A stretch of DNA of 64,000 nt, from positions 1 through 64,000 of IMG/VR virus record IMGVR_UViG_3300045996_000607; one strand, given 5' to 3'. Both the position numbers and the translations under genes were made by a program. Below are positions 1-64,000 of the stretch, one piece after another. The notes under the pieces were generated by a model, which searched no databases, had not been told where the DNA came from, and was given only the letters and a program-made list of their open reading frames with translations. The first letter of the stretch is position 1. The number at the start of each line of letters is the position of its first letter. The stretch is from a virus.

Positions 1-894
1 GGCGTGTCCATGGCGATGATGCTGACCGAGCCGGGTGGCGCAAATGCCCTCGCCACCAGTCACCGCGTGATCAATCTCGGCTATTCGGGCAAGGGATGGC
101 AGACGCAGTACAACGCCACCGTCCGTCCGACCTCGCCCTATGGCTTCCTGCTGGGCGGCGGCAAGGATCGCGCGGTGTTCGGCGTCGGCCCCGGCGTGAA
201 CGACATGACTGCGGCGTCCGGCTGGCCCAAAACCAACGCAACTGCCGATCCCGGTGCCCTCACGGCTAACGATACCGTGGCGAGAGCGAACGAAGTATAC
301 GATACGGCGGGCACTCTGGACTCGGTTTTCACCGGCTCGATCAGCGCCGCGGTCCTCACCGTCACTGCCGTGACCAGCGGCGCTATCCGCGTGGGCATGT
401 CGCTCGATGTCAACGGAGGCACCCTGTTCATCAACTCGCTTGGCACGGGAACGGGCGGAACTGGAACCTACAATCTCAACACCTCCGCCACGGTGGCATC
501 GCAGACGATCACCGCGCGTCAGGGCGACGCGCGCCGAACGGTGACGAACCTGCTTACGCTCGGCTGGAAGGTGGCGGTTTCGGCAGAGATCAAGAACAAC
601 GGCGCGAACGACACCGGGAGCCCCTCACCCCTCGACACGCTGCGCGGCAAGCTGCTTGCCATGGCGGCTGATGTTCAGGCTGGCCCGGGTCAGACCTATG
701 ACGGCAAGTTCCGCGCGTTCGATAATCGGGAAATCGTGGTTGGCGGGCTGAAGATCTTCGGCACCGATGCCGTGTTCAGCACCGGCTATTACACCGATGG
801 CGTGCATCCGAACGACACGGGGCGCCCGTTCCTCGTGAGCGGCGGAACTACCCCGCAGCACGGCGTGAAGGCCAACATCGAGGCGCTTACCTGA
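1..894 (+). repeat. Direct repeat copy 1 (copy 2 at 44772..45665)
   Basis: 1..473 reads identical to 44772..45244; 474..894 differs by roughly 25-30 mostly third-position substitutions. Confidence 0.95.
1..894 (+). CDS. C-terminal part of SGNH-hydrolase-domain virion protein (5' truncated by window)
   Basis: NLGYSG, GPGVND and DGVHPND motifs; near-identical to C-terminus of 43617..45665. Confidence 0.8.
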   Translation, partial: GVSMAMMLTEPGGANALATSHRVINLGYSGKGWQTQYNATVRPTSPYGFLLGGGKDRAVFGVGPGVNDMTAASGWPKTNATADPGALTANDTVARANEVYDTAGTLDSVFTGSISAAVLTVTAVTSGAIRVGMSLDVNGGTLFINSLGTGTGGTGTYNLNTSATVASQTITARQGDARRTVTNLLTLGWKVAVSAEIKNNGANDTGSPSPLDTLRGKLLAMAADVQAGPGQTYDGKFRAFDNREIVVGGLKIFGTDAVFSTGYYTDGVHPNDTGRPFLVSGGTTPQHGVKANIEALT

Positions 895-1178
895 TGGCCC
901 AGTCGTCATGGCATCGCTCGCAAGGTTTCGCATCGGTACAACCGGCGTCCGCGCAATGCTGCGATAATCTGATCTTTTCGAAGACCCAGCGTAACCAGAG
1001 CATTATTTATCTCCCGGCCGCGCAGGATGAACAAAAACCAGCAACTCGGCTATCAGGGAAAGACCTGAGTTCTATAACCGCGTCCCATTACGGGACCGCG
1101 TGCGGGCTCTCCTTCGCCATCCCGCTCTCGCTGATGCTGTGGGCGGGGATTGCCTTGCTTTTGTGGGGAGACCGGTAA
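894..1178 (+). CDS. Hypothetical protein with C-terminal TM helix
   Basis: TGATG coupling; tail SLMLWAGIALLLW resembles SLVLWAGI at 45706..45730. Confidence 0.4.
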   Translation: MAQSSWHRSQGFASVQPASAQCCDNLIFSKTQRNQSIIYLPAAQDEQKPATRLSGKDLSSITASHYGTACGLSFAIPLSLMLWAGIALLLWGDR

Positions 1179-1832
1179 ATGTCAGTAGCTCTCCGGGTCT
1201 CCGACGCCTACGCGATCGAGAATTACAACGACCTCAAGGCTACAATCGAGCGCTGGCTTGATCGCGACGACCTCACGGACAAGATCCCGCACTTCATCTT
1301 CCTCGCCGAAGCCAGCTTCAACCGTATTCTGCGCACGCCGGAGATGGAGACGGTCACCACCGTGGCCACCTCCGGTCAGACGTTCGTGCTCCCGACAGAC
1401 TTCCTGGAGCCGCGTTTCCTCTACCGAAACGGGGATTGCCCGGGTCCGCTGACTCCGCGCTCGGCAACTGATCTGATGGCTATGACGGGCTGCACCGACT
1501 GGCCGCCGCGGTTCTTCGCGATCATCGGCCGGCAGGTCTATCTCTTCCCCTACGCAACGGCTTCGATCCAGCTTCATTATATCCAGCGCATCCCGACGCT
1601 GACGGAGAACGTGCCCAACAACTGGCTGCTCGATGCCCATCCGGACGTGTATCTGCTTGGGGCGCTGGTGCAGGCAGAAGCCTATATCGATAATCCAGAG
1701 CAGGTCGGGCAATGGAAGGTGGGCCTCGAGGAAGCTCTTGGCCAGCTGATCGACCAAAGCGTGCGCAAGCGGTGGGGCAGCGGTCCCCTCGCGCCTGAAG
1801 GCGTCGTGCAGGTGGCGGGCGGGCGTGTTTAA
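1179..1832 (+). CDS. Head-tail adaptor / tail tubular protein A-like (phage A)
   Basis: WLDRDDL...NWLLDAHPDVYLLGAL signature; paralog at 48556..49134. Confidence 0.75.
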   Translation: MSVALRVSDAYAIENYNDLKATIERWLDRDDLTDKIPHFIFLAEASFNRILRTPEMETVTTVATSGQTFVLPTDFLEPRFLYRNGDCPGPLTPRSATDLMAMTGCTDWPPRFFAIIGRQVYLFPYATASIQLHYIQRIPTLTENVPNNWLLDAHPDVYLLGALVQAEAYIDNPEQVGQWKVGLEEALGQLIDQSVRKRWGSGPLAPEGVVQVAGGRV

Positions 1833-3216
1833 GGGCTTCCCGTTCGGGGAACTGCTCCCCGATCAGGCGCCATCGGGTCAGCTGATTGTGGCAGACGGGT
1901 GCTACCCCACGCCCAACGGCTATGCACCGGTGGGCTCCTTCAACCCTTTCACCCCCGCCCTGCCCGGCTTCCTTGGCGGCGCTGCTTTCGTAAGCTCGGA
2001 CGGCACTGCTGCGCTGATCGCCGGAACCCCGACGAACCTCTATCGCTACTCAGGATCGGCATGGAGCAGCCTTCTCGGCTCGCTCTCCGCAACCGTGTGG
2101 CGGTTTGGCCAGTTTGGCGACAACATCATCTCGGTCAACGGCGGAGATCCGGTCTCGTTCGATATTGCAGGCGGCACTGCGGCGCTTCTGGCGGGGAGCC
2201 CGCCACCGAGCGACATGGTGGCGATCGTTCGCGATTTCGTGCTGCTGGCGGGAGACCCGGACAACATCCTGCGCGTCACCTGGTCGGGCTTCAACGACAG
2301 CACGGAATGGACGCCCGGCACGAACCAGTCGGACTATCAGGATATGCTCTCGGGCGGCGAGGTGACCGGCCTTGCGGGCGGCGAGTACGGCATTGTCCTC
2401 CAGCGGCAGGCCATCAAGCGGATGACCTATGTCGGCGGGGAAGTGATTTTTCAGTTCGATGAGATCGAGAGCAACATCGGCTGCATGGCTAAGGGCAGCG
2501 TCGCTCAGGCTGGCCGGCTGGTGTTCTTCCTGTCCGAACGCGGATTCATGCTTTGCGACGGTAACAGCGCAACCCCGATCGGGGCCGAAAAGATCGATCG
2601 CACCTTCTTCGGCAGCTATAGCCGCGAGGATATCGTAAACAGCCTCACTGCGGCGATAGACCCGCGTCGCTATATCGTCGCGTGGGCGATGCCGGGGCGC
2701 CTGTGGCTCTATAACTGGCAAATCCAGCGCTGGGCCACGGTGACACTGGACGTGCGCTACACCTTTTCGGGGTTCACCGCGAACATCGATCTCGACAGCC
2801 TGGACGCGATTTACGGCAACCTCGACGCTATTCCGGTGTCGCTGGACGACCCGATCTTTCAAGGCGGGAACCCGCTGTTTCTCGTGGTCGACAGTACCGG
2901 GCTCGTCGGAACGCTCACCGGCGCCCATGTGGAGGCGGGCTTCACGATTGCCATGCTGGACTTCGGCGACCGGGTGCGGATGCGCTCGGGCAAGTTCGAC
3001 AGCGACACAACCAGTGCGCAACTGACCCTTGATGGGCGTACGCGGGCCGGCGATGGCGAGAATGAGCGCAATGCAGGATCGATGCGGTCGAACGGCGAAT
3101 TGCCAATCCGCTTCAACGCCCGGTATTTCAAGCCGACAATTACCATTCCTGCCGGTGAGGCGTGGACCTACGCCAAAGGGCTCGGCTTCTATTTCGAAGG
3201 AGGCGGCCGCAAATGA
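1825..3216 (+). CDS. Tail nozzle / packaged-DNA stabilization protein (P22 gp10-like), phage A
   Basis: 463 aa beta-rich protein following the adaptor; paralog at 49131..50555. Confidence 0.7.
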   Translation: MFKGFPFGELLPDQAPSGQLIVADGCYPTPNGYAPVGSFNPFTPALPGFLGGAAFVSSDGTAALIAGTPTNLYRYSGSAWSSLLGSLSATVWRFGQFGDNIISVNGGDPVSFDIAGGTAALLAGSPPPSDMVAIVRDFVLLAGDPDNILRVTWSGFNDSTEWTPGTNQSDYQDMLSGGEVTGLAGGEYGIVLQRQAIKRMTYVGGEVIFQFDEIESNIGCMAKGSVAQAGRLVFFLSERGFMLCDGNSATPIGAEKIDRTFFGSYSREDIVNSLTAAIDPRRYIVAWAMPGRLWLYNWQIQRWATVTLDVRYTFSGFTANIDLDSLDAIYGNLDAIPVSLDDPIFQGGNPLFLVVDSTGLVGTLTGAHVEAGFTIAMLDFGDRVRMRSGKFDSDTTSAQLTLDGRTRAGDGENERNAGSMRSNGELPIRFNARYFKPTITIPAGEAWTYAKGLGFYFEGGGRK

Positions 3217-3389
3217 GCTATCCCCGCATACCCAACAACGAACGCGACCCCGTCCGTTTCTTCCGGCGCGCAGCGGAGGCTATCAACTGGCTGATCGGCA
3301 AGGTTGAAGACCCCTATATCGGACAGGTCCGCTATGAGGCGGGCGTGCTCGAGCATTACGACGGCAGCGCATGGCAGCCGGTTCCTTAA
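3213..3389 (+). CDS. Small tail-associated protein
   Basis: ATGA overlap with upstream stop; MSYPRIPNNERD...; positional equivalent of 50552..51013. Confidence 0.55.
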   Translation: MSYPRIPNNERDPVRFFRRAAEAINWLIGKVEDPYIGQVRYEAGVLEHYDGSAWQPVP

Positions 3390-3769
3390 GCATCGGCATC
3401 TGGCCGTATGAACTGACCGACGAAATTATGGACTTCCTGAGGCCGGCTGCTGAACTGGGGCTCTGCGGCATCGAGAAAGGGCCCGGATGGTCAGTATGGA
3501 CCGTCCATAGCGAGCGTATGTTGCTGGGCGCCGCGAATGTGAGACGCACGACGGAACCGGCTGTCGAAGTGGTTCTCGTCGGCGGACATGATTGCCGTTC
3601 ATGGATCGGTGAGCTGGACCGCAAAATCGGCCTTTGGGCGAAAGACGAAGGAGCGACCTGCCTGCGCGCCTTCGGGCGCCGCGGCTGGGTCCGCATTCTC
3701 TGCAAACAAGGCTGGGTTGCCGTACGCGAAAGCCGCGGCATCATCGAGTACAAGCGAGGATTGACCTGA
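3371..3769 (+). CDS. GNAT-like conserved podophage virion assembly protein
   Basis: GRRGWVRIL motif, shared with 51010..51402 (GRKGWARVL). Confidence 0.6.
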   Translation: MAAGSLSIGIWPYELTDEIMDFLRPAAELGLCGIEKGPGWSVWTVHSERMLLGAANVRRTTEPAVEVVLVGGHDCRSWIGELDRKIGLWAKDEGATCLRAFGRRGWVRILCKQGWVAVRESRGIIEYKRGLT

Positions 3770-4638
3770 TGGGCAAGAAGTCGAAGCAGAAGACGACGAA
3801 TGAGCCGTCTGCTTACGCGAAGGGCTATATCACGCCCGCCGCGGGCGCCCTCGGTAGCGCCTATTCTGCCAACCAGCCCCAGATCCAGGGCAGTGCCGAT
3901 GCCCTCTGGAAGCAAATCCCAGGCATGATGGAAAAGGCATTCACACCGTCTGCAACGGTGCTCGGTGCGAACACCAACCTGCAGGATGTACTCGCCGGAA
4001 AGTACCTCAATGGCTCCCCGCACCTGCAGGGCATCATTGACGACACGGCGGGCGATGTCACTGATCGCGTGCAATCAGCCTTTGGCCGCGCAGGGCGCAC
4101 TGGCAGTGGGGCAAATGCAGGCGTGCTTACCAAGGAACTGGCAAGCGCGGAGAACGGTCTGCGCTATAGCAACTACAATGCGGAACGTCAGGCGCAGATG
4201 CAGGCTCTCGGGCTCGTCCCCTCGATCGAAGGCGCACAATATGCGGGCATTGCCCCCACGTTGGCGGCGATGCAGGCCGCTGCCGGCATCCCGTTGGATG
4301 CGGCAAATGCATATGCCGGCGGCACCGGCAATCTGTTGGGGCAGTACAATACATCGACCACGACCAAGATCCCCGGGCTCGGCGAGCAATTCTCAATGCT
4401 GATGCAGAATGTGGGCAAGGTGGGTCAGGCTGCCGCAGTGTTCTCCGATCGACGGCTGAAGGCGAATATCGAGCGCGTAGGTACGCTTTCGGACGGGCTA
4501 GGTGTCTATGACTACGATTATGTCTGGGGCGGCGAGCGCCAGCGCGGCGTGATGGCCGACGAAGTGGCGCAGCTGCGGCCTTGGGCTCTTGGTGAACCAG
4601 TCAACGGCTTCGCTACCGTGCGGATGGAGGCGCTGTGA
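3769..4638 (+). CDS. DNA ejection/pilot protein with C-terminal peptidase S74-like chaperone domain
   Basis: MGKKSKQKTTNEP start; C-terminal SDRRLKANIERVG...YDYDY...GVMADEV. Confidence 0.7.
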   Translation: MGKKSKQKTTNEPSAYAKGYITPAAGALGSAYSANQPQIQGSADALWKQIPGMMEKAFTPSATVLGANTNLQDVLAGKYLNGSPHLQGIIDDTAGDVTDRVQSAFGRAGRTGSGANAGVLTKELASAENGLRYSNYNAERQAQMQALGLVPSIEGAQYAGIAPTLAAMQAAAGIPLDAANAYAGGTGNLLGQYNTSTTTKIPGLGEQFSMLMQNVGKVGQAAAVFSDRRLKANIERVGTLSDGLGVYDYDYVWGGERQRGVMADEVAQLRPWALGEPVNGFATVRMEAL

Positions 4639-5600
4639 TGGGACCGATGCCCGGCGGCATGTTCGGCGCAAAACCTCGCAAGTCGTTCTTCGATGAGATG
4701 CTGCCGCCCGCCGCCCTCCCACAGGACACTTCCCTGCCCCAGGTGGCCCCAATGCCTCAGGCTCCGAAGCTGGGCTTTCTCGACAAGCTGGGACTGGTCG
4801 GTGATGTCTTCACGGGCGATCCGGTGACGCAGCAGCGCCTCATGCAGCAGCAAGTGATGCAGCAGAAGCAGATGGCGCGTTATGAGCCCCAGGAGGTGGG
4901 TGGCAGTATCGTTCGCCTCAACCCGCAGTCCGGCCAGTATGAAACACTCTTTAGCGCACCGCAAAAGGAGCGCGCCCCGTACCGCTGGGAAGCAAATGAT
5001 GGCTCTCTGATGGAAATCGGTGAGGATGGGGCGCCGCGAGCCGTATATAAAGACCCCACGCCCAAGGTGCAGATGATCGCGGTCGATAACGGGGACGGCA
5101 CCAAGACATTGATGCCGTTCGCGAACGGCGTTCCGCTCGGGCAAGGCGGCGCTGCTCCATCGGGCGCCGTCCCCGCGCTTCCAGAGGGCTACAAAGTGCG
5201 TCCGAGGGGAGGTGCGGGTTCCGGCCCGGCGACCTTTCAACCCTCGTCCGTGATGGATTCCCTGATAGAGCAGGAAAGCAGTGGTCGCCCGGGCGTGCTC
5301 GGCCCGAAGACCCGGTACGGGCAGGCGCAGGGACTTACCCAGATGCTGCCGGCGACCGCTGAGGCCGTGGCAAAGAAGCTGGGGGTCCCTTGGCGGCCTG
5401 ACCTGATGACCGGCACCAGCAAGGCGGCTGCGGAATACCAGCGCGCGCTCGGGCAAGCCTATCTGGAAGAAGGCTACGGCGCGACCGGCAACATCCGTGA
5501 CGCGCTTCATTACTACCACGGCGGCCCCAATCGCCGCCTGTGGGGCCCCAAGACCCGCGGCTATGCCGACAAGGTCATCTCTCGCCTCGGGAGCAATTGA
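4635..5600 (+). CDS. Ejection protein with C-terminal lytic transglycosylase (SLT) domain
   Basis: IEQESSG, AQGLTQMLPATA and ALHYYHGGP motifs. Confidence 0.8.
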   Translation: MMGPMPGGMFGAKPRKSFFDEMLPPAALPQDTSLPQVAPMPQAPKLGFLDKLGLVGDVFTGDPVTQQRLMQQQVMQQKQMARYEPQEVGGSIVRLNPQSGQYETLFSAPQKERAPYRWEANDGSLMEIGEDGAPRAVYKDPTPKVQMIAVDNGDGTKTLMPFANGVPLGQGGAAPSGAVPALPEGYKVRPRGGAGSGPATFQPSSVMDSLIEQESSGRPGVLGPKTRYGQAQGLTQMLPATAEAVAKKLGVPWRPDLMTGTSKAAAEYQRALGQAYLEEGYGATGNIRDALHYYHGGPNRRLWGPKTRGYADKVISRLGSN

Positions 5601-8581
5601 TGCAGGATTATCAGGAAGGCGATATCGCGGACGGCCCAAACGGGGCCCTTGTATTCCGCGGTGGCGCGTGGGTTCCGCTTGCCGCCACCCCGACACCTGT
5701 CCGCGTGGGGACGCCAAATCCTTATGCGCTGCCGAAGGCCGCCGCCGATCTCCAGAGCGCACAGTCGCGCGAGACGCGCGAGCAGGCCAAGGCAGACCGC
5801 GAGGCTCGCGAATGGGCAGCCACGCACAATCCTGATGGCTCCCCGAAGCCGAACGCACTTCAGGGCAGTGCCGAGATGACGGCAGCCACGCGTGCAGCCG
5901 CTATCAACGCCTTCACTGCCACCCGCCAGCTTGATCAGCTCATCACCGACATCGAAAAGCGCTATCGCACCGGCCCCGGCTCTACGTCTGGGCTGGGTGG
6001 TGTCTTCGACTACCTGCCGACGCCTTCCAATCGCGAGTTTGACGACGCCGGCAATGCCGTCAGGGGCGCGGCTATTACAGCGCTAGGCTTCACTTCCGGG
6101 CAGACCAACTCGCCCAAGGAAGTGGAAATGAATATCGGGCCGTACATCCCGAAGGCTGGCGACTACGATACACAGATCGAGGGGAAGATCGCCCGTCTGA
6201 AGGAGCTTCGTGACCGTGCGCGCGTGCAGGCGGTCACTGTCCTCGGCGGCGTTCCGGACGCAAGCGGCAAGATCACACCGCTCTCCCAGATCCCGCAGCA
6301 GAATCGTGAGCAGCTTTTCCCGCCCGGCACGCTGCAGCCCCTCGAGCCCGGCGCGCCGGGCGGCGGAGGCCCCACTTCCCCGCCTATCGACGGCAACGGC
6401 GTTCGCATGGGGAATTTCGGCGGGGGCCAAACCATCGCTTTTGGGGGTGACGCTGTTCCGGTTACCGGCGCCCGGATGACTCCGCAGCAAGAAGTTCAGG
6501 TGCTGGCGGCTATTCGCGCCGGGGATCAGGGGCAAGCGGCTGCGTTGCTCCAGCGTTTCGCAGGCGGCTCCCCTGAACAGGCGTCCGCAAATGTCGCGTC
6601 TGCTCTCGCCACCCTTCAGCGCGATCCGCGAGCCAAAGTGTCGTTCGACTACAGTGGCGTAGATCGGGCGGCGCAAAGCGCGGCTGACCGCGCGCGCTAC
6701 GGCGAAAATCTTGCACCCGCGATGCAGGAGCGGCAGGGCGCGGAGTGGGATACGGCCATCCGTTCTGCGGCGAATGCAGGCACCTTCAATCTGGCAGACC
6801 CGCTCGTCGCGGCGCTTTCGACACCGTTCAGCGGCAAGAGCTACAACGAAAATCTGCAGCGGGAACGCGCCTATACCGAGGCTGGCCAACGGGTAAATCC
6901 GGGGTATGCGTTCGGTGGCACGATCGGCGGGGGTGCCCTGACTGCGGGTCTCGGGGAAGTGGCGCTTGCCAAGGCGGCAGGCACGGGAACCGGGCTTTTG
7001 CCCAGCGTGATGCGCTCCCCTGTCACCGCCGACGCCGGTTTCGGAGCCCTCGCCAGCGGCGCCAACGGGGAGAATCCGATAACCGGCATGTTTGCTGGTG
7101 CGGGTGGTGGCGTTCTCGGCCGGACAGCAGCACGTCCAATTTCCGCTGCGGCCCGCGGTGTCGAGGGCATCGGAAGGCGCGTGCTCGGCGCCACCCCCTC
7201 GCCCGTCGCACCGAACACCGCCCAGAAAGCAATGCTCGGTGCCGCAGATCGTGTCGGGCAGCCCACGATTGACACCTTCCTTGAGGAGGCGGCTAATATG
7301 GATGTCCCGGCCGCTCTGGTCGACATCGCGCCGCAGTTTCGGTCGTTGGGTGGCGCCGTGGTTCGCCGCTCCCCCCAAGCCGCCCAGATCGCGGAGGGCG
7401 CGTTGCTCCCCCGCGCACGCGGACAGATCGACCGTCTTGGCTCAGCTATGGACACAGCCTTCGGGCCCGGAGCGAATATTCCCCAGCGCAGTGCGGATCT
7501 GATCAAGAAGGCGCGGCAGGAGGCGGGCCCGCTTTACGACAAGGCCTTTGCTAATCCGGGCGCGGCATCGGTCCCCTTGGACGACCTTGCAACGCGGCCC
7601 GGGTTCAAAGCCGCCCTTCAGCGGGCGCAAAGCCTCGCAGCGGAAGAGGGTGTGGACCCGACCAGCCTCGGATTTCAGCTGAGCGATGCCGGCGAAGTTA
7701 TTCTCGAGCGCGTCCCGTCGTTTCGCACGCTCGATTACGTCAAGCGCGGGCTGGACGATGAGATTGGTGCCAATCGTAACGCATTTGGCAACGTCGAGTG
7801 GACCGATCAGCTTCGCGCTGTCGAGGGCACGCGATCGGCGTTGGTCAAGCGGATGGACGAGGTGAACGGCGACTATAGCGCCGCACGCGCCGCTTATGCC
7901 GGGCCGGCCGGGGAGCGAGAGGCGTTTAATCAGGGCGTGGGTGCGATCAACCTTCGCCCTGATCAGCTTCGCTTCAATACGGCGACGATGCCCGCGAACA
8001 AGCTGGATCAGTACCGACTTGGGGCGCGATCGGCCTTGGGAGATCGCGCGGAAACGGTGCGGTTCTCTGGCAATCCGTGGGAAGGAGTGGCCGGCTCCCC
8101 TGCCGCGCAGGAGCGCCTGGGGACGCTATGGCCCGAAGGAACGCCGGGCTTCCTCAAGAAGTACGGAATGGAGCAGCAGCTCGCTCGCACCAATAATGCC
8201 ATCCTCGGTAATTCGATGACGGCAGAACGCCAGCTGGCCGATCAGGCTTTTGCTGGCTCGAACCTGCCAGCGCTCGCTCTTGATGCGGGTATGATGGCGG
8301 CTGGTCAGGTGCCGACAGCCACCATCGGGCGGAAACTTGGTGGCCAGTTCCTCGGCGACTCGCTCAAACTGGGCGTAGGCAAGCGGGCCGTCCAAAAGGC
8401 GGACGAGCTGGCGCCGATCCTGTTTAATACCAATCCGCAGGCGGCGGCATCAACCTTGTCCGAGCTAGTTAACTCGGCGCAGGCCTACAGGGATTTCGTC
8501 GGCCGCTACAATCGAACCCTTGGTCGGGCGGGCGGCATGTTTGGCGCGGGGCTCGCCGTCCCTAGTGTTGGGACGCAATAA
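5600..8581 (+). CDS. Large internal virion (DNA ejection) protein, phage A
   Basis: About 993 aa, Ala/Gly-rich helical; N-terminal third homologous to 52895..55627. Confidence 0.75.
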   Translation: MQDYQEGDIADGPNGALVFRGGAWVPLAATPTPVRVGTPNPYALPKAAADLQSAQSRETREQAKADREAREWAATHNPDGSPKPNALQGSAEMTAATRAAAINAFTATRQLDQLITDIEKRYRTGPGSTSGLGGVFDYLPTPSNREFDDAGNAVRGAAITALGFTSGQTNSPKEVEMNIGPYIPKAGDYDTQIEGKIARLKELRDRARVQAVTVLGGVPDASGKITPLSQIPQQNREQLFPPGTLQPLEPGAPGGGGPTSPPIDGNGVRMGNFGGGQTIAFGGDAVPVTGARMTPQQEVQVLAAIRAGDQGQAAALLQRFAGGSPEQASANVASALATLQRDPRAKVSFDYSGVDRAAQSAADRARYGENLAPAMQERQGAEWDTAIRSAANAGTFNLADPLVAALSTPFSGKSYNENLQRERAYTEAGQRVNPGYAFGGTIGGGALTAGLGEVALAKAAGTGTGLLPSVMRSPVTADAGFGALASGANGENPITGMFAGAGGGVLGRTAARPISAAARGVEGIGRRVLGATPSPVAPNTAQKAMLGAADRVGQPTIDTFLEEAANMDVPAALVDIAPQFRSLGGAVVRRSPQAAQIAEGALLPRARGQIDRLGSAMDTAFGPGANIPQRSADLIKKARQEAGPLYDKAFANPGAASVPLDDLATRPGFKAALQRAQSLAAEEGVDPTSLGFQLSDAGEVILERVPSFRTLDYVKRGLDDEIGANRNAFGNVEWTDQLRAVEGTRSALVKRMDEVNGDYSAARAAYAGPAGEREAFNQGVGAINLRPDQLRFNTATMPANKLDQYRLGARSALGDRAETVRFSGNPWEGVAGSPAAQERLGTLWPEGTPGFLKKYGMEQQLARTNNAILGNSMTAERQLADQAFAGSNLPALALDAGMMAAGQVPTATIGRKLGGQFLGDSLKLGVGKRAVQKADELAPILFNTNPQAAASTLSELVNSAQAYRDFVGRYNRTLGRAGGMFGAGLAVPSVGTQ

Positions 8582-8749
8582 GGACCGGAGCCGCCTGCCT
8601 GCCCGATAAGGCAGCGCATCCGCATCGGCCCGGATCACTCTGGCCATCCGCCGTTTGGCTCGTGTTTCGGGATCACCTCGGATCGCGACAACGACGGCAA
8701 AGACAAAACCCTTAAGCGCGCAAGCCGCAGCAATTTCCAAAGGCGTCAT
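8465..8749 (-). CDS. Small antisense membrane protein (moron; candidate superinfection exclusion)
   Basis: MTPLEIAAACALKG matches MTFIEIAVACALKG at the same position in phage B. Confidence 0.6.
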   Translation of the reverse strand: MTPLEIAAACALKGFVFAVVVAIRGDPETRAKRRMARVIRADADALPYRAGRRLRSLLRPNTRDGEPRAKHAARPTKGSIVAADEIPVGLRRVN

Positions 8750-8793
8750 TCCACCAACCTACCACGACCGATGGCCGCGGGAAAGGACCACCC

Positions 8794-9123
8794 ATGAGCG
8801 TTCAGGATTACTCGACAACCCCGGGTAGCAACACCAGCATCAGCGGAATCAACATCGGGGAAAACTGCCCCGCCGCGAACGTAAACGGCGCTATCCGGCA
8901 GTTCATGGCCGACGTGAAGGTCATGTACAACGCGCTGCCCGATGTTTCGGCTTATGTGACCAAGAGCGGCGGGGTTTTTATAGCTAATCCGACATTCAGT
9001 GGCCGTGGCGGCTACGTCCATATGAACGACGTGGCCAATACCTCGGGCCGGGTTTTCGTGCAGCCGGCTGGTGGTGCCGCTCCGAGTATGTCGAATGGCG
9101 ACTGGCTGCTGGAATATACGTGA
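8794..9123 (+). CDS. Tail fibre/spike anchor protein
   Basis: MSVQDYSTTPGSNT is homologous to the N-terminus of B tailspike (MSFSDYSGTPASNT). Confidence 0.65.
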   Translation: MSVQDYSTTPGSNTSISGINIGENCPAANVNGAIRQFMADVKVMYNALPDVSAYVTKSGGVFIANPTFSGRGGYVHMNDVANTSGRVFVQPAGGAAPSMSNGDWLLEYT

Positions 9124-9560
9124 TCACCATCATGCACGCGGGTGCGGCCCGCGCCGTCACATCCGGCAAGATCATGCTCGGAGGCGGGCTTCGCACGCTC
9201 CGCTCTATCAAGGTGATGCACGCGGGGTCGCTGCGCACCGTCGCGTCGTTTGTTGGCCCGCTGACGGCGGCTGCATCGCCGGACGACGCATACGGCTCAG
9301 GCAGCGGCCTGTCTGGTCAGGTCGTCAGTAGCTCGTACGTAACCGCCATCCCGAGCGGAGGCGCGGGTCCGTACACGTATTTCTGGACCCGCACCGGCAG
9401 CGCCACGCTGAGCAGCACGAATCTGGCCACCGTCAACGTCTCCCAATTTCTTCCGAAATTCGGGGCCTCGAGCGGGTCTCTTAGCTGCACCGTGACGGAC
9501 AGCCTTGGCAGTACCGCGATCTGCGGCGCTACCTACACTCTTGATAATGGCGGGTTCTGA
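9120..9560 (+). CDS. Tail accessory protein, Ig/PKD-like C-terminus
   Basis: SGGAGPYTYFWT...CTVTDS pattern; coupled to neighbours. Confidence 0.55.
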   Translation: MITIMHAGAARAVTSGKIMLGGGLRTLRSIKVMHAGSLRTVASFVGPLTAAASPDDAYGSGSGLSGQVVSSSYVTAIPSGGAGPYTYFWTRTGSATLSSTNLATVNVSQFLPKFGASSGSLSCTVTDSLGSTAICGATYTLDNGGF

Positions 9561-11461
9561 TGTTCCATTACTTCAATAATCTCGTCAACGCCGCCAACGG
9601 CAACGCGCTCCCGGGCTACCTCATCTATGTGCTGGATGCTGGTGGCGCCATCATCCCGATCTACTCGGATGAGAGCGGCACCCCGATCCAGACTGTCTCC
9701 GAATATGAGAACGCGGCGATCACCGACACAGAGGGGAACTACGACTTCTACGTCGATGATGGCACCTACAGCCTCCAGTTCAGGACGGTTGCGGGCAGCA
9801 TACTCGACACGATCGTAAACGTGCCGATGATCAGCAACGTCGCACTGCTGGATCTGAGCGCGGATGACGGCGCCACACTGGTCGGCACTGCCGGTGGCGA
9901 CACGGTGCAGCAGGAGCTGGACGCGAAGGTTCCGATCGTGGGCCTCGCTGCCACCTCCGGCTCCTCCCTCGTCGGCTTCCTCCAGTCCGGCACCGGAGCC
10001 GTGGCGCGTACGGCACAAGACAAGGGCCGCGATGTCATCTCGGTCAACGACTTCGGGGCCGTGGGGGATGGCGTCACCGATAACACAGCGGCGATCAACA
10101 AGGCCGTACTCGCGGCAGCGCTGGCGGGTGGCGGTGAGGTAATCTTCGGGGCGGCGACGGGCGAATACAGGGTCGTTGGCCCGGTGATATTGCCCTCCAA
10201 TGTGGTGATAAACCTCAGCGGCCAGATCCTCTCCGCCGATGGGTACAATGACGGCAACGAAATGTTCGTCACAGGAACCGTTGAGGCCGGCGCGCTCGCT
10301 TCCAACTTGGGGAGCCCAGCCGAGACAAAGATCGTGGGATATTCTCGCGTCTACAACGGCATGATCAAGGACGTTGGTATGGCGTTTCACATGCGGAATT
10401 TCAATTTCGCGTGTTCGATCGATAACGTCAGCACTTTCGACGCTCTGCAATTCGGCGTCTTTGAGCGCTGTTTTTACATGTCGATGGATAATTGCTCGGC
10501 TCGGGGATCCAGCGACATTCCGTCCCCCACCTACCATTTTACCGAGCAGAATAACCTCATCAACTTGCGCCGGGTGAGCGCCACGGCCGCCTCTCCGTTC
10601 TGCTTTGAGGGCGGGTCTACCGGCGTCACCCTTACCAGTTGCTCCGGAGAGGGCGGCATCGGCAAAGGCGTGGAATTCAAGGACGACTGCCTCGGGTTCA
10701 CCGTGGATGCCGGTTACTGGGAGGCAATCCAGGGCACGCTTTTCGACTTCACCGCGGCCGGCGCTTGCTCGGTGCGGTTTACCAGCAATTATATCAACTA
10801 TGTGGACACCGTGTTTGACGACGGCGGCGTGAGTGCCACTGGCACGCTGTTCGGCTCTTTTGATGACTCCAACTACATCGCTAACGCCGGGAATACGCTC
10901 GAGGGTTTCACCTACGATGGCGCAATGAAGGTCTCCGGGGCGCGGAACTTCATCAAGTTCGAATTGCCCTATGCGAACGACGTAGCGGCCACGCTTCCTG
11001 CGAACTGGACGGTCGGGCAGAACACCCGCATCTCCCGCGAGATCGGCACTTCAGGGGCTACGTTGACGGACATTCGGGGGCGCAGCCAATTCTATCCGGT
11101 CGGCATCATCCCCATCCCGCGCGCGGGTGATGTGGGTGAGCCGCTCGCCGGACGAGTGACGGGATCCACCAGTGTGGCGAATGTTCCGATTCCCACCGGA
11201 GGCAGCGTTGTCGCGACAATCGACACCAAGCTGGTCTGGCGTCCGAAAACACTCAGGGCCACTTATGTGTTGTGGGCTCAGGACAATGCCGACCTCTACA
11301 AGCTCTATGGCGACATCTACGGCGATCAGGTCGTTGAGGGCGACTCCACGGTCAAGACGGTTACCGCGTCCGACAATGGCGGTTTCCTGCGCCTGACGAT
11401 CGCGAGCCTGGACAACACCAACGGCAGCGCGACTCTGACGGGTACGGTCCAGCTCGCATGA
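9560..11461 (+). CDS. Tailspike / depolymerase with pectin-lyase-like beta-helix (phage A)
   Basis: GTGAVART..DK.RD.ISVNDFGAVGDGVTDNTAAI signature. Confidence 0.85.
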   Translation: MFHYFNNLVNAANGNALPGYLIYVLDAGGAIIPIYSDESGTPIQTVSEYENAAITDTEGNYDFYVDDGTYSLQFRTVAGSILDTIVNVPMISNVALLDLSADDGATLVGTAGGDTVQQELDAKVPIVGLAATSGSSLVGFLQSGTGAVARTAQDKGRDVISVNDFGAVGDGVTDNTAAINKAVLAAALAGGGEVIFGAATGEYRVVGPVILPSNVVINLSGQILSADGYNDGNEMFVTGTVEAGALASNLGSPAETKIVGYSRVYNGMIKDVGMAFHMRNFNFACSIDNVSTFDALQFGVFERCFYMSMDNCSARGSSDIPSPTYHFTEQNNLINLRRVSATAASPFCFEGGSTGVTLTSCSGEGGIGKGVEFKDDCLGFTVDAGYWEAIQGTLFDFTAAGACSVRFTSNYINYVDTVFDDGGVSATGTLFGSFDDSNYIANAGNTLEGFTYDGAMKVSGARNFIKFELPYANDVAATLPANWTVGQNTRISREIGTSGATLTDIRGRSQFYPVGIIPIPRAGDVGEPLAGRVTGSTSVANVPIPTGGSVVATIDTKLVWRPKTLRATYVLWAQDNADLYKLYGDIYGDQVVEGDSTVKTVTASDNGGFLRLTIASLDNTNGSATLTGTVQLA

Positions 11462-12162
11462 CGCTCGATCAACCAGTAAGACGCAATGCCCACTGCGAGA
11501 CTGGCGGGCACCCCCAGCCACGGCACGCCAGCGCGGACGACAAGGGCAATGCACATCATCTGCCACACGTAGATGCTGTATCCCGCGCGTCCGATGCCAG
11601 CCAGCCACCGTGGCGTCGGCCATTGTGGCGCCTCATACTTCGCCAGCAAGCCTCCCGCCGCGAAGAAGCCTATGCTCCCCACCAGCGTCATAGGGGCGCC
11701 GGCGAGCAGCCAATAGCCAATGCCGACCGGAGCAAGGGCCCACAGCAGGCCACGCCTTTTCGCGACCGCGGGCCAAAGCGCGTAAGCCTGCATCTCGACG
11801 GCGATCGACCACAGGTGCCAGACGTGGCCGTGGGTGCCGACCATATCGCGGGCAATCAGCTGATCGGACAGGAACAGGAAGTGCCAGCCGTAGCCGGCCA
11901 TTCCTCTGCCCTGAGCGAGGTTCATCGCAAGATTGATGGCGAGATAAGCGAACAACAGCGGAATGATGCGGGTGGCTCTGCGCGCCCAGAAGGCGCCGAC
12001 ACCAACGCCGCCCGCCAGTTGCCTCGTAATGAAGTAGCCGGAAAGCGTGAAGAAGACCGGCACCCCGAGCCAGCCAACGGGAAACGCGCCCGCATGAAAC
12101 AGCAGCACGGCGAGAACAGCGAGGCCGCGCAGCGCGTCAAGTGTAGGCGCTCGGCCCTTCAT
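11326..12162 (-). CDS. Acyltransferase family 3 (OafA-like) membrane protein
   Basis: LDALRGLAVLAVLLFH, GVPVFFTLSGY, HLWSIAVEMQ and YSIYVWQ motifs. Confidence 0.9.
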   Translation of the reverse strand: MKGRAPTLDALRGLAVLAVLLFHAGAFPVGWLGVPVFFTLSGYFITRQLAGGVGVGAFWARRATRIIPLLFAYLAINLAMNLAQGRGMAGYGWHFLFLSDQLIARDMVGTHGHVWHLWSIAVEMQAYALWPAVAKRRGLLWALAPVGIGYWLLAGAPMTLVGSIGFFAAGGLLAKYEAPQWPTPRWLAGIGRAGYSIYVWQMMCIALVVRAGVPWLGVPASLAVGIASYWLIERHASWTVPVRVALPLVLSRLAIVRRRKPPLSDAVTVLTVESPSTT

Positions 12163-12209
12163 CCCTCAGACTTACCACACCCCGGACTCACCGCAAAGAG
12201 GGAAGCTGC

Positions 12210-12614
12210 GTGACCCTGACATCCGCTCTTGCCCTTCTGGGCGCTATCCTCGGGCCAGCGGGCATCGGCTTCCTGCTGAAGACGTGGCTCGACCATCAAC
12301 GCGGCAAACGCAAGCAGTCTGATGATGTCGCCATGGCGCTTGTCGAGAAGCTGGAAGCCCGCGTCGAGAAGCTGGAAGGCTCGCTCGAGCGGGAACAGGA
12401 GCGATGCGAGGCGATGCTCGGCGTCCACCGGCACCGCATCAACAATCAGCGGACGTTGATCTATTCGCTGCTGCACTTGTTCGACATGCCCGCTGCACGC
12501 CGGAAGGCGGCGCTGGTGATCGTGCGCGCCGAGCTTGCTTCAATGGAGCAGGCGGAGGCCGTCGAGAAGGGCATCGTTGCCGCAGCGCCTCTAGCCACCC
12601 CGGAGGCTGCATGA
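12210..12614 (+). CDS. Lysis-associated membrane protein (single TM plus coiled coil; holin/antiholin candidate)
   Basis: N-terminal TM, directly upstream of the endolysin. Confidence 0.55.
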   Translation: MTLTSALALLGAILGPAGIGFLLKTWLDHQRGKRKQSDDVAMALVEKLEARVEKLEGSLEREQERCEAMLGVHRHRINNQRTLIYSLLHLFDMPAARRKAALVIVRAELASMEQAEAVEKGIVAAAPLATPEAA

Positions 12615-13276
12615 CCATAGCCACCTTTCAGGCATGGCTGAACGCGCGCGGCGCTGACATCGCCGTTGATGGCGCGGGTGGGCCGAAGACCCGCGCTGCG
12701 ATCCTGGACGTATTCACCAACCTCCATGCGCCGGCAGTCGACAGCGTGGAGCTCGCCGGCTTCGCGGACGATCTCGGTGTGAGCCTGAAGCAGATGATGG
12801 CCGTGGCCAAGGTCGAGTCTGCTGGCGGTGGCTTCACCGATACCGGCCGCCCCAAGATCCTTTTTGAGCGACATTACTTCTGGCGCCTGACGCAAGGCGC
12901 CCATGGGTTGCAGCCGTGGAGCAATCCGCAAGGGGGCGGCTATGATCAGGACAGCTGGTCGAAGCTGTGCCTTGCCGCGTGCGTAGATCCCTCTGCCGCC
13001 TTTGCCTCATGCAGCTGGGGCAAGTTCCAGATCATGGGCGCGCACTGGCTCGCGCTCGATTATCTCTCGAGCTACGGCATGGCCTATACGATGGTCCACA
13101 GCGAGGCTGACCACTACGAGGCGCTGGTGCGGTTCGTGAAGGCGAACCGGCTGGTGGAGGAAATGCGGGCCATCTCGCGCGATCCCGAGACGTGCCGGGG
13201 TTTCGCGAAGGCGTATAATGGCCCGGGCTACGAGCGCTTCCGCTATCATCTCAAGCTGGCAGAGGCGATGCGATGA
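12611..13276 (+). CDS. Endolysin, N-acetylmuramidase (DUF3380-like) with N-terminal PG-binding segment
   Basis: AVAKVESAG..RPKILFERH, SWGKFQIMG and FAKAYNGPGY motifs. Confidence 0.9.
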   Translation: MTIATFQAWLNARGADIAVDGAGGPKTRAAILDVFTNLHAPAVDSVELAGFADDLGVSLKQMMAVAKVESAGGGFTDTGRPKILFERHYFWRLTQGAHGLQPWSNPQGGGYDQDSWSKLCLAACVDPSAAFASCSWGKFQIMGAHWLALDYLSSYGMAYTMVHSEADHYEALVRFVKANRLVEEMRAISRDPETCRGFAKAYNGPGYERFRYHLKLAEAMR

Positions 13277-13542
13277 ACCTCCCCCGCCTCTCCGATCACG
13301 GCAGCGAAATCGGCCTGCTCGCATGGCTCGGAAGCGGCGTCATCGCTATCCTGCTGGTCGCGGCATGGAAGGGCTGGCTCGCTGGCCAGAACGCGATCGA
13401 CGTCGCCGCATTCCTGCTCGTTCTGCAGCGCATCGTAGAGGCCGTACAGAAGCGCTGGGAGCAACGATCCATCGACCGCATGGGCCAGAGCCTCGCCAAC
13501 GCGCCTCCATCCGATCCGCCGTCGACCGGCGCGCAATCGTAG
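13273..13542 (+). CDS. Holin-like two-TM protein
   Basis: Two hydrophobic helices; follows the endolysin. Confidence 0.55.
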   Translation: MNLPRLSDHGSEIGLLAWLGSGVIAILLVAAWKGWLAGQNAIDVAAFLLVLQRIVEAVQKRWEQRSIDRMGQSLANAPPSDPPSTGAQS

Positions 13543-13855
13543 GCAGGTTTTGGGCGGGTTGGCTAATTCCTGATAGCGCTGCTGGACGTGTCCCTGCGCG
13601 GGATCACATCACCGGGCCGCTCTCCGCACTTGCATCGCAGCCGGGCCTTGAGTTCATCCAGCGTGAGGTCGCCCAGCCGCTCGAGCAACTCCTTCGCGCT
13701 CATCACCCGGATACGCTTGCAGCCGGGCTTGTGGCAGCCGACGTGGACGTTCAGGCCGTCTGATATGAGGTGGGAGAGCTTTCTCACCCCCACGCCATCC
13801 AGCAGGCGGCAAACACCAGCATACCGAAGAAGCCGCGGAGGAAGCGGCGGTCGGT
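13536..13855 (+). repeat. Segment shared with phage B (60214..60240 plus 60431..60723)
   Basis: 27-bp atcgtaggcaggttttgggcgggttgg plus about 290 bp of high identity; B has a 190-bp insert between them. Confidence 0.9.
13563..13787 (-). CDS. Small zinc-ribbon protein (copy at 60431..60655)
   Basis: C-x4-C ... CKC; near-identical to the B copy; GTG start overlaps the upstream peptide stop. Confidence 0.7.
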   Translation of the reverse strand: MRKLSHLISDGLNVHVGCHKPGCKRIRVMSAKELLERLGDLTLDELKARLRCKCGERPGDVIPRRDTSSSAIRN

Positions 13856-13870
13856 GATTAGTGCGCGCAT
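13784..13870 (-). CDS. 28-aa hydrophobic peptide MRALITDRRFLRGFFGMLVFAACWMAWG
   Basis: Not in ORF track; conserved in length and sequence at 60652..60738. Confidence 0.65.
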   Translation of the reverse strand: MRALITDRRFLRGFFGMLVFAACWMAWG

Positions 13871-13891
13871 TCAGATGCTATAGCGTGGACA

Positions 13892-13906
13892 GAACGTTTG
13901 CGGAAC
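13892..13906. promoter_or_regulatory. Alphaproteobacterial LexA (SOS) box GAAC-N7-GAAC between divergent genes
   Basis: GAACgtttgcgGAAC, next to palindromic gctatagc (13877..13884) that could act as -10 on both strands. Confidence 0.75.
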
Positions 13907-13920
13907 GCTAGTGTTAGTCC

Positions 13921-15144
13921 GTGCTCGTCACCTACGTCTTCCGGGTTCGCCCAACCGCTGCGCAGTATGCGCGGCTTGACGAGATACTCCGAGACCAGCG
14001 CCATCTCTACAACGCCGCCCTACAAGAGCGGCAGGAAGGATGGCGCCGCGGTATCTCCATCTCCCAAAATGACCAGACCAAATCGCTGACCGAGATCCGG
14101 GCTTTCGATGAAGTATACGGCAGCCTGCCCTACAATCTCTCGAAATGGACACTTTGCCGACTTGAGGACGCCATGAGGGGCTTCTTCCGTCGCGTGAAGC
14201 GCGGCGCTCGCAGTGGCTTCCCTCGCTTCCGCGGCGCCGGTCGTTGGCGCAGCTTTGGGTTCTCTCAGAAGGATGGGCTCAGGCTTGTTGGTTCGACCCT
14301 CCGATTCAGCGGTGGGCTTGTCGGCGGACTGAAGATCAAGATGCACCGTCCCCTTCCTGAGGGGGCGCAAATCAAATCTGCGGTCTTTACCAAACAAAGC
14401 GGACGATGGCGGGCGGCACTGGCGATCGACATAGCGGTAGCCAGCAGGCATGAACTTCCGGGAACCGCAACAGGAATGGATGTGGGTATCGAAGCGATAG
14501 CCACGCTTTCGGATGGGAGTCGCTTTGCCAACCTTCGGGCCGGCACCCACCGTAAGGCCGCATTGCGTCGCGCCTCACGCGCTTTGGGTCGATGTAAGCG
14601 AGGTTCGCGGCGCCGCCTTAAGGCGCGCGCCCGTCTCGCTCGCCTCCAGCGGCTGGTTAGGCAGGCTCGAACCAACCACCTCCACCAAGTCTCTTCGGTA
14701 ATTGCGCGCGATTACGAATTGATTGTAGTCGAGGCTCTGAAGCTTCGGAATATGACCCGTTCCGCGTCCGGCACAGTTGACGCCCCGGGGAGCAACGTCC
14801 GGCAGAAGGCCGGTCTGAACCGCGCGCTGGCAGATGCCGCGCCGGGAAGGTTGATCGAGATGCTGCGCTACAAGGCTGAGAGGGCCGGTGGCGTGATGAT
14901 CGCGGTCGATCCGAAGCGGACATCGCAGGAATGCAGTTCCTGTGGTGAGATCGTAAAGAAGGCGCTGTCTGAGCGTCGTCACGTTTGCGCTTGTGGCGCA
15001 AACCTTCATCGCGATCACAATGCCGCGATCAACATATTAGCGCGCGGCCTTGCTGCGCACGGGGCTGTCAGGGGCCCCGGAGACGCCAACGTGGGACAAC
15101 AGTCCGTGCGTCGTCTCGGAACAGCGGAGCCGCTGGCGGCTTAG
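13921..15144 (+). CDS. tnpB: RNA-guided endonuclease TnpB (IS200/IS605 family), no tnpA
   Basis: N-terminal HTH (YVFRVRPT), GFPRF, RuvC D (GMDVG), E (VVEAL), D (HRDHNAAINI), zinc finger CSSCG...CACG. Confidence 0.95.
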   Translation: MLVTYVFRVRPTAAQYARLDEILRDQRHLYNAALQERQEGWRRGISISQNDQTKSLTEIRAFDEVYGSLPYNLSKWTLCRLEDAMRGFFRRVKRGARSGFPRFRGAGRWRSFGFSQKDGLRLVGSTLRFSGGLVGGLKIKMHRPLPEGAQIKSAVFTKQSGRWRAALAIDIAVASRHELPGTATGMDVGIEAIATLSDGSRFANLRAGTHRKAALRRASRALGRCKRGSRRRLKARARLARLQRLVRQARTNHLHQVSSVIARDYELIVVEALKLRNMTRSASGTVDAPGSNVRQKAGLNRALADAAPGRLIEMLRYKAERAGGVMIAVDPKRTSQECSSCGEIVKKALSERRHVCACGANLHRDHNAAINILARGLAAHGAVRGPGDANVGQQSVRRLGTAEPLAA

Positions 15145-15221
15145 CCGCTAACGACCGTACCAAGATTGCCGCATCGATTCCGGCGCGTTGATCCCAATGA
15201 CCATAATACAAACACCCCCGA
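15070..15221 (+). ncRNA. Putative omegaRNA scaffold plus guide overlapping the tnpB 3' end
   Basis: Stems gagacg/cgtctc enclosing ggac-aaca-gtcc, and tggcggc-tta-gccgcta; expected location for TnpB reRNA; boundaries uncertain. Confidence 0.5.
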
Positions 15222-15404
15222 TCAGCAGGGGCTATTGAGTTCGACGCCCAGAAAGCTGGCGAGGTTTGCGCGCGGAGTTCCGAAGCGCATGCATTCTTCG
15301 CACAGAGCAGACCAATGTTCCTTCTTGGCGCCGCAGTGCTCGCACATCGGCCGGTTGGCGATGATACGGTGTCGTAGGGTTGCGAGAGAGGGTTTGCCCG
15401 TCAT
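15222..15404 (-). CDS. Small zinc-finger protein
   Basis: CEHC...CEEC; coupled to upstream gene. Confidence 0.55.
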   Translation of the reverse strand: MTGKPSLATLRHRIIANRPMCEHCGAKKEHWSALCEECMRFGTPRANLASFLGVELNSPC

Positions 15405-15856
15405 GATGAAGCTCCCATCCCTGCTATTTCAGCGTTGAGGGAGGGGGTGGAAGCGGCTCGGGCGCGTAGGGCGGCTGCGCAGATTGCGAGCGGGATTGTC
15501 GCGGCCCTCGCTCCGGCAGAGTACGGCTCCTCGGTCATCTCAAAGCCAGCACGTGGCGTTCGCTGATCTTCGCGAGAGTATCCGTAGGCAGCGGGGCTCA
15601 GCGGGGCACTGGCGCTCCACCACCAGTTCGGTTGCGCCAGAGTCATGGCGGCGTCGATAGAGCCGGTGAATGCGGGCAGCGTCCGTTTGTCCGCCACTAG
15701 AGGGCTTGCGTGGAACACCGTGGGTTCCTCGTCGCCGACAATGTAAATGCCGACATGCGCGTCAGGGTACAGCGCCTTGACGATCGCTGCATCAAGTTCC
15801 CGATCAGGCCCGGTCGCGGCCGTGCACAACTCAACCAATGCAAGAAGATCGCTCAT
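15401..15856 (-). CDS. Phage hypothetical protein
   Basis: ATGPDRELDAAI...SIDAAMTL pattern; N- and C-termini shared with 62502..62759. Confidence 0.65.
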   Translation of the reverse strand: MSDLLALVELCTAATGPDRELDAAIVKALYPDAHVGIYIVGDEEPTVFHASPLVADKRTLPAFTGSIDAAMTLAQPNWWWSASAPLSPAAYGYSREDQRTPRAGFEMTEEPYSAGARAATIPLAICAAALRARAASTPSLNAEIAGMGASS

Positions 15857-16371
15857 GCTACACCTCCCAGGCGCGCTATCTCGGAAGAGGGGGTGGGGGC
15901 GTAGGATGCCTCCATAGCGGCTCGGAGTTCATCGTCGCTCAGGTCAGGCATTGCGCGGATGTGCTCCCACCTGATCAGACGAGCATCGGAAATGCTGTTG
16001 ATGTACGCTCGCAGATCATCCGTGAGGCGAAACCATTCGCCTTTTGGGCGGATGCGAGACTTCGCGAAATGACGGTGCAGTCGACCCTCTAGCCCTTCGT
16101 CCCCGGGGATCGTGGCGAGAACCTTGAGCTTCCCCGAGTTCGCGCATTGGAGTGTGCGAACGCGTGAAGCGAGATCACTCGTCCAGCCGATTTTGACCGT
16201 GCGCGAATTGCCAGCGCGGACGAAGTAGACGACGCCTGCCGCCGTTTCGTGTTTTCCACTCGCACCAAGAACGCCAGCCTTTTCAATGGCCGGTTTTCCA
16301 AGAACGGAAGGTGACTCTGGCGGATTTGCGTGCATGATGCCTATCGCAATTTTAAGTGGATATCGACGCAT
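15853..16371 (-). CDS. GIY-YIG / T5orf172-like nuclease-domain protein
   Basis: VYFV..G...VKIGWT.D...R...LQ..N; E..LH..F...R...GEWF. Confidence 0.8.
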   Translation of the reverse strand: MRRYPLKIAIGIMHANPPESPSVLGKPAIEKAGVLGASGKHETAAGVVYFVRAGNSRTVKIGWTSDLASRVRTLQCANSGKLKVLATIPGDEGLEGRLHRHFAKSRIRPKGEWFRLTDDLRAYINSISDARLIRWEHIRAMPDLSDDELRAAMEASYAPTPSSEIARLGGVA

Positions 16372-16412
16372 ATACTAGGCAGATTTCGGGGTGTTTTCCA
16401 AGCGTTTTCGAT
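16243..16412. other. Putative intact attP
   Basis: GTTTTCCA-type repeats at 16251, 16293 and 16393 (variants about 16279 and 16404) flank an AT-richer core at the integrase 3' end. Confidence 0.5.
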
Positions 16413-17436
16413 GGACGCTCTTTGTTCCCTCCCATTTCAGGACTGCCGCAGAGCCAAGGCGCTTGTTGTTCCGGCGCCGCGCGTAGTGCTCGACCATCCC
16501 GAGGGATTGCCCTGTAATCGATGAAACCTCGCCCGTTGAGCAGCCGGCCTCGAGCAGGGCATTGACCGCATTCTTGCGGAGGCCGTGCGGCACCACCTCG
16601 TAGCTGAGCGTGCGGGCAAACCGCTGCAGGTGCTTGCGCAGCGTGTCGACCTTCATTGGGCGTCCATTGCGCCCGTAGAGAATCGTCAGGGCCTCGCGCG
16701 GGGTTGCGTCCAGCAGCGCCTTCAGGTCGCTGTGAAGCTGGATATCCAGCTCCTTGCCGGTCTTCTGCTGCTTCACATAGACGAAGCCATCGCGGATATC
16801 GGACCACCGCATCTTGCACACGTCGCCGATGCGCTGGCCGGTATAGTACAGCAGACCCACCGCGAGCCCGACGTTTGCATCAGAAAGAGCGGCCTCAATC
16901 AGATCCTCGGGCCATGGCTCATGCTCCTCCTCCGACTTCTCGCCGAAGTCGATACCATCGGTAGGGTCGATCTTGATCCATTCCCGCTTGATCGCGAACC
17001 TCATCAGGTTCTGCATCACGGCGAGCACCATCTTTGCGGCGCCGGGTGTAGCGGCCATCTTGTCCAGCAGCGCCACGATGTCGGAGCGCTCGACTTCAGC
17101 AAGCGGCGCATCCCCCATTTCCGCCTCGATCCGCCTGATGTAGATCAGGTAGGTGTGCTGCGTGCCGTTGCTGCGGCGGGTGAACTTCTCGCTCTTCTGG
17201 TATGCGCGACTCAGGTCGGCGACCGTGGTGTCGCTCTTGAGCGCAGCCCGCGACGTGCGAGCGGCCAGCAGCGAAGCATACACACCGCCATAGCTCGGGT
17301 CCGACTTCTTGGGCAGGCGCTTGTAGACGCGCTTGCCGGCAACCGTCTGGCCGGTGTCAAAATACTCGTAGTCATTGCCACGAGCGCGGACCTTCTTGAT
17401 GAAGTCGGGATATGAGGCGACCAGTTTACGCGGCAT
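16375..17436 (-). CDS. int: Tyrosine recombinase / integrase
   Basis: YTGQRIGD, QQKTG, HGLRK and GQSLGMVEHY catalytic motifs; probable start MPRKLV at 17436. Confidence 0.93.
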   Translation of the reverse strand: MPRKLVASYPDFIKKVRARGNDYEYFDTGQTVAGKRVYKRLPKKSDPSYGGVYASLLAARTSRAALKSDTTVADLSRAYQKSEKFTRRSNGTQHTYLIYIRRIEAEMGDAPLAEVERSDIVALLDKMAATPGAAKMVLAVMQNLMRFAIKREWIKIDPTDGIDFGEKSEEEHEPWPEDLIEAALSDANVGLAVGLLYYTGQRIGDVCKMRWSDIRDGFVYVKQQKTGKELDIQLHSDLKALLDATPREALTILYGRNGRPMKVDTLRKHLQRFARTLSYEVVPHGLRKNAVNALLEAGCSTGEVSSITGQSLGMVEHYARRRNNKRLGSAAVLKWEGTKSVHRKRLENTPKSA

Positions 17437-17659
17437 TGTAGAGCTTCGATTTGCTGCGCCAGTTCGGCGTGGTGTCATTGGTCAGGCGGTTCAGGTGCTC
17501 ATCGATCGCCACGCGGCTCCAATGCTCGCTGTTGCCCAACTTGATCGGCCCCGGCAGTCGAGCTGCGGCAACCTCGCGCTCGAACTCCGCCGCGGTCAAG
17601 TCGCAGTACAACGCAGCGGTGGCGCGTCGCATCATTCGGGGCCAGCCTGGTGCGGTCAT
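17426..17659 (-). CDS. xis: Excisionase-like wHTH protein
   Basis: WPRMMRRATAALYCD...LPGP...W; immediately upstream of int. Confidence 0.7.
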   Translation of the reverse strand: MTAPGWPRMMRRATAALYCDLTAAEFEREVAAARLPGPIKLGNSEHWSRVAIDEHLNRLTNDTTPNWRSKSKLYNAA

Positions 17660-18051
17660 GGCGTTCCCTCCCCCACCCCCGCGCTGCCGGTCTTGCCGGG
17701 GCTGAGGGCTTGCAGGATCTTGTGCAGGTCGCGGAGATCAAGGATCGCGCCGCCCAACAGGATGTTGATCTTTGCTTCAGCATGGCCGCGGCATTCGAGC
17801 ATGACGTTGAAGGCCCACGCATCCACCGTCTCTGGATCGAGCGTCGATGCGACCGGGCGGGTGTTCCATGCGGCGATTGCTTCGGCTTGCGTCGGCACCC
17901 TCTCATTCAAAGCGCATGTTTCGTTGTTGCAGACCACCTGCCAGCGCGAATTTCCGAGGAAATTGCTAACATCCTCAAGTAGAGCCTCCCCGTCGCAGAG
18001 CGGACACGGCTTGATCTGCACCACCTCTGCCGGCGCGCTTGTTTCAGTCAT
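17656..18051 (-). CDS. Lar-family restriction alleviation-like protein
   Basis: KPCPLCDGEA...VVC...C...AEAIAAWNTR. Confidence 0.7.
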   Translation of the reverse strand: MTETSAPAEVVQIKPCPLCDGEALLEDVSNFLGNSRWQVVCNNETCALNERVPTQAEAIAAWNTRPVASTLDPETVDAWAFNVMLECRGHAEAKINILLGGAILDLRDLHKILQALSPGKTGSAGVGEGTP

Positions 18052-18270
18052 GGCGGCGCTCCCCTATCTGCAAGCAGCGGGGACGCTCGCGTTTAGCCTG
18101 CGCACGTTCTGCGGCGCGGCGTTGCTGGCGCGTCATGGTGCCCTCGGGGATGGGTTTGCCGCTAGGCTTGAGGCGCGGCTTCGGCTTCGACACGCTCAGT
18201 GCAGGCGCCTCCGCCAAAGCCCCCAATGCGGCCAATCCGGCAAGGCCCGACAATCCGACCAAAGTACGCA

Positions 18271-18852
18271 TCACCCCTCCTCCCTCTGTTCGTTGCTGGC
18301 ATCGTCCCGCCCTCCGTCGTTGGGGGTGGCTTTGAGGGCGTCCCTGCACATATCCGCCATTTCGCGGTTGCGATCGGCCTTCTCATCACCGTCGGCGGTG
18401 CACTTCAGCCGGTGGCACTGCTCGTAGAAATCGAACTTGTCGGCGCACTTGCCCAACGCCTCCCGAAGCCGCTCCAAAGCCTCCCCCGTCTCGCCGCTAT
18501 GGGAGGGGGAGAGTTCTTTCACCGCTCGACGCACAGGCCCGTCGTGCCCGAGCGCTTCAGCACGGCGCATCGCCTTCTTGAGAATTGCCGACCCGATTTC
18601 ATCGCGGATCGCGCGCGCCAATGCCTTGTCCATTTTACCGGCTGCGTGCATCGCGTCTGTGATCGCCGAAAGGAGATCCACACCCTCCAGTGATTGGGCC
18701 GGCATTGCGGCTGCGGGTTCGGTGAAGGCGGCGAGGATGGCATCGATCGCTACCTCAACCGGCACCAGCGGACCGGGTGTTTCCGGCCATGGCTGGGCCT
18801 CAAGAAGCGCCCGCGCTTTGCGAGCGCGTGTTTCCAGATCATCGGCTGACAT
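18271..18852 (-). CDS. Phage hypothetical protein
   Basis: Coupled ORF in the leftward early operon. Confidence 0.55.
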   Translation of the reverse strand: MSADDLETRARKARALLEAQPWPETPGPLVPVEVAIDAILAAFTEPAAAMPAQSLEGVDLLSAITDAMHAAGKMDKALARAIRDEIGSAILKKAMRRAEALGHDGPVRRAVKELSPSHSGETGEALERLREALGKCADKFDFYEQCHRLKCTADGDEKADRNREMADMCRDALKATPNDGGRDDASNEQREEG

Positions 18853-19333
18853 TTTTCCGGGGCCTCTTCTTCTCTGGAGGAATGGCGTTGTCGCGCACTC
18901 TGTTGTGGGTCATTGCCTTGCACACCTTGCACTGGCGCCATCCCTGCGGACGGATCTGCAAGTTGTCGTTCTCGAACGGATGCCCTCGCGCACAATGGGT
19001 TTTGCGGGCATTGACGGCGGTTGGGCCTATTCCGCGGAGCGTGTTCTCTTTTGGGGTGACGGCCTCCAAGTGCTGGGGATTGACGCATCCCCGATTGCGG
19101 CAGAGGTGATCGATATGCTTCCCCTCGGGGATCGGGCCGACGACCAACTCGTATGCGAAGCGGTGGGCCGGTACGTTAACCCCGGGCGACACTGCGAATG
19201 ATCCATAGCCATTCCCGTTGTCAGTGCCCGCCCACTGCCAGCACTGATAGGGGCCTGCCATAGTCACCTTGGACCAGAAACGAGCAGTTCGCTCCGCTGA
19301 CCCGCTCCGCGCCTCGGATCGGGAGTTGGTCAT
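18839..19333 (-). CDS. HNH homing endonuclease
   Basis: RFWSKV..CWQW.G, AHRFAY, DHLCRNRGCVNPQHLE, KTHCARGH. Confidence 0.9.
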   Translation of the reverse strand: MTNSRSEARSGSAERTARFWSKVTMAGPYQCWQWAGTDNGNGYGSFAVSPGVNVPAHRFAYELVVGPIPEGKHIDHLCRNRGCVNPQHLEAVTPKENTLRGIGPTAVNARKTHCARGHPFENDNLQIRPQGWRQCKVCKAMTHNRVRDNAIPPEKKRPRKNVSR

Positions 19334-19503
19334 AGGGAGGTGTCCTTGGTGGCGCGCAATGCGGCAGCTACGGCGGCATAGTTCGCGGCTTCGGTCAGAG
19401 CGCGGTCACGGCTCGTATTACCCGGCGGCAGTTTGTAGTGATGGCGGATCGCAAGCAGCATCGAATGATCGCACCGCTCGATTAGTGTCTCTCGCTCTGT
19501 CAC
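19330..19503 (-). CDS. Small hypothetical protein (57 aa)
   Basis: GTG start overlaps upstream stop and its stop overlaps the HNH start; fills the gap exactly. Confidence 0.5.
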   Translation of the reverse strand: MTERETLIERCDHSMLLAIRHHYKLPPGNTSRDRALTEAANYAAVAAALRATKDTSL

Positions 19504-20315
19504 TCCCCCTCCTCCGCTTCGGGCTGCGGGGTCGCGGGGGCGAGGGCTTTTCTGGCATCAGCGCGGGCGCTCAGCGTGTCGTACTGCCAGTCGCCAGCCC
19601 AATCAGCGTCGATCCCGCTCGCGTTGGCAGGATCAAACAGCGGCCAAGCCATATTCACATCATAGCTTTCGTCGCAGTATCCAGCGGCAGACGGCCCGGT
19701 TTCCTTTAGTTCTCGCGCGTCCCATCCGGCTTCGAAGGCCTCCCGAATCCTATCCACCAAATCCCCACCCGGCTGCACTGCCGGGGTAACGCGGCCCGAT
19801 CCTCCGCACCGCATGCAGGGATGATCGCCGTCATCAATGTCTCCGACGCCAGCGCAGTGCCCACATTCGATATCGGGCACGGACGGCTGCACTGCCGGGG
19901 CGGAGATAAGGGCGGCTTCAAGGGTGTCTCGCACCTTGTTGATCCAGTGCTCGGCGAAATCGAGATGGTCGGTGATAAATCCGCCGTCTGGGCCTTCCTC
20001 GCCCTTGGCCTCCTGAATGAGCGCCGTTGCCTGATCGAGATCGCCGATCAACGCCCGCAAATCCTGCCCGGAGGATGCTGCTGGCGGGGTCTTCGGGGTG
20101 TAGGCGACAACCTTGTAGTCGCCAGCGAAGCCTAGCCAGCGCTCATCTCCAGCGCGGTCTGGTGACGCCATGGTACGCCAGCCGCTCACACTCTCCATGA
20201 GCACCGGACCGCCGTTCCAATCCGCGGGCGCCCTGTCGTCGCCGTGCCAAGGCTTCATGCCAGCCGGAATATCCTCCCCCGAGGATGCGATGGGGGGCGT
20301 TTGGGGAGCGGTCAT
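19500..20315 (-). CDS. Mosaic multi-module hypothetical protein
   Basis: Modules delimited by repeated PPxASSG and PAVQP linkers; includes DnaJ-like CxxCxGxG pair. Confidence 0.6.
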   Translation of the reverse strand: MTAPQTPPIASSGEDIPAGMKPWHGDDRAPADWNGGPVLMESVSGWRTMASPDRAGDERWLGFAGDYKVVAYTPKTPPAASSGQDLRALIGDLDQATALIQEAKGEEGPDGGFITDHLDFAEHWINKVRDTLEAALISAPAVQPSVPDIECGHCAGVGDIDDGDHPCMRCGGSGRVTPAVQPGGDLVDRIREAFEAGWDARELKETGPSAAGYCDESYDVNMAWPLFDPANASGIDADWAGDWQYDTLSARADARKALAPATPQPEAEEGE

Positions 20316-20488
20316 GCTGCCAGACTCCAGCGCGCCGGCGAGAAGCCATGCCGCGGTCCCGTGCTGATCTCCAGCGTCGTGCCGCAGAAAGCGCACTCAG
20401 CCGAAAAACGGCCCATGTGCCAGTGCGAACGGGTGCAGCCGGGGCAGTGGTTCTGCTGGCCGAGATGGTATTGCGGACGGTAGCTCAT
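20312..20488 (-). CDS. Small zinc-ribbon protein
   Basis: CPGC..SHW..GR.SAECAFC. Confidence 0.6.
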   Translation of the reverse strand: MSYRPQYHLGQQNHCPGCTRSHWHMGRFSAECAFCGTTLEISTGPRHGFSPARWSLAA

Positions 20489-20568
20489 CGTTTCAGCCTT
20501 TCTGGAGTGGGCTGCCCGTCTAGGGGCGACCAGACAGCCCACTCCGTTGCGCGCTCGGGGCGCGGGTC

Positions 20569-20895
20569 TCAGTGGCGGGCCGCCTCGTGAGCCGAGGGCG
20601 TCGGGTTCTTGAACTGACGCAGGTTCAGCTTCGCCTTGGCCCGCTGGGCGCGGTAGCGTTCGGCATCCGGCCGGAGATCGTCGCACTCGGCAACCTTCTC
20701 GTGCAGAGCCTTGCCGAGCAGCTGGTTATTCCGCTGCACCCGGGCGTGTGCTCCTTCAGCGTTCAGGGCGCGCCGTTCGTAGGTGTCGCAGCGATCCTGC
20801 AGGCCAGCGATCTTCGCGTTGGCAATGGCCAGCGGGTCCACGGGCGCCTCTTCCTTGGTGCCGGCGCTGAAGATCTTCTTCCAGTTGCTGATCAT
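20569..20895 (-). CDS. Coiled-coil hypothetical protein
   Basis: Good RBS; helical sequence. Confidence 0.6.
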   Translation of the reverse strand: MISNWKKIFSAGTKEEAPVDPLAIANAKIAGLQDRCDTYERRALNAEGAHARVQRNNQLLGKALHEKVAECDDLRPDAERYRAQRAKAKLNLRQFKNPTPSAHEAARH

Positions 20896-20909
20896 GGTCG
20901 TTCTCCTCT

Positions 20910-21308
20910 CTATGCTGCGTGTTGTTGGGGGTCGGACCAGCGCACGTCATGCTTGGCTCCGAAGGCGTAGATCAGCTCCACCAGGCCGCTGAACTGCGCG
21001 ACCGTGAGCGTTGAGGTCTTCATCCCGACCGGAAACATGCCCTGCCCTTCCAGTTCGGGCAGGAACCGCATCTCGGTCCCCAGCGCGTTCATGAAGCGGT
21101 GCTTGATGTCTTCGGTTGTGAAGGCGTCGAAGCCGGGGACTTGTTGCTGAATGTCCTTGAGCATCGGCCAGAGCTTGCGGTTCTGGACATCGCGGCGGGT
21201 CTCGGCCCCAAGGCGCATGACGTAGCCAGCATCGGCGCCGTCGATCAGGCGCTTGGCGTAGGCGCGCTGCGTCTCCCCGATGAGCCGGACGGCGATCGGA
21301 TTAGGCAT
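20910..21308 (-). CDS. ninB: NinB/Orf-family recombination protein
   Basis: RRDVQNRKLWPMLKDI...KTSTLTVAQFSGLVELIYAFGAKHDVRW. Confidence 0.8.
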   Translation of the reverse strand: MPNPIAVRLIGETQRAYAKRLIDGADAGYVMRLGAETRRDVQNRKLWPMLKDIQQQVPGFDAFTTEDIKHRFMNALGTEMRFLPELEGQGMFPVGMKTSTLTVAQFSGLVELIYAFGAKHDVRWSDPQQHAA

Positions 21309-21648
21309 TTTCGATCTCCTGAGATTTCGCCCACAGCCAGTCCGCGGTAACAAGCAAGTCAATGCCGTAGGTCGCCTTGAAGCCAGCATGGCCCAGCGCC
21401 TCGACGCTCTCGCGCGGACCAAACTGGATCATGTGGTGGACGGGGCAGAGAGGCGCGACACGCTCATGCGTGCGGGTCAGGCGCTGGAAGCCGTCGCTGG
21501 TGACGTGATGCACCGTGGACGGCTCGCCGCACACCAGACAGCCCATAGCGGCTACGCGGTGCAGGTGCCGCCGCTCGACAGCCGTAGCTGGCTTGCGGGG
21601 CCTGACCTTCATCGGGGAGCGCTTAAGAGGCGTGGTGCGGGCCAGCAT
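21301..21648 (-). CDS. Ref/DUF968-like HNH-type nuclease
   Basis: VAAMGCLVCG...HH...PLCPVHH. Confidence 0.65.
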   Translation of the reverse strand: MLARTTPLKRSPMKVRPRKPATAVERRHLHRVAAMGCLVCGEPSTVHHVTSDGFQRLTRTHERVAPLCPVHHMIQFGPRESVEALGHAGFKATYGIDLLVTADWLWAKSQEIENA

Positions 21649-22305
21649 CTAGCCGCTCCCCAGATTGGCGACTTGCTGGAGACCGTCGCGGCGGCTCTGC
21701 CACTCAGCGACGATCAACCCGCCGAAGCCGGTGGCATTTGCCGCCTTCGCATTGGCAACCCGCCATTCGTCCAGCGCCTGTACCGACTGGCAAGCCTTAA
21801 TCATCGTAAGCAGCCGCTCGACTGCTGGGGGCAAAGCTTCCGGCGCGTCAGCTACGTCCCGCTGCTCCTTGTCGTAGAGAGCCTGCCCGAAGGGATTGCC
21901 GAAGGTCTTGAGCGCGCGCTTTTCAGCATCGGTCTCAGCTTCCTTGACGGCGCTCTCGTGTGCCTGGCCCGGATCTGCATCTATACCGTGCCCAGCACCG
22001 ACGCCTTCGCGCACCACAGTGCGGTCGCCGGCAATGACGGTGACGCGGACCTTGGCGATATAGGACACGCCAAATCCGTCCTTTTCGTACTGACCCTTGC
22101 CGATCTTGCGCGGCCTCTCGGCAACGCACTTCAGGTCAATCGTTTCGCGCGACCAAGCGTCGAAGCCAAAAATCCGGTTGGCCTCGTTCTCGGCGTGATA
22201 GCCTTCGATGTACGAAACCTCAGAGTTTCCCTGCTTGCGCGTCTTCACGCTATCCCGATTCAGCGGTGCCTTGAGCTGTTCGATCTGGTCAGGAGTGAAG
22301 GTCAT
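21649..22305 (-). CDS. Rad52/Sak-like single-strand annealing protein
   Basis: SYIEG...EANRIFGFDAWS; AVKEAETDAEKRALKTFGNPFG.ALYDK. Confidence 0.9.
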   Translation of the reverse strand: MTFTPDQIEQLKAPLNRDSVKTRKQGNSEVSYIEGYHAENEANRIFGFDAWSRETIDLKCVAERPRKIGKGQYEKDGFGVSYIAKVRVTVIAGDRTVVREGVGAGHGIDADPGQAHESAVKEAETDAEKRALKTFGNPFGQALYDKEQRDVADAPEALPPAVERLLTMIKACQSVQALDEWRVANAKAANATGFGGLIVAEWQSRRDGLQQVANLGSG

Positions 22306-22976
22306 GCTGCCTTCCTTTCGGTATGCACGATCATGCCGGGGATGGTGACGGGACCGCGCTTGCCTTCGAGGGCCGCGAGTTCGTCAAAGAACCGCTGGCA
22401 TTCGTCACGGCGCTGCGCCCACGCCCAGCGGGCGAATGCGGTATAGTCGGTGACTTCAGCGCGGTAGCTGGTGCGCAGTCCCGTAGCCGAGCGGTCAATC
22501 TTGTTGGCGACAGCCGTGAGCTTTTTGGCGGTTGCAAGGTCCTGCTCCGCGGAAAATCTCTCCTGAAGATCATCGGAGGATTGCAGCGCGGCCAGCGCCG
22601 CCTGCTGGCGGGCATCGGCTTCCTCACGAGCCACGCGCGCGGCCTCATCCTTCGCCTTCTGCCTGGCCGTGCGGTACGGTGTCAGCAGCCGCTTGATCGT
22701 TTCGGCCGCCATATCGCAGCGATCCAGAAGCGGCTTGTATTTCGCCTGCACAGCCTTGGCGGCGTCATCATGCGGGCGCTTCTCCTCGACACGATCGGCA
22801 TCCGCCGCCTTGCGGGCTTCCCGAACATCGTCCAGCAGCTTGTCGAGGGTGGCCTCCTGTTCGTCGTTCGACACCTCGCCTCCGGCAACGGTGTCCGAAA
22901 TGAGAGCGAACAGGTCCTCGATGTGGATGGCGTGCCCCTCCGCTTTCGGGGGGTGGTTGTGACCAATGCCGGTCAT
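22302..22976 (-). CDS. Coiled-coil phage protein upstream of the recombinase
   Basis: IGHNHPP start, IPG near C-terminus; coupled to neighbours. Confidence 0.65.
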   Translation of the reverse strand: MTGIGHNHPPKAEGHAIHIEDLFALISDTVAGGEVSNDEQEATLDKLLDDVREARKAADADRVEEKRPHDDAAKAVQAKYKPLLDRCDMAAETIKRLLTPYRTARQKAKDEAARVAREEADARQQAALAALQSSDDLQERFSAEQDLATAKKLTAVANKIDRSATGLRTSYRAEVTDYTAFARWAWAQRRDECQRFFDELAALEGKRGPVTIPGMIVHTERKAA

Positions 22977-23455
22977 GCGGTCCTCCAGTATCCAAGGCGG
23001 CGCTCAAGCATCTCGATCGCGCGTTCCGTCGTTTTGCCGGCGCCGAGCTGGACCGGGTGAAGCCGGCTCAACTGGCACTCGGCTTCGAACCAGCCATCGG
23101 GCAGCTGCCGAGTGGTGATCGCGCCGAACGCAGGCGCCGTGTCGAAGCGTGCCGGCGCGTTCACGACGCAGGCCTTTCGATTGCGGTGTCGACCCGCGCC
23201 CGAAACGCAGCCAGGTCGCGCTCCATTTCCTCGATGCAGCGGCGCTGCCAGTCATCGAACACGAAGCCGGGACCGTCGCTGGCATAGGTGCCAAGCGTGC
23301 GCGCAGTGTCGCGGGCGTGGGCGATTGCGGGGTCGACAGGCATTAGAAGCCTCCAATCCAGCGAAGGATGAGATAGACGGGAACCGCTACGACAATGCCG
23401 AGACCAGCAAGCTCTCCAGCGCTCCATTGCGGTGCGGCGTTTGCGCGAGCGGCGG

Positions 23456-23707
23456 TCACGAGACGCGCTCCTGCTGAGCCGGATACACACCCGTCTCGAG
23501 CCAGATGCGGGCAGCACGTTCGGCACGGTCCTTCTGCGAATACCGGCTCTCGGAACCCTCTGCCGGCGCGTATCCGCCGACACCCTGCCCCCAGATGCGC
23601 AGACGCCAGTTGAGCGGGGTCTTGAGCCATGACTGCGCATGGTCGACCACTGCGAACCGGGTTGGCTTGGCTTCAGCCTGTACGATGGGCTGCTCAAGCA
23701 TCGTCAC
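23456..23707 (-). CDS. Hypothetical protein
   Basis: ORF in the tightly packed leftward operon. Confidence 0.45.
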   Translation of the reverse strand: MTMLEQPIVQAEAKPTRFAVVDHAQSWLKTPLNWRLRIWGQGVGGYAPAEGSESRYSQKDRAERAARIWLETGVYPAQQERVS

Positions 23708-24083
23708 CTCCCGCGTTGGATGCGGGGGTGCGGGCGCTTCGGAGGTAAGCGGCGTGGCTACGATAGGTGTTTGCCGTGCGCTCGTAATGCTCCTGCAGGC
23801 CGCGCAACGCCCTCGCCAATGTCACGTCGCCGTTCTCATGAAGGAACCGTGCGCGGGTGCCGTATCCAGCGCTCTTTGCCTTATACCAAGGCTGATCGCG
23901 CACCATGGATCGCTCAACACACAAGGTTGAGAGGCGATTGAACCCGCTCGATTGAATGCCAGTAGCGAAGAGCTTCACGGCATCTTTCGATGCGCGATGC
24001 ACGGTCCAGTTATAACCCGGCATGATCTTGACCAGTTCGGCCCGGAAATCGTCCGCGGTGAACGGCTTGTCCTGCTTAGCCAT
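23694..24083 (-). CDS. Hypothetical protein
   Basis: Start MAKQDKPF with RBS. Confidence 0.6.
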   Translation of the reverse strand: MAKQDKPFTADDFRAELVKIMPGYNWTVHRASKDAVKLFATGIQSSGFNRLSTLCVERSMVRDQPWYKAKSAGYGTRARFLHENGDVTLARALRGLQEHYERTANTYRSHAAYLRSARTPASNAGGDDA

Positions 24084-24741
24084 GGTCCACCCCCTGCCCG
24101 GCGTCGGGCGTGAAGGCGGCGAGGATGGCGTCGGCAAGTTCAAAGCACTGCTGCTCGACGCGCTCAGGCACACATTCGAGGATGCGCTTTTCCCATTCGG
24201 CTTGCGTCCACGAGGCATTTGGAGGCCCACGGTGATCTAGACCGCTGCAAGTACCGAGGCCGTGCAGCGCGGCTATACGAGCAATCGCCTCCCGCCTGTC
24301 CGACGCGCTGGACGGTTGCGGGGCTGCGAGGGCTGCGCTGTTGCTTTCGCCCCAAGTATCAGCCTTGCCCTGCGTCGCGATGCGGACGACGCCATTGGTC
24401 GGCACGTCAGCAGGACGCCAGATGCATCCGCAACCATGGCACAGGTGCGAACGATGCGGCGGGTTCGACCCATCAGGCGTGCGCTCGTCGGGCTCGTCAA
24501 TATGTTGGAGCCCACACTTCGGGCAGAACAGCAGCATATCGACCGGCGGAACCTCACTCCGGGGCGCGGCGGCGAAGGCGAGGGCGTCAGCGGCTTGCTT
24601 CACGATCGCCACCGCATCCTCGATCACATGCGGCTCGCTCTCGCATTGGAGGACGGCAACGACGTGCTCCCGCAACACCATGGGAAGGCGCTCAGGCTCT
24701 ACATGCGCACGCTCGCGCGCATCGCTGTTATTGGTCGGCAT
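24076..24741 (-). CDS. Hypothetical protein with zinc module
   Basis: DMLLFCPKCGLQHID...NPPHRSHLCHGCG.IWRPADVPTNGV. Confidence 0.65.
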   Translation of the reverse strand: MPTNNSDARERAHVEPERLPMVLREHVVAVLQCESEPHVIEDAVAIVKQAADALAFAAAPRSEVPPVDMLLFCPKCGLQHIDEPDERTPDGSNPPHRSHLCHGCGCIWRPADVPTNGVVRIATQGKADTWGESNSAALAAPQPSSASDRREAIARIAALHGLGTCSGLDHRGPPNASWTQAEWEKRILECVPERVEQQCFELADAILAAFTPDAGQGVDHG

Positions 24742-25210
24742 GGTCAGCGTCCTTCATGAAGACGATCCAGTGCGTCTTGGCCGCGCTTCCCGACCGGTGT
24801 CCGAACAACGGCTTCTCGGGCGTCATCGAAAGCACGGTCTTCACCGACACCCGATGCTCGTTCCATTTGAAGATCAGCGTTCCACCGGGGCGCAGGACGC
24901 GGAAGCATTCGGCAAATCCGGCCGTGATCTGCTCGCGCCAGCCGGGTTCTAGCCGCCCGTACTTCTGCGCCATTGCGCTATTCACACCATTGAAGGTGTG
25001 CGGCGGATCGAACACGACGAGAGAGAATGCGTCGTCTTCGAACGGCAGGTCAGTGAAGTCGCCGAGCACGTCGGGATTGACCACCACTTCGCGTCCGCGT
25101 GGATCGGTGCAGACCTCCCGCCGCTTGTCGAGAAAGAGTGCGCGCGCATCCTCCTTGTCGAACCAGAACATGCGCGAACCGCAGCAGGCGTCTAGAACAC
25201 GCGCGCTCAT
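24728..25210 (-). CDS. Class I SAM-dependent (probable DNA amino-) methyltransferase
   Basis: VLDACCGSRMFWFDK, VVFDPPH, ECFRVLRPGG.LIFKW. Confidence 0.85.
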   Translation of the reverse strand: MSARVLDACCGSRMFWFDKEDARALFLDKRREVCTDPRGREVVVNPDVLGDFTDLPFEDDAFSLVVFDPPHTFNGVNSAMAQKYGRLEPGWREQITAGFAECFRVLRPGGTLIFKWNEHRVSVKTVLSMTPEKPLFGHRSGSAAKTHWIVFMKDADHADQ

Positions 25211-25773
25211 CGCTCCCCCTCCCCGTTAGCGGCGGACAGGGCGGCGAGGGCCTGGGAAGCTATCTCCGCCTCTTCGCTGACCTCTTCAAAGTCGACGTAT
25301 CCGCCCTCAAGATCGTACATGTCGCCGACGCGCTCGGTGCGCTTGCGTGTGCCGACCTCAACGATCCGCTCCAAGGCCTCCACAAGCTGCGCGTTATCCG
25401 GCACAGACGATGCCGGGGCTGCGAGGGCGTGTTGCGCCTCAAGCACCAACTCGGCCAGCCGATCGTGATTGATCGAAAGCGTGTTGCGCCGGTTCTTGCC
25501 GCCATCGGTCAAGGCAATGACGAAATCCTGCAACAGCCGACGCTCGACCCCCGCCGCCTGCTCTTTGGCGTGGGCGAGGCGGTGGCGGGCGAAGGCTTGA
25601 ACCTCATCCTGATTATCGCACCGACCGGCCAAGATTGACGCGCACCAACCAGCAGCCAGTGAACCGTTCTGCGCGTACACCAGCTTTTCAGCGGCTTCGC
25701 GGTCGGCTTGGATTACGGATGCTAGTTCGCGTGTCATGCGCCGCGCTCTGACGCTCTGAGGATCGCCCGCCAT
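25207..25773 (-). CDS. Hypothetical protein (start uncertain)
   Basis: Operon-coupled ORF. Confidence 0.5.
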   Translation of the reverse strand: MAGDPQSVRARRMTRELASVIQADREAAEKLVYAQNGSLAAGWCASILAGRCDNQDEVQAFARHRLAHAKEQAAGVERRLLQDFVIALTDGGKNRRNTLSINHDRLAELVLEAQHALAAPASSVPDNAQLVEALERIVEVGTRKRTERVGDMYDLEGGYVDFEEVSEEAEIASQALAALSAANGEGER

Positions 25774-26041
25774 TGATGCGTGCAGGTGCCGCCAGCCGTG
25801 CAGTTGACGAGAACTGCGGCAGGGGTGTCAGCGCCGAACGCTGGTGGAACGGGCTTTCTTGTGTGGTGCAGAACGTGGTGCCTGCATCGCGGGCAAGTTC
25901 GCGCGATCATGGTATCTCGCTCGCCCGCCGGGGTCGCGGTCTGCGGATCGGGGGTGTGAGCGGTGGGCGATGGGTAGCCGTGCTCCATCCAAAGGCGGCA
26001 ATCTTCGTCACCGCAAATGCAGGGCGATGTTTGCTCCCCCA

Positions 26042-26569
26042 TCACTCGGCCTCCGATTGCTGGAGGGCGGCGCGGGCTGCGTCCCGATAAGTCACCACCG
26101 GATCGCGGCGACGACGCAGGCGGAACAGGCGCGCGATGGCCCTAAGCCAGAAGCCACCAGCGTCCTCATCGACCGACTGGCCCTTGCGTAGCTCATCCTG
26201 AAAGGCGTTGATCTCGGGCCATCCCATGCGGTCAATCGCGTCGGCGATTACCCGCTGCTCGAAGGTCATCGACTTGTGCCGACGCTCACCTTCGAACCGC
26301 TCGCGTTCGCAGCATTCGACCTGGAATACACTGCTGTCGAATGAGGGGTTGTCGGTCCAGATGCCAGATGGGCGATCACCGATGCCAGCCGGCCACATGA
26401 CCCGATCCTCATGCTCAGCCTCGTAGGCGTCGCAGATTTCGGCAATCAGACTGACAAGGCGCTGCTGGTGCTCGCTCGATAGCTGGACGGGCTCGGGGAA
26501 TATGACCTCGATCAGCGAGACGCCCTGAGGCCCACCCGCTTGCTGGCTCAATGCGGGGGTGGCGCTCAT
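26042..26569 (-). CDS. Hypothetical protein
   Basis: Operon-coupled ORF. Confidence 0.55.
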   Translation of the reverse strand: MSATPALSQQAGGPQGVSLIEVIFPEPVQLSSEHQQRLVSLIAEICDAYEAEHEDRVMWPAGIGDRPSGIWTDNPSFDSSVFQVECCERERFEGERRHKSMTFEQRVIADAIDRMGWPEINAFQDELRKGQSVDEDAGGFWLRAIARLFRLRRRRDPVVTYRDAARAALQQSEAE

Positions 26570-26784
26570 TGCGACACCACGCGGTAGGCGATGATGTCGT
26601 GATCGGGTTTGAAGCCGTTCGGAGCGCGACCCTGCGACAGGTGCTGCCAGTGATAGACATGCGCCTCATTGTTCAGGCCGATGTGTTCGACGCCATCGCG
26701 GAAGCGGACATCGACACGCGCATCCAGAGCAACCGGGCATTCCCCGCCCGCCCACTCGATCCACTCGTTTTCGGAATTCGACAT
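26566..26784 (-). CDS. Small conserved phage domain protein
   Basis: WIEW.GGECPV...VDVRFRDG...W...DIIAYR. Confidence 0.7.
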   Translation of the reverse strand: MSNSENEWIEWAGGECPVALDARVDVRFRDGVEHIGLNNEAHVYHWQHLSQGRAPNGFKPDHDIIAYRVVSQ

Positions 26785-26820
26785 GTTTGCCTCCGCAGCG
26801 GGTGTCGCTGTTGATTTGAG

Positions 26821-27393
26821 TTAGTTGCTTGATCGAGAGCGGCGGGCTTGGACCCGCTCGTTGTGGCAAGTGATGCAGCGGCGGCGCCCATGGTCGCTTT
26901 TCCAGCGCGGCTGACCCTCGTAAGCGTGGCCGCGGCTGCAGAGGTCCGGGCTCGCCCCGTGGCCGGTCCCGCGCGGCGAGCGATACGCTGGCATCAGGTC
27001 GCGAAGAGCAACCCGCAGCAAGGCGAGCGCAGTCGCATGAAGGCGGCTGGCATCGATGTTCTGCGAGCGACCCTTCGCAACCCGATCGGCAGTGTTGCCG
27101 GCGTGCGTTCCGAGCCAAAGGTGATCAGGATTGACGCATGCCGGATTGTCGCAGGAGTGGCAGACAATCATGCCCTCGGGCACGGGAGAGCCGTTTGAGA
27201 GCTCCCAAGCCACTCGGTGAGCGAGCGTGCTTTTCCGGCGCCTCTCGATGACGCCGTAGCCCCACGCGTTCACGCGGCCGACCCAGACATGGCACTCGAT
27301 GCCAGTGTCGCGGCAAACGTGGAGTTGGAAGTCTTCGGGGGTTACCGACTGTAACACGATATGCCTCCCGCCGGTCATCGGCGTTGAAGGCAT
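26821..27393 (-). CDS. HNH endonuclease, first gene of the leftward operon
   Basis: [28 protein letters not shown]...KGR, C.RGH. Confidence 0.85.
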
Positions 27394-27394
27394 A

Positions 27395-27445
27395 TTGCGA
27401 CTATCGCAACTTTAGGTCAAGCGGGAAATTGCGATTGTCGCAATT
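27395..27445. promoter_or_regulatory. OL-like operators / pL
   Basis: TTGCGActaTCGCAA 27395..27409 and TTGCGAttgTCGCAA 27429..27443; TTGACC -35 on minus strand at 27415..27420. Confidence 0.85.
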
Positions 27446-27448
27446 ATT

Positions 27449-28015
27449 TTAGAGGTCGGTCACTTTTTTGCGGACTCGACCGATTACCTCGATGGGTTCT
27501 TCGCCAAGGTAGATCGCCTTATGCTCGTCGCTGGTCGAGCAGGGCTCAAGGCGCGCGGGCGCTTCCATGTACCGCTTGAAGGTGGTTTCCCCCTCGCTGT
27601 TGCGGATCACATAGAGCTTGCCTGCGACCAGGTGCCGATCGCGCGGCTCAACGATGATGTCCTCGCCCTCGCGCGCAATCAGATCCATGGAGTTGCCCGA
27701 CACGCGAACGACAAAAGCGTCCTCGCTTAGACCGGCGTCCGGGCTGGGCATCCAGCCAATCACGCTTTCGAAGCCTTCGCGCCATGCGCCCGCAGCGACC
27801 AATCCGACGATCGGAAGCCGCCGCGAAGGCGGCAGTGCCGCAGGGTCGGTGACGCCCAGAAACCGGCGCAACAGATCCGTCTCCGCGGCCGTAAGCTTGC
27901 GGGTTCCCTTGAGCACCTTGGAGAACTTGTCAGGCGTGAGGCCAAGCACCTCCGCAGCATCCTTCTGCTTGGTGCCTCGCTCTTTGAGGAGCGCCCTAAT
28001 GCCTTCGCCGTCCAT
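27449..28015 (-). CDS. cI: CI-like repressor (HTH plus S24 peptidase)
   Basis: KQKDAAEVLGLT HTH; VAAG cleavage site; VSGNSM and TFKRY catalytic Ser/Lys; start reassigned to 28015. Confidence 0.9.
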   Translation of the reverse strand: MDGEGIRALLKERGTKQKDAAEVLGLTPDKFSKVLKGTRKLTAAETDLLRRFLGVTDPAALPPSRRLPIVGLVAAGAWREGFESVIGWMPSPDAGLSEDAFVVRVSGNSMDLIAREGEDIIVEPRDRHLVAGKLYVIRNSEGETTFKRYMEAPARLEPCSTSDEHKAIYLGEEPIEVIGRVRKKVTDL

Positions 28016-28034
28016 AGCGGCATCAAAATCAAAC

Positions 28035-28098
28035 TCGCGATCATAGCAATTGCCGATATCGCAAGTTTTTCCTTGCATTGAAATTGCGATTGTCGCAA
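28035..28098. promoter_or_regulatory. OR-like operators between cI and cro
   Basis: TTGCCGataTCGCAA 28050..28064, TTGCGAttgTCGCAA 28084..28098, degenerate site 28035..28049. Confidence 0.85.
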
Positions 28099-28108
28099 CT
28101 TGCGGGGT

Positions 28109-28336
28109 ATGGAAACCCGCGCCGCTGATCTGATCGACGCCCTTGGGGGCACGTCCGCCGTAGCTCGAATGACGGAGGCACCAACCTCCACCGTCCATAG
28201 CTGGCGGAAGAACGGGATACCGCAATCCCGGCTCGCGCATCTGAGGCTGGTAGCTCAAGTTGCGAAACCCGAGCTGGATTTTGACGCACTCGCGGTTGGC
28301 GTTCTGCCAACTGATATTGAAGCGAGAGCGGCATGA
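28109..28336 (+). CDS. cro: Cro-like HTH regulator
   Basis: IDALGGTSAVAR...STVHSWRKNGIP; divergent from cI. Confidence 0.85.
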   Translation: METRAADLIDALGGTSAVARMTEAPTSTVHSWRKNGIPQSRLAHLRLVAQVAKPELDFDALAVGVLPTDIEARAA

Positions 28337-28738
28337 TCCGCATTCGAGTGAGCGCCTTTCATCTCGACCGCACTCCCAAATGTGGGCACGGGCGCGTGTA
28401 CTGCGCGGCTTGCGGGTTTAACCCTTTTGAGCAGAGCCGGGGCAATATTGAGCGCTCGACAATAACCCATGTCAATGGGCCAGCGACAACAAATGATGGT
28501 TGTTCAGTAGTTTCCCTTACCGACCTGAGAGACTGCAACTCAAACAGCGCTGTCATCTGCGACGAGCATTCAAAGGCGGTGCTGTCGTGACGTACCCCGG
28601 CCAGCGCCCCACCCCCTACGTCGCCCCCCGTCATCGCCGCCGCCGCGTGCCGTGGCTCGCGATCATCTGGCTGTCTGCGTTGGTTGCATGGCCGGTCGTG
28701 GAGATCGCGGTGGACTGGTTCTCGCGCGGTGGTGCGCT

Positions 28739-29353
28739 GTGAGCGCTTGGGAAGCCCCCGGCGCCACTGACGAGTGGTATACGCCCAAGGCCGTCTTCGA
28801 CGCGCTCGGGTGCGACTTCGACATGGATGTCGCTGCGCCCATGTGCATCCCCAGCTACATCGGCGATCGACTGCGCTGCACGACGCCGAGCGGTGGTCGC
28901 CGCTGGCTGTGGAAAGACAGCCTCGGAACCGAGTGGTCGGGCTTCGTCTGGATGAACCCACCCTTCGGCGGTCGCAACGGTCTGGTCCCGTGGCTCGACA
29001 AGTTCTTCCAGCACGCCAACGGCATCGCGCTCGTTCCGGACCGCACCAGTGCGCTGTGGTTCTGGGATGCATGGCTCAAGGCCGATGCTGTCCTGTTCAC
29101 CCGCAAGATCCGCTTCCTCCGCCCCGACGGCACGGAAGGCAGACAGCCCAGCTGCGGCACCGCATTGCTCGCTGTCGGTCCTCAGGGTGTCCGCGCTCTC
29201 AACCGTGCCGCCGATTCCGGTTTCGGCATCCTCGCAACACCCTGCCCGCCAATGCGCCACGACACCACCGACCACCGCCTCCACACGGGCGGCAACTTCC
29301 TCGGGGCTGATCAGGGCGGCGGGTTCATTCATCTTGGGAGTGCTTGTAAGTGA
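28739..29353 (+). CDS. Phage DNA N6-adenine methyltransferase
   Basis: DEWYTP, FDMDVAA, VWMNPPFG, GIALVPDRTS. Confidence 0.85.
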   Translation: MSAWEAPGATDEWYTPKAVFDALGCDFDMDVAAPMCIPSYIGDRLRCTTPSGGRRWLWKDSLGTEWSGFVWMNPPFGGRNGLVPWLDKFFQHANGIALVPDRTSALWFWDAWLKADAVLFTRKIRFLRPDGTEGRQPSCGTALLAVGPQGVRALNRAADSGFGILATPCPPMRHDTTDHRLHTGGNFLGADQGGGFIHLGSACK

Positions 29354-29826
29354 GCAACTGCAGCAATGATGTCCAAAGCTCGCCCGTCGTGTCGGACGAA
29401 CGTTTGCGGGACATTCTCCGCAAGGATCTCCACCGCGCGTTCAACGTGGACCACACGTTCACGCGCAAATCGTTGGCCGAAGATAGCGGCGTAAACATCT
29501 ACCAGATCGACCAGATCATGTCGCGCGACGCTGGGAAAAAGCGTCGGGTCGCCATTGAGGACGCGTTCTCGCTGGCCCTCTCTCTGGGAGATCGCACGAT
29601 CGGGAAACTGATCGCGGCGCTAGGTTATGTCGGCCAGCCCGCAGACGAAGTCGTTCACAGCCAGCCGATGCAAATCGTGGCGAACGGCATGAAGCACTTC
29701 GCTATCATCGCCAACGCTGCCGCTGACAACCGCATCGACCACACGGAAGAGCGCATCACCACGGAAGCAGCGGATGCGCTGATTGCGGAGATCCTGCCGC
29801 TGTCGAGCGCGGGGAAGTCGGCATGA
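29350..29826 (+). CDS. CII-like regulatory protein
   Basis: HTH-like N-half, C-terminal ADNRIDHTE; located after cro. Confidence 0.55.
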   Translation: MSNCSNDVQSSPVVSDERLRDILRKDLHRAFNVDHTFTRKSLAEDSGVNIYQIDQIMSRDAGKKRRVAIEDAFSLALSLGDRTIGKLIAALGYVGQPADEVVHSQPMQIVANGMKHFAIIANAAADNRIDHTEERITTEAADALIAEILPLSSAGKSA

Positions 29827-30518
29827 GCGGCGTTGTCCTCTCACTGTTCCCGGGAATAGGCCTGTTGGATCAAGCCTTCGAGGAAGAGGGCTTTTGCGTC
29901 GTTCGCGGTCCCGATCTGCTGTGGGGCGGCGATATATGCGCCTTCCATCCCCCTGCGGGGGTCTTCGCCGGCATTATCGGCGGACCTCCCTGCCAAAGCT
30001 GGTCGGGGCTCGGGAACGTCAATCGTGCCCGGTGGGGCGACCAATGCATGATGCCCGACCGCATCCCGGAGTTCGCCCGGTGTGTGAATGAGGCCCAGCC
30101 TTACTGGTATCTCATGGAGAACGTCGCGGCTGCACCGGCTCCGGACACCCCGGGCTATTCGTCGGTGCAGCGTCTTTGCAACAACCGGTGGTGTGGCGGC
30201 GAGCAAAACCGCGAGAGGAAGTTCACCTTCGGCGCTCGCGTAGCCGTGGACGCCTTCCACATCGACGGAGAGGCCCTGCTCCCGGGGAATTACAAGCCGG
30301 CCGTCATCAGCAGCGGGCAAGCCGGGAAAGGCGGCCACCGTGCCTCGATCGCCGACATGGCGAGGGACCAAGGATTAGACGCAGGCCGGTTCGTCAACAG
30401 CCCGTTCACGACCACAGAGCTTCGCCGCGCGATAGCGAACGGGGTGCCGATTCCGATGGGCCGCGCCGTTGCCCGAGCCGTCAATCGCTCATTGGCTCAG
30501 CATAGGGCCGCAGCATGA
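29823..30518 (+). CDS. DNA cytosine-5 methyltransferase (compact)
   Basis: LSLFPGIG, GGPPCQ, MENV, Q.RER, IANGV motifs. Confidence 0.9.
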   Translation: MSGVVLSLFPGIGLLDQAFEEEGFCVVRGPDLLWGGDICAFHPPAGVFAGIIGGPPCQSWSGLGNVNRARWGDQCMMPDRIPEFARCVNEAQPYWYLMENVAAAPAPDTPGYSSVQRLCNNRWCGGEQNRERKFTFGARVAVDAFHIDGEALLPGNYKPAVISSGQAGKGGHRASIADMARDQGLDAGRFVNSPFTTTELRRAIANGVPIPMGRAVARAVNRSLAQHRAAA

Positions 30519-31045
30519 CCGCCTCACCAGACTGGCGGGTCTACCACGCCCACATGCTCCACTGCGCCCGTCAGGCGAAGAAGCCCGTAGTCAAGGCGAT
30601 GTGGCTGAACGGTGCCGCTCGAGCACGTCGCGAGATGCAGAAGGCCAAGACGCCGGTGCAGGGGAGCTTGTTCGCATGAGCCCCGTCGCAGCACCCGGCA
30701 TCTACGCGCGCACGGCGGAGCGCTTTCCGTACCTCTCGCACCGCACGGTTGACGAGACCGGATACAGCTCCGGCGACCTGTTCTGCACCCCTGATCACGT
30801 CAGCACCGTCCCTATCCTGATCGGCTTCGGGGCGCCTGACTGCTGGGAATTCCGCTTCATCATTCCGGGAGATGGCCGATGAGCCCTGACCTTGGCCGCC
30901 GTGAACGGATGGTGGCGATGTACCGCCGCGGTCTCGGCACGGAAGAAATCGCCGAGCAATTCAGTGTCCGGACGCCAGCCGTTCGACAGGCTCTGATCCG
31001 CGCCGGCGTCTACCAAACACCCTGCATCGCACAACGGAGGAAGGG

Positions 31046-31609
31046 ATGACGCGCACCTGTCTCGATTGCTCGGGCACGATCAGTACGCGCAACCAGTCTG
31101 GGCGCTGCAGACGGTGCGTGATGCTGCACATGCAAGCCGATGCCGCCGTAGCTGCGCGTCGCCTTGCGAAGCTCAAATCCCCGGAAACGCGCGCGAAGAA
31201 GTCGGCTGCGGCCAGGCGAGCTGTGGCTGAAGGCAGGAACAATCCCGCTTGGGTAGAGAAGAAGCGGGCGTCCGGGGTCGGGCTCCAAAAGCTTCTCCAC
31301 GGTTCCCCTGAGGCTAGGGCGCGGTGGCTGTCTGCGCGCGCGCGCCGGCTAGACTGGTGCCCCGCAGACCGGATGGAAGAGTATCGCGCCCTGCGCAAGA
31401 AGATCGGGGCGGGCGAGGCAAAGCGCCTGATCCTCGCCGACGTTGCCGCGAAGATCGCCGCGACCGAAGCCCGCCGCGTAGATGCGCTAACACCGCTTCA
31501 ACGTCAGCTTGAGCGCCTACATGCAGGCGCGGCCCTTATCGAGAGGCCAAGCTTCCGCCGTGCTGACCACGCTTTCACACTAGGCGGTATCGCCTCGGGG
31601 TTGCTGTGA
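31046..31609 (+). CDS. Hypothetical basic protein with N-terminal zinc finger
   Basis: CLDC...CRRC; RBS aggaaggg. Confidence 0.6.
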   Translation: MTRTCLDCSGTISTRNQSGRCRRCVMLHMQADAAVAARRLAKLKSPETRAKKSAAARRAVAEGRNNPAWVEKKRASGVGLQKLLHGSPEARARWLSARARRLDWCPADRMEEYRALRKKIGAGEAKRLILADVAAKIAATEARRVDALTPLQRQLERLHAGAALIERPSFRRADHAFTLGGIASGLL

Positions 31610-31739
31610 TGGCTACGCTCGAGCTCACCACCGATCATATCGCGGCGTACATCGACGCACGCCTCGCGGCGCGCAAGCTGCTTCGTGAGGACCGCCAGCG
31701 TGCAGCTCGCAAGGGCGTCGAGACGCGGAGGGCGCACGC

Positions 31740-32192
31740 ATGAACGCGCCGTGGCCCTTGCTCGAGGCGGGCATCATCACGCTCACCGTACCCGGTGTGC
31801 CGGTCGCCAAGGGTCGCCCGAAGCTGACGACACGTGGCAAGTTCGCCCGTGCCTACACGCCGGCCAAGACGCGCCGCTACGAGGATCTGATCAAGATCGC
31901 CGCAGCGGATGTGATGCAGGACTGTCCGCCGATCGAAGGCGCGCTGCTGCTCACCGTCACCGCCTATGTCCCCATGCCCAAGTCGCTGTCCAAGAAGGCA
32001 CGTCTGGAGGCTCTGGAGGGCATCAGGAAGCCGGTCACCCGCCCCGATGCCGACAACTACGCCAAGGCCGCGCTGGATGGCTGCAACGGCGTCCTGTTCC
32101 GCGATGACAGCCAGGTCACCGACCTGATCGTCCGCAAGCGGTATTCCGAGCGTCCGCGGCTCGTCATCACACTGGAGCTCGATGCGCAATGA
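31740..32192 (+). CDS. rusA: RusA-family Holliday junction resolvase
   Basis: PGVPVAKGRP, YTP..T..YE, RPDADNYAKAALDG.NG....DDSQV. Confidence 0.92.
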   Translation: MNAPWPLLEAGIITLTVPGVPVAKGRPKLTTRGKFARAYTPAKTRRYEDLIKIAAADVMQDCPPIEGALLLTVTAYVPMPKSLSKKARLEALEGIRKPVTRPDADNYAKAALDGCNGVLFRDDSQVTDLIVRKRYSERPRLVITLELDAQ

Positions 32193-32863
32193 GCCGCTGG
32201 TTTCGCCATTATGCCGGGCTCGCCCGCGACGACAAGCTGGTCCGTGTTTCGATCAAATCGAAGCAATCCGTCGAGCGCGTCGTGTGGGTCTGGATCGCAA
32301 TTTTGGAGAGCGCAGCCGAGATTGATGACGGTGGGCGCTTCGAGGTCGAAAAAGAGGAAATCGCCCGCTTCCTTCGATGCCCTGCCAGCAAGGTTGCCGC
32401 CGTTATTTCCGGTTTGGAGGACATCGGACGCCTCTCGGAGGGGAAAGTGGCAAAATGGGCGTCACGCCAGTTCCAAAGTGACCGTTCCGCAGCACGCACC
32501 AAGGCGTATCGCGAACGTCACCGTGACGGCGATGTGACGTCACAAGAACGTCGCAGTGACGCACCAGATAACAGAGACAGAGTACAGAGTTCCGAAGATA
32601 AATCTTCGGGCACGGTCGTGCCGCTTGTCGATCCTGAAAAGGTGATGTTCGACACTGGCCTTCGCTATCTCGCCGGCTGCGGCATTCCCGAAAGCAAGGC
32701 GCGTCCACAGCTCGGCAAATGGCGGCGGGATCATGGCGCCGGCGCGGTCATCGAGGCCCTCGGCGCAGCGCAGCGGCAGGGCGTGGTCGACCCCATGGGC
32801 TGGATCGAAGGGCGGTGGCGGACCGAGAGGCAGAGCGCGCGGCAGCCGGTGGTCCCCCTATGA
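32189..32863 (+). CDS. Replication initiator-like protein
   Basis: MSRWFRHY...D.KL, W..RQ..SD.S..R...YR; upstream of the helicase. Confidence 0.65.
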   Translation: MSRWFRHYAGLARDDKLVRVSIKSKQSVERVVWVWIAILESAAEIDDGGRFEVEKEEIARFLRCPASKVAAVISGLEDIGRLSEGKVAKWASRQFQSDRSAARTKAYRERHRDGDVTSQERRSDAPDNRDRVQSSEDKSSGTVVPLVDPEKVMFDTGLRYLAGCGIPESKARPQLGKWRRDHGAGAVIEALGAAQRQGVVDPMGWIEGRWRTERQSARQPVVPL

Positions 32864-33375
32864 TCCACTGGAACCCGACGCGAGAGGGCAAGCAAACGTG
32901 CCCCGAATGCAGCGACAAGCGGAAACACAAGAAAGACAGGTGCTTGAGTGTCACACGAACCGACGAGGGATATGTCTGGTACTGCCACCACTGCCAGTTC
33001 GCAGGCGGCACCGGCAATGCATCCGAAGCACGCGGCATGGATCGAAGCCCGCGGGATTTCCGCCGGGCTGGCAGCAAAGCTTGGGCTGGAGACAGTCGAC
33101 CGATCCGGCGCGAAGTGGTTGGCGGTTCCCTACGTGGAGCACGGCCGGACGGTGAACCACAAGTATCGGCTCACCTCCGAGAAGCGCCACATGATGGACC
33201 CGGACGCGCCGCTGGTGCTCTGGAACCTCGACGGGCTGGAACGGGCAGCCGAGACTGGTCAACCATGGGTTCTCTGCGAGGGCGAGTGGGATGCGATGGT
33301 GGCGCTCGATCTGGGCTGGGACGCCAGCTCGGTTCCCAACGGGGCGCCCTCCACGGAGAGCGACGACCCGGCTAA
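32860..33375 (+). CDS. Primase zinc-binding domain in a separate frame from the primase-helicase
   Basis: CPECS..RK.K..RCLSV.....VWYCHHC in the first 50 aa; remainder looks like off-frame read-through. Confidence 0.65.
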   Translation: MIHWNPTREGKQTCPECSDKRKHKKDRCLSVTRTDEGYVWYCHHCQFAGGTGNASEARGMDRSPRDFRRAGSKAWAGDSRPIRREVVGGSLRGARPDGEPQVSAHLREAPHDGPGRAAGALEPRRAGTGSRDWSTMGSLRGRVGCDGGARSGLGRQLGSQRGALHGERRPG

Positions 33376-34453
33376 TGCCAAGCGCTACGAGTTTCTGTGG
33401 CGGGCTCGCGACCAGATAAACCGGGTATCGCGGATCGTTCTCGCGGTCGATGACGACGCAGCCGGCAAGGCACTGCGCGCGGACCTGATTGCGCTGCTCG
33501 GCGCCGATCGCTGCAGCTTCGTGGAGTACCCGTTCCCTGCCAAGGATCTGAACGAAGTCCTGCTCGAGCATGGCGCCGATGCGGTTCACAAGGCGCTGCG
33601 CGAAGCCAAGCCGGTCCCGGTCGAAGGCCTTTATCGGCTCAGCGACTTCCCCGACATGCCCGAGGTTCGCGGTATCCCGCTCGGCATCGACGCGCTGGAT
33701 GGCAAGATCGAGATCGTGGCCGGCACCCTCACGGTGTTCACCGGCTATGCCAACATGGGCAAGACGACCGTGACGAACACGATTGTAGCCCATGCCATCA
33801 TGCGCGGGTTCAACGTGTGCCTTGGCAGCTTCGAAACGCTTCCCAAGCCGATCCTTCGCGACCAGCTCGCACAGGCGCTCATCGGCTGCTCGCGCTACGA
33901 GTTCGCCGGGCATCCTCAACGCAAGGCGGCATACGAGACGCTGGAGAGGCAGATCCGCATCATCAGCAATTCGCTGAACGAGGATCTGGAGATCGACATC
34001 AACGGCCTGCTTGAGCTCGCTCGCACTGCCGCAGTTCGCGACGGGTGCAAGCTGTTCATCTTCGACCCCTGGAACGAGGTCGAGCACAAGCGCCGCGGCG
34101 ATGAGACTGTTACCGAGTATGTCGGCCGCGCCATTCGCGCAGTGAAGCGCTTTGCCCGGATGCACAACGTCGCGGTCTGGATCGTGGCGCACCCGACCAA
34201 GCCGCAGAAGGGCGTCAACCAGATGCCCAGCCTGTACGACGTCTCGGACTCCGCGAATTGGTCGAACAAGGCCGATTACGGGCTGGTCTATCACCGCAAG
34301 GACAAGACCAGGAACGAGGCCCAGCTTGCCGTCGTGAAGGTCCGCATGGGCCTCCCGGGCGAGTGCTGCTGCGAGACGGTGTTTCTGGATCAGCGCACGG
34401 GCCGGATTGCCGGTTCGCACCCCCTCCCCGACAGCATGAAGGAACAGGCATGA
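33017..34453 (+). CDS. Twinkle/T7 gp4-like TOPRIM primase plus SF4 helicase
   Basis: CEGEWDA, SVPNGA, AVDDD.AG, KDLNE, Walker A GYANMGKT, FDPWN, VAHP.K. Confidence 0.9.
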   Translation: MHPKHAAWIEARGISAGLAAKLGLETVDRSGAKWLAVPYVEHGRTVNHKYRLTSEKRHMMDPDAPLVLWNLDGLERAAETGQPWVLCEGEWDAMVALDLGWDASSVPNGAPSTESDDPANAKRYEFLWRARDQINRVSRIVLAVDDDAAGKALRADLIALLGADRCSFVEYPFPAKDLNEVLLEHGADAVHKALREAKPVPVEGLYRLSDFPDMPEVRGIPLGIDALDGKIEIVAGTLTVFTGYANMGKTTVTNTIVAHAIMRGFNVCLGSFETLPKPILRDQLAQALIGCSRYEFAGHPQRKAAYETLERQIRIISNSLNEDLEIDINGLLELARTAAVRDGCKLFIFDPWNEVEHKRRGDETVTEYVGRAIRAVKRFARMHNVAVWIVAHPTKPQKGVNQMPSLYDVSDSANWSNKADYGLVYHRKDKTRNEAQLAVVKVRMGLPGECCCETVFLDQRTGRIAGSHPLPDSMKEQA

Positions 34454-34788
34454 GCGAACTAGCTTCAGCCGAGTGGCCGTTTAGCGGTCTGACAAACGCG
34501 GAGATCGAGCGCCTCGACATGCTTTCGGAGGAGGCCGCGGAAATCATCGTGGCGGTGTCCAAGATCAAACGGCACGGTCCGTACAGCTACAACCCGGACA
34601 AGCCCGACGATGGCGACAACGCGGCCCAGCTGAACAGCGAGATATCAGACTTGTTCGGGGTGTTGCTCGGAATGGCAGAGGCCGGGGACCCATTTCATGT
34701 CGGCAGCATCGCCCAGCATCGCGCAGCTTGGACGAAAAAACTTCGGTACTCACACCATCAGGAGAACGCCCGTGCCCATGTATCGTAA
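34450..34788 (+). CDS. MazG-like nucleotide pyrophosphohydrolase
   Basis: LSEEAAEII.A.SKI.RHG...L.SEISD. Confidence 0.65.
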   Translation: MSELASAEWPFSGLTNAEIERLDMLSEEAAEIIVAVSKIKRHGPYSYNPDKPDDGDNAAQLNSEISDLFGVLLGMAEAGDPFHVGSIAQHRAAWTKKLRYSHHQENARAHVS

Positions 34789-35035
34789 AACCGCGCTCGT
34801 TGAAGCTGAGCAGTTCTTGCCGAGCGAAGGCAAAATCCCCGCTGGTGTTATCTCTGACGGCCTCGGCGACCCACTCAAGGACAACCGCTTTTCGTTCGTG
34901 CTCCAAACGCTGGAAGGTCAACACACCCTCCGCAACGGGGATTACATCTGCACCGGGCCCGCTGGCGAAAAGTGGAACGTCGAGCGCAGCATCTTCGAGG
35001 CGACCTATGAGCTAGCTGCGGACACCCCCGCATGA
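34778..35035 (+). CDS. Conserved phage protein, PGDYG-like
   Basis: YRK...VEAEQF...TLEG......GDYI..G..GE.W......FEATYE. Confidence 0.7.
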   Translation: MYRKTALVEAEQFLPSEGKIPAGVISDGLGDPLKDNRFSFVLQTLEGQHTLRNGDYICTGPAGEKWNVERSIFEATYELAADTPA

Positions 35036-35670
35036 CCGCCATCATCGCAGCAATCGTGGCGAGAGTAGCATGAGCATCCTCTGCCGCTTCGGCATCCATC
35101 GCTACGGCGAGCCCACCTACGACGGCCCGTACAACCTTGGCGACGGCTTCGAGCGGACATTCGGAAACATGCTCATGATCGAGAAGTGCACGCGCTGCCC
35201 GAAGAAGCGGACCACGCGGTTCTATCTGCCGGTGCTGGCTTCATGGAACAGGAGGAAGGGGTGAGCGAGATGGAGTGGTTCTTCGACTGCCCGCAATGTG
35301 GGCACATCGGCACCATGGCAGACATGCGCGAGCACCCTACTCGCCCAGTCGCAATGGACCTTGGCTTCTGCCCGAAATGCGGAGGCGAGATCGAGGAGTT
35401 GATCTCTGAGGATCAGGTTCGCGCGCTGATGATCGAGTATGGCGACGATCCTGATGCCGAGATGGCCGCGATCAAAGCCAACCCCCGCAAACCACCGGCG
35501 CAGGAGTGAGTGATGGCGCGTAAACTAGGCGGCTCTAGGCCGGTCACGCTCCGAAATGCCTCAAAACTGCCCAACGCAGGCCACTGGACGCGATTTGAGG
35601 GTGAAGTGGGACAATCCCTCACAATCAGCGCGAACACGCCACACGGGCTTTAAAATCGAAAGGACGGGAT

Positions 35671-36216
35671 ATGGGTCGCCACGCAAAGCGCAAGCCGATG
35701 AAAGCCAAGGGTCCGCCCGTTGTCATGGTGACGGGTATCGACGCGACTCCGGAACGCCTCGCCAAGGACCCGGACAACGACATCGTGCCGGCCGGCATCG
35801 AGAAGCTTGGCGAGCGGCAGGGCAAGGCGCGGCAGTTCCGCGCCACGCACCTCGATCGCCTGCACAAGTCGGGCAACCTGAGCTACCTGCAGTGGTACGC
35901 CGGCAACGTGTACCGCGAGACGCATGCCCGCTGCCATTTCGCGCTGTCGGTGGTCGCCAGCTACGGCGAGCGCTCCGGGGCAGCCGAACACCCGGGCAAC
36001 TTCGGCTTCGGGTTGCCACGGCAGGAAGCGCAGGTCAGGGCACGCGACCAGATGCGGCTGATGCGCAGCGAGTTTCCCCGTGAGCTGCAGGGGTTCATGG
36101 ACCGTCTGCTGATCCATGACAGCATGCCGCGCTATGCCGGACGGGCCGCAATGCGGAACATGGCCGAGATCCGCAAAGGGCTGGATGCACTCGCGTTGTA
36201 TCTGCGCTTGACGTGA
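35671..36216 (+). CDS. Putative late-gene regulator (Q-position protein)
   Basis: Last early gene, followed by promoter-like sequence and terminator before terminase. Confidence 0.45.
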   Translation: MGRHAKRKPMKAKGPPVVMVTGIDATPERLAKDPDNDIVPAGIEKLGERQGKARQFRATHLDRLHKSGNLSYLQWYAGNVYRETHARCHFALSVVASYGERSGAAEHPGNFGFGLPRQEAQVRARDQMRLMRSEFPRELQGFMDRLLIHDSMPRYAGRAAMRNMAEIRKGLDALALYLRLT

Positions 36217-36267
36217 CCGGAAAATTCGGGCATGGAATCCCACAAGTTGGCGAATTGCGCCAATAAG

Positions 36268-36290
36268 GGCTCGCTTCGGCGGGCCTTTTT
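36268..36290 (+). terminator. Intrinsic terminator (tR'-like)
   Basis: ggctcgc-ttcg-gcgggcc followed by ttttt. Confidence 0.85.
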
Positions 36291-36401
36291 CGTTTCAGCG
36301 CGCGTCCCCTGCGCTGACCCCGCCCGACCCCGATCCGCAGACGCACTGATGCACCAGCTGCGCGAAGGCCGTCGGGCGGGACATATTCGAGGAGCATTGG
36401 C

Positions 36402-36566
36402 ATGGTTAGCCTTCTGATCACGCTGCTGGTCGCAATCCTCATCGTGGCCGTGCTGTTCTACGCCGTCGACTTGCTCGGCATGGACGGGCGCCTGTCGAAC
36501 CTGCTGAAGCTTGTCGTGATCGTGCTCGCACTGGTCGTCGTGCTTCAGCGGAGCGGTGTGGTCTGA
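36402..36566 (+). CDS. 54-aa two-TM membrane protein
   Basis: RBS gaggag; MVSLLITLLVAILIVAVLFYAVDLLGMDG...; below ORF-track cutoff. Confidence 0.7.
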   Translation: MVSLLITLLVAILIVAVLFYAVDLLGMDGRLSNLLKLVVIVLALVVVLQRSGVV

Positions 36567-36569
36567 GCC

Positions 36570-36881
36570 ATGCCTGTCTTCGATGCGGACAACCAGCCTG
36601 AGAACAAGGGAAATGCCGGCAAAGGCCGCCCCAAGGGCTCGGTCAACAAGGCCACCAAGGCGATCAAGGAGATGATCCTTCAGGCGCTGGACGAGGCGCA
36701 CCCTGATGGTGGCGTCGCGTACCTGAAGAAGCAGGCCAACGAGCAGCCGGTCGCGTTTATGGGTTTGCTCGCCAAGGTGATGCCGACGCAGGTTGAGGGC
36801 GCGGGAGAAAACGGCGAACACCTCATCCATACGATCGTGCGCGAAGTTGTCCGGCCGAACGCTCAGCATACCGACAGCTGA
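36570..36881 (+). CDS. terS: Terminase small subunit
   Basis: GRPKGSVNK.T..IKEMI..AL; upstream of terL. Confidence 0.7.
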   Translation: MPVFDADNQPENKGNAGKGRPKGSVNKATKAIKEMILQALDEAHPDGGVAYLKKQANEQPVAFMGLLAKVMPTQVEGAGENGEHLIHTIVREVVRPNAQHTDS

Positions 36882-38151
36882 GGTCTTCGAACCGCTTCTC
36901 GCCGATGCGCGGGACAAGGCGGCATACGGGGGCCGCGGCTCAGGGAAGTCGCATTTCTTCGGCGGGCTAATGGTTGAGGACTGCCTTGCCGAGCCCGGAC
37001 AGGCAGCGGGCGAGGGCCTGAGGTGTGTTTGTATCCGCGAGGTGCAGAAGGATCTGGCGCAGTCGAGCAAGGCGCTGATCGAGCAGAAATTGAGCGACTT
37101 CAGGCTGACCCAAGCGGATGGGTTCAAGGTGTTCCGGGACGTGATCACCACCCCGGGTGATGGCATTATCATCTTCAAGGGCATGCAGGACTACACCGCT
37201 GACAGCATCAAGTCGCTGGAAGGGTTCAAGCGGGCATGGTGGGAAGAGGCCCAAGGCGCCACGCAGCATTCGATCAACCTGCTTCGCCCGACCATTCGTG
37301 CGCCTGGCTCCCAGCGGTGGTGGAGCTGGAACCCGCGACGGCCGATTGATCCCGTCGACCAGATGTTTCGCGGTGCGGAGAAACCAACCGGCGCCGTCGT
37401 GGTGCAGGCGAACTGGCGGGACAATCCGTGGTTCACCTCGGAGCTTGAGCAGGAGCGCGTTGATGGTCTCCGGATGCAGCCCGACCAGTACGGGCACATC
37501 TGGGACGGCGAGTACGTGACGGTTGTGGAAGGCGCATACTTCGCCAAGGAACTGAATGCAGCGAAGGCCGCAGGCCGGATTGCCAACGTCGCGCCGGACC
37601 CGCTGATGACCTACCGCGCGTTTTGGGACATCGGCGGCACGGGCGCACGGGCCGATTCCTGCTCGATCTGGATAGCCCAGTATGTGGGCCGCGAGATCCG
37701 CGTGCTGGATTATTACGAAGCGCAGGGACAGCCACTTGCTACCCACGTTCAGTGGTTGCGCGAGGAAGGCTATGGTAAGGCCCTTTGTGTGTTGCCGCAC
37801 GATGGTGAGACTAACGATCGGGTCCACGATGTCAGCTTCGAAAGCGCATTGAAGGCTGCCGGGTTTGATGTCGTCGTAATACCCAATCAGGGCAAGGGCG
37901 CGGCCAAGATGCGGGTTGAATCGGCACGCAGGCTATTCCCGTCGATCTGGTTCAACAGGGCAACCACCGAGGGCGGCCGACAGGCGCTTGGCTGGTATCA
38001 CGAGAAGAAGGACGAGGCGCGCAACATCGGCCTCGGCCCGGAGCACGACTGGTCCAGCCACGGGGCTGATGCCTTCGGCCTGATGTGCGTCGCCTATGAG
38101 GCGCCGAAGCAGGCACAGACAATCAATTACGAGAAGAGGGGCATCGCATGA
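36793..38151 (+). CDS. terL: Terminase large subunit, PBSX-like (true start possibly TTG 36847)
   Basis: YGGRGSGKS, C.REVQ, WWEEAQ, SWNP, HDWSSHGADAF. Confidence 0.95.
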   Translation: MRAREKTANTSSIRSCAKLSGRTLSIPTAEVFEPLLADARDKAAYGGRGSGKSHFFGGLMVEDCLAEPGQAAGEGLRCVCIREVQKDLAQSSKALIEQKLSDFRLTQADGFKVFRDVITTPGDGIIIFKGMQDYTADSIKSLEGFKRAWWEEAQGATQHSINLLRPTIRAPGSQRWWSWNPRRPIDPVDQMFRGAEKPTGAVVVQANWRDNPWFTSELEQERVDGLRMQPDQYGHIWDGEYVTVVEGAYFAKELNAAKAAGRIANVAPDPLMTYRAFWDIGGTGARADSCSIWIAQYVGREIRVLDYYEAQGQPLATHVQWLREEGYGKALCVLPHDGETNDRVHDVSFESALKAAGFDVVVIPNQGKGAAKMRVESARRLFPSIWFNRATTEGGRQALGWYHEKKDEARNIGLGPEHDWSSHGADAFGLMCVAYEAPKQAQTINYEKRGIA

Positions 38152-40232
38152 GGGAGGACGCCCCCGATCTGCTCGCATACCTGCAGTCCGAGGCCGAGCG
38201 CGCCAAGGATACATCGCTGGACGATCAGCGGGCCGTCGCCCTCGATTATTACAACGGCGAGCTATTCGGTGATGAGCTTGAGGGGCGCTCGCAGCTGGTG
38301 ACGCGCGATGTTGCCGAAGTGGTCGACCAGCAGGTTATCGAAGTCCTGCGCACGATGGTGTCCGGCGATCATGTCGTTGAGTTCGACGGCGAAGGCGAAG
38401 ATGGCGAGGACTTCGGCCAGCACGCGACAGAGGCGGTCCAATACCAGTTCATGCGCAAGCAGAACGGCTATCGGGTGCTTCACGACAGCCTGAAGGCAGG
38501 CCTGCTCGAGAAGACCGGGATCGTAAAGAGCTGGGTGCAGCGCAAGTTCAAGATCGAGACGGGCGAAGTGCCGATCGACATGCTGCTCGAGGTGCAGGCC
38601 AACCCGGAGTTTGGGGAGGTGCTGGCCGCCGAACCAATCGATGAGCTGGACGAGTTCGAAGGGCTGTGGAAGGTCCGTGTCCGCGTTGAGCAGCCGCCGC
38701 AGTTTCGCGATATGGCCGTTCCGAACGAGGAGTTCCGGATTGCGCCGGATGCGCGGTCACTCGATGATGCTGCCTACATTGCCCATGTGACGGAAAAGAG
38801 CCTGTCCGAACTGATCGAGATGGGCTTCCCGATTGACAAGGTGAATGAGCTGTGGGGCGACAACCCCTCCTCTACCACTCTTGCAAACGCTCGCGATGCC
38901 GGCGCTACGAGCCGTGAGGTAGCGCGGCCCGGCAACCAGCGCCGCCTGTGGCTCTATGAAGAATATGTCCGCTACGATGCCAATGGCGACGGCTACGATG
39001 AGTTGCTGTGCGTGCATCGCATCGGCACGACGATCCTTTCGGTCGAGGAAGTAGAGGAGCAGCCATTCTCGGGATGGACCCCCTTCCCGATGCAGCACCG
39101 GTTCATTGGCCAGTCATCTGCCGACAAGACCATGGACATCCAGCGCACGCGATCGGTGATGTTGCGCCAGGCGATGGACAATCTGTACCTGTCCAACTCG
39201 CCGCGGGTAGCTGTCGATGAAGTGGGCATGACGGCGGATACGATAAGCGACCTCCTGACCGTCCGTCCCGGCGCGCTGGTGCGCTACAAGGGTGGTCAGG
39301 CGCCCGTACCCTTTGCGGTTCCGTTCGTTGCCGGCCACGCCTTTGAGGCCATGGAGATGATGACCGCCGAGCGCGAGTCCCGCACGGGCGTCACGCGGCA
39401 CAATCAGGGGCTGAACCCCGACACGCTGAACAAGACGGCTTCGGGCATGGCGATGCTGCAGCAGGCCGGCGATCAGGTGGGCGAATATGTCGCTCGCAAC
39501 TTCGCGGAAGATCTGGTCGCCCCGATGTTCGCCAAGCGCTACCGGCTGATGCGCAAGTTCGGGCAACCGTTCAGCATGAAGATCGACGGTACGCGGGTGG
39601 AGATCGACCCGCGCACATGGCCCGAAGAGATCGACATGCTGATCAACGTTGGGCTCGGCACCGGCCGCAAGGATCAGCGCCTCGCCTACCGTGTCCAGCT
39701 GCTCGACTTCCAGAAGGAGGCCTATGCTGCCGGCTCACCGCTGGTGAATGAGGACAAGATCTTCAACAATGTCCGCGGCATGATCAAGGATGCGTCGCTG
39801 GGCAGCCCCTCCGACTATCTGGTCGACCCAGAAACGCTGAAGGACCCTGAAACCGGCGAGATGCCGCAGCGTCCTGACCCGCAGGCGGCACAGGCGGAGG
39901 CGCAGGCAGCGATTGAGGCCCAGAAGCTGGCAGGCGAGCAAGCCGAACAGGAGCGGCAGGCGCAGATCAAGATGCGGTCGGTCGAGATTGACGGCGAGAT
40001 CCGCACCATTGGTGCGCAGGCGGACGCGGAGACCAAGCGGGCATCGGCCGAACTGGACGCACAGCTGCGCCGCGACAAGGCGGCGGAAGAGGCGCGGCTT
40101 GCTCAGGACAAGATGATATTCGAGATGGGAATGGCCGAGGAGCGGTTCGAGTTCGAGAAGACCTTGAAGCAGGCACCGCAAGAGGGTTCGGGCGTTAACG
40201 GCTTCAGGCCGGGCGGAGATCTCGCGCAATGA
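38148..40232 (+). CDS. Portal protein (P22-like, with C-terminal barrel helix)
   Basis: 694 aa after terL; DYYNG....E.EGRSQLV.RDV; long helical tail. Confidence 0.9.
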   Translation: MREDAPDLLAYLQSEAERAKDTSLDDQRAVALDYYNGELFGDELEGRSQLVTRDVAEVVDQQVIEVLRTMVSGDHVVEFDGEGEDGEDFGQHATEAVQYQFMRKQNGYRVLHDSLKAGLLEKTGIVKSWVQRKFKIETGEVPIDMLLEVQANPEFGEVLAAEPIDELDEFEGLWKVRVRVEQPPQFRDMAVPNEEFRIAPDARSLDDAAYIAHVTEKSLSELIEMGFPIDKVNELWGDNPSSTTLANARDAGATSREVARPGNQRRLWLYEEYVRYDANGDGYDELLCVHRIGTTILSVEEVEEQPFSGWTPFPMQHRFIGQSSADKTMDIQRTRSVMLRQAMDNLYLSNSPRVAVDEVGMTADTISDLLTVRPGALVRYKGGQAPVPFAVPFVAGHAFEAMEMMTAERESRTGVTRHNQGLNPDTLNKTASGMAMLQQAGDQVGEYVARNFAEDLVAPMFAKRYRLMRKFGQPFSMKIDGTRVEIDPRTWPEEIDMLINVGLGTGRKDQRLAYRVQLLDFQKEAYAAGSPLVNEDKIFNNVRGMIKDASLGSPSDYLVDPETLKDPETGEMPQRPDPQAAQAEAQAAIEAQKLAGEQAEQERQAQIKMRSVEIDGEIRTIGAQADAETKRASAELDAQLRRDKAAEEARLAQDKMIFEMGMAEERFEFEKTLKQAPQEGSGVNGFRPGGDLAQ

Positions 40233-40537
40233 CCGACGCTGTTGCATCTGAGCGCATCGATCGCGGTCAGCGGGCCACATCGGCGCTGCGTGAGTTCCTC
40301 GATCCGGCGTTCGATGTGGTGATTACCGACTATATGTCCCGCCTGACGCAGATTGCCGCCGAGACGCCGTGGGATACGGGTAAAATCATCAAGCTGGCGT
40401 CGGCCGCGAAGATCGCCGAGCAGGTGCGGGTGCAGATCAAGTCGCTCGTTGCTGACGGTGAGGTAGCGCTGGATGGTGTGCAGCGCGCCCGGCAGATCGA
40501 GGGCATGTCGACCGAGCGGAGGAAGTGGCTCGGGTGA
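40229..40537 (+). CDS. Small conserved post-portal protein
   Basis: Positional counterpart of 45745..45993. Confidence 0.6.
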   Translation: MTDAVASERIDRGQRATSALREFLDPAFDVVITDYMSRLTQIAAETPWDTGKIIKLASAAKIAEQVRVQIKSLVADGEVALDGVQRARQIEGMSTERRKWLG

Positions 40538-40753
40538 CCATCCGCGAGGACATCTCCGACGCGGGGCTGATGCTGTTCGATGGCCAGCCGACTGATGGGC
40601 AATCAGGCAAGAGCTTGATCCTCACGGACGGCAAGCACTTCGAGATTGTCGAGTTCGATCCTGACAGGGAAAATGAGGAAGCGGTGCTGGCCGACATGCT
40701 GGCGCGGTTCCGGCAACAGCTGAACTAGATTCCCGCACCAGCGGGTGACGCAA

Positions 40754-40780
40754 GGGCTGCTTCTGCGGCCCTTTTTCTTT
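40754..40780 (+). terminator. Hairpin plus U-tract before the scaffold gene
   Basis: gggctgc-ttct-gcggccc ttttt. Confidence 0.65.
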
Positions 40781-40792
40781 GGAGCAACACAG

Positions 40793-41734
40793 GTGACCCA
40801 GCTTGCAGAAGCAGTCGCCGACGCTCCCGTTCTCGATGATGCGAACGGTGCGACGGCTGATCAGACGAACGCGCCCCTCGATCCCGCATCGATGTATCCC
40901 GAGGATGCGAAGGAACCAGATGCCGGTGATGAGCCGGAGCAGTCGGACGATGAGCCCGTCGATGACGACCAGACCGACGAAGTGGACGAACCGGAAGCGG
41001 CCATTGATCCACCCGTTAGCTGGGACAAGGAAGCCAAGGCGAAGTTCGCCCAGCTACCTCCTGACATGCAGGCCTTTCTCGCGGAGCAGGACGCCCACCG
41101 CAATCGGCAGGTCACCGATGTCACCACCCGCGCAGCGGAGGCCCAGAGGCAGGCGCAAGCCGAACTTCAGGCCAATGTCGCGGAGAGTCAGCAGTACTAC
41201 GCCCAGCAAGTTGAGTTGGTCGCACAGCAGTTCCTGCCGCCTGAGCCGAACCCGGCCCAGTTTCAGGACATGCAAAGCTACCTGTACGCCAAGGACCAGT
41301 ATGGGCAGGCGCTCGCCCAGCATCAGCAACTGATGCAGCACGCCAGCCAGATCCGTTCACAGGCGGAGCAGCAGCTTCAGCAGCAGCAAATCCAGATGCT
41401 CCAGCAGGATGCAAAGCGCGTCTCGATCGAGCTGCCAGAGCTGAACGACCAGACCCAATACCAGCAGCTGGTACAGGACCTGACGCCGATCGCCAAAGAG
41501 CTTGGCTACGACGACGAACGCATTGCCCAGGCATGGCCTTCCGACATCCTCGCGATGAAGCGGGTGAAGGGCTGGAAGGACAAGGCCAGCAAGTGGGACT
41601 CGCTCCAGGCTCGCAAGATGGAAGGCGTTCGCTCGGCGAAAGCCCTTCCGAAAGTGTCCGCGCCCGGCGCCGCGGGGACAGCAGCGAGAGCCGCACCAGT
41701 CCCCATCGCCAGGCAGCTTTACCCGAACGACTAA
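40793..41734 (+). CDS. Scaffolding protein (phage A)
   Basis: Acidic N-terminus, PP.SW..EAK..F..LP, Gln-rich coils; precedes the capsid. Confidence 0.8.
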   Translation: MTQLAEAVADAPVLDDANGATADQTNAPLDPASMYPEDAKEPDAGDEPEQSDDEPVDDDQTDEVDEPEAAIDPPVSWDKEAKAKFAQLPPDMQAFLAEQDAHRNRQVTDVTTRAAEAQRQAQAELQANVAESQQYYAQQVELVAQQFLPPEPNPAQFQDMQSYLYAKDQYGQALAQHQQLMQHASQIRSQAEQQLQQQQIQMLQQDAKRVSIELPELNDQTQYQQLVQDLTPIAKELGYDDERIAQAWPSDILAMKRVKGWKDKASKWDSLQARKMEGVRSAKALPKVSAPGAAGTAARAAPVPIARQLYPND

Positions 41735-41746
41735 CAGGAGGCCGCA

Positions 41747-42778
41747 ATGGCGACCATTGGCAATTCCTTTCTGGGAATCATCGACCACTACAAGCGGGTA
41801 GACCGCAACGGCAACATCATGCCGATCATCGAGGCGCTGCATCAGCTCAATCCGCTCATGCAGGACGCCCACGTCATCGAGGCGAATAACGGCTCGAGCC
41901 ACCGTTCCACGATCCGCACGGGGCTTGGTTCCGTTGCGTGGGGCAAGCTCTATCAGGGCATCCTGCAGAGCAAGTCGACCACCCAGCAGGTGGAAGACAC
42001 GACCGGCTTTGTCGAGCGCTTGTCGACCATCGACACCCGCTTCCTGAAGCTGGTGAAGGACCCCGCCGGCGAGCGCATGGCGGAAGCCAACGCGGCGCTG
42101 GAAGCCATCTCGCAGGATGTGCAGTCCAACTTCTTCTACGCGGACTCGAACATCACGCCTGAGCGCTTCAAGGGCCTGGCTGCACGCTACAACGCGATTG
42201 CGGCGGGCGGTGCAGCCGCTGCCCAGATCGTGGACGGCGGCGGTGTCGGCTCTGACAACACGTCCGTCTGGCTCGTGGGCTGGGGCGCTCCCGGCACGTC
42301 GCTGATCTACCCCGAGGGTACGACCGGCGGCATCCAGCGCGAAGACAAGGGCGAGCAGCGCACGCTCGATGACAACGGCATGCCGTACTTCGTGAAGGAG
42401 GAATATTTCTCCCAGCACGTCGGCGTGAAAGTCGGCGACTGGCGCTACAACGTCCGCATCGCCAACATCGACGTGTCCAACATGCTCGCCGGCACGGTCG
42501 ACGTGTATGCGTTGCTGCGGCAGGCCTATTACAAGGCCCATGAGCGCCGCAACACGCGGATGCAGAACGGTGGCATGGTGCAGGGCGTCAAGCCCGTCAT
42601 CTACGCAAACCGCGACTTCTTGCAGGCGCTCGATGCGCAGGCGACTAACGACGGGGCGAGCGACAACTTCGTTCGCATGACCCCGGACGAGATCGCCGGC
42701 AAGGAAATCCCGACCTACCGCGGCATCCCGATCCGCGAGACGGACGCCCTGATCAACGCGGAAGCCCGCGTGGTCTGA
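41747..42778 (+). CDS. Major capsid protein A (BPP-1 Bbp17-like)
   Basis: RTGL, F.GLA.RY, DNTS.W.V.W, DWRY.VRIANID, GIPIRETDAL...EARV. Confidence 0.85.
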   Translation: MATIGNSFLGIIDHYKRVDRNGNIMPIIEALHQLNPLMQDAHVIEANNGSSHRSTIRTGLGSVAWGKLYQGILQSKSTTQQVEDTTGFVERLSTIDTRFLKLVKDPAGERMAEANAALEAISQDVQSNFFYADSNITPERFKGLAARYNAIAAGGAAAAQIVDGGGVGSDNTSVWLVGWGAPGTSLIYPEGTTGGIQREDKGEQRTLDDNGMPYFVKEEYFSQHVGVKVGDWRYNVRIANIDVSNMLAGTVDVYALLRQAYYKAHERRNTRMQNGGMVQGVKPVIYANRDFLQALDAQATNDGASDNFVRMTPDEIAGKEIPTYRGIPIRETDALINAEARVV

Positions 42779-42802
42779 TCCGGAAAACAGGAGAATATCG
42801 AC

Positions 42803-43234
42803 ATGATTATGGATCGCACGGGCCTGTTTTCCGAGAACCAGGCCGTCACCGCAACCGCCGTATCCACCAATATCATCGATCTTGGTGCGACCGGCACTCC
42901 CTACGGCTCGTCGTCGGCTCTCGCCCGCGACATCGGCAAGGGTGAAGACGTTCCGCTTTACTGCGGCGTCACCGCTTCGTTCAACAACCTGACTTCGCTG
43001 ACCATCTCGATCGAGACGGACGACAACGCCGGGTTCGCGAGCGCCACCACCGTCTGGACCTCGCCGGCATACACGCTGGCCCAGCTGGCAACGGGCGCGC
43101 GCTACCTGCTCCCGGATCATCTGCCGGTGGGCGTGAACGAGCGCTACGTCCGGCTTCGGTACACCGTCGCCGGCACCGCCCCCACCTTGGGCACCATCAC
43201 GGCCGGCGTCGTGATGTCGCGCCAGTCCAACTAA
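42803..43234 (+). CDS. Capsid cement protein (Bbp16-like)
   Basis: MIMD....FS..QAVT.TA.STN.IDL...RY.RL.YTV.G. Confidence 0.8.
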   Translation: MIMDRTGLFSENQAVTATAVSTNIIDLGATGTPYGSSSALARDIGKGEDVPLYCGVTASFNNLTSLTISIETDDNAGFASATTVWTSPAYTLAQLATGARYLLPDHLPVGVNERYVRLRYTVAGTAPTLGTITAGVVMSRQSN

Positions 43235-43237
43235 GGA

Positions 43238-43549
43238 GTGAATGACATGGCAAAGCAGCCAAAGACCTATGTCGCTCCGCACGCGGTCTACACCGGGGGC
43301 AAGATGTATGCTCCCGGGGAGCCGTTTGTGACTGCCGATACCCCGGGCGAGCAGTGGGAGACGGTCACCAAGGGCGAGGCAGCCGCAGCGGAGGCCGCGC
43401 AGAAGGGCCCGCCCAACGACGTGCCGCTCGACTCCCTCTCGGGTGCTGCTCTTCAGGCCTATGCGGCCACGAAGAACATTAATCCGAAGGGTCTCAGCGA
43501 CAAGGAACTTCGCACGGCGATTGCCGCAGCGGACGAACCCGCCCTCTGA
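43238..43549 (+). CDS. Small head-associated protein
   Basis: RBS aaggag; C-terminal Rho-N/HeH-like helices. Confidence 0.6.
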   Translation: MNDMAKQPKTYVAPHAVYTGGKMYAPGEPFVTADTPGEQWETVTKGEAAAAEAAQKGPPNDVPLDSLSGAALQAYAATKNINPKGLSDKELRTAIAAADEPAL

Positions 43550-43616
43550 GGCAATACCGGGGCGACCCGTCAGGGCCGCCCCACCTTTTCCCGAGCAGCC
43601 GAGAGGATCGCGCCTG

Positions 43617-45665
43617 ATGAATGTGCCCGATCTGCGCGCTGCTGTGTCTGTAAATGGCGGAACCCCCACCCGCTATGATATCGTCGGGCTGTTTCGTCAG
43701 CTGGTCACAGCCTATGGTGGGACACCGACGAAATGGTCCATCCGTGAACTTCTGCGGGAGGCGGTGACCGCAGCCGGCGGCACGCCGACGCAGTGGTCAC
43801 AGGTTGGGCTCATGCGCGAGCTGGCGGCGGCCTTGGGGGTTGATCCGGGCGAGTATGCCGGGCGCACTCTTTCAGAGATTATCGCAGAGACTGCGAAGGG
43901 CGGCACCCCCACGCCTACGCCCACTCCCGGCGTGGCTGCTCCGAACTATGCGACGGTCGCCAGCGCCCCGAACGTCGAAGTCTTCCCGCACCTGACGACG
44001 TTCACCGAGAGCGGCGGGCGCGTGACCGGGTTCACCGATCAGAAGGGCCTGCCCTTCACCTCGCCCGACACAAACGGCCCCGTACTGATGACGGATCTGC
44101 TGGGCCGCAAGTTCCTGCGCTTCACGGTGTTCACCGGCATTCAGGGAGCATGGTTGCGCAACGCCACGCTTGCGGCGCTGGACACCTATTGCGCGACATG
44201 GATGCTCGTTGGGCGCGTCCACCTTGCCTACAAGCAGGCATTCGTCAGTCACGGCAACAACGGCGCGACGCCGGCCACGAACGGATCTGCACAGCTCGGC
44301 TGCTCGGGCGGGACCAACGTCATCCCGGGCGCCCCGATGGTCTCGGGCATGACGCCGCTGATCAACACCGCTGTCGCCAACGCTGCCAAACTGGAGACCG
44401 GCTGCCAGCTTCAGGTCATCGGCAACGCGATCATGGCGAGCGACGGTGTGGGCGGGGCGACCACCTCGGGCACGCTGCACCACTGGCTCAACAACGAGGT
44501 CGCAAGCCTCGCGATCAGCGGGCAACGCAATGTCGGCCGCACTGGCTTTGAAGTCGGGCGGCGGGCGAATGGCTCGGGCTCGACGTTCGAGTACGCGTAT
44601 CTGGACCTCTACTACCTCGCTGGCTGGACGACGGGGCAGTTCACCAATGCGAACGTGCTGGCGCAGTCGACACTGATCGCAGGCATTCTGACCAGCAACT
44701 GGGCGATCCCGGCGATCACCGATAGCACTATCCTCGGAGGCGATAGCCGCACCGAGCAGAACCAGACCAATGGCGTGTCCATGGCGATGATGCTGACCGA
44801 GCCGGGTGGCGCAAATGCCCTCGCCACCAGTCACCGCGTGATCAATCTCGGCTATTCGGGCAAGGGATGGCAGACGCAGTACAACGCCACCGTCCGTCCG
44901 ACCTCGCCCTATGGCTTCCTGCTGGGCGGCGGCAAGGATCGCGCGGTGTTCGGCGTCGGCCCCGGCGTGAACGACATGACTGCGGCGTCCGGCTGGCCCA
45001 AAACCAACGCAACTGCCGATCCCGGTGCCCTCACGGCTAACGATACCGTGGCGAGAGCGAACGAAGTATACGATACGGCGGGCACTCTGGACTCGGTTTT
45101 CACCGGCTCGATCAGCGCCGCGGTCCTCACCGTCACTGCCGTGACCAGCGGCGCTATCCGCGTGGGCATGTCGCTCGATGTCAACGGAGGCACCCTGTTC
45201 ATCAACTCGCTTGGCACGGGAACGGGCGGAACTGGAACCTACAACCTGAACACTTCCGCCACGGTGGCATCGCAGACGATCACCGCGCGCCAGGGTGATG
45301 CACGTCGCACCGTGACCAACCTGCTTACGCTCGGCTGGAAGGTAGCGGTTTCGGCAGAGATCAAGAACAACGGCGCGAACGACGCCGGGAGCCCCTCACC
45401 CCTCGACACGCTGCGCGGCAAGCTCCTTGCCATGGCGGCTGATGTTCAGGCCGGCCCGGGTCAGACCTATGACGGCAAGTTCCGCGCGTTCGACAATCGC
45501 GAAATCGTGGTCGGCGGGCTGAAGATCTTCGGCACCGATGCTGTATTCAGCACCGGCTATTACACCGATGGCGTGCATCCGAACGACACGGGGCGTCCGT
45601 TCCTCGTGAGCGGCGGAACCACCCCGCAGCACGGCATCAAGGCCAACATCGAGGCGCTCGTCTGA
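43617..45665 (+). CDS. Virion fibre/decoration protein with SGNH/GDSL esterase domain
   Basis: N-terminal GGTPT repeats, PT linker, lectin-like middle, SGNH blocks GGDS / G.SG / GVND / DGVHP. Confidence 0.75.
   Translation: MNVPDLRAAVSVNGGTPTRYDIVGLFRQLVTAYGGTPTKWSIRELLREAVTAAGGTPTQWSQVGLMRELAAALGVDPGEYAGRTLSEIIAETAKGGTPTPTPTPGVAAPNYATVASAPNVEVFPHLTTFTESGGRVTGFTDQKGLPFTSPDTNGPVLMTDLLGRKFLRFTVFTGIQGAWLRNATLAALDTYCATWMLVGRVHLAYKQAFVSHGNNGATPATNGSAQLGCSGGTNVIPGAPMVSGMTPLINTAVANAAKLETGCQLQVIGNAIMASDGVGGATTSGTLHHWLNNEVASLAISGQRNVGRTGFEVGRRANGSGSTFEYAYLDLYYLAGWTTGQFTNANVLAQSTLIAGILTSNWAIPAITDSTILGGDSRTEQNQTNGVSMAMMLTEPGGANALATSHRVINLGYSGKGWQTQYNATVRPTSPYGFLLGGGKDRAVFGVGPGVNDMTAASGWPKTNATADPGALTANDTVARANEVYDTAGTLDSVFTGSISAAVLTVTAVTSGAIRVGMSLDVNGGTLFINSLGTGTGGTGTYNLNTSATVASQTITARQGDARRTVTNLLTLGWKVAVSAEIKNNGANDAGSPSPLDTLRGKLLAMAADVQAGPGQTYDGKFRAFDNREIVVGGLKIFGTDAVFSTGYYTDGVHPNDTGRPFLVSGGTTPQHGIKANIEALV
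44772..45665 (+). repeat. Direct repeat copy 2 of 1..894
   Basis: Offset 44,771 bp; proteins differ at only 3 residues (T/A, V/I, terminal T/V). Confidence 0.95.
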
Positions 45666-45744
45666 TGCACTTCTATCGCTCTCCGCCCTTCATCATCACT
45701 GAGCTCTCGCTGGTGCTGTGGGCGGGGATATTGGGACTGATGAC

Positions 45745-45993
45745 ATGAGCGACACCGAAGCCCGCGCAGCCGCAGCCCGTCAGCTGCTGGACAATCCCCT
45801 GCTGGCCGAGGCGTTCGCCAACGTGCGGGCCGCAGCGATCGAGGCATGGACCGAAACGAGCGTCATCGACGCCCAGAAGCGCGAGATCGCATGGCTGACG
45901 GTGAAGGTGGTCGACCGGATCGTCGGTGAACTCGAGAGCGTCATCGTAAACGGCAAGATCGCCGCCCGTCGGGTGCAGGCGCCAGTTCGATAG
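45745..45993 (+). CDS. Small conserved pre-scaffold protein (phage B)
   Basis: A.QLLDNPLL.EAF......W..T...D...RE..W. Confidence 0.7.
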   Translation: MSDTEARAAAARQLLDNPLLAEAFANVRAAAIEAWTETSVIDAQKREIAWLTVKVVDRIVGELESVIVNGKIAARRVQAPVR

Positions 45994-46171
45994 GTGTTGG
46001 CCTCTCACCAACTTGGACGTTTCCTTACTGCTCGTGGGCGTAACGTGCGGCTGACGCCGCCGGCCCGTTTCCACTCAAGCGCAGCCTGACCGCTAGGATG
46101 CAACGTCTAAGCAGACACCTCGCGAACTGAGCGCTGAGACTACCACTCTCACCCCTGAGAAGGAACCCAAA

Positions 46172-47188
46172 ATGACAGATACGGCGACCCCGGAAACGGG
46201 ACCCGTTGACGCGCCCGCGTCGGCTGAAAGCATTGCTGCCGAACTGATGTCGGGAAACACGGAAGCCCCTGCGAACGAGCTGGAAAGCGTCACGCAGGAA
46301 CTGGTCAATGAGGCCGAAGGGAAAGGCGAAGCCGACGAGGCACCCGCTACCGAGGACGATGCGACCGAACCCGTCGAAGAGGCTGAGAACCCCGAGGAAA
46401 GCTCCCCCGAACAACAGCAGATGGTGACCGTCAAGGTCAACGGCGAGGACCGCGAGGTCCCGCTGGCCGAAGCTCTGGCGGGCTATAGCCGACTGGAGGA
46501 TTACAAAGCGAAAACGGCGGAAGTGGCCGAGCAGCGCCGACAGATCGAGGCCAAGGCTTCGACCATCGAGGCGGACATCAAGGCCCATTACGCGAGCCAA
46601 CTTGAAGAAGCGACCAACCTGTTTGCCCAGTTCGACCCCGTGCTGGCGGAAGCCCGTACGATCAACTGGGAGGCCCTGAAAGCCGCCGACCCCGCTGCCT
46701 TCGTCGCTGCCCAGGATGCCGTCAACGCACGGCTGACTGCCATCCAGCAGATGCAACAGCAGGTCGAGAGCAACCGGACCGCCGCACAACAGCGACAACA
46801 GCAAGAGGCCGAGCAGGAGCGCGCACAGCGCTTCGACAAGGCCGCCGATGCAATCGTGAAGGAAATGCCCGAGCTGGCCGATGAGGCGAAGTTTCAGGCG
46901 TTTGCGACCGACGCTGTCTCTGCACTGCGGGAAAGCGGGTTCAACGATGCCGAAATCGCGGAATCTCTGGACGATCGCGTCCTGAAGCTCGCGAACGAGG
47001 CCCGTCAGTGGCGCGCCCATGTGGCCGCCCAAAAATCGCTCCCTGAAAAGCGTGTCGTTCCCAAGTCCGCGGTGAAGCCGCTGACCACGGACGGCTCCGG
47101 CTCGCGCGCAAACCCTCCCCGGTTTCCCGGCAACGCTTCGCGCGATCGCAAGGTGGACTGGGTCACCTCCCAACTCCTTGAAGGATAG
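46172..47188 (+). CDS. Scaffolding protein (phage B)
   Basis: VKVNGED.EV.L.E...GYSR..DY..KT; INW..L...DP. Confidence 0.85.
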   Translation: MTDTATPETGPVDAPASAESIAAELMSGNTEAPANELESVTQELVNEAEGKGEADEAPATEDDATEPVEEAENPEESSPEQQQMVTVKVNGEDREVPLAEALAGYSRLEDYKAKTAEVAEQRRQIEAKASTIEADIKAHYASQLEEATNLFAQFDPVLAEARTINWEALKAADPAAFVAAQDAVNARLTAIQQMQQQVESNRTAAQQRQQQEAEQERAQRFDKAADAIVKEMPELADEAKFQAFATDAVSALRESGFNDAEIAESLDDRVLKLANEARQWRAHVAAQKSLPEKRVVPKSAVKPLTTDGSGSRANPPRFPGNASRDRKVDWVTSQLLEG

Positions 47189-47193
47189 TACCC

Positions 47194-48150
47194 ATGGCTG
47201 TTCCCACGAACACGTTCCTGACGTTCTCCGCCGTCGGCAATCGCGAAGATCTGCTCGACAAGATCACCAACATCTCGCCGGTCGACGTGCCGTTCACCAC
47301 CATGGCGGACAGCGCGACGACCAATGGCGTGCTGCACGAGTGGCAGACCGACGCACTCGCTGCCGCCGCCGGTAACGCCCAGCTTCAGGGCGACGACGTG
47401 ACGTTCGCGGCGGCAACCCCGACCGCGCGTGTCAGCAACCGCACGCAGATTGCCCGCAAGGAAGTCATCGTGTCGGGCACGCAGGAAGCCGTCGACAAGG
47501 CGGGTCGCAACAGCGAAATCGTCTACCAGATGAGCAAGAAGCGTGACGAGCTGAAGCGCGACAAGGAGTTCATCCTCCTGTCGAACCAGGCGCCCGTCAC
47601 CGGCAACTCGTCCACCGCGCCGCAGCTTCGCCCGCTGTGCGGCTGGATCACGACCAACGACTATCGCGGCGCCGGCGGTGCGGACGGCACCTCGTCGGCC
47701 GCAGCAACGGACGGCACCCAGCGGGCACTCACGCTCGCCATGGTGACGACCGCCCAGCAGGCGGCATGGACGCAGGGCGGCAAGCCCACGTTCCTGCTTT
47801 GCGGCCCGGTGCAGCGCGGCAATCTGACCACCGTCATGGGCGGCGCGGCGACCAAGTTCTACGCCGTGGAAGACAAGAAGATGACGGCGACGATTCAGGC
47901 GTTCGAAGGCGACTTTGGGCTGGTCAAGATCGTCACCGATCGCTTTGTCCGCGGCGGCCAGACCGGCGCCGATCGTGAGATCTTCCTGCTTGACCCCGAT
48001 ATGTGGGCAGTCGCCTACCTGAAGGGCCGCAAGATGGTCACGCTGGACCTCGCCAAGACCGGCGATTCCGAGAAGGGCGCGGTTCTCACCGAGTTCACGC
48101 TCGAGAGCCGTCAGGAAGCTGCTTCGGCGGCGGTGTTCGACCTCACCTGA
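47194..48150 (+). CDS. Major capsid protein B (DUF5309 / SU10-like)
   Basis: GNREDL.D.I.NISP.D.PF, HEWQTD.L, N.TQI, L.KTGDSEK....E.TLE. Confidence 0.88.
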   Translation: MAVPTNTFLTFSAVGNREDLLDKITNISPVDVPFTTMADSATTNGVLHEWQTDALAAAAGNAQLQGDDVTFAAATPTARVSNRTQIARKEVIVSGTQEAVDKAGRNSEIVYQMSKKRDELKRDKEFILLSNQAPVTGNSSTAPQLRPLCGWITTNDYRGAGGADGTSSAAATDGTQRALTLAMVTTAQQAAWTQGGKPTFLLCGPVQRGNLTTVMGGAATKFYAVEDKKMTATIQAFEGDFGLVKIVTDRFVRGGQTGADREIFLLDPDMWAVAYLKGRKMVTLDLAKTGDSEKGAVLTEFTLESRQEAASAAVFDLT

Positions 48151-48172
48151 TAGGCCGCACTTCAACGACAAC

Positions 48173-48206
48173 GGGGCGGGGGAGCAATTCTCCGCCCCCT
48201 TTCTTT
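48173..48206 (+). terminator. Terminator after capsid B
   Basis: ggggcggggga-gcaa-ttctccgcccc followed by ctttcttt. Confidence 0.75.
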
Positions 48207-48217
48207 GGGAGACGCCG

Positions 48218-48556
48218 ATGCGCCGGATGATCGGACAGCATTGGGAAAACGACGTGCGCGTCACGTGGTGGGGCGATCCCGTCACGCACGAAGTCACGAT
48301 CGAGCGCTGGCAGGACAATGAGCTTGCCCTCCGCAAGGTCGCCGACATCAATTCCGAAGGTGCGCCAAGTGTCGACGGGCTGGGTCACGCCGTGATCGAG
48401 CTGCCCGTCACCGTCGCTCAGGAATATTGCGCCAAGCGCGGCATTCCTTGGGAAAAGTTCATGTACGGCAACCAGTACGATGCGGAGTACAAGCGGCTTG
48501 CTTCGGAATACAGCCGGCTGACCTATTCCAATCACCGCGCCGTGAAGGCGTCCTGA
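48218..48556 (+). CDS. Small post-capsid protein (phage B)
   Basis: Coupled to the adaptor gene. Confidence 0.65.
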   Translation: MRRMIGQHWENDVRVTWWGDPVTHEVTIERWQDNELALRKVADINSEGAPSVDGLGHAVIELPVTVAQEYCAKRGIPWEKFMYGNQYDAEYKRLASEYSRLTYSNHRAVKAS

Positions 48557-49134
48557 TGGCTTATGCGGACCTCCTCGAAGACGTTGAGGACACCCTTGAC
48601 CGCGACGATGTAGCCACTCGCCTGCCCCGCTGGCTCAAGCTCGTGGAATCGCGCCTCAACCGCCTGCTCGATGATCCTGATATGGAGGTCTCGACCACGC
48701 TGACGGGCGACGGGGCGAGCCTCCCCGCCGATTTCGGCGCGATGGTCTCGATCGGCACGGCGGACGGCAATCGGATTCTGCCGATGGGTTCTTCCGAATA
48801 TGCGGCGATCCTGCCAGCCTCGGGCATCTCGCGCTATTACACGATCCGCGAGGGCAAGGTCTATTACACGCCGGGATCGGCAAATGTGACGCTGGTTTAT
48901 CGTCGGTCGATCCCGCCGCTGACGGAAGCCGATGACAGCAACTGGCTGCTCGAGCGCGCGCCGGATCTCTATCTTTACGGTGTCCTTTTGCAGGCGGAAG
49001 CATGGGACGCGAACAACGAGCAGGCCGTTGGCTGGAAGTCTCTGTTCGATGAGGCGATTGACGAGCTTCGCGGGGATGGTGCCCGTCGCAAATGGGGAGT
49101 GGGGCCGATCTCGCCCCGCCTGCGTCGCGCATGA
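48556..49134 (+). CDS. Head-tail adaptor (phage B)
   Basis: LDRDD...NWLLERAPDLYLYG; homolog of 1179..1832. Confidence 0.78.
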   Translation: MAYADLLEDVEDTLDRDDVATRLPRWLKLVESRLNRLLDDPDMEVSTTLTGDGASLPADFGAMVSIGTADGNRILPMGSSEYAAILPASGISRYYTIREGKVYYTPGSANVTLVYRRSIPPLTEADDSNWLLERAPDLYLYGVLLQAEAWDANNEQAVGWKSLFDEAIDELRGDGARRKWGVGPISPRLRRA

Positions 49135-50555
49135 AGCTGGCCTACGGGGATTTCCTGCCGGACCTCCCTGACCACGCCTCCCCGGGGATTTCCGAGGCGA
49201 TCAACGTCTATCCGAGCTCGGCGGGCTATCGTCCGGTTGGGGACTTCCTTGCGCATACCGACGCCCTGCCCGGCACCTGCCGCGGCGCCGCGGCGTTCGT
49301 AGCGCCAAGCGGGCGTGTCGTGTTCCTGGCAGGCACAGAGACGAAGCTCTACCGGCAGGACGGTGTTGAGTGGGTCGAGATCGGCACAGGCTACGCGACC
49401 CCGGAGGGCGGGCGCTGGCGCTTCGTCCAGTTCGGCGAACTGGCGGTTGTCAGCAATGCCTTTGATGTCCCGATCAAGGTCAATCTGGAGACCGACGCCG
49501 TCGCAGTCCTTGGCGGAACCCCGCCCAAGATGCAGGCGATGGCGGTGGTGTCGAACTTCCTCGTGGGCACGCAGATCAACGGACTGGTCAACGAGGTGGC
49601 GTGGTCCGGTGAGAACGATGCCGAGTGGTGGACCTTCGCTACTCGCAAGTCGGACTACAACGATTTCCCAGATGGCGGAGAGATTACCGGCATTCTGGGT
49701 GGAGAGGTTGGGCTGATCCTTCAGCGCAACGCCGTTCGCCGGATGGCCTATATCGGCGGCAACGTCCTGTTCCGCTTCGACAAGATCAGCAGCAACGTCG
49801 GCTGCGCAACCATCCATTCGGTCGCGCAGCATGGCGAACTTGGCTTCTGGTACTCAGATACGGGCTTCAAGATGTGGGACGGCTCGCAAATCCGCTCCAT
49901 CGGTTTCGAGCGGGTCGATACGGCTTTCAACCAGCTGTACGGCATCGTGGACTTCAACGCGATGTCGACGGCCGTGGATGGGCAGCGCAGTACGGTCGTC
50001 TGGTCCACCGGGCAGCGGATGTGGATCTACAACTGGCTGCTCGACAAGTGGTCAGTGGTCGATTTCGCCGCGGAAATCGTGACATCGCGGCTTACTCGCG
50101 CGCCCTCGCTGGACGAGCAGGACCCGGCAGTAGGCGAGGATGACGACAACGTCGATTTTGTGGGCCTAGACCCCTTTGATGCAGCGCGCTTCGGTGCCGG
50201 CGATCCGCGGTTCTATGTGTTCGAGAGCGGCCTGCTCGGCACGTTTGCCGGGGATAACATGGCGGCCAAACTTACAGGACGATCGATAGAGTTGATCGCG
50301 GGCCGTAGCGCCCGCATCCGGCGTGTCCGCCCGATGACCGATGCAGTGGGCGGGATTACGCTCCGTATCGACACGCGGCAGAGGCTGGGGGACGCGCCGC
50401 GACGTGCGGACTTCACCACCCTGCAGGCGAGCGGAGAGATGCCGGTTCGTGCTCGCGGTCGATTTGCAAAGACCCGGATTACGATCGCAGCCGGCGAGGT
50501 GTGGACATACGTCCAAGGCATCGACGCGACGGTTGAAGCGGCCGGAAGCCGATGA
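49131..50555 (+). CDS. Tail nozzle / stabilization protein (phage B)
   Basis: Homolog of 1825..3216 (WRF.QFG, GGE.TG..GGE.G..LQR.A..RM.Y.GG). Confidence 0.75.
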   Translation: MKLAYGDFLPDLPDHASPGISEAINVYPSSAGYRPVGDFLAHTDALPGTCRGAAAFVAPSGRVVFLAGTETKLYRQDGVEWVEIGTGYATPEGGRWRFVQFGELAVVSNAFDVPIKVNLETDAVAVLGGTPPKMQAMAVVSNFLVGTQINGLVNEVAWSGENDAEWWTFATRKSDYNDFPDGGEITGILGGEVGLILQRNAVRRMAYIGGNVLFRFDKISSNVGCATIHSVAQHGELGFWYSDTGFKMWDGSQIRSIGFERVDTAFNQLYGIVDFNAMSTAVDGQRSTVVWSTGQRMWIYNWLLDKWSVVDFAAEIVTSRLTRAPSLDEQDPAVGEDDDNVDFVGLDPFDAARFGAGDPRFYVFESGLLGTFAGDNMAAKLTGRSIELIAGRSARIRRVRPMTDAVGGITLRIDTRQRLGDAPRRADFTTLQASGEMPVRARGRFAKTRITIAAGEVWTYVQGIDATVEAAGSR

Positions 50556-51013
50556 GCGAGGTTTTCGCCTACATCTGCACCCGGCAGACGGCGGACCCCT
50601 ATGTTCCGGGTATGTCGCGCGATCTAGCGACGCTTTCACGCGACGTGTCGGACGGGTTTCAGGCGCTGGTCGGTGGCTATCTGAGGATCGGGCAAATCAG
50701 CTTCTTCCCGATCCAGAAGGCCATCCCTTTCCATCTGCTCTGTGACGGACACGAGGAGCCGCAAGAGCGATTCCCGGAGCTATATGCCTATCTCGGGAGC
50801 AGTCAGGGCACGCCGGCTGACCCGCTCAACTTTGTCCTGCCGAACTACATCGGCACCCTCGCCCCGGCCGCCACTGCTGATCCGGAAGTTATCGCAGGCG
50901 GGACTGTCACGTCCACTACCCCGTCGCCTGGAACCGGCAATTCGGGCGGCTCGATCAATCCTCCGGTGGATAGCGGCGGACGCGTGCCTCGGTTGCGGGC
51001 ACTGGAAGAATGA
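50552..51013 (+). CDS. Tail-collar-domain protein
   Basis: IGQI.FF......HLLCDG......FPELYAYLG......F.LPN. Confidence 0.7.
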   Translation: MSEVFAYICTRQTADPYVPGMSRDLATLSRDVSDGFQALVGGYLRIGQISFFPIQKAIPFHLLCDGHEEPQERFPELYAYLGSSQGTPADPLNFVLPNYIGTLAPAATADPEVIAGGTVTSTTPSPGTGNSGGSINPPVDSGGRVPRLRALEE

Positions 51014-51402
51014 CCTTCGGCTACGTGGCACCTCCTTACGGTGCCTTGTGGCCCTCGATAGTGGCGTTGCTGGGCAAAGCCGTGGAGCGAGGTGGTAACG
51101 ACTGGACCGAGATCGAGGCGACCCTCGAGAATGGCCGTTCGCAGCTCTGGCTCACGGTTGAGGACAAGCCCGTCGCTGCGATGGTGACGCGGATCGACGG
51201 TGACACGCTGGAGGTCTGGCTTGCCGGCGGTGCTGTTCTCGCAGGCTCAGTGCCATTCCTTGAGACGGCGATCGAGGCTTCGAAAGCGGCAGGAACGACG
51301 AACGGCAGGATCATCGGCCGCAAAGGCTGGGCCCGCGTGTTGCGCGGCTATGGCTGGCGGACAGACGGCGAGCATTTGGTGAAGGATTGGGCGGATGGGT
51401 AA
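51010..51402 (+). CDS. GNAT-like virion assembly protein (phage B)
   Basis: GRKGWARVL. Confidence 0.6.
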   Translation: MTFGYVAPPYGALWPSIVALLGKAVERGGNDWTEIEATLENGRSQLWLTVEDKPVAAMVTRIDGDTLEVWLAGGAVLAGSVPFLETAIEASKAAGTTNGRIIGRKGWARVLRGYGWRTDGEHLVKDWADG

Positions 51403-52048
51403 AACCAAGACGGTTCAGAAGAATGATCCATGGGCGCCGGCACAGCCGTACATTCTCAAGAACCTGCAGCAGCAGGACGATGTTTTCACGTCCTCGCAGC
51501 CGGATCTGATGAACTATGCGAACCAGCAGCGCGATACCTACGGGCGGGTCGCGCCGGGTGCCGAGAAGGGCATCACGGGCGCGCAGGATCTCGTGAACCG
51601 CAACCTGTCGGGCGCCAATATGCAGGGCAACCCGTACCTTGACGCCATCCTGACCAAAACCCGCGAGAATGTGGCCGGCTCCGTGAATGACCAGTTCGGC
51701 CCGGCTGGGCGGTATGGATCGGGCCAGCACGCCGCCATTCTCGCCCGCGAGCTGGCATCGGCCGAAAATCAGGCTCGGTATCAGGATTACGGCGTTGAGC
51801 GCGGCTATCAGCAGGACGCCATCGGACAGGCGCAGAGCCTCATGGGCGGCTCGCAATCGCTGCTCAACAATGCCGCGGAATTGCCGTGGATCGGCGTGCA
51901 GGCGGCGAACGGCGCGGTTCGGCAGGCGTCGGGCGGGTACGGAACCAGCACCACGACGCAGAGTGGAGGCATCGGGCAGATGCTCGCAGGCATCGCGGGT
52001 GCCGGCTTGTCCGGATGGGCAGGCGGCGGCTTTAAGGGGATCAAGTAA
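51395..52048 (+). CDS. Ejection/pilot protein (phage B), no S74 domain
   Basis: DPWAPAQPY, NPYL, GRYGSG, ELASAEN; homolog of 3769..4638. Confidence 0.7.
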   Translation: MGKTKTVQKNDPWAPAQPYILKNLQQQDDVFTSSQPDLMNYANQQRDTYGRVAPGAEKGITGAQDLVNRNLSGANMQGNPYLDAILTKTRENVAGSVNDQFGPAGRYGSGQHAAILARELASAENQARYQDYGVERGYQQDAIGQAQSLMGGSQSLLNNAAELPWIGVQAANGAVRQASGGYGTSTTTQSGGIGQMLAGIAGAGLSGWAGGGFKGIK

Positions 52049-52620
52049 TGGCAGTTGGCCTCACTCCTGGGCGTCTCGGCCTCGGGTTGCAAAACCTGCT
52101 TGCGGTCGACCAGCAACCAACCCCGCCGGCGCAGTCGAAGCCTTCCTTCTTCCAGGAGGGGGGTATGGGCCGACATCTCGCCGGAGCCATTGGAGACGCG
52201 CTCCTCAATTATGGCGGAATGCAGCCGGTCTACGCGCCAATGCAACAGCAGCAACGTCAGCAGGCGCAGGAAGAAGCGCAGTGGTCGCGCCGGCAGCAGG
52301 CGGAGGACGATCAGTGGGTGCGGCGCGAGCAGTTCAAGCTGGCGAACCCCGACCCTTCGCCGATGATGCGCGATGTGCAGGCGTGGCAGGCGATGGGCCC
52401 CGATCAACGCGCCGCATATGAGCAGATCCGCAAGGCGCAGATGGGAGACCCCGACGTCACTGTCTCGCTGCCGAACGGCCAGTTCTATGCCGGCCCCCGT
52501 TCGGGCCTGAGCGCGGCGCTGACGGGCGGCATGGCGCCGTCCGAAACGCCCACCGCACCTGTCGGCAAGCTCCGTCCGATCGGAGGTGCGACGCCCCGTG
52601 CGTCGGGCAACTTTCGCTAG
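52048..52620 (+). CDS. Ejection protein (phage B)
   Basis: Gln/Pro-rich positional homolog of 4635..5600 lacking the SLT domain. Confidence 0.65.
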   Translation: MAVGLTPGRLGLGLQNLLAVDQQPTPPAQSKPSFFQEGGMGRHLAGAIGDALLNYGGMQPVYAPMQQQQRQQAQEEAQWSRRQQAEDDQWVRREQFKLANPDPSPMMRDVQAWQAMGPDQRAAYEQIRKAQMGDPDVTVSLPNGQFYAGPRSGLSAALTGGMAPSETPTAPVGKLRPIGGATPRASGNFR

Positions 52621-52627
52621 CCCTCCC

Positions 52628-52891
52628 ATGCGCCTGAAAAGCGGTGTGATGACGAGCGGTCGCCGGACGCCGGAAGGAAATCGTCTTGTCGGTGGCGTGC
52701 CGGGCTCTTGGCACCCTGACGGCAATGCGATCGACTATGACGGGCCGAACCTTCCCGCCCTCCTTCAGGAGGTGCAGGCGACGTTCCCCGGCGCCAAGGC
52801 TTTCATCCACAAGAACCACGTCCACACGCAAGATCGGCGCATCCGCGCGCCCTACTTCGGTCAGCGCGGCACCACCGGATTGAAGAGGTAA
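52628..52891 (+). CDS. Peptidase M15-like (LAS family) peptidoglycan hydrolase domain
   Basis: TSG.R....N..VGG...S.H..G.A.D...HVH; weak RBS; +1 frame to the upstream gene. Confidence 0.7.
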   Translation: MRLKSGVMTSGRRTPEGNRLVGGVPGSWHPDGNAIDYDGPNLPALLQEVQATFPGAKAFIHKNHVHTQDRRIRAPYFGQRGTTGLKR

Positions 52892-52894
52892 AGA

Positions 52895-55627
52895 ATGGCT
52901 CAGCAGCAAGCGCAGGACGATGCCGGCAACATCTGGGAAGTCGACGCGCAGGGAAACCCGGTGCGCCTTGTCCGGCCTGCGCCTTCGATGCAGCGTGGCC
53001 GGGTTTTCAGTCTCGCCCCCTCTCCGAAAGAGCAGAGGCAGGAATCGCGTCAGGACGTTCAGGACAGCCGCGCTGCCGCAGCCGATGCGCGGGCAGCCGC
53101 TGCGGCTGAACGCGAAGCGCGCGAATGGGCCGCCACCCACAACCCGGACGGCTCCCCCAAACCAACCGCGAACAGCAACGGCAGCGCTGAACTGACGGCG
53201 GCAACTCGAGCGAACGCTATCAATGCGTTCACGGCAACTCGCCAGCTCGATAACCTTATCTCGGACATCGAGGACCGCTATCGGCGCGGTCCGGGTTCTA
53301 CGAGGGGACTTAAAGGCGCACTTGACTGGCTCCCCACTCCGGGCAACCGCGCCTTTGACGCTGCGGGCAATGCGGTCCGAGGCGCGGCCATCACAGCATT
53401 GGGCTTCACTTCAGGGCAGACCAACTCGCCCAAGGAAGTCGAGATGAATATCGGGCCCTATATCCCGGCGGCGGGAGATTACGATGAGGTGATCACGGAC
53501 AAGATCGCGCGGCTTAAGGAGCTTCGTGATCGTGCCCGGGTGCAGGCCGTTACGGTGCTGGGGGGCGTTCCTTCCGCTGATGGTCGAATCAACCCGCTCT
53601 CCCAGATCCCGCGAGAGGAACGTGATCGCCTGTTCCCGCCCGGCACGATGCAGCCGACTGGTTTTGACGGCGGTACGCCATCTGGCCCGCCGCCTGCGAG
53701 CCCTTCGGCTGGCGGCCCTACGCTCGGCGGCGATGGCCCTACGCTCGGCGGCCCGGGCAGGCGCCTTGCTCCCGACGAAATGCTGCAGTTCAACGGCGAT
53801 GGCGCCCCCGTCACCGGCAAGCGCCTTGCTCCCGATCAGGAGGCGCAAATTGTCAGTGCCATCCGCAGTGGCGACGAGGGGCAGGCATTGGCCCTGCTCG
53901 GCCGCTTTAGCGGAGCTGCGCCGGGTGAAGGTGAGGTGGCATCCATTCGCGCGGCAATTTCGCAGGTTCGCAAGGACCCACGGACGCCGATCGGTCTGAA
54001 CTACGGCAAGGTCGACGCCTTCGCGCAAACGCAGGCCGATCGCGAACGGTTCGGCAATGCACTTGCTCCGGCGATGGAGGAGCGCTCAACGGCTGGCGGG
54101 CTCGACGTGTCTGCCCGCGCCGGCATCAATGGCCTTACCGCCGGGCTAGCGGACTATGCGGCGGCCGCAGGTGGCATGCTGGGAGGTGGTAGCTACACCG
54201 AAAACCTGCAGCGTCAAAAGGCGCTCTCGGAAGCCGACGCGCGACTGAACCCCGGCAACACGATGATCAGCAACATCGTGGGAGGAGCAGCGGGCGCAGC
54301 TTTGACCGAAGGGGCCGCGTCGGCCCTGCTTCCGGCGCGAGCGGCTGCATGGGCGCCGCGGGTGGGCGACGCGTTCTATGGCACCGTCGCAGGGGCCACA
54401 GGAACGGCTCCGGGCAATGAGGCAACCGGGGCTGCGACAGGCGGGCTCGGCGGCGTTCTGGGCGGCATTCTCGGGCGTAACGTCGTCCGAGGGGCTGGCA
54501 ACGTCGCCCGCGGTGCGCGTGACGCCAGCGCCGATATGCTGCGCGATCGCGGTGTGCCCCTCACGGTCGGGCAACTCGTCGGGCAAGGAGGTCGTGTCGG
54601 GCAGGCGGTGAAGGGCGTCGAGGACCGCCTGACCGGCGTTCCGATCCTCGGGGACATGATCAATGCTCGCCGTCGGGAAGGGCTGGAGGAGTTCAACCGC
54701 GCGGCCTTCACGGAAGGTTTGGGTCCAATCGGTGCGGTCGGGCCACGGGACATCGCCGAGCAAGGCATCGAGCAGGGTCAGCAATCGGTATCGGACGCGT
54801 ACTCGAGCGCGCTGAACGGGGTGAACGTCGCCCCTGACGCGCAGTTCTCAACGGATTTCGGTGCGGCCCGGAGCGCGGGGCAGGCCATCCCTCGTATGGG
54901 GGAAGATTTCGACTATGTCGTGCGTGATCGCATCGACCCGTTCTTGCAGCAGGGGTCTTTCAACGGCCCGGCCATTCAGGACGCTCTCCAGGGTCTACGG
55001 GCGGCGAGGTTCAGCAATGACTCCATGGGCGATGCGGCAAAGGGGGCCACTGGGCAGGTAGAGGATGCCCTGACGGGCCTTGTCTCCCGGCAGGCGCCAG
55101 ATGTTATGCCGCAACTGGACGCCGCCAATGGCGCCTATCGCAACCTGTCGGTGCTCGCTGATGCAGTCGGGAGAGGCGCGAACGCTGGCGGCGTGTTCAC
55201 CCCGGCGCAACTCGGCATGGCCGCTCGATCCAACGCGACGAAATACACCGGCAAAATGAACGCAGCCACGACGCGGCGCCCATTTTTCGATCTGCAGCGT
55301 GCCGGGCAGGACGTGTTGCCGTCTGCGGTCCCTGACAGCGGGACAGCGGGTCGCCTTGCCACACTGGCCCTTCCGGGGATGCTCGGTGGTGCCGGGGCTG
55401 GCGCCGGCTATCTTACGGGAGACGCGGGCGGCGGCACTACAGCCGGCCTAGCACTTGGTTCGCTGCTGGCGGCTGGTGGCACCCGGAACGGTCAGCGCTT
55501 GCTAGCCGCCATTCTAGCGGATCGTCCAGACGCCCTTGTTGCCATCGGGGAACAGCTCAACCGTCGTGCCGGCATAGGCGGCGCTATCGGGGCGCCGCTG
55601 CTCGCCGGCGCTGGCGCCGGCCAATAG
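52895..55627 (+). CDS. Large internal virion (DNA ejection) protein, phage B
   Basis: 910 aa; shares REAREWAATHNPDGSPKP...LFPPGT block with 5600..8581. Confidence 0.75.
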   Translation: MAQQQAQDDAGNIWEVDAQGNPVRLVRPAPSMQRGRVFSLAPSPKEQRQESRQDVQDSRAAAADARAAAAAEREAREWAATHNPDGSPKPTANSNGSAELTAATRANAINAFTATRQLDNLISDIEDRYRRGPGSTRGLKGALDWLPTPGNRAFDAAGNAVRGAAITALGFTSGQTNSPKEVEMNIGPYIPAAGDYDEVITDKIARLKELRDRARVQAVTVLGGVPSADGRINPLSQIPREERDRLFPPGTMQPTGFDGGTPSGPPPASPSAGGPTLGGDGPTLGGPGRRLAPDEMLQFNGDGAPVTGKRLAPDQEAQIVSAIRSGDEGQALALLGRFSGAAPGEGEVASIRAAISQVRKDPRTPIGLNYGKVDAFAQTQADRERFGNALAPAMEERSTAGGLDVSARAGINGLTAGLADYAAAAGGMLGGGSYTENLQRQKALSEADARLNPGNTMISNIVGGAAGAALTEGAASALLPARAAAWAPRVGDAFYGTVAGATGTAPGNEATGAATGGLGGVLGGILGRNVVRGAGNVARGARDASADMLRDRGVPLTVGQLVGQGGRVGQAVKGVEDRLTGVPILGDMINARRREGLEEFNRAAFTEGLGPIGAVGPRDIAEQGIEQGQQSVSDAYSSALNGVNVAPDAQFSTDFGAARSAGQAIPRMGEDFDYVVRDRIDPFLQQGSFNGPAIQDALQGLRAARFSNDSMGDAAKGATGQVEDALTGLVSRQAPDVMPQLDAANGAYRNLSVLADAVGRGANAGGVFTPAQLGMAARSNATKYTGKMNAATTRRPFFDLQRAGQDVLPSAVPDSGTAGRLATLALPGMLGGAGAGAGYLTGDAGGGTTAGLALGSLLAAGGTRNGQRLLAAILADRPDALVAIGEQLNRRAGIGGAIGAPLLAGAGAGQ

Positions 55628-55708
55628 CTTACGTTCCGAGCGGCGATGCCACAATTCGAGGACTAGCCCCTTCAGCGCGCAAGCGACGGCTATTTCGATG
55701 AACGTCAT
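55514..55708 (-). CDS. Small antisense protein with its own promoter (moron)
   Basis: MTFIEIAVACALKG; TTGCGA-17-TATGGT upstream on minus strand. Confidence 0.6.
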   Translation of the reverse strand: MTFIEIAVACALKGLVLELWHRRSERKLLAGASAGEQRRPDSAAYAGTTVELFPDGNKGVWTIR

Positions 55709-55762
55709 ATAGCCCGCGACCATACGCCCTTCCCCAGACTTTCGCAAATTGGAGCCACGCTA

Positions 55763-57511
55763 ATGAGTTTTAGCGATTATTCCGGCACGCCTGCGTCCAA
55801 CACGACGCTCGGCGACAGCATCTTCATCGGCCCCAACATGGAGCGCGGCAAGGTGCGCCCTGCCCTCCAGCAGCTCGCCGCGGACGGGCGTGAGTTGTAC
55901 GACGAGATGATCGCGCGCGGGTTCGGCGACTTGCCGGAGTTCATCGCGGCGGGAGCCGGGGCCACTGCGCGGCCAGTGAATGACAAGCTGCGGGAAACGC
56001 TGTCAGTCAAGGACTTCGAGGCTGTAGGTGACGGAGCGGCCGATGACAGCGCGCCCCTCCTTGCGACAGCGGTCGCGGCGCGCATAGCCTTGACTGACGG
56101 CATCCGCGCCTTGGCCGGCGAGGTGAAGCTCCCCCCCGGCCGCTATCGGATCACCGGCCCTCTGGATCTGGCAGCCGTGGGAGGCGTGAGCGGCCTGACC
56201 ATCTCGGGCAGCGGCGGCACCGAGATCGTTTTCGATGGCCCAACTGCGACGCTAAAATGCACCTCGTCGCGCACCATCACCTTCCGCAACATCGTGTTCC
56301 GCTCAACGGAAGCGACCGATGTAAGCCCCGGCGATCCTTACGGCATTGACCTCGGCCAATCTGCCTTCACGATCGCACAGAGCGGCAATCCGCTGCGATC
56401 GTGGCGTTTCGAGCGGTGCCATTTCTACTTCTTCGACAAATGCTTCACCGTCACCGGCGCGACGATGTGCAGCGAGTTCTATTTCGACGGCTGCATCTTC
56501 GGAAACTGCTATTACCTGATGGACAATAGCAACGATCAGGCGGTGAACTGGAACTTCGTCAACTGCGATTGGGAAAACCCAGAACTCGACACGGTGAAGG
56601 CCAAAAGCAGCTCCACGATCTTCAAGCTGCAAAAAGGCATTTCCTGCAAATGGACGGGCGGCTCGGTCATAAGCTACGGCACGCTGGTCTATTTTAACCT
56701 GACCGCCACGTCTTCCTTCGTGGCGAACAGCCATGCCATCACGTTCGACGGCATCCGCATCGAGCGCATGGACGACGGCGGCACCTGCACGCCGCTCTAC
56801 GATCGCGTTTCGAGCGGTTATATCAGCCCCGGCAACGCGCCCACGGTCGCGCTCCTGAACGCTGCGATGATCTCGCGCGGCACGATCCCATCGACGGTCA
56901 CGCACTTCAAGGTGTGGGACAACGTCAACTTCCTGGTCGACAATTGCGACATCGAGACCGGCAAGATCGTGGGCGTCTATGGATCGCTCTCGGGTGCCAA
57001 CACTGGCGAGTTCACGCTGCGCAATTCTACAGCCCTGCTCTACGAAGATGACGCCACCGGCAAGATCAGCGACCACATCAAGCACAGCATCACGATCGAG
57101 CCGCAGACGCGCGGGGGTACATTGGGCCTGACGTTTCATCAGCGCTCTGATTCGTTGAGCGTGCCTTACTCGCTGGCGCCCAACGAGATTCGGTTTCGAG
57201 GTCCGACAGGTAGCCTACCGGAAGGCGGCACCACCGTGAACGTCCCCCCTCTGCCGAAGTATACCGTGCTGGAACGGCTGGTCGTTCGAAGATTCTCGGC
57301 CGCTACGTATGGCCTCACAGTTCAGCTTCGCGACCAAGCAGACACGACGACTTATGCTGAGGTTGTCTTGGCGGCTGGTACGGATCGCTTCGCGGAGGCG
57401 CAGATCAATCTTGAGCTAGGCTTTCAGCTCCTGACTACAACCCCGTTGATGCTCAAGGTCATCGGCACGCCTGAATCCGTCAAAGGCTTGGTCGGGCTAG
57501 GGTATTCGTGA
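55763..57511 (+). CDS. Tailspike / depolymerase beta-helix (phage B)
   Basis: GA.AR.V.DKLRE.LSVKDF.AVGDG.ADD; LPPGRYRIT. Confidence 0.85.
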   Translation: MSFSDYSGTPASNTTLGDSIFIGPNMERGKVRPALQQLAADGRELYDEMIARGFGDLPEFIAAGAGATARPVNDKLRETLSVKDFEAVGDGAADDSAPLLATAVAARIALTDGIRALAGEVKLPPGRYRITGPLDLAAVGGVSGLTISGSGGTEIVFDGPTATLKCTSSRTITFRNIVFRSTEATDVSPGDPYGIDLGQSAFTIAQSGNPLRSWRFERCHFYFFDKCFTVTGATMCSEFYFDGCIFGNCYYLMDNSNDQAVNWNFVNCDWENPELDTVKAKSSSTIFKLQKGISCKWTGGSVISYGTLVYFNLTATSSFVANSHAITFDGIRIERMDDGGTCTPLYDRVSSGYISPGNAPTVALLNAAMISRGTIPSTVTHFKVWDNVNFLVDNCDIETGKIVGVYGSLSGANTGEFTLRNSTALLYEDDATGKISDHIKHSITIEPQTRGGTLGLTFHQRSDSLSVPYSLAPNEIRFRGPTGSLPEGGTTVNVPPLPKYTVLERLVVRRFSAATYGLTVQLRDQADTTTYAEVVLAAGTDRFAEAQINLELGFQLLTTTPLMLKVIGTPESVKGLVGLGYS

Positions 57512-58290
57512 TGCACGAGCCTCGAAACCCGCACCCGCTCAAGCCGCGGACCTACCAAGGCCGCAAAGCCGAACGCGATCGCCGCCGCCATCAACATCGG
57601 CACGCCCGCGCCGTAGCAGAACAGCAGGATCGGAAAGTGCGTGAGGTACAAAGTGTAGGAGAAGCTCCCCGATATCGCGAGCAGCCCGCCCGCTTGCCTG
57701 CTGGGGCGTTCGGCGCCTCGCCACCCCGCCACGAAGCCAGCTACGAACGCCAGCCCCTTGATCGCGAACCAAGGCTGCAGGATGGTCAGCACCACCAGCA
57801 ACAGCACCGCTATGGCCCGCTGCCGATACACCGCCAGCGCGGCAATCGCGTAGTACCACACCTCGTAGGACAGCGACCAAAGCGGACCGTTGCTATCGAG
57901 CGTCGGGCCAGCAAAGCCGTTCAGGAACAGCAGGGTCGGCAGCAGGCCGTCCATACTGAAAGCCGCCCGGGCGGTTCCGTTCAGCGCGTGGGAGCTGGTT
58001 GTGAACACGAGCGGCGCCAGTGCCCACAAGACGGCGCACAAGGCGACGCTGAACAGGAACGGCGGAAGCAACCGATCGGCGCGTCGGATCGCGAATTGCC
58101 GCCAGTCGTGCGCCTTCAGCGATTTGGCGATCACGAAGCCGCTGATTGCGAAGAACCCGAGCACCGCAGCGTAGGCGAGCCATCCATATGCCGGGTGTGC
58201 AGCCGGGTCGTAGATCTGCGCGAGATGCCCCACCGCTACTACCAAGGCCAGCCCGCCGCGAGACGCGTCCAGATATCGAAGCGGGTTCAC
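57424..58290 (-). CDS. Acyltransferase family 3 membrane protein (phage B)
   Basis: LDASRG..A.VV..GH, FFAISGFVI, RR..RL.P, NGPLWSLSYEVWYY, SYTLYLTHFP. Confidence 0.9.
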   Translation of the reverse strand: MNPLRYLDASRGGLALVVAVGHLAQIYDPAAHPAYGWLAYAAVLGFFAISGFVIAKSLKAHDWRQFAIRRADRLLPPFLFSVALCAVLWALAPLVFTTSSHALNGTARAAFSMDGLLPTLLFLNGFAGPTLDSNGPLWSLSYEVWYYAIAALAVYRQRAIAVLLLVVLTILQPWFAIKGLAFVAGFVAGWRGAERPSRQAGGLLAISGSFSYTLYLTHFPILLFCYGAGVPMLMAAAIAFGFAALVGPRLERVRVSRLVHHEYPSPTKPLTDSGVPMTLSINGVVVRS

Positions 58291-58365
58291 GGATTACTTG
58301 TCCACCTCCCCACGCCGCCCGTCAAGGCCCGCCAAATACCGCCCACGACCAAGAGGAGAACGCAG

Positions 58366-58464
58366 ATGCCAGGTGAAGAGAACGAGAGCGAGCAGCACAC
58401 GAAGAAGCCGCCGCAGCCTACGCCCACCCCGACACCCACGCCTACTCCGACGTTGAGCTGGTAG
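58366..58464 (+). CDS. 32-aa Pro/Thr-repeat peptide MPGEENESEQHTKKPPQPTPTPTPTPTPTLSW
   Basis: Strong RBS gaggag; stop abuts the next GTG; PT codons varied rather than a perfect microsatellite. Confidence 0.65.
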   Translation: MPGEENESEQHTKKPPQPTPTPTPTPTPTLSW

Positions 58465-58902
58465 GTGCTACCCGGCGACATCTATGTGATGCTGCTCGTG
58501 CTGACGGCGGTATTCGTCGCGCCGTTCAGCCGGCTGGCGTTCGTCGTCGTCGTTGCGTGGACGATCGGCCACTTCGCATTTATCGCCGGGGCTCACGAAC
58601 ATTGGGTCAATCTGCTGCAGCATCTCGGTGCAGCGGCGTTCGGCATGCGATATGCCCGACAGACCGCCTACGCATTCGCGTGGGCTTTGTTCGCACCGCT
58701 GGTGACGATCGACCTGATCGTGCTCTTCGCCGGGTATGATCCGGATCATGGCTGGTGGCTGGTCCTCGGGCTGGCGACCTTGCAGCTATTCGCCATGCCG
58801 TTCGGGATCGACCGCGGCCGGGCCCGCGCTCTCTTCAAGGCGTGGAAAGAGAATGTCTGCTGGCAACGCACATTCGGGGAGCCGGGCTTTGTGGCTATCT
58901 AG
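58465..58902 (+). CDS. Multi-pass membrane protein of unknown function
   Basis: About 4-5 hydrophobic segments in 145 aa. Confidence 0.7.
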   Translation: MLPGDIYVMLLVLTAVFVAPFSRLAFVVVVAWTIGHFAFIAGAHEHWVNLLQHLGAAAFGMRYARQTAYAFAWALFAPLVTIDLIVLFAGYDPDHGWWLVLGLATLQLFAMPFGIDRGRARALFKAWKENVCWQRTFGEPGFVAI

Positions 58903-59284
58903 CTTCGTGGCGCAGACCGCGGTCCCGGTCACCGTCAACAACCTGACTCCGACGTTCTATGTCATGTGCGTTGCGGTCGTTGGCCTGTTCGGCATCCTCG
59001 TGCGCCAGTGGGTGCCCTACAAGAAGCTGCTGGTTGAAGAAGACGCGAGCCTGCGGGCGGATCTTCTCAAGCGCATCTCCGAGCTTGAGGCCGAGCTTAG
59101 CGAGGAGCGCCGGCGCTGCGACGAGAAGATGTCCAAACTTCAGGCGCAGTTCGACGGTCTACAACGCATGGTGATCCAGTGGCAGGTTTCGTCTGGTCGC
59201 GCATTCGAGCTCGGCGGGTCCAGCGAGGCCGCCAAAACAATACCGCGCGTGGAAGAGCATCTTGCGAAACGAGGTCAGGAATGA
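58889..59284 (+). CDS. Lysis-associated TM plus coiled-coil protein (start approximate)
   Basis: Counterpart of 12210..12614 (L..E..RC.E). Confidence 0.55.
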   Translation: MWLSSFVAQTAVPVTVNNLTPTFYVMCVAVVGLFGILVRQWVPYKKLLVEEDASLRADLLKRISELEAELSEERRRCDEKMSKLQAQFDGLQRMVIQWQVSSGRAFELGGSSEAAKTIPRVEEHLAKRGQE

Positions 59285-59862
59285 ACCGCAAACCCATCTT
59301 CGACGCAGTTCGCGCACAAGGTGTCGACTTCAACCGTCCCGGCGCCGTGGAGATCCTCGACAATGCCCTGTCGTTACTCGGGATGCCGAGGGAGGATGCG
59401 TTAGCGCCCTCCTCCGTCGCCGTGGCACTGATCCAGCGTTTCGAAGGTTGCCGGCTGCAGGCATATCCGGACCCCGGCACGGGCCGGGATCCATGGACGA
59501 TCGGCTGGGGCAGCACGACCGACGAGCTTGGACAGGCGATCAAGCCGGGCACCATCTGGACGCAGGAGCGCGCTGATAGCCGCCTGAAGGATCAGGTGCG
59601 CGACTTCGGCAACAAGGTCGCCGCGGTGCTGGACGGCGTGCCGACGACGCAGCACCAGTTCGATGCCATGGTGAGCCTGGCATACAACATCGGCATTCGG
59701 GCGTTCGCCGATTCCACGCTGGTCAAGCGCCACAAGGAGGGCGCCTATGCGGGTGCAGCGCTCGAGTTCCTTCGCTGGAACAAGGCCGGCGGAAAGGTGC
59801 TTGCGGGCCTTACGAAGCGTCGGGACGCGGAAAGCTGGCTGTACAAGGGGTTGACGGCATGA
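59281..59862 (+). CDS. Endolysin, GH24 lysozyme
   Basis: FEGCRL.AY.DPGTG..PWTIGWG.T, QFDAMVSLAYNIG, WNKAGGKVLAGL..RR. Confidence 0.93.
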   Translation: MNRKPIFDAVRAQGVDFNRPGAVEILDNALSLLGMPREDALAPSSVAVALIQRFEGCRLQAYPDPGTGRDPWTIGWGSTTDELGQAIKPGTIWTQERADSRLKDQVRDFGNKVAAVLDGVPTTQHQFDAMVSLAYNIGIRAFADSTLVKRHKEGAYAGAALEFLRWNKAGGKVLAGLTKRRDAESWLYKGLTA

Positions 59863-60119
59863 ACACCGGCATTCCCCACCTGCGCATCGTGGTAGCCGCC
59901 TGCGTCGCAGCGATCGTCGGTTACGCGATCTTCAGCGCCTATGTCGTGATCGTACTCCGGGACGCCACGATGACGGGCGACACGATCGGCACGTGGAAGA
60001 GCTTCGCGGTGCTCGCTTTTGGATTTTGGCTGGGATCGAGTTCGGCCGGCAAGACCCGCACCGATGCGCCCACCGGCAAGCCTAACGATCCTGTGAGCGT
60101 CGAGGAAGTGAAGCCCTGA
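59859..60119 (+). CDS. Holin-like two-TM protein (phage B)
   Basis: Two TMs, FWLGSS.G.K. Confidence 0.65.
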   Translation: MNTGIPHLRIVVAACVAAIVGYAIFSAYVVIVLRDATMTGDTIGTWKSFAVLAFGFWLGSSSAGKTRTDAPTGKPNDPVSVEEVKP

Positions 60120-60297
60120 CCGCTCGCCACAGCCATAGCACCGGCCCCGCGACGATAGCCATGCACCCCGGCTCGGGAGAGTGCTGATCCTTGCGTGATT
60201 CGCTCATCCCGCGATCGTAGGCAGGTTTTGGGCGGGTTGGGTAGCGTATCGCGGGGCCGATGCTTGATAACCCTCACCAACCTGCTAGCATTCTCCC

Positions 60298-60426
60298 ATG
60301 GATCTACGCGAGATTATAGCCGCCGCAATTGCTCTACTGCTGTTTGCAGGCGCGGGTTTCGGCGTCTGGTCTTTCCGCCGCATGGTTTATCATCGGCGTC
60401 ATGGGCGGTATCCGAAGAAGGGGTAG
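60298..60426 (+). CDS. 42-aa single-TM protein in a 190-bp B-specific insert
   Basis: MDLREIIAAAIALLLFAGAGFGVWSFRRMVYHRRHGRYPKKG; TTGATA-16-TAGCAT just upstream. Confidence 0.6.
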   Translation: MDLREIIAAAIALLLFAGAGFGVWSFRRMVYHRRHGRYPKKG

Positions 60427-60430
60427 CAAC

Positions 60431-60655
60431 CTAATTCCTGATAGCGCTGCTGGACGTGTCCCTGCGCGGGATCACATCGACGGGCCGCTCTCCGCACTTG
60501 CATCGCAGCCGGGCCTTGAGCTCGTCCAGCGTCAGGTCGCCCAACCGCTCGAGCAGTTCCTTCGCGCTCATCACCCGGATACGCTTGCAGCCGGGCTTGT
60601 GGCAGCCGACGTGGACGTTCAGGCCGTCTGATACGAGCGTCGAAAGCTTCCTCAC
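60431..60655 (-). CDS. Small zinc-ribbon protein (B copy)
   Basis: Near-identical to 13563..13787. Confidence 0.7.
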   Translation of the reverse strand: MRKLSTLVSDGLNVHVGCHKPGCKRIRVMSAKELLERLGDLTLDELKARLRCKCGERPVDVIPRRDTSSSAIRN

Positions 60656-60738
60656 CCCAACGCCATCCAGCAGGCGGCAAACACCAGCATGCCGAAGAAG
60701 CCGCGGAGGGTGCGGCGGTCGGTTAGCAGGCGGGTCAC
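60652..60738 (-). CDS. 28-aa hydrophobic peptide MTRLLTDRRTLRGFFGMLVFAACWMALG
   Basis: Homolog of 13784..13870. Confidence 0.65.
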   Translation of the reverse strand: MTRLLTDRRTLRGFFGMLVFAACWMALG

Positions 60739-61295
60739 CGTTTCAGCCGAGCCTTGATCCGTTCCGTGCGAGCATCAGCGAAAATCGCGTCGATCTTGGC
60801 CGTGACCCGCGCAACAGCATCGGCGGCATAATCACGCCGCGGCCGGAAGTGGTAGTTGATCTCGGCGGGCTCCTGATCCCAAGGCATCCTCAATCTCCTG
60901 TCACAAGGTGCGGTCGGGGTTCAGGGCGGCGGTTATTGCCGAGCAGATTTCCTGTATGAGCGGAGGTCTTTTTCCTTCTGCCAAACCGTACTCGGACCAA
61001 TCCTGCCCGGGGGGCGCGGCCACGACGCAAACAACAAAGCTATCCTTAGTCGGGCCGTAACCTTCCGGGAGCCACGTAATATGCCATGGATCCCGACAGC
61101 CAGCATCTAGCCCACTCGACGGGATTCGATATTCGCCGCCATATCCTACAGCACACCGACCTTTCCGCTCCACCATCTCACTTGCCACCGAACATCTCCT
61201 TCGCAATCTTGCGGCGCTCGCTCAGCGCTCCAGCCATGTGACCAGATAGAAAAGCAAGGATGATAAACAGGTCGCCGATGACCATATCACTCACA

Positions 61296-61523
61296 TCATT
61301 CTCCCTTACCGGAGGGGGTTAGCTTGGCGTACAGGGCGCAGGCTTTGTACACTTCCGCAGGGTAGGTTAGAGGGTTCCTCGGAGTCGCCAAGAGCCCAGC
61401 CAAAGCCGCCTGAGCCTCCTCGATCAGTGCGGCGGCTTCCTGAATGATCGCGTACGTCGTGGCAGGCGCTTGATACATTGCCTCCTCATCGATCTCGCGC
61501 AACCGCTCCACAATATCCATCAT
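61296..61523 (-). CDS. Hypothetical protein
   Basis: DIVERLR...EAA..IE pattern typical of phage early genes. Confidence 0.6.
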   Translation of the reverse strand: MMDIVERLREIDEEAMYQAPATTYAIIQEAAALIEEAQAALAGLLATPRNPLTYPAEVYKACALYAKLTPSGKGE

Positions 61524-61869
61524 CTCTCCCCTTGGGCGCGTTGAAGGTGGGCTGCCCCTACCCGTTTCCGATAAGCGAGGGGCAAGCTCGACCAGTCGAA
61601 GTCATCGACAAACTCTCCGCAATGATGCTGGCGCGGGGTGAACGGGTGCCCTGCACCAACCGGAGCGCTTATACCGCTCATCCCCAACATGCTGGCGCGC
61701 TGATCTCCCGACATCGGTGCGGCCTTTCGGCATTCACCCACTATCGATGTGACCGAATGCCAATGGTCGCAGCCTGCGCAGCAAGGACCGTGCTGCCAAT
61801 AAAAGATGTCAAGCACGGCCTGCCTCTCGGCCACTCCCGCTATCTCAGCCTCTTGGGGGGTTGGCGGGG

Positions 61870-62505
61870 TCATTGCGGCCGTTCCTTGGCGATGCCTTCG
61901 GCCCCGGCTGTCGCGGCTGCGCCGTCGAGCTGCTGCGCATCTCGCCCCTTCGGGCTTCCATCCGTATCGTGGAGCGCACGGCAAGCCGCGAAGTACGCCC
62001 ACGCGGTTGGCGGGAGCCATGTGTTGCCGTCCTCGTCGGTGAAAGCCTCAACCCGCAACAGGTCTTGGACACTCGCATATGCGACCCCGACCGACTTGCC
62101 ATCTTGGTTGTAGATGCCCCGCGCCACCGCCTCTGGCGTGCTGATGATGCGGTCGATAAGCACCCACTGCTCCAAGGTCAGCCGAGCGTCTATCTGACAC
62201 CGGAACCCACTATCGGCCTTGAGCGTGACCTTCACCGTCGACGTGTCGAACGGCAGCCAGCCCCCTTGACCGGGGCACCACTTGCTTTGGTGCCACTCGG
62301 TTTCATCGATCTGTCCGCAAGCCACGCATCGAGGCGTTCCATCGCGCACCTTCTTGCTGAGCGGGTGAAAGCGAAGGACCTCCTTGCCGCCGATGTCGAT
62401 CGTATCCTCCCGCGAGGGATTGAAGCCGCTTGCGGCCGAGACCGCAGGGCTCGGTTCACGAAAGCCCGTACCCGTCAGGGGCGCGCCTAAATCTCCATCA
62501 TTCAC
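61870..62505 (-). CDS. Hypothetical protein
   Basis: Operon-coupled ORF. Confidence 0.55.
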   Translation of the reverse strand: MNDGDLGAPLTGTGFREPSPAVSAASGFNPSREDTIDIGGKEVLRFHPLSKKVRDGTPRCVACGQIDETEWHQSKWCPGQGGWLPFDTSTVKVTLKADSGFRCQIDARLTLEQWVLIDRIISTPEAVARGIYNQDGKSVGVAYASVQDLLRVEAFTDEDGNTWLPPTAWAYFAACRALHDTDGSPKGRDAQQLDGAAATAGAEGIAKERPQ

Positions 62506-62759
62506 GCGGTATCTCCTTGATTCATCCCTGCTATTTCAGCGTTGAGGGAGGGGGTGTAGGCGACGCGATCCCAATCCGACGTAGGGTTGGTGCAGAACTC
62601 CCCGTGCTTCCATCCGTAGCCGCGCATGTGATACATTCCGCCGTCACGACACAGGTAGGGGCCGTTATCCCAATCACGCGGGGCGTTCGGATAGTCGGGA
62701 TGATCGGGGCCGTATGCCTTCATCCCGACAGGAATCGTCAATGCAAGAAGATCGCTCAT
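62502..62759 (-). CDS. Hypothetical protein (cassette allele of 15401..15856)
   Basis: Same MSDLLAL start and TPSLNAEIAGM end; core AP.DWD.GP.L.RDG...VAYTP resembles the first module of 19500..20315. Confidence 0.65.
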   Translation of the reverse strand: MSDLLALTIPVGMKAYGPDHPDYPNAPRDWDNGPYLCRDGGMYHMRGYGWKHGEFCTNPTSDWDRVAYTPSLNAEIAGMNQGDTA

Positions 62760-62974
62760 CAGAAGCCTCCCGTCTTGGCGTGCTGAAAGCAGAACAGGTT
62801 GCCCAGCCCATGACCGTCGCGACGCTTGCAGCGGTAAAGATGCAGAGCCATCGACCCGCGCCCCGCGTACCCGGCGCATCGCCCCGGAGACCAAGCCAAC
62901 GGCTCGTGATCCTCTATGAAGCACTCGTATCGGCGCGCCTTGACGCGATCGATTTCAACAGCATCCTCGCTCAT
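62759..62974 (-). CDS. Small Cys/His protein
   Basis: RC...C.R..GHG...LFC.QH. Confidence 0.6.
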   Translation of the reverse strand: MSEDAVEIDRVKARRYECFIEDHEPLAWSPGRCAGYAGRGSMALHLYRCKRRDGHGLGNLFCFQHAKTGGF

Positions 62975-63011
62975 GCTACACCTCCCAGGCGCGCTATCTC
63001 GGATTCGGGGG

Positions 63012-63254
63012 TCATTTGGCATTCTCGTGTTGAGCCGGCCACCGCTCCGGGTGCTCGAGCGCGTCGCGAAGGTCCGCCGCCATCTGCGGGTTCTCGTGCT
63101 GAATACTGGCGGCATAAGTCTCGATGGCGCGCCAAGCGTGAATGTCGCCGGCAAAGTCGAGCACGATGTAGCGGGCCTCGGGTCGGCAGGGTTTTCCGTC
63201 CGTGCGGGTGACGTTGAAGCGAGCCTCGAACCCGCCGTTGGTTTCGCGTGTCAT
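63012..63254 (-). CDS. Hypothetical phage protein
   Basis: V.RTDG......Y.VLD...D.HA..A...YA.......P..A.DL. Confidence 0.65.
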   Translation of the reverse strand: MTRETNGGFEARFNVTRTDGKPCRPEARYIVLDFAGDIHAWRAIETYAASIQHENPQMAADLRDALEHPERWPAQHENAK

Positions 63255-63967
63255 GCTGCCATAGCCTCCAGTCTGTCGGCGTAGTTTCGGCGCCCGCGCC
63301 ACGCGGCATGGGCTTCAACGAACAGGTCCGCCTGCCTGTCCTGCCAGTCGTATCGGTGACCGTTCTGCGCGAGGCTGGTGCTGTCACAGCTCACAAACGG
63401 ATAGTCGCTCCCGACCAGCACGCCGCGCAGCATGTGCAGCGGGTGCCAGCGGTTGCCCATCAGGGCCGCAACTTCGTCCATTTTCCAGCGGTATGCATCG
63501 CAGCCGACCGGCTCGAGTTTGGGGTCGCCAATCCAACCAAGGCAAACCCTGTCGTAGCGCTCGCAGAGACGGCCTAGACGATCAATGGGGCCGTCCATAT
63601 GCCAGACCGGCGCACCCCGTGACGTGCCGTGCGGCCACTCGTTCAGCAGCCCATCGTTGAGCTGGGACGGAGCGGCGGGTTTGTCGGGGATGATGGCCCA
63701 GCGACCGGGTTGCCAGAGCCGTTGATCGAGCCACGCGTAATATGCTGACCAATCCTGCCGCCCCGCATCCATAGGATCGGCACCAGCCCGAACGGCCTGC
63801 ATCCAGTAGGAGAACGCGCCGTTGTCGTACATCAGGAACGCGCAAAGCTGCTCCGCCAGCGTCGTCTGATCGGGCCGGAAGAAGCTGACGCACGCGGCCC
63901 GCTGGCGCATAACCTGCTCGAACGCCGCGTTTGGCGTCATGGGAGTGCCGTGGTAGCAGAGCGCCAT
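63251..63967 (-). CDS. Queuine tRNA-ribosyltransferase (TGT/DpdA)-like protein
   Basis: YHGTP.TP, DNGAFS.W, WAIIPD, PVWH, HMLRG, PF.S.DST. Confidence 0.55.
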   Translation of the reverse strand: MALCYHGTPMTPNAAFEQVMRQRAACVSFFRPDQTTLAEQLCAFLMYDNGAFSYWMQAVRAGADPMDAGRQDWSAYYAWLDQRLWQPGRWAIIPDKPAAPSQLNDGLLNEWPHGTSRGAPVWHMDGPIDRLGRLCERYDRVCLGWIGDPKLEPVGCDAYRWKMDEVAALMGNRWHPLHMLRGVLVGSDYPFVSCDSTSLAQNGHRYDWQDRQADLFVEAHAAWRGRRNYADRLEAMAA

Positions 63968-64000
63968 CACCGCAGCGCCTCCGGGACGGGCCACTCTGCG

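What the first reader, a model, noticed from the sequence alone, without database searches (positions are those of the whole stretch)
13784..15221. Phage-borne, catalytically intact solo TnpB behind a host SOS (LexA) box: candidate domesticated RNA-guided weapon
Seen: tnpB retains RuvC D/E/D and the zinc finger; there is no tnpA in the window; only 50 bp separate its start from the divergent peptide gene, and that gap holds a perfect GAAC-N7-GAAC and a palindromic -10-like gctatagc, with no obvious IS200/605 left-end hairpin; structured sequence overlaps the 3' end; phage B lacks it at the homologous site. Known: GTTC-N7-GTTC is the alphaproteobacterial LexA box, and TnpB uses an omegaRNA from its 3' end with flanking sequence as guide. 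Inference: a nuclease switched on at prophage induction that could cut a co-induced competitor phage or host locus, or drive homing into tnpB-less relatives, rather than a passive IS.
Basis: partly seen in the sequence, partly recalled or inferred. Interest (0 to 1): 0.8.

Follow-up and report, generated by a model that had tools for sequence, protein, structure and literature searches.

The report
Phage TnpB with inherited LexA box
An intact transposon-type RNA-guided nuclease gene (TnpB) sits in a temperate phage, and the DNA-damage (LexA-type) operator in front of it is an inherited hallmark of its whole TnpB lineage, so it looks like a stranded transposon copy with built-in SOS control and not a demonstrated phage weapon.

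Summary
Window 13921-15144 (+) encodes a full-length TnpB with an intact RuvC D/E/D triad and zinc finger. It has a conserved, covarying omegaRNA-like structure at its 3' end. The whole 86-kb record has no tnpA. A perfect GAAC-N7-GAAC lies at 13892-13906, 14 nt before the start.

The new result is that this box is not a host or phage acquisition. All six members of the TnpB clade for which I hold DNA carry GAAC-N7-GAAC or GTTC-N7-GTTC 12-26 nt before the start codon. These are the window, two Bosea plasmids and three metagenome contigs. About 0.006 per upstream region is expected by chance.

Relatives are bounded by 23-25-bp terminal inverted repeats, and three have perfect 8-bp target duplications. 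That is unlike classical IS200/IS605. The box lies inside these elements. The window copy has no detectable left repeat, so it is probably immobile.

The predicted guide is simply the adjacent phage DNA. It matches nothing else in the record, including co-resident phage B.

Best reading: a stranded TnpB-omegaRNA unit with lineage-typical, probably LexA-mediated SOS control. The "domesticated weapon" reading is unsupported. LexA binding and expression remain untested.

The parts
13563..13793 (-). 76-aa zinc-ribbon-like ORF of the phage backbone, overlapping the peptide ORF by GTGA
   Evidence: ORF list. It is 93.5% identical to phage B 60431-60723. No Pfam or PHROG match.
13784..13870 (-). 28-aa hydrophobic peptide ORF, divergent from tnpB and conserved in phage B at 60652-60738
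   Evidence: Translations agree in 22 of 28 residues. In B the ORF follows upstream minus-strand genes without a gap. In A the tnpB unit cuts it off from them.
13877..13884 (.).
   Evidence: Present. No function shown. The region has no significant fold and no significant likeness to the left ends of relatives.
13886..13914 (+). Weak promoter-like frame: TGGACA (13886-13891), a 17-nt spacer equal to the box plus 2 nt, then TAGTGT (13909-13914), then 6 nt to the GTG start (leaderless geometry)
   Evidence: Read. It matches only 8 of 12 consensus positions and is below the threshold of the promoter scan, which found none. Inference only.
13892..13906 (.). GAAC-N7-GAAC direct repeat, an alphaproteobacterial LexA-operator type, 14 nt upstream of the tnpB start
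   Evidence: for the position. Conserved in 6 of 6 clade members 12-26 nt upstream of the start. Spacing and orientation controls stay at background. All six form one supported clade. The motif definition comes from PMC9578287 and PMC3323433.
13921..15144 (+). tnpB, 407 aa, catalytically intact RNA-guided nuclease gene
   Evidence: phrog_506, E 3e-80.
15077..15193 (+). omegaRNA-like scaffold: SL1 15077-15119, SL2 15124-15158 (holds the stop codon 15142-15144), SL3 15164-15193
   Evidence: Same three-hairpin layout as relatives L163, L164 and L167. Compensatory changes are seen. The covariance model scores it 96.9 bits. SL3 differs in sequence from relatives. No Rfam family matched.
15194..15209 (+). 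Right-end remnant: the CCAATGAC core (15194-15201) shared with the right terminal repeats of relatives, plus 8 nt. The end is predicted near 15209, with 15202-15212 possible.
   Evidence: Alignments A2 and A4 and the right ends of relatives. The boundary is inferred by analogy and not defined by a second copy.
15210..15229 (+). Predicted guide segment (flanking phage DNA read through from the scaffold)
   Evidence: The position follows from established TnpB biology (guide = DNA just 3' of the right end). No match of 13 nt or more elsewhere in the record. Only chance hits in phages and plasmids.
15214..15232 (-). Terminator-like hairpin with a T-rich tail for the 60-aa ORF, overlapping the predicted guide
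15222..15404 (-). 60-aa cysteine-rich ORF, specific to phage A, translationally coupled to the 151-aa ORF 15401-15856
   Evidence: weak double zinc ribbon hit, below cutoff. It lies inside the A-specific segment 13856-15415.

Best explanation
This is one copy of a TnpB-omegaRNA element from an alphaproteobacterial TnpB lineage whose members carry their own LexA-type operator (GAAC-N7-GAAC or GTTC-N7-GTTC) just upstream of tnpB, inside the element.

The copy landed in the accessory region between the lysis genes and the integrase module of temperate phage A, whose host is probably Sphingomonas-like. There it interrupts a leftward operon that is continuous in the sister phage B.

It keeps the operator, an intact nuclease gene, the conserved omegaRNA scaffold and part of the right end. 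It has no detectable left terminal repeat, so it is most likely a stranded, no longer mobilisable copy.

Predicted working: host LexA sits on the box, which fills the space between weak -35 and -10 elements of a probably leaderless promoter, and keeps tnpB and its 3' omegaRNA silent. DNA damage removes LexA, at the moment when the prophage itself is likely to be induced. TnpB then loads an omegaRNA whose guide is the adjacent phage sequence. Its only predictable target is therefore a tnpB-less version of this same locus, which is ordinary transposon-retention or homing logic.

Shown: gene identity and integrity, RNA structure conservation, clade-wide conservation of the box, terminal repeats and duplications in relatives, and absence of a second target in the record.

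Inferred: LexA binding, SOS induction, promoter geometry, the guide boundary and immobility.
For: Gene identity and integrity.

The box is conserved in 6 of 6 clade members with otherwise unalignable upstream DNA, a variable N7 and both orientations. About 0.006 is expected per upstream region. Controls with other spacings, mixed orientation or permuted tetramers are at or below background, as are Gram-positive and gamma-type LexA motifs. The six form one clade with SH-aLRT 97, while four other motif hits are scattered singletons.

The two Bosea elements are alike only from the box (-27) to 59 nt past the stop. In L163, L164 and L167 the box lies inside 23-25-bp terminal inverted repeats.

GTTC-N7-GTTC is the published LexA motif of Alphaproteobacteria. 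Named clade members are Bosea, Sphingomonas, Rhizobium and Bradyrhizobium. Named integrase relatives of the phage are Sphingomonas.

omegaRNA.

No left repeat in the window: upstream against reverse-complemented downstream scores 14 against a shuffle mean of 15.1, with no significant likeness to any relative's left end. The positions where relatives have it (58-92 nt upstream of the start; window 13829-13863) lie largely in phage backbone shared with B (up to 13855).

Guide: no other target.

This exact protein occurs once in the protein collection, and its nearest relative is about 68% identical. There is no near copy in the phage or plasmid collections.
Against: - LexA binding and damage induction are untested. 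No RNA data were found.
- Only six clade members could be read, because the tool that fetches DNA for the 100+ protein homologues was closed. Two of the six (Bosea) are close kin.
- The -35/-10 assignment is weak: 8 of 12, below the scan threshold. It does not fit the Bosea copies.
- The LexA motif of Sphingomonadaceae is assumed from other Alphaproteobacteria.
- The right-end and guide boundary rests on analogy.
- Absence of a left repeat could reflect divergence of both ends and not loss.
- An intact ORF that keeps every invariant residue is also what one would expect of a copy kept by selection for the phage.
Confidence: 0.62

Rival explanations
1. One reading: the phage has domesticated the nuclease. 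On prophage induction it cuts a co-induced competitor (phage B or another phage) or a host locus, or drives homing of the tnpB segment into tnpB-less relatives.
For: The ORF is intact and keeps all clade-invariant residues. The left end is not recognisable. Expression would plausibly coincide with induction because of the box. Two related phages with 95% identical integrases share the record, so competition is conceivable. Non-restorative homing between co-infecting phages is a recognised theoretical mode for such elements (PMC13565253).
Against: The box is inherited from the TnpB lineage and is not a phage adaptation. The predicted guide has no match of 13 nt or more in phage B or anywhere else in the record, and only chance hits elsewhere. 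B's homologous site holds unrelated genes, so it offers neither a target nor homology for homing on the right side. No conserved synteny can be shown.
Confidence: 0.12
2. The conserved GAAC/GTTC direct repeat is not a LexA operator. It could be a binding site for another protein, for example the transposase that mobilises these repeat-bounded elements, TnpB itself or another regulator, or it could be a promoter element.
For: It lies inside the element, tens of bases from the left terminal repeat, where transposase or host-factor sites are common. LexA binding is untested. The sigma-70-like hexamers around it are weak.
Against: The motif is exactly the published alphaproteobacterial LexA repeat. 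Only the two tetramers and the 7-nt spacing are conserved, while N7 and orientation vary, as expected for an operator and not for an orientation-bound promoter element. It tracks the start codon at 12-26 nt and not the terminal repeat, whose distance from it varies. An ECF-type GGAAC-N16/17-CGTT reading does not fit the sequences (my inspection).
Confidence: 0.15
3. It is an inert relic: a recently stranded insertion that is not expressed to any effect and is merely on its way to decay.
For: It is a single copy with no tnpA or other transposase in the record. The left end is not detectable. SL3 and the right end have diverged from relatives. B does without it. One clade member (L233) already has a broken frame yet still has the box.
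Against: There is no stop or frameshift, and all 78 invariant residues of the clade are retained. The omegaRNA scaffold scores as high as those of relatives. GC content matches the phage, so the insertion is not obviously very recent.
Confidence: 0.2

Closest known systems
ISDra2 TnpB with its omegaRNA/reRNA (IS200/IS605 family, Deinococcus radiodurans)
   Same: Same size (about 408 aa) and domain order. Full-length alignment at E 1e-33 with matching RuvC D/E/D and CxxC...CxC. A structured RNA overlaps the 3' end of the gene and runs to the right end. Activity of that element is also linked to DNA damage (PMC2806898).
   Different: ISDra2 has tnpA, hairpin ends, and no terminal inverted repeats or target duplications. 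Its damage response acts through single-stranded DNA supply and not through expression. Here there is no tnpA, relatives have inverted repeats plus 8-bp duplications, and a LexA-type operator precedes tnpB.
IS1341-group (tnpB-only) members of IS200/IS605
   Same: A solo tnpB with no transposase gene beside it, as in the Bosea relatives and the window.
   Different: The family is defined as lacking terminal inverted repeats and target duplications (PMC13565253). This clade's relatives have both, and the window copy shows neither a hairpin nor a repeat at its left side.
Fanzor (eukaryotic TnpB homologues) captured by cut-and-paste transposons
   Same: An RNA-guided nuclease gene carried inside elements with terminal inverted repeats and target site duplications, with the guide RNA scaffold running into the terminal repeat (PMC10711439). 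The same layout is seen in L163, L164 and L319.
   Different: Those are eukaryotic or viral, distantly related proteins. Here the elements are bacterial, the duplications are 8 bp, and a LexA-type box is present.
LexA-repressed genes of mobile elements (for example the Tn5 transposase, Kuan and Tessman 1991, cited in PMC2806898; integron integrases, from my own knowledge)
   Same: A mobile element places a host SOS operator on the promoter of its own DNA-cutting or DNA-joining enzyme, so that activity is confined to DNA-damage conditions.
   Different: Those concern transposases and integrases in Gammaproteobacteria with the palindromic CTGT-N8-ACAG box. I found no paper linking LexA to TnpB. 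Here the motif is the alphaproteobacterial direct repeat and the enzyme is an RNA-guided nuclease.
TldR (TnpB-like nuclease-dead repressors), the documented case of TnpB domestication
   Same: A TnpB homologue outside a complete transposon, with a neighbouring guide RNA.
   Different: TldRs have lost the catalytic residues and aim conserved guides at promoters (PMC13565253). This protein keeps D/E/D, and its guide is just flanking DNA.

Membership tests
TnpB / OMEGA RNA-guided nuclease | HTH/WED-RuvC-zinc-finger domain architecture | tested here: met
   Pfam PF12323, PF01385 and PF07282 are all above their cutoffs. Residues 5-381 align with the ISDra2 TnpB structures.
TnpB / OMEGA RNA-guided nuclease | Intact RuvC D-E-D triad and four zinc-binding cysteines | tested here: met
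   D187, E271, D365, C338, C341, C356 and C358 are invariant in 36 sequences including the window protein.
TnpB / OMEGA RNA-guided nuclease | Structured guide RNA scaffold overlapping the 3' end of the gene and ending at the right end | tested here: met
   Three-hairpin fold shared with relatives. 96% of cells are paired and 14 pairs change on both sides, against about 35% paired when partners are slid (that alignment was fitted to the model). Transcription and processing were not tested.
TnpB / OMEGA RNA-guided nuclease | TAM-dependent, guide-directed DNA cleavage | not testable with these tools
   Needs a TAM depletion or interference assay. The TAM of this clade is unknown.
IS200/IS605 transposon (including the IS1341 group) | Subterminal hairpins at the left and right ends, with no terminal inverted repeats and no target site duplication | tested here: not met
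   Relatives L163, L164 and L167 have 23-25-bp inverted terminal repeats. L163, L164 and L319 have perfect 8-bp flanking duplications. The window's left side has no significant fold.
IS200/IS605 transposon (including the IS1341 group) | Y1 (HUH) TnpA in the element or elsewhere in the genome | tested here: inconclusive
   None in the 86-kb phage record, nor next to the Bosea copies. The host genome is unknown.
Alphaproteobacterial LexA (SOS) regulon | GTTC-N7-GTTC / GAAC-N7-GAAC direct repeat | tested here: met
   Perfect match at 13892-13906. Motif as published.
Alphaproteobacterial LexA (SOS) regulon | The site is conserved in front of orthologues | tested here: met
   6 of 6 clade members, one supported clade, with controls at background.
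Alphaproteobacterial LexA (SOS) regulon | The site overlaps the promoter | tested here: inconclusive
   It lies 12-26 nt from the start codon in all six. In the window and L167 it fills the spacer of weak -35/-10 hexamers with leaderless spacing. The hexamers fail the scan threshold, and the Bosea copies do not fit.
Alphaproteobacterial LexA (SOS) regulon | LexA binding and RecA-dependent induction | not testable with these tools
   No RNA-holding sequencing run was found. EMSA and RT-qPCR are needed.
Domesticated (exapted) TnpB | Fixed position conserved across diverged relatives of the host replicon | tested here: not met
   Sister phage B lacks it. No other relatives of the phage were found.
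Domesticated (exapted) TnpB | A guide aimed at a sequence other than the element's own flank | tested here: not met
   No second match to 15190-15250 in the record. Only chance hits in phages and plasmids.
Domesticated (exapted) TnpB | Loss of transposon ends | tested here: inconclusive
   The left repeat is not detectable. The right end is partly kept. This is equally expected of a decaying copy.

The most novel reading that the evidence does not exclude
This TnpB lineage is a so far undescribed kind of bacterial OMEGA element. The RNA-guided nuclease rides on a non-autonomous element bounded by terminal inverted repeats that makes 8-bp duplications, a bacterial parallel to Fanzor capture by cut-and-paste transposons. 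It also carries its own LexA operator, so the nuclease and its guide RNA are made only during the SOS response. In the phage, this inherited switch would time nuclease expression to prophage induction, where it could bias inheritance of its locus among co-induced related phages.
Probability: 0.35. Interest if true: 0.78.

Novelty: new variant of a known kind. Interest (0 to 1): 0.58.

Why it matters
How transposon-borne RNA-guided nucleases are regulated is hardly known. A lineage-wide LexA operator would tie TnpB cutting to the moment when RecA and homologous repair are active. This fits the idea that TnpB exists to provoke recombinational restoration of its element, and it would limit self-inflicted damage in normal growth.

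The relatives' inverted repeats and 8-bp duplications suggest that bacterial TnpB, like eukaryotic Fanzor, has been captured by a second, unrelated transposition machinery. For phage biology, it shows that an "SOS-controlled nuclease in a prophage" can be an inherited transposon trait and not an adaptation. That is a caution for calling such genes weapons.

Tried and rejected
The DNA around the 100+ closest protein homologues (65-70% identity) could not be read. This is the main limit on sample size.
2. Near copies were sought in phages and plasmids by DNA and by protein. None were found beyond two Bosea plasmids at about 60% amino-acid identity. Searches, with very strict E-values, returned nothing and are uninformative.
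An omegaRNA stem pattern found no clade member in IMG/VR.
4. Alphaproteobacterial genome samples held no clade member among 400 genomes. Two attempts to find a Bosea-like centre genome found nothing, because my queries and thresholds were ill chosen.
5. Relatives of the phage were sought through its flanking proteins, to find an empty site. No close ones were found.
6. Rfam gave no match.
7. Sequencing runs: one soil DNA run with a small share of the words, and no RNA holder listed.
8. Guide targets: 12-nt matches in the record are at chance level. A 25/28 match in a Rhizobium plasmid has no tnpB nearby and is chance.
9. A likeness I saw by eye between the window's upstream 45 nt and the left ends of L187 and L167 is not significant, and I dropped it.
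10. An ECF-sigma (GGAAC-N16/17-CGTT) reading of the box was rejected because the downstream element is missing and the orientation flips.
11. The other two GAAC-N7-GAAC sites in the window (25836, 48082) lie in ORF-dense DNA and are probably chance.
Full report
**What is there.** The window is bases 1-64000 of an 86,291-bp IMG/VR virus record with a 127-bp terminal repeat. The record holds two collinear, related temperate phage genomes, A (1 to about 44771) and B (about 44772 to 86164). Their integrase regions are 95% identical.

The finding lies in A between the lysis genes and the integrase module. The lysis genes include a muramidase at 12614-13276 (Pfam PF11860). The integrase is at 16375-17478 on the minus strand. 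Its closest named relatives are Sphingomonas integrases at 52-55% identity.

The ORF at 13921-15144 (+) encodes 407 aa from a GTG start that aligns with the ATG of its relatives. It is a typical TnpB:
- All three Pfam domains are above their cutoffs.
- It matches phrog_506 at 3e-80.
- It aligns over its full length with the solved ISDra2 TnpB.
- All 78 invariant columns of a 36-sequence clade alignment are kept, including D187, E271, D365 and the four cysteines.

The whole record has no Y1 transposase, no serine recombinase and no second TnpB.

**The left side.** A 28-aa minus-strand ORF (13870..13784) and a 76-aa ORF that overlaps it are conserved in phage B. That leaves a 50-bp gap (13871-13920) before tnpB. 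The gap holds gctatagc (13877-13884) and a perfect GAAC-N7-GAAC (13892-13906).

Counted in this window alone, the box is unremarkable, with 3 sites against 1.63 expected. The other two sites lie inside ORF-dense DNA. The gap does not fold better than shuffles.

**The box belongs to the TnpB lineage.** The nearest proteins in the 5.8-billion-protein collection are only 65-70% identical, and the window protein's own cluster has one member on one contig. I therefore used every relative whose DNA I could get: two Bosea plasmids (L163, L164, about 60% identity) and metagenome contigs L187, L233 and L167 (58, 54 and 50%).

All five, plus the window, carry GAAC-N7-GAAC or GTTC-N7-GTTC with its proximal edge 12-26 nt before the tnpB start. 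The statistics:
- Among 281 distinct upstream regions of TnpB relatives, 10 have the motif against 1.9 expected.
- All six loci at 50% identity or more are among those 10.
- The same tetramers at N6 or N8, in mixed orientation or permuted, are at or below background.
- The Gram-positive and gamma-type LexA motifs are also at or below background.

On a protein tree the six form one clade (SH-aLRT 97, quick search), and the other four hits are scattered singletons. Outside the two tetramers the upstream DNA is not alignable, N7 varies, and the orientation is GAAC in four loci and GTTC in two.

The two Bosea elements are 77% identical, but only from the box (-27) to 59 nt beyond the stop codon. 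GTTC-N7-GTTC is the published LexA operator of Alphaproteobacteria (PMC9578287 Table 1; PMC3323433). Named clade members come from Bosea, Sphingomonas, Rhizobium and Bradyrhizobium.

I conclude that the box is an inherited part of this TnpB lineage and most likely a LexA operator. It is not something the phage or host placed in front of a captured gene. I found no paper that links LexA to TnpB.

**Ends of the related elements.** L163, L164 and L167 have 23-25-bp imperfect terminal inverted repeats that start with GG. The left one lies 49-92 nt upstream of the start. The right one forms part of the last omegaRNA hairpin.

In both Bosea copies, perfect 8-bp direct repeats abut the inverted repeats: CTTTGTTA in L163 and CTTACAGC in L164. 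A more distant relative with a different terminal repeat (L319) has AACGAAAG on both sides. L257 and L169 have repeats without a duplication. A solitary copy of the L164 left repeat lies elsewhere on the same plasmid.

The literature defines IS200/IS605 and IS607 as lacking both features. The only TnpB relatives described in such elements are eukaryotic Fanzors. The box lies inside these repeats, so it travels with the element.

**Ends of the window copy.** Upstream against reverse-complemented downstream DNA scores at the shuffle mean (14 against 15.1). The 45 nt upstream of the box resemble no relative's left end better than shuffles do. The positions where relatives have their left repeat are largely phage backbone shared with B in the window.

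On the right, the CCAATGAC core of the relatives' right repeat is kept at 15194-15201, and the rest has diverged. By analogy the element ends near 15209. The copy therefore has at best one recognisable end and is probably not mobilisable.

In B the peptide gene directly follows a run of minus-strand genes. In A the tnpB unit and a 60-aa ORF replace that stretch. B is therefore not a clean empty site.

**The RNA.** Window 15075-15212 folds into the same three hairpins as the relatives. The second hairpin holds the stop codon. A covariance model of the first two hairpins scores the window 96.9 bits and finds six further TnpB 3' ends. On that alignment 96% of cells pair, and 14 of 21 pairs change on both sides. 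Sliding the partners drops pairing to about 35%. The alignment was fitted to the model, which favours the structure. Rfam has no matching family.

**The guide.** In known TnpB systems the guide is the DNA just 3' of the right end. Here that is about 15210-15229, which overlaps the terminator-like hairpin of the neighbouring 60-aa gene. Nothing of 13 nt or more from 15190-15250 recurs in the 86-kb record. Searches of the phage and plasmid collections gave only chance-level hits, including a Rhizobium match with no tnpB nearby. The guide therefore gives no evidence that the nuclease is aimed at phage B, another phage or a known replicon.

**How it most likely works.** LexA bound at 13892-13906 would block a weak promoter: TGGACA, 17 nt, TAGTGT, then 6 nt to the GTG start. 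This is a leaderless geometry, repeated in L167 but not in the Bosea copies, and it falls below the promoter scan's threshold.

DNA damage would derepress tnpB and, with it, the omegaRNA at its 3' end. That is the same signal that is likely to induce the prophage. The nuclease could then cut only a tnpB-less version of this locus carrying the right TAM.

All of this paragraph is inference. No expression data were available.

**Verdict.** The SOS link is strengthened and relocated from "host box" to "lineage trait". The weapon or domestication reading is not supported, though it is not excluded.

The finding is a new variant of a known kind. The variant features, a LexA-type operator on TnpB and terminal repeats plus duplications in a bacterial TnpB lineage, are worth following up. 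At present they rest on six and three loci respectively.

Noticed in passing
L163 3834-5205, L164 3274-4632, L319 about 5868-7161 (loci from Bosea plasmids and an IMG/VR contig): TnpB relatives are bounded by 23-25-bp terminal inverted repeats starting with GG, with perfect 8-bp direct duplications outside them (CTTTGTTA, CTTACAGC, AACGAAAG). This is the signature of a staggered-cut (DDE-like) transposition and not of IS200/IS605 or IS607. A solitary copy of the L164 left repeat lies at about 527,000 of the Bosea RAC05 plasmid.
   Followed up: partly
window 1-64000 plus L344 and L345 (whole record, 86,291 bp): The record is two collinear related phage genomes joined head to tail (1-896 matches 44772-45667 at 97%; integrase regions 16239-17720 and 64278-65759 are 95% identical) with a 127-bp terminal repeat. 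It is either a tandem double prophage or double-length circle, or a chimeric assembly.
   Followed up: partly
window 13563-13870 and 60431-60738: A 28-aa hydrophobic peptide ORF overlapping (GTGA) a 74-76-aa cysteine-rich ORF is one of the few high-identity blocks shared by phages A and B. In B it ends a long minus-strand operon. In A it is cut off from that operon by tnpB and would need a promoter in the 50-bp gap that also holds the LexA-type box.
   Followed up: partly
L247 about 5948 and L250 about 1586 (IMG/VR contigs): Two phage-borne TnpB genes only 42-45% identical to the window protein also have GTTC-N7-GTTC, 53 and 60 nt upstream of the start. They fall outside the box-bearing clade on the tree, so this may be chance or independent gain.
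   Followed up: no
L233 452-1631: This clade member's tnpB matches in two pieces and its frame ends early, so it is probably a pseudogene. The GTTC-N7-GTTC box upstream is still perfect.
   Followed up: no
upstream regions of L170, L171, L176, L179 and L182: A neighbouring TnpB subclade (40-44% identity) has a conserved GCTCA-N5-6-TGAGC hairpin (two fewer loop bases if the G-C inner pair is counted) about 40-50 nt upstream of the start. This is the classical IS200/IS605 left-end look, in contrast to the box-bearing clade.
   Followed up: no
window 15853-16371 (-): The 172-aa ORF next to the integrase matches several PHROGs of unknown function and, weakly, an endonuclease family (phrog_17889, E 8e-4). 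It may be a second nuclease-like accessory gene in the same region.
   Followed up: no
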